This document shows, piece by piece, positions 1 to 5,751 of a stretch of DNA of 5,751 nt. The translations under genes were made by a program, and so were the position numbers. This DNA is from a virus (taxonomy: Duplodnaviria > Heunggongvirae > Uroviricota > Caudoviricetes). The stretch spans positions 1 through 5,751 of the IMG/VR virus record IMGVR_UViG_2695420564_000009; one strand, given 5' to 3'. How positions within the stretch are numbered: the first letter of the stretch is position 1; every line of letters begins with the position of its first letter. The notes beneath the pieces are model-generated. The model made no database searches. It had not been told where the DNA came from and saw only the letters and a list, made by a program, of their open reading frames with translations.

Positions 1-696
1 CTACCACCATCGAAGCGACCGAGCTATTCCAGCAGGCAGGCGTACTATTTGCACCAGGTAAACTTTCCAGTCGTAGATGGGGTAAACGTACCAACTGTGT
101 CCGCCTGGCGCAGCAGTAGTCCAGGGCTTATCGTCGGCAAAACGCTGTTTATTTAAACTGGCGATGGCGACAAAACGGTTATAGGACTCATCAGCGCGGA
201 TGCCGATCATCATCGCTGCCGGACGTTTTTGCGAAAACCAATCGGCAAATTCACGCACGAATTGTTCGAAGGTCATTCCGGGTTGATAAAACGAGAAAAA
301 TTCAGGATCGGTTATTGCGTCTTTTGGTGGCTGACGCACCCATTCAATACCCGGTTCCCAACATTGCCATTCTGGTTGATATTGGGAAAGCGAATTTTGC
401 GTTGTTAATGGCAGCGCTACCCAGTAAAACGCTTCAGTGACGTCGGCATATTGTTTCCGTAGAGACTGGACATAGTCGATGGTGTAGGTAAACTGCGCTT
501 CCCAATCGATGAATAAAATATAAATTTTTTTATTGAGTTTTCTCGCCAGTTCCGCGGTCAGATGGAGCATTAAACCAGAATCTTTACCGCCAGAAAAAGA
601 CACGCATACGCGAGGCAGGGTATTGAGTGTCCAGGTGATACGGTCTTGCGCTGCTTCCAGAATATTGAGCGGGAGAGGAATTTTATATATGGACAT
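1..696 (-). CDS. PAPS reductase-like PP-loop family protein (phosphoadenosine phosphosulfate reductase / YbdN-like), partial: C-terminus lies beyond the window start
   Basis: ORF on minus strand with ATG at 696..694 running off the window edge. Translation carries the PP-loop motif SGGKDS near the N-terminus (VSFSGGKDSG) and a PIYDW motif, both typical of the PAPS-reductase-like family. No strong Shine-Dalgarno seen upstream. Family call rests on motif recognition only. Confidence 0.8.
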   Translation of the reverse strand: MSIYKIPLPLNILEAAQDRITWTLNTLPRVCVSFSGGKDSGLMLHLTAELARKLNKKIYILFIDWEAQFTYTIDYVQSLRKQYADVTEAFYWVALPLTTQNSLSQYQPEWQCWEPGIEWVRQPPKDAITDPEFFSFYQPGMTFEQFVREFADWFSQKRPAAMMIGIRADESYNRFVAIASLNKQRFADDKPWTTAAPGGHSWYVYPIYDWKVYLVQIVRLPAGIARSLRWW

Positions 697-727
697 CTGA
701 ATATGCGCCCTGAACGTGATATGTCAA

Positions 728-1309
728 TCAGTGAGATGGTCTACTCATTATCCAGCGCGGATTGCTCGGCGTCAACGCCTTTGGCAGCGGGNNGATGTAC
801 NCAGNNNGNNGCTCAGGATACATGGCGTTAATTTCTTTAGTCCTGATAATTGCTTCAGTGAGGTGTCCATCAAAAGTCGTCATCTCGTCATCGCCGAGAA
901 GCCCGCTTGCATTGATGACCATATCCACGGTGATATTTTCATGTGTACCGAACCTGACAAGGACAGCAGCCCGCTTGTCTTCAGATAACTGATTAAAGTT
1001 AACAGTTTCTGTATCCGGTTCAGGGTCGACCGGAACAAAGGAAGCCGACTCCTCATTCCAGCGGTTTTCCTGCATATATTCGGAATCCCAGGAATCGAGA
1101 GCAGGGCGGGCCATGCCGGGTTTATCCTCGCAGACAAGAAATTTATAAGCACAGTCCTGGGCTTCCGGGTATTGTTCCAGAAATAACCAGCTAAATTTGG
1201 CTCTTGCCCGGCGTTCGTCGCCTGCTTCAATGGCAGTGGCCACAGGTTTAGCGCCTTCTGCTGTTGCCTGTTCGTCCGGAATGGCGGCGCAAATAAAGAC
1301 TTTACTCAT
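728..1309 (-). CDS. Hypothetical protein (193 codons as read); 3' end passes through ambiguous bases so the true C-terminus and stop are uncertain
   Basis: Minus-strand ORF with ATG at 1309..1307 preceded by GAGGT at about 7 nt spacing. The reading frame runs through N bases at 792..810, which appear as X in the translation. Sits immediately upstream of and co-directional with the PAPS-reductase-like gene. No family recognised. Confidence 0.55.
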   Translation of the reverse strand: MSKVFICAAIPDEQATAEGAKPVATAIEAGDERRARAKFSWLFLEQYPEAQDCAYKFLVCEDKPGMARPALDSWDSEYMQENRWNEESASFVPVDPEPDTETVNFNQLSEDKRAAVLVRFGTHENITVDMVINASGLLGDDEMTTFDGHLTEAIIRTKEINAMYPEXXXXYIXPLPKALTPSNPRWIMSRPSH

Positions 1310-1401
1310 TTTGTTTTACCTCATTACAGATTTAAGGGTGAACAAATCCCTGCCATTGCTGACATATAAAAATAAAGCCGGATATTTATTATGGGGCTGT
1401 T

Positions 1402-1593
1402 TTAAAGGCCTGCCGGGATTTCGTTATTGTTCATGCGAATAACTTTGTCGACAGGATAACAGTTCCCGGGAATTTTTTGCTCTGCCGCGGCAGTCATGCA
1501 TTCTTCCATTGAGTCATGTATGTCAATAACAAGATCAATCGGTTCACCAGAAACAAACAAAACAGTCAGAACGAGTACAAATGCCGTATTCAT
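1402..1593 (-). CDS. ydfD: Small secreted/membrane protein, YdfD-like (63 aa), reported for Qin prophage as a lysis protein
   Basis: Start chosen at the internal ATG 1593..1591 (MNTAFVLVLTVLFVSGEP...), which overlaps the dicB stop in an ATGA arrangement. Hydrophobic signal-peptide-like N-terminus. Length and position directly after dicB match the recalled 63-aa YdfD of prophage Qin. The ORF track gives a longer form starting at 1647, which lacks a good RBS. Confidence 0.65.
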   Translation of the reverse strand: MNTAFVLVLTVLFVSGEPIDLVIDIHDSMEECMTAAAEQKIPGNCYPVDKVIRMNNNEIPAGL

Positions 1594-1778
1594 TGCCTGC
1601 ATCCTGTTTGCATCAGACGTAAACGGGCCAGCATCGAAACAATGCATATTTTATTTAGCAGTTCCTGTTCGTGTTTTCTTTTATTAATGGCATCTTCAGT
1701 AAATATCTGATTGCTGATAGTGACACCAATTTCAAAACAACCTTCAGACGTATTAACGTTTGGTAATAACGTTTCCAT
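1590..1778 (-). CDS. dicB: Cell division inhibitor DicB (62 aa)
   Basis: ATG at 1778..1776 preceded by GAGGA at about 7-8 nt spacing. Translation METLLPNVNTSEGCFEIGVTISNQIFTEDAINKRKHEQELLNKICIVSMLARLRLMQTGCRQ closely matches the recalled E. coli DicB sequence, with the same 62-aa length. The ORF track shows a longer 97-aa form from 1883, which overlaps the DicF region and is unlikely. Confidence 0.85.
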   Translation of the reverse strand: METLLPNVNTSEGCFEIGVTISNQIFTEDAINKRKHEQELLNKICIVSMLARLRLMQTGCRQ

Positions 1779-1947
1779 TATCGCGTCCTCAACAATGAAT
1801 TTTGTGATGCGGTGCCTGGTGCCTCCAGGTGACGTTAACCAGTTAACAATTAACGCCGGATACAGAGAATCCACCCATAACACTGTTTTTGGTTTTAACT
1901 GTTCCGCGTGCGCTCAGCCGCATTCACCACATCACAAAATTCACTTT

Positions 1948-1990
1948 AAAAAGGGCGGCAGAGCAGTCACGGAGTAAAACTGATACCGCC
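1948..1990 (-). terminator. Intrinsic terminator-like hairpin plus U5 tract forming the 3' end of DicF
   Basis: On the minus strand GGCGG (1990..1986) pairs with CCGCC (1958..1954), followed directly by five T (1952..1948). Seen in sequence; read-through into dicB must still occur because dicB lies downstream. Confidence 0.6.
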
Positions 1991-2005
1991 AAACGTCACC
2001 AGAAA
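1953..2005 (-). ncRNA. dicF: DicF small regulatory RNA (53 nt mature form; U-tail extends to 1948), antisense regulator of ftsZ and other mRNAs
   Basis: Minus-strand sequence TTTCTGGTGACGTTTGGCGGTATCAGTTTTACTCCGTGACTGCTCTGCCGCCC followed by TTTTT matches the recalled DicF sequence and lies between ydfC-like and dicB as in Qin. Mature end coordinates are approximate and come from recall, not mapping. Confidence 0.8.
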
Positions 2006-2345
2006 ATTGATAACAGAGGGCGTTGCAGCGGGGTTGTCACTTAAGCGTATGGTCAACCTGACAACCCGGTGTCCTCAACGGGGAAGGAATAACCCCGCCA
2101 TACTTACCGCCGCGCCATTTCGCGGAGTGCCACAACCGGAAGCGCACGGTCGACGAAAATTTAACGACAGGCTATCTATGAACCAGCTACCTCGCCGTGC
2201 GCTTTCGCGTTATGGTCTGACTTTTCAGGGAAATATCCTTTCAGTAAACTGTCAGTGCCGGATGCTCACCCGTGTCCGGCACACGCACTCCACCTCACCC
2301 GTGGAGAACTCCTTAATTACCAACCTTAGCTTCGTTGGTTAGCTA

Positions 2346-2564
2346 TTAACGCGGGTATGTAATCATTCTGGCAATGCTTAATGCCGCTGCTTTTTCCAGA
2401 TTGGTGATATCCTGCTCCAGAGCGGACAGATTTTCAGCCTGCTTAGCTCTGGCTTCATTAGCCCATTTCAGATCCTGCGCTGCATTAATTTTCTGGCGCA
2501 TCCACTCATAAAGTTCATCATCGGTATAGTCTGGCGCGATGATGACGGGTTCTCGTTTCTGCAT
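2346..2564 (-). CDS. ydfC: Small coiled-coil hypothetical protein, YdfC-like (72 aa)
   Basis: ATG at 2564..2562 preceded by GAGGAA at about 6 nt spacing. Length (72 aa) and position third in the leftward operon, upstream of dicF, match recalled Qin ydfC. Function unknown. Confidence 0.7.
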   Translation of the reverse strand: MQKREPVIIAPDYTDDELYEWMRQKINAAQDLKWANEARAKQAENLSALEQDITNLEKAAALSIARMITYPR

Positions 2565-2593
2565 ACTGATTCCTCGCGGTGCTGTTTCGCTTA

Positions 2594-2722
2594 TCAGCCG
2601 TTAGATTTTGCCGAACTGGAAAGCACCTGTTTAAATTCGTTGAAGCTGTGAGCTTCTTCGCCTTCGGCAAGGCCTTCGAAGTATTCTTCGTAAGCCTTTT
2701 CCATGATTGTGTCAAAATCCAT
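2594..2722 (-). CDS. ydfB: Small acidic hypothetical protein, YdfB-like (42 aa): MDFDTIMEKAYEEYFEGLAEGEEAHSFNEFKQVLSSSAKSNG
   Basis: Not in the supplied ORF track (too short); found by hand translation of the minus strand. ATG at 2722..2720 with AGGTGA about 6 nt upstream, stop TGA at 2596..2594. Its start sits 1 nt after the ydfA-like stop (TGATATG). Length and position match recalled Qin ydfB. Confidence 0.6.
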   Translation of the reverse strand: MDFDTIMEKAYEEYFEGLAEGEEAHSFNEFKQVLSSSAKSNG

Positions 2723-2723
2723 A

Positions 2724-2879
2724 TCACTCACCTGAGTTTCTTTCCAGCCAGCGACGGGCACCATTTTCGGTTTTAAACGTTTTGCTTTTGGTATACGTCA
2801 TTGCGGTGAACGTACCGTCCTGGTTGGGGAACACGCCACATACCAGAGATTCGCTGTTGCCAAGATCGATAGTATCCAT
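2724..2879 (-). CDS. ydfA: Small hypothetical protein, YdfA-like (51 aa): MDTIDLGNSESLVCGVFPNQDGTFTAMTYTKSKTFKTENGARRWLERNSGE
   Basis: Preferred start ATG 2879..2877 with a GGGGAAATGAGG purine-rich RBS upstream, giving 51 aa as in recalled YdfA. An in-frame upstream ATG at 2960 with GAGG about 9 nt upstream would give 78 aa and cannot be excluded. First gene of the leftward operon downstream of the repressor. Confidence 0.65.
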   Translation of the reverse strand: MDTIDLGNSESLVCGVFPNQDGTFTAMTYTKSKTFKTENGARRWLERNSGE

Positions 2880-3067
2880 GCTGACCTCATTTCCCCTTAA
2901 CGCCGGGGTAGCGGAACAAAAACCTGCTGCATAGTTATTAAAGTTGAACCCTGCCGTCATGTTCTTACGCCTCGGGCTGGCTACTTAACCCCTGACCACT
3001 GCCTGGTAACTCGAAGTATTGCCCTGCATTCTGTGGGGCGGGGTGGGTTGGTATGAAAAGAAGGATA

Positions 3068-3100
3068 CCCATAGGTATTTAAAAAGTAAATACCTATGGG
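3068..3100. promoter_or_regulatory. Perfect 14-bp-arm inverted repeat CCCATAGGTATTTA-aaaag-TAAATACCTATGGG; candidate left operator overlapping an early-left promoter, or alternatively a terminator-like hairpin after the repressor gene
   Basis: Palindrome seen directly in sequence, 44 bp downstream of the repressor stop and upstream of the ydfA-like gene. The half-site resembles the CCTGTGGGTATT repeats in the repressor/cro intergenic region. On the minus strand TTTACC-17 nt-TAAATA overlaps it as a possible -35/-10 pair. Function is inferred. Confidence 0.45.
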
Positions 3101-3143
3101 TAAATTTTGCGGTGTCTTAACTGGTGACTAGTTGTTTGGTGAG

Positions 3144-3563
3144 CTATGATGCGTTTTGTGCTTTCTTTTTACGGATTTCTTCGTAGATCATATTGTAATA
3201 CTGTTTTTTCTCTTCAAGAGTTTTTAATAATTTATCCGCTTCACTTTCTGGCAGTTCGTCTAAGAGATCTAAAAAAATACGTTGTCGTGGCGTTAGAACC
3301 CTTGTTTCATAACTGGAGGCTGTGTTCGTTGATGATGAAACGATACCATCCATCCATCCCCGGGGTAACCCAAAGGACTCTTCGATAATCTCCACCATAT
3401 CATCAGCGATCCGTTTTTTTCCCTTTTTCCCCTCTGGGTACAACATTCTTGATACATAAGAAGGCTCGCGCCCGATCTTTCTGGCCACGTTAACCGCTTT
3501 ACCATCGCATTTCTCATCACGAATTTTGATGAGTTGCTGTCGTCTAAATTCATATTTGTCCAT
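3144..3563 (-). CDS. Prophage CI-type repressor (139 aa) with predicted helix-turn-helix, DicA/RacR-like role
   Basis: Minus-strand ORF diverging from the cro-like gene. HTH-like segment GKAVNVARKIGREPSYVSRML. No Shine-Dalgarno before the ATG, and a TATTAT -10-like hexamer sits 6 nt upstream, consistent with a leaderless transcript as for lambda cI from PRM. Role assigned by position and architecture. Confidence 0.75.
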   Translation of the reverse strand: MDKYEFRRQQLIKIRDEKCDGKAVNVARKIGREPSYVSRMLYPEGKKGKKRIADDMVEIIEESFGLPRGWMDGIVSSSTNTASSYETRVLTPRQRIFLDLLDELPESEADKLLKTLEEKKQYYNMIYEEIRKKKAQNAS

Positions 3564-3663
3564 AGGTAAATAATAGATGCGATTACCGCAAGGTAAACAA
3601 CCTGTGGGTATTGACTTTTGTTTACCTGTGGGTATTCTTTGCTGTGTTTACTAAGGAGTAGCT
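3564..3663. promoter_or_regulatory. Divergent promoter/operator region between the repressor and the cro-like gene (OR-like)
   Basis: Two direct copies of CCTGTGGGTATT (3601..3612 and 3625..3636), a related CCATAGGTAAAT at 3560..3571 overlapping the repressor start, and GTAAACA/TGTTTAC inverted elements. Plus-strand TTGACT (3611..3616) and TATTCT (3633..3638) with 16-nt spacing form a plausible rightward promoter. AAGGAG at 3653..3658 is the RBS for the cro-like gene. Confidence 0.55.
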
Positions 3664-3945
3664 ATGAAAGAATTAAGAATATTTCTCAATTCTCTTTCGT
3701 CAGATGAACAGCGTATGTTTGCATGCGAGTGTGGTACCAGCATCGGTTATCTAAGAAAGGCATTGAGTAAAGGTCAAGTGTTAGGGGCATCGTTATGTGT
3801 CCTTATTGAGCGAGCCAGTAATGGTGAAGTTACACGTCAGCAACTAAGGCCTTTTGATTGGATGAATATTTGGCCCGAGCTGGAAGATACCAAAACGTTA
3901 ACACAACCACTTTCTAGGAGCTTGATTCATGAAAATCAAGCATGA
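3664..3945 (+). CDS. ydaS: Cro-like HTH regulator, YdaS family (93 aa)
   Basis: Strong RBS AAGGAG 5 nt before ATG 3664. First rightward gene diverging from the repressor. Small HTH-type protein immediately followed by, and overlapping by 17 nt, a YdaT-like gene, as in the Rac prophage ydaS-ydaT arrangement. Symbol assigned by synteny and family resemblance. Confidence 0.7.
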   Translation: MKELRIFLNSLSSDEQRMFACECGTSIGYLRKALSKGQVLGASLCVLIERASNGEVTRQQLRPFDWMNIWPELEDTKTLTQPLSRSLIHENQA

Positions 3946-4354
3946 ACACATCCGCATGGCGATGAATGTCTGGGCGCATCCGGACGGCGAAAAAGTGCCG
4001 GCTGCGAAAATTACCAAAGCGTATTTCGAGCTGGGAATGACGTTCCCGGAACTGTATGACGACAGCCATCCGGAAGCCCTGGCCCGTAATACCCAGAAAA
4101 TTTTCCGTTGGCTGGATAAAGACACCCCTGATGCTGTTGAAAAAATGCAGGCTCTGTTACCGGCGATCGAAAAGGCGATGCCGCCTTTGCTGGTGGCCCG
4201 TATGCGCAGCCACAGTTCTGAATATTACCGTGAGATCGTCGAACGGAGGGATCGGCTGGTGAAGGATGTCGATGATTTTGTTGCGTCAGCGGTTGTTTTG
4301 TATGACCAGATGAATCGCGGCGGCCCGGCAGGGAATGCTGTGGTGATGCACTAA
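3929..4354 (+). CDS. ydaT: YdaT-family protein (CII-like regulator, historically annotated as toxin YdaT), 141 aa
   Basis: RBS AGGAG 8 nt before ATG 3929. N-terminus MKIKHEHI and length about 140 aa match the recalled YdaT family. Position after the cro-like gene matches lambda cII and Rac ydaT. Confidence 0.75.
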   Translation: MKIKHEHIRMAMNVWAHPDGEKVPAAKITKAYFELGMTFPELYDDSHPEALARNTQKIFRWLDKDTPDAVEKMQALLPAIEKAMPPLLVARMRSHSSEYYREIVERRDRLVKDVDDFVASAVVLYDQMNRGGPAGNAVVMH

Positions 4355-4376
4355 AAGCACGGTGTTCGGGGGTTTT

Positions 4377-5339
4377 ATGAGCAGCAAGCTTCATGGTCTT
4401 GTCTGGGAAGGGTGCGCCTTCACCGGCATGATCTTATCCAGGGTGGCGGTTATGGCCCGTCTTGCAGACTACAGCAATGACGAGGGCGTGTCATGGCCTG
4501 CCATTGAAACTATCCGGCGTCAGATCGGTGCAAGAAGTGAATCCACAGTGAAATCGGCTATTGCAGAACTGGCGAAAGAGGGCTGGCTGACGAAGGAAGA
4601 GCGTAAGGTCGGTGGGCGTAATGTAAGCAATATCTATCGGCTTAATGTGGAAAAACTCGAAGCAGCTGCGGCGGCGGCGCGTGAGTCATATAAACCGAAA
4701 AGAAAAATTAGCCCGGCAAAAAATGACCCGTTAACAGTTGACCCGTCAAATATTGACCCCTCAACGGTTGACCCGTCAAATTTTGATGGATCAACTGTTG
4801 ATAAAAAACTGCCGATTAGGGGGCCGATGATTGACCCCGATCCGTCAGTATTAAAACCTGATCCGTCAGATAAAAGATCTTCTTGTCCGGACGCTTCGCA
4901 ACCGGACCCGCAGACGGCTGAACAGGATTTTTTAACCCGACACCCTGACGCGGTTGTGTTCAGTGCGAAAAAACGCCAGTGGGGAAGTCAGGAAGATTTG
5001 GTGTGCGCACAGTGGATCTGGGGACGAATCGTGAGTCTTTACGAGCAGGCGGCCAGCTATGATGGCGAGATCACTAGACCGAAAGAACCCAACTGGACAG
5101 CATGGGCCAATGACGTTCGCACAATGCGGATGCTGGATGGCAGAACTCACAGACAAATTTGTGAAATGTTTGGGCGTCTCCAGCGGGATTCGTTCTGGGT
5201 AAAAAACATCATGAGTCCGGCAAAACTCCGGGAAAAATGGGATGAACTGGTTATCCGCCTGGGGCGTTCGCCTGCGCAGCGTTGCGTGAATCACATTTCT
5301 GAACCGGACACTGAAATTCCGCCGGGCTTCAGGGGGTAA
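4377..5339 (+). CDS. Phage replication initiation protein (lambda O-like replisome organiser) with N-terminal winged-HTH-like region, DPS-rich linker and conserved phage C-terminal domain
   Basis: Long ORF after the ydaT-like gene. Preferred start ATG 4377 with GGGGG 4 nt upstream; the ORF track starts at GTG 4362. The linker-coding region contains tandem iteron-like repeats, as in lambda O. The C-terminal part resembles the conserved phage C-terminal domain of lambdoid replication proteins (recalled, not searched). Confidence 0.8.
   Translation: MSSKLHGLVWEGCAFTGMILSRVAVMARLADYSNDEGVSWPAIETIRRQIGARSESTVKSAIAELAKEGWLTKEERKVGGRNVSNIYRLNVEKLEAAAAAARESYKPKRKISPAKNDPLTVDPSNIDPSTVDPSNFDGSTVDKKLPIRGPMIDPDPSVLKPDPSDKRSSCPDASQPDPQTAEQDFLTRHPDAVVFSAKKRQWGSQEDLVCAQWIWGRIVSLYEQAASYDGEITRPKEPNWTAWANDVRTMRMLDGRTHRQICEMFGRLQRDSFWVKNIMSPAKLREKWDELVIRLGRSPAQRCVNHISEPDTEIPPGFRG
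4723..4812. repeat. Iteron-like array: six 15-bp-periodic units of form TTGACCCGTCAA (internally palindromic), ending in an A-rich unit; candidate replication origin inside the rep gene
   Basis: Seen directly: ATGACCCGTTAACAG, TTGACCCGTCAAATA, TTGACCCCTCAACGG, TTGACCCGTCAAATT, TTGATGGATCAACTG, TTGATAAAAAACTGC from 4723 in 15-bp register. Downstream are two GATCCGTCAG copies (4839, 4860) and four GATC sites within about 90 bp. Origin function inferred by analogy with ori-lambda lying within O. Confidence 0.6.
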
Positions 5340-5379
5340 GTGTTAATTTCTGGTCATGAGGTAATTTTCAGGAGGGCTT

Positions 5380-5751
5380 GTGGCAAAAGTTTTTACACAA
5401 GAAGAGCGGGAAAAAATTAAAGGGCAGGTTGTTGAACTCGTACGCCAGAGTGGGCGCGAGACGTTACGACAACTGGAAACTAAAACTGGGGCAACAAGAT
5501 ATCTGATGAGCGTTCTCGCAAGAGAGCTGGTTGCCAGCGGCGATGTATACAACTCCGGCTACGGGTTATTCCCCTCTGAACAGGCGCGTAAGGACTGGCA
5601 AAACGCCCGCAAAAAACTCTCGAGGGCAAAGGTGAAGAAACCTGCTGTGGTTGATCCGGACCTTATCTGGTCATCACCTGACGGAGAAATACGTCGCTAC
5701 GACAGTCGCCTAAACATAATCTGTCGCGAGTGCCGGAAGAGTGAAGCCTGA
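5380..5751 (+). CDS. Hypothetical protein (123 aa), possible small DNA-binding or replication-associated protein
   Basis: GTG start at 5380 preceded by AGGAGG (5370..5375) at 4 nt spacing; stop TGA at 5749..5751. Follows the replication initiator in the same operon. No family recognised; a helix-turn-helix-like segment (RETLRQLETKTGATRYLMSVLAREL) is only suggestive. Confidence 0.6.
   Translation: MAKVFTQEEREKIKGQVVELVRQSGRETLRQLETKTGATRYLMSVLARELVASGDVYNSGYGLFPSEQARKDWQNARKKLSRAKVKKPAVVDPDLIWSSPDGEIRRYDSRLNIICRECRKSEA

Follow-up and report, generated by a model that had tools for sequence, protein, structure and literature searches.

An intact dicF–dicB–ydfD cassette in the early-left arm of a lambdoid prophage, probably of Escherichia albertii

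The region 1402..2005 of the DNA analysed here very probably represents the core of a Qin-type dicBF operon, located within the early-left (PL-like) operon of a lambdoid prophage whose host is probably Escherichia albertii, and it would act by the steps set out below. The whole stretch (the window) comprises 5,751 nt, positions 1 to 5,751 of the IMG/VR virus record IMGVR_UViG_2695420564_000009. No evidence contradicting the identification of the cassette was found. The earlier note on this DNA had proposed a complete DicF, DicB and YdfD-like module, probably under repressor control. The operon is made up of the following features:

1953..2005, minus strand: dicF, encoding the 53-nt sRNA DicF (Rfam RF00039, identity to K-12 and fold)
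1948..1952, minus strand: U5 tail of the DicF intrinsic terminator (read from the sequence; same in K-12)
1779..1947, minus strand: structured dicF–dicB spacer, the dicB leader (fold, identity to K-12 and covariation)
1590..1778, minus strand: dicB, encoding the 62-aa division inhibitor (PF05358, NF049927 and identity to K-12)
1402..1593, minus strand: ydfD, encoding a 63-aa DUF1482 protein, homologue of the lysis protein (PF07358 and phrog_1092)
811..1309, minus strand: 5' part of a ydfE-like exonuclease gene, ending at an N cluster (phrog_2082, positions 1-168 of 823)
2006..2345, minus strand: ydfC–dicF spacer of 340 nt, the 5' part of the DicF precursor (331/340 positions as in K-12)
2346..2564, minus strand: ydfC, 72 aa (protein identical to K-12 YdfC, 72/72; phrog_1744)
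2594..2722, minus strand: ydfB, 42 aa (95.3% nucleotide identity to K-12; phrog_2061; gene called in the source contig)
2724..2960, minus strand: ydfA, DUF1391 (PF07151, 94.5 bits; 95.5% nucleotide identity to K-12 over 2724..2879)

Contig CCBU01000012.1 of assembly GCA_000940615.1 contains the window as an exact match. This contig is a patchwork of unlinked core-gene fragments (ybdN-like, pgk, malP, a cbpA/M-like pair and narJ-like), which match E. coli at 80-90% only and at scattered loci, and N clusters are found near the joints. Within the window, joints were located at 792..810, which holds its only Ns, and near 61/62. Over 62..654 the sequence agrees at 99.3% identity with the ybdN region in the type strain of E. 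albertii, which makes this species the probable host. The segment from position 1 to about 810 is a different genomic piece and not prophage. A PAPS-reductase-like ORF at 1..696, considered as ibrA-like prophage cargo, was rejected for this role, being an E. albertii ybdN chromosomal fragment joined by assembly. The composite nature of the contig, with its joints and N clusters, also raised the question of whether the cassette as read here could be an assembly artefact that is absent from any single genome. However, 811..5751 contains no Ns and its homology is unbroken, so that the cassette itself can be trusted. Moreover, 1016..5747 is collinear with prophages of ST131 and other finished E. 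coli genomes at 96.2% identity, 811..2917 is collinear with the K-12 Qin operon at 89.4% identity (blastn), and 1..3201 recurs in a second assembly with a single mismatch. These facts make an artefact highly improbable.

The sRNA was identified by a scan of all Rfam families against both strands of the whole window, run at permissive thresholds (E up to 1). The earlier note had read DicF at 1948..2005, and had named the lack of a covariance-model match, or disabling substitutions in the DicF seed region, as observations that would speak against it. When this segment was aligned, RF00039 matched at 2004..1953 with 76.7 bits, above the gathering score of 48 (E = 3.3e-16, cmscan), over positions 1-52 of the 52-position model. 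Bases 2005..1953 were identical to dicF (b1574) of K-12 MG1655 at 53/53 positions, and disabling seed substitutions were thus absent. The identity of the sRNA was confirmed in this way while its span was shortened: DicF itself occupies 1953..2005 and the remaining bases are the U tail. By the same 53/53 identity, the pairing regions (5' for xylR, 3' for ftsZ and pykA) are those of the functional K-12 RNA. The minimum-energy fold is a GGCGGUA/UGCCGCC hairpin of -15.9 kcal/mol (z -2.3), followed by U5. Apart from DicF, the permissive scan of the window returned only a below-threshold match to STnc100, considered below, and a spurious match to mir-250. The latter (4733..4799) was rejected as an RNA, since it is accounted for by repeats within the O-like replication gene, some of them 15-nt iteron-like and one inverted. 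For the ydfC–dicF spacer, a put-like element or any other known cis-RNA was also rejected, because the scan gave no such match.

For dicB, which had been placed at 1590..1778, alignment to protein families gave full-length matches. DicB matched Pfam PF05358 over residues 1-62 on the 62-position profile with 132.5 bits (cut-off 27, E = 4.3e-39) and NCBIfam NF049927 with 132.6 bits (cut-off 100), which bears out the reading of a 62-aa DicB. It is identical to the K-12 protein at 54/62 residues (87%), with 8/62 positions differing, and the exact allele is present on 756 contigs. The 63-aa YdfD-like ORF was recovered as described earlier. It matched PF07358 (DUF1482) over residues 4-61 with 79.7 bits (cut-off 25, E = 1.4e-22) and phrog_1092 with 116.7 bits, and at the dicB/ydfD junction, GCAGGCAATGAATACG, the ydfD ATG and the dicB TGA share ATGA. 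The good ribosome-binding sites and undisturbed frames that had been reported are likewise present: GAGGA is placed 7 nt ahead of the dicB ATG and AGGA 8 nt ahead of the ydfD ATG, and 1402..2005 is free of frameshifts, internal stops and ambiguous bases.

The YdfD-like protein is the more divergent product, with 46/63 residues identical to K-12 YdfD (73%) and 17/63 differing, mostly at residues 12-30 and 53-57. The exact allele was found in two assemblies only and is one residue (F12L) away from the common E. albertii/E. coli allele. It has been reported that YdfD lyses cells and binds IspG via its N-terminal half (PMC8835842). The differences from K-12, the reported location of the IspG-binding part and the fact that NCBIfam has no model naming a YdfD-like protein would all be compatible with an allele that belongs to DUF1482 but is not a lysis protein, its activity differing from that of K-12 YdfD. 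Against this, the DUF1482 and phrog_1092 matches are full-length, the length and the ATGA coupling to dicB are the same as in K-12, and the two Cys residues are retained, as is the IPAGL motif at the C-terminus. A non-lytic allele is therefore considered quite unlikely. In the preferred reading, lysis through IspG would be expected of the present YdfD from its 73% identity to K-12, and MinC- and ZipA-dependent division inhibition and a ManYZ block would be expected of the present DicB, which is 87% identical to the protein tested in K-12. The window does not include the host genes ftsZ, minC, manYZ or ispG.

The genes lie in the order ydfA-ydfB-ydfC-dicF-dicB-ydfD-ydfE on one strand, downstream of the immunity region, as in the dicBF operon of K-12 Qin (ydfABC-dicF-dicB-ydfDE), which is also matched in spacings and in the dicB/ydfD overlap. 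The nucleotide identity to K-12 is 95-99% for ydfA, ydfB and ydfC, 97.4% for the ydfC–dicF spacer, 100% for dicF, 99.4% (173/174) for the dicF–dicB spacer (174 nt at 1779..1952, U5 tail included), 88.9% for dicB, 76.4% for ydfD and 76% (76.1%) for the ydfE-like part. This stepwise fall suggests that a mosaic joint lies close to the dicB start. Compared with Qin, the dicB-ydfD-exonuclease part here comes from a more divergent lineage. Two starts are available for ydfA, at 2879 for a form of the K-12 length (51 aa) and at 2960 for a 78-aa ORF. At the other end, a 193-aa ORF (728..1309) was rejected as a complete YdfE-like gene, since it holds only the first 168 residues of an exonuclease of about 820 aa. 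Its reading frame continues into the N cluster and into the antisense strand of the sequence upstream of ybdN, and it is chimeric or truncated. In intact relatives an exonuclease gene of about 2.4 kb is found at the ydfE-like position; the lambdoid and Stx prophage and phage records carry it at full length after ydfD, whereas here it is cut at the assembly joint.

The ydfC–dicF spacer folds with a z of -2.85. In the 137 nt upstream of DicF, the rest of the 190-nt precursor, 2 positions differ from K-12, and homology would place the RNase III end of this species near 2142. Since dicB and ydfD sit downstream of the DicF terminator, their expression needs read-through. A promoter scan of the minus strand over 1779..2345 gave no promoter-like site. 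An own promoter for dicB was rejected on this ground and because none was found in the K-12 work (PMC10448788). The immunity region upstream of the operon contains the following features:

3062..3102, minus strand: OL/PL-like control region, with inverted operator copies at 3066..3077 and 3091..3102
3144..3563, minus strand: prophage repressor of 139 aa (phrog_5736, 234 bits)
3570..3638: OR-like region, with operator copies at 3599..3610 and 3623..3634
3664..3945: Cro-like protein (profile matches)
3929..4354: CII/YdaT-like protein (profile matches)
4362..5339: O-like replication protein (profile matches)
5380..5751: Ren-like protein (profile matches)

This immunity region is unlike that of Qin. 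The 139-aa repressor gave no Pfam match, and DicA was rejected as the repressor (NCBIfam DicA model, 24.5 bits against a cut-off of 101); in BLASTP, only residues 89-134, the C-terminal 46 aa, resemble DicA (33% identity, E = 2e-7). The Cro-like protein is unrelated to DicC (E = 0.051). Control by DicA and DicC, as in Qin, was thus not found, and since the repressor and the Cro-like protein are of another type, the operators differ from those of Qin as well. The exact repressor sequence is intact and occurs on at least 1000 contigs.

With one mismatch allowed, the operator 12-mer TACCCAYAGGTA occurs 4 times in the window, against 0.02 occurrences expected. The two OR-like copies lie between the repressor and cro-like genes, over a PR-like promoter (3611..3638, plus strand, TTGACT-16 nt-TATTCT) and a PRM-like promoter (3597..3570, minus strand). 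The space separating the repressor stop codon from ydfA contains the other two (3066..3102), arranged as a perfect 16-nt inverted repeat. A candidate PL was read here by eye on the minus strand, TTTACT (3090-3085)-17 nt-TATCCT (3067-3062). It has 8/12 consensus matches, which is under the promoter-scan threshold, and it was not listed by the scan. Its geometry is that of the PR-like promoter, and the operator overlaps the -10 hexamer by 2 nt in both. The palindrome was also listed as terminator-like for the repressor transcript, and could be the repressor-gene terminator as an alternative to PL/OL, although the two roles are not exclusive. The four operators over the PR/PRM-like promoters and over the PL-like promoter ahead of ydfA support in silico the repressor control that the earlier note had suggested.

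The steps from DicF processing to YdfD lysis have been published for the K-12 alleles, and we infer them here from similarity to these alleles. The 139-aa repressor, bound to the four TACCYAYRGGTA operators, would keep the PL-like promoter upstream of ydfA off, and a lapse of repression would yield a polycistronic RNA. In K-12 the operon is transcribed from dicBp upstream of ydfA, which is repressed by DicA, without an internal promoter, and derepression by the antirepressor Rem leads to filamentation that depends on DicF and DicB (PMC10448788). RNase III and then RNase E would cut the conserved leader to give the DicF 5' end, as expected from its near-identity to K-12, where RNase III gives a 190-nt species and RNase E the 53-nt species (PMC10448788). 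Termination at the GGCGG/CCGCC-U5 hairpin would give the 3' end of the 53-nt DicF, as it does in K-12, where a 72-nt DicF is also produced by RNase III (PMC5069750). Together with Hfq, DicF would pair with the ftsZ, pykA, xylR and manX mRNAs and lower their translation. In K-12, DicF pairs directly with xylR mRNA through its 5' part and with ftsZ and pykA mRNAs through its 3' part (PMC5069750), and manX, a mannose-transporter mRNA, is a further target (PMC10448788).

Read-through transcripts would carry the stable structured leader followed by dicB and ydfD, translationally coupled by ATGA. DicB would bind MinC and, via ZipA, dissolve Z rings, in line with the reported MinC binding and action through ZipA (PMC6832061). 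It would also shut ManYZ and so block sugar uptake and lambda-type DNA entry. Expression of the dicBF operon has been reported to make cells about 100-fold resistant to lambda and to other phages that depend on ManYZ, and to block growth on mannose, and both effects require the DicB-MinC interaction (PMC6832061). YdfD would bind IspG and lyse dividing cells, with DicB counteracting the lysis; DicB has this effect in K-12, where cells are also rescued from YdfD by extra ispG or its product (PMC8835842). The functions given in the earlier note for DicF, DicB and YdfD have thus all been published for the K-12 alleles (PMC5069750; PMC6832061; PMC8835842). Superinfection exclusion, which had been proposed as a function of the cassette, stands in a narrower form, as an effect published for ectopic expression of the operon only and not as constitutive exclusion by a repressed prophage.

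The spacer between dicF and dicB has a structure of its own. The 177 nt at 1779..1955 fold with a minimum free energy of -68 kcal/mol (z -5.25 against shuffled controls). A closing stem of about 21 bp, which starts about 6 nt past the U tail and ends just ahead of the dicB Shine-Dalgarno sequence, encloses 3-4 hairpins. This placement agrees with the RNase III cleavage published as the source of the 72-nt DicF. Among 18 distinct dicB/kilR leaders, RNAalifold gave 49 consensus pairs, 5 of which have compensatory double changes. The kilR gene of Rac-type prophages, another FtsZ-directed division inhibitor, has a homologous leader directly upstream, 80% identical over 167 nt and likewise preceded by a hairpin and a U tract. 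The differences are that the gene is kilR instead of dicB, and that the hairpin RNA ahead of the leader, with another 5' region, reaches 39.1 bits against DicF (threshold 48). The immunity genes of the Rac-type prophage are also alike in length (139, 93 and 141 aa) and annotation, and were likened by these two properties alone.

STnc100 is a prophage sRNA related to PasD. The leader scored 38.7 bits against its Rfam family (RF02076), compared with 34.4 for the K-12 leader and 39.7 for that of O157:H7, all below the gathering score of 47, which is best taken as a resemblance and not as membership. The leader aligns to the whole STnc100 model (positions 1-206) and has the CACCNGGAGGCACCNGGCACC hairpin, with a U-A pair where STnc100 proper has G-C. 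This hairpin was found at at least 120 loci in viral contigs. Among the 24 sorted copies of the U/A form, 13 lie beside dicB, 8 beside kilR and 3 beside neither, whereas none of the 108 sorted viral-contig copies of the G/C form (STnc100 proper) lies beside dicB or kilR. In one reported case, STnc100 lies downstream of stx2 (PMC12370729).

Taken together, these comparisons support a conserved structured leader preceding prophage division inhibitors. The closing stem with its covarying hairpins, the sharing between dicB and kilR and the distant STnc100/PasD kinship might further suggest that the spacer is a conserved cis-acting RNA module which gates toxic division inhibitors in lambdoid early-left operons. 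This proposal is tentative and, in our judgement, rather doubtful. Under it, DicF 3'-end formation could be coupled to the translation of DicB and YdfD by RNase III cleavage of the closing stem, together with base pairing of the DicF 3' end to the dicB Shine-Dalgarno sequence, and the excised leader might itself act as an sRNA. Since the RNase III cut giving the 72-nt DicF has already been published, novelty would be limited to the gating role and the family relationship.

The cassette is widespread. Matches to its 1.1-kb core were obtained in 4751 of 5426 complete E. coli genomes (about 88%), with a median of 2 and a maximum of 10 copies per genome, and the matching features are annotated as dicB, ydfC and DUF1482. 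Copies also occur in lambdoid and Stx prophages of pathogenic E. coli (O157:H7, ST131 and others) and in isolated phages of both types, Tritos and mEp460 among them. The dicF locus has been reported to be widespread in E. coli, with several copies in O157:H7 (PMC5069750); the O157:H7 copy compared here has an identical DicF and the same leader. The ST131 prophages share the same repressor/Cro/YdaT-like/O-like module with the window. Some close relatives have a 0.6-kb insertion between ydfC and dicF, and in the closest E. coli relative the DUF1482 gene is frameshifted.

Alternatively, the cassette could be a silent relic which is intact but, in this host, never expressed to any relevant extent, and which persists by hitch-hiking and frequent prophage recombination. 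K-12 Qin is itself cryptic and its operon tightly repressed (PMC10448788). Genomes with up to 10 copies, the frameshift in the closest E. coli relative and the identity to K-12, which is 97-100% over the spacers and dicF up to the dicB start and then 89% and 76%, as mosaic recombination and not uniform selection would give, can be read in the same direction. However, the copy described here is intact in every ORF, in its sRNA, in its repressor and in its operators, and the noncoding spacers are the best conserved parts. In addition, DicF accumulates in K-12 in stationary phase, and the promoter undergoes spontaneous or stress-driven derepression (PMC10448788). On balance a silent relic is judged unlikely.

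The dicF–dicB–ydfD cassette described here is real, intact and ordinary, and its kind is already known. The dicBF operon is among the best-studied modules of cryptic prophages and nearly universal in E. coli, and one more intact copy, probably from E. albertii, matters little as a discovery. Its value is in annotation, since the window can be recognised from the cassette as a lambdoid prophage's early-left arm. The copy also illustrates that the cassette travels with interchangeable immunity regions. Because the repressor is not DicA and has operators of its own, the signals that derepress Qin, such as the Rem antirepressor, need not apply to this prophage. Finally, the leader that dicB has in common with kilR offers a modest lead on how prophages may restrain their division inhibitors.

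Two joints were found in the left part of the window. The scattered Ns at 792..810 mark where the prophage exonuclease gene is joined to an unrelated piece of ybdN, and a second homology breakpoint lies near 61/62, where the ybdN match ends. The source contig, a patchwork, is made up of unlinked core-gene fragments, so that each of the two ORFs here (728..1309 and 1..696) is either truncated or chimeric. In the Escherichia albertii type strain, the ybdN region matched window 62..654 at 99.3% identity, whereas identity to E. coli ybdN was only about 83%. On this comparison, the source organism is probably E. albertii.

The dicBF cassette itself was compared with the Qin operon of E. coli K-12 MG1655 (L001) over window 1590..2917 and beyond. 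From ydfA to the start of dicB the two were 95-100% identical, and identity then fell stepwise, dicB matching at 89% and both ydfD and ydfE at 76%, a profile which indicates a recombination joint around the dicB start codon. In the nearest E. coli relatives of the dicB/ydfD allele, the interval from ydfC to dicB, where dicF also lies, is enlarged by roughly 0.6 kb of inserted DNA that holds two hypothetical ORFs (L002, a close relative, 5479..6680); one of these relatives has a frameshifted DUF1482 gene. Neither this insertion nor the frameshift was found in the window.

Two RNA features were noted 5' of dicB and kilR, one in the window and one in a Rac-type prophage, that of E. coli PD4 (L005):

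Window 1779..1952, minus strand: dicF–dicB spacer, a structured leader by folding z-score and covarying pairs
L005 3162..3217, minus strand: DicF-like hairpin with U tract, 39.1 bits to RF00039 (threshold 48)

The spacer was predicted to form a very stable fold (z -5.25), its structure contains covarying pairs, and its match to the Rfam family STnc100 was below threshold. A homologous leader lies directly 5' of kilR in the Rac-type prophage (L005 3008..3217, minus strand), and the DicF-like hairpin stands 5' of this kilR leader. Because the 5' region of the hairpin RNA is unlike that of DicF, this RNA is possibly either an sRNA in its own right or just a terminator.

Repeated motifs were located in the replication and control regions of the window:

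4703..4799, plus strand: 15-nt iteron-like repeats of the TGACCCGTC type and a 33-nt inverted repeat
3066..3102 and 3599..3634: copies of the 12-mer TACCYAYRGGTA, candidate operators

The first of these regions lies within the O-like replication gene and is probably the phage origin. A mir-250 match was rejected as spurious, being accounted for by the same repeats. The near-palindromic 12-mer occurs four times in the window, against 0.02 expected by chance, and at the PR-like and the PL-like promoter alike its copies have the same position with respect to the -10 hexamer. They may serve as operators for the 139-aa repressor. No Pfam domain was found in this repressor (3144..3563, minus strand). 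As its likeness to DicA is confined to the C-terminal 46 aa (33% identity), the sequence suggests that the two proteins share an oligomerisation module joined to different DNA-binding heads. Its length and the lack of a Pfam hit give no hint that the repressor has a self-cleaving peptidase domain, and with such a repressor induction may require an antirepressor.

Follow-up and report, generated by a model that had tools for sequence, protein, structure and literature searches.

The replication gene of an Escherichia coli prophage was found to contain short, regularly spaced repeats within its own coding sequence, and the question raised by this locus is whether the repeats are the origin at which the encoded initiator acts. 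The DNA analysed, referred to here as the window, is the whole stretch of 5,751 nt from positions 1 to 5,751 of IMG/VR virus record IMGVR_UViG_2695420564_000009. The initial annotation of this DNA described six 15-bp units, an A-rich unit, a pair of further repeats and four clustered GATC sites in the gene, and likened the arrangement to ori-lambda in gene O. Taken together, the evidence set out below indicates, with a probability of roughly 80%, that positions 4708–4880 are a lambdoid prophage replication origin that lies within the gene for its own initiator, where this gene encodes a linker.

The initiator gene and its prophage

The window corresponds to the part of a lambdoid E. coli prophage that governs immunity and replication. 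Positions 3100–5751 share 99.9% identity with a prophage adjoining potC in strain DA33137, and a near-complete match to this part of the window was present in 307 of 5,426 complete E. coli genomes, ST131 strains among them. The genes in this region, and the domains encoded by the gene designated rep, are:

3144–3563, minus strand: CI-like repressor gene
3664–3945: Cro/YdaS-like gene
3929–4354: YdaT/cII-like gene
4377–5339, plus strand: rep, an open reading frame for a replication initiator of 320 aa with lambda-O-like architecture
4377–4691, plus strand: N-terminal winged-helix DNA-binding domain (aa 1–105), the presumed origin-recognition domain
4908–5270, plus strand: C-terminal domain (aa 178–298), a homologue of the lambda O/phi80 gp15 C-domain (BLASTP; AlphaFold2 pLDDT 71–89)
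5274–5336, plus strand: disordered C-terminal tail with the DnaT C-terminal motif SEPDTEIPPGFRG
From 5380: DUF977/LygF gene

The rep gene lies downstream of cro and the cII-like gene in the early right operon. The same 963-nt CDS is annotated by RefSeq in the 99.9% identical prophage, and its product, Rep, was assigned to PHROG 391, 'replication initiation O-like' (E 4e-115).

An AlphaFold2 model of Rep, built on 34 homologues, predicted a winged helix for residues 1–105, disorder for residues 108–171, a helical C-domain for residues 178–298 and a disordered tail. The C-domain was found to share 35% identity with that of lambda O (E 5e-26) and 36% identity with that of phi80 gp15 (E 4e-26) in BLASTP searches. 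The N-domains of lambda O and phi80 gp15 belong to Pfam family PF04492 (Phage_rep_O), whereas the Rep of the window has no PF04492 match and its N-domain matches HTH_36 only. No similarity was detected between the N-domains of Rep and lambda O, for which hhalign gave a probability of 0.1 with a shallow profile. Lambda O has been reported to be linked to HTH_36 by HHpred (PMC5509034), but this was not reproduced in the hhalign comparison.

The tail of Rep matches DnaT chains 2ru8, 6aep and 9zbt, as well as positions 159–179 of the NCBIfam DnaT family. The text of a 2026 preprimosome paper does not specify the PriA-contacting residues of the DnaT C-terminal domain. Directly downstream of rep, no P- or DnaC-type loader gene was found, and the DUF977/LygF gene is located there instead. 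Among the homologues, a DnaT-like tail and a downstream loader gene were mutually exclusive (65 versus 12 loci), and none of the 65 homologues with GFR or W..IW tails had a loader homologue downstream.

Layout of the repeats within rep

The predicted disordered segment, residues 108–171, is encoded by nt 4698–4889 and holds both the repeats and the GATC sites, which are arranged as follows:

4708–4722: decayed leading unit TTAGCCCGGCAA, with 3 mismatches
4723–4797: iteron array of five 15-bp units, starting at 4723, 4738, 4753, 4768 and 4783
4798–4812: half unit TTGATAAAAAAC, in which only the left arm TTGA is present, followed by an A6 run at 4803–4808
4831–4869: conserved module consisting of TTGACCCC, GATCCGTCAG (4839–4848), the AT-rich spacer TATTAAAACCT and a second GATCCGTCAG (4860–4869)
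4845–4884: least stable 40-bp stretch of rep, a candidate weak unwinding region that includes the GATC at 4876
4872: approximate mosaic joint, with the N-domain and repeats to its left and an exchangeable C-terminal module to its right

Tandem Repeats Finder identified a period-15/30 array at 4712–4801, with a score of 101 for period 30, and a repeat search of the window found copies spaced exactly 15 bp apart. Each unit of the array is a dyad, TTGA-N4-TCAA, with the consensus TTGACCCGTCAA. This consensus is matched exactly at 4738 and 4768 and with 1 mismatch at 4753, while the outer units have 2 mismatches each, that at 4723 (ATGACCCGTTAA) on the plus strand and that at 4783 (TTGATCCATCAA) on the minus strand. 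The 15-bp register first described is real, and the count of six depends on which units are included, as five are clear and two decayed units flank them. The A-rich unit reported to follow the array was also found, as the A6 run in the half unit at 4798, and is present in the homologues too.

The array occupies codons about 116–147 of rep, the five clear units covering codons about 116–140, at the junction of the sequences for the N- and C-domains. Its 15-bp spacing corresponds to 1.4 helical turns, and is unusually tight compared with the 17–24 bp seen in other origins examined, so that several dimers might be difficult to accommodate, a point that weighs against the origin reading. Translation of the array DNA gives NDPLT VDPSN IDPST VDPSN FDGST VDKKL ... 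DPDPSVLKPDPSDK, the repetitive DP(S/L)-rich linker noted initially, in the segment that AlphaFold2 predicts to be disordered. As the linker is predicted to be disordered, constraint on its protein sequence would be weak.

In a 26.6 kb stretch containing a nearly identical prophage, matches to TTGACCCGTCAA with at most 2 mismatches clustered only at the array. Nine matches were found where 2.25 were expected, a number reached in none of 100 shuffles, and the two that fell outside the array were both in host genes. Some near-identical copies of the prophage carry deletions of units or substitutions in the arms, suggesting that individual copies, possibly including that in the window, may be decaying.

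The two copies of GATCCGTCAG noted initially were confirmed, and both are iteron-like sites with one GATC in each. Three of the four GATC sites listed there (4839, 4860 and 4876) were likewise confirmed, and the first was found to be at 4789 and not 4788. Across the window as a whole, GATC is not enriched (21 found versus 21.0 expected), and four sites in 91 nt are marginal under random placement when the window alone is considered (P about 0.06); the cluster is convincing only because it is conserved in homologues. The least stable stretch, 4845–4884, had a z score of 1.8 in a nearest-neighbour profile and is 57–67% AT, far weaker than the AT-rich tract of lambda.

Other types of element were also sought in this region. 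Rfam returned only a sub-threshold match to mir-250 over the array (21 bits versus a gathering score of 58), which arises because the array is palindromic. No tRNA genes were found in the window, no internal promoter or terminator was found in 4300–5400, and nothing matching the IHF consensus was seen. A role for TTGAC as a –35 element was rejected, as the main subfamily of homologues has CTGAC, and a DnaA-box-like 9-mer on the minus strand at 4646–4654 was set aside because homologues do not retain it and its occurrence is no more than chance would give. As single-stranded DNA the array folds well (z –5.3; –1.2 to –5.1 in homologues), but this is due to the tandem dyads and is not separate evidence.

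Conservation of the repeats in related genes

The repeats were compared in rep genes from 11 phages and from 80 loci in different Enterobacterales species, the N-domains of which are 53–74% identical, and a further sample consisted of 80 near-identical viral contigs. After the winged helix, all 84 full-length genes carry two to seven 15-bp units, an A-rich unit and a module with two GATC sites. The repeats, absence of which from functional homologues would have counted against the initial proposal, are thus found in 84 of 84 genes, including those of SfII, SfIV, LLS, YeP1 and Klebsiella phages. The unit peptide is SDxSK in most genes, and the eight genes nearest to that of the window have (I/V)DPS(N/T).

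As this segment encodes a disordered linker between two domains, the repeats might be a mere by-product of a flexible peptide (DPS or SDxSK pentapeptides) generated by slippage, with no function as DNA. The units are in the same reading frame in all members of the family, and their number ranges from two to seven between homologues with single-unit deletions in near-identical copies, as slippage would give. However, the comparison of repeat conservation with synonymous divergence, suggested as a check at the outset, showed that synonymous positions are fixed or nearly so across the 84 homologues while the encoded residues vary.

For codon counts, units were defined by the protein sequence only (D/E-x-S), which gave 339 units in the 84 genes. 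The Ser codon of the unit is TCA in 290 of 339 cases (86%), compared with 35 of 188 (19%) where D/E-x-S occurs outside the units of these genes (Fisher 7e-54, where the counts are from related sequences and not independent events), and at every locus at least half of the unit Ser codons are TCA. Lys codons in the units are AAA in 238 cases and AAG in 1. In 85% of units, the codon preceding Asp has T as its last base, regardless of which of seven residues (S, F, P, I, V, A or Y) it specifies. The middle codon is unconstrained, and 78% of units have the form TGA-N4-TCA. All 14 units in the window subfamily (eight genes) have TTGA, and 230 of the remaining 325 have CTGA.

The same pattern extends into the module that follows the array. 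At pairs of positions with identical residues, codon identity was 0.89 in the post-array module versus 0.42 in the N-domain of these genes, and several columns of the module keep two bases constant despite a change of residue (TCA/CCA/GCA; TCA/TTA/CAA). In the window subfamily, units occur in both orientations, TTGACCCCTCAA encoding D-P-S and its reverse complement TTGAGGGGTCAA encoding E-G-S, so that one DNA site specifies different peptides. The equivalent downstream decamer of a distant clade, GAACCAGTCA, is read in two frames.

The distribution of the repeats follows the N-domain and not the neighbours of the linker. The same N-domain and repeats were found joined to at least three unrelated C-domains, and phages that have the C-domain of the window with other N-domains are without these repeats. 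For mEp460_ev081, HannyBb and PhiR42_1, which have other N-domains, DNA identity of ~90% begins only at query position 1773, equivalent to 4872 in the window. More distant relatives of the HTH_36 N-domain (32–42% identity), found in phi24B O, ZF40, Vibrio D62, Salmonella S135, Pseudomonas MD8 and Vibrio Va_PF430-3, each have their own dyad repeat in the same position with a spacing of 17–24 bp.

Judged by codons and residues, the repeats are under constraint at the DNA level rather than the protein level, and these sequence patterns fit a protein-binding DNA site in a tolerant coding region and not slippage of a peptide repeat. A peptide by-product is accordingly a most improbable explanation, and the segment is a real, conserved, cis-acting DNA element. 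Two codes appear to share this DNA, with sites for a protein lying within the coding sequence for a disordered linker and the peptide shifting to suit the DNA.

The GATC sites of the module are among its most constant features. GAT is used for its first Asp in all 84 genes and for its second Asp in 69 of 76, and at least two GATC within 45 nt were found in 77 of 84 genes versus 0.14 expected. The two sites are 24 nt apart in most genes, 18 nt apart in Erwinia, Edwardsiella and Morganella relatives and 21 nt apart in the window. Only two of the four GATC sites in the window are conserved, as that at 4789 is in the decayed fifth unit and that at 4876 is specific to the subfamily.

It is possible, though rather unlikely, that the module (4831–4879) is retained for a reason other than Rep, either as a SeqA- or Dam-dependent site for a host factor or as a recombination joint for the C-terminal module. 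It is placed exactly at the mosaic joint near 4872, GAT is invariant in it whereas the iterons favour GAC at the same Asp position (219 versus 52 GAT), and a gene for a Dam-type methylase (PF02086 or PF05869) follows rep at 36 of 80 loci. In addition, the downstream decamer common to the other HTH_36 clade is unlike the iterons of that clade, which would point to a common factor. However, recombination by itself cannot keep bases fixed, and the module sites (GATCCRTCAG/GAYCCGTCAG) differ from the iteron core GACCCGTCA by a single base, making binding by Rep the simplest reading. Retention of the module for another reason would also be compatible with an origin in the array itself.

The predicted origin and its relationship to known systems

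The conserved element could consist of sites for Rep that are not an origin, serving instead in autoregulation or copy control by roadblock or handcuffing, or surviving as a relic in a defective prophage that starts replication at another place or does not replicate. Plasmid iterons are known to act in autoregulation and copy control, and the mutated and deleted units among close copies and the weak AT-rich region would be consistent with this. However, the arrangement is retained in the isolated phages already listed (SfII, SfIV, LLS, YeP1 and Klebsiella phages), the motif was not found clustered anywhere else in the prophage, and the position is that of the proven lambda and phi80 origins, which makes a non-origin role improbable.

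The likeness to ori-lambda in gene O first proposed was upheld, as the C-domains are homologous and the array is where the lambda and phi80 iterons sit. Ori-lambda likewise falls within an initiator gene, where the N- and C-domain sequences meet, and consists of tandem sites that have internal dyad symmetry, and the lambda iterons are annotated at O codons 117–145, the same place as the array in the window. However, lambda has 4 units of about 19 bp that are 20–24 bp apart, compared with 5 units of 15 bp in the window, and its O protein has a Phage_rep_O N-domain in place of HTH_36. There are no GATC sites in the lambda origin and two conserved ones in the window family, and lambda has a P gene partner, whereas the window has no P gene and a DnaT-like tail on Rep instead.

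The phi80 origin in gene 15 has the same architecture, with iterons annotated at the same place as the window array. These are of the TTCCCGAAAACGG type with 21-bp spacing, and differ from the window units; phi80 also has a Phage_rep_O N-domain and the P-like gene 14, unlike the window. The locus is best explained as an origin of the lambda type, a known and ordinary kind, in which the origin-recognition domain and the type of iteron are new.

From this arrangement we infer binding by Rep, firing of the origin, the place of melting and the roles of the tail and GATC sites, and initiation might proceed as follows. Upon induction, Rep would be synthesized from early transcripts running rightward from the cro side, and its winged-helix N-domain would bind the five close-packed TTGA-N4-TCAA dyads, 15 bp apart. 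Rep would probably also bind two or three GAYCCGTCAG iteron-like sites to the right, and the resulting nucleoprotein complex would be comparable to the lambda O-some. Strain imposed by this complex may then open the moderately AT-rich DNA at ~4845–4884, where the lambda-O-like C-domain and the DnaT-like tail could recruit the host helicase machinery. The two invariant GATC in the iteron-like sites would probably make the origin sensitive to Dam methylation or SeqA.

A Dam or SeqA role for the GATC pair is plausible. Whether the two features operate jointly, with an initiator bearing a DnaT motif replacing the P/DnaC loader and the GATC pair forming a Dam/SeqA switch that times or limits initiation, is more doubtful, and the combination is put forward tentatively. 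Replacement of a loader by a DnaT-like tail, together with an invariant GATC pair, would be relevant to the recruitment of the host helicase by phages. In E. coli oriC (13-mers) and P1 plasmid oriR (heptamers), both Dam/SeqA-sensitive origins, GATC is conserved inside the repeated elements. By comparison, the GATC pair of the window family, with the two sites 18–24 bp apart, is invariant across the family, but there are only two conserved sites, and these are within repeats resembling initiator sites in a coding region.

Type-specific repeats within the O-like genes of lambda, P22 and L have been treated as the origin, and distantly related ori-binding proteins each bind different iterons inside their own coding region (PMC8022706). 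This rule was applied by analogy in the annotation of MD8 (PMC8508860). Gene 18 of P22 and L follows the same principle as the window, but the repeat sequences and proteins differ, and gene 18 is paired with a DnaB-type helicase gene (gene 12). The window does not group with the plasmid iteron replicons (RepA/RepE/pi), in which the initiator has two winged-helix domains and ~22-bp iterons are outside rep. In the 'P27' of Kozlowska et al., the iterons are of the lambda type. In an incomplete coverage of the literature on lambdoid, SfII/SfIV and P27 origins, this repeat family was not described, and full-text matches to the repeat sequences were to unrelated primers only.

A probable origin is thereby located for a widespread replication module, as members of the N-domain and repeat family are carried by phages of Klebsiella, Yersinia and Citrobacter, by SfII and SfIV, which convert the serotype of Shigella, and by prophages throughout Enterobacterales. 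For genes annotated as 'helix-turn-helix domain-containing protein', a 15-bp-phased TGA-N4-TCA array with two copies of GATCCRTCAG after it could serve as a rule for predicting an origin.

The combination of an N-terminal HTH_36 domain with a DnaT C-terminal motif has been reported for DopC, a domesticated lambda-O-like protein of Cellvibrionales and Oceanospirillales, the locus of which was reported to be without iteron-like repeats and to adjoin a P-like gene, dopE (PMC5509034). The window gene differs in having the repeats and a lambda-O-like C-domain, and in having no P-like neighbour. A further resemblance to phi80 was observed at the DNA level, where AGTATTAAAAGATCTTCGTCCG, located to the right of the phi80 iterons, resembles positions 4846–4890 of the window (AGTATTAAAACC...GATAAAAGATCTTCTTGTCCG).

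DNA elements to the right of the iterons in relatives

In one distant clade of HTH_36 relatives (phi24B O, ZF40, Vibrio D62 and Salmonella S135), the clade-specific iterons were found to be followed by a common decamer, GAACCAGTCA. It is present in two copies with a spacing of 17 nt, and its reading frame differs, giving R-T-S-H in one case and E-P-V-N in the other. From this comparison of sequences, GAACCAGTCA is a conserved DNA element in the distant clade, where it is analogous to the GAYCCGTCAG module of the window. The main family carries a module, CCGTCAGAATCTGGCGG, and this piece has been replaced in the subfamily to which the window itself belongs.

Conserved elements to the right of the iterons
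L176:1803-1845, L177:1833-1865, L178:1779-1815 and L179:1836-1872 (distant HTH_36 clade): region of decamer GAACCAGTCA
L002:1885-1905, with its counterparts in most of L022-L093 (rep loci): main-family module CCGTCAGAATCTGGCGG, likened to 860-885 of comparison sequence L174

The main-family module CCGTCAGAATCTGGCGG is similar to the palindrome that lambda (TTCGTCAGAGAATTCTGGCGAA) and phi80 have on the right-hand side of their AT-rich region, which suggests a common ancestry for the right-hand origin parts of the main family, lambda and phi80.

The DnaA-box pattern TTWTNCACA was matched at two places in the window, a number within chance expectation, and no conservation of TTTTCCACA was found in the homologues.

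Matches to TTWTNCACA in the window
4646-4654, - strand: TTTTCCACA, upstream of the iteron array
5391-5399, + strand: pattern match

Folding and natural variation of the iteron array

As a single strand, the iteron array (window 4723-4812) folds into a long imperfect hairpin of -16.9 kcal/mol (z -5.3), and homologous arrays gave z values of -1.2 to -5.1. Since the dyads lie in tandem and units occur in both orientations, such a hairpin arises from the layout of the array itself, and a cruciform role is only putative.

The copy number of the repeats varies naturally among near-identical viral contigs (L142, L173 and L151). Two such contigs are without one 15-bp unit, a 21-bp deletion in another takes out one of the two GATCCGTCAG sites, and in several near-identical copies an Asp-to-Ala change (IDPST to IAPST) breaks an iteron arm.

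The Rep tail and the genes downstream of rep

DnaT, a protein of the host primosome, has a C-terminal motif (SEPDxxIPPGFRG) that is matched by the final 21 residues of Rep; the combination of HTH_36 with DnaT_C has already been reported for DopC (PMC5509034).

Window 5274-5336 (Rep residues 300-320): DnaT-like C-terminal motif, matching DnaT structures PDB 2ru8, 6aep and 9zbt

The 700 bp downstream of rep were scanned in 77 homologues, of which 44 have the GFR tail and 21 a W..IW tail. A lambda-P- or DnaC-like gene was found within this distance in none of these 44 and 21 homologues and in all 12 of the 12 with other tails (Fisher, 3e-14).

A gene for a Dam-type N6-adenine methyltransferase (Pfam PF02086 or PF05869) lies directly 3' of rep in 36 of 80 genome loci, and also in rep loci L003, L004, L006, L007 and L008. 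No such gene is present in the window, where rep is followed by a DUF977/LygF gene.

Probable repressor operators and other features of the window

The sequence ACCTRTGGGTA occurs in four copies (0.07 expected), which are probably repressor operators, OL- and OR-like.

Window 3066-3102: inverted pair of ACCTRTGGGTA, just past the end of the CI-like gene
Window 3600-3634: direct pair of ACCTRTGGGTA, between the cI and cro genes

A gene for the antisense RNA DicF (1953-2004, - strand; Rfam RF00039) scored 76.7 bits, over the gathering score, and is adjoined by a sub-threshold STnc100-like match (1746-1955, - strand; 38.7 against a gathering score of 47). An exonuclease-like ORF (728-1309, - strand) matches phage exonuclease families over their first ~170 residues only, and includes ambiguous bases (N) at 792-810, which point to draft-quality sequence there.
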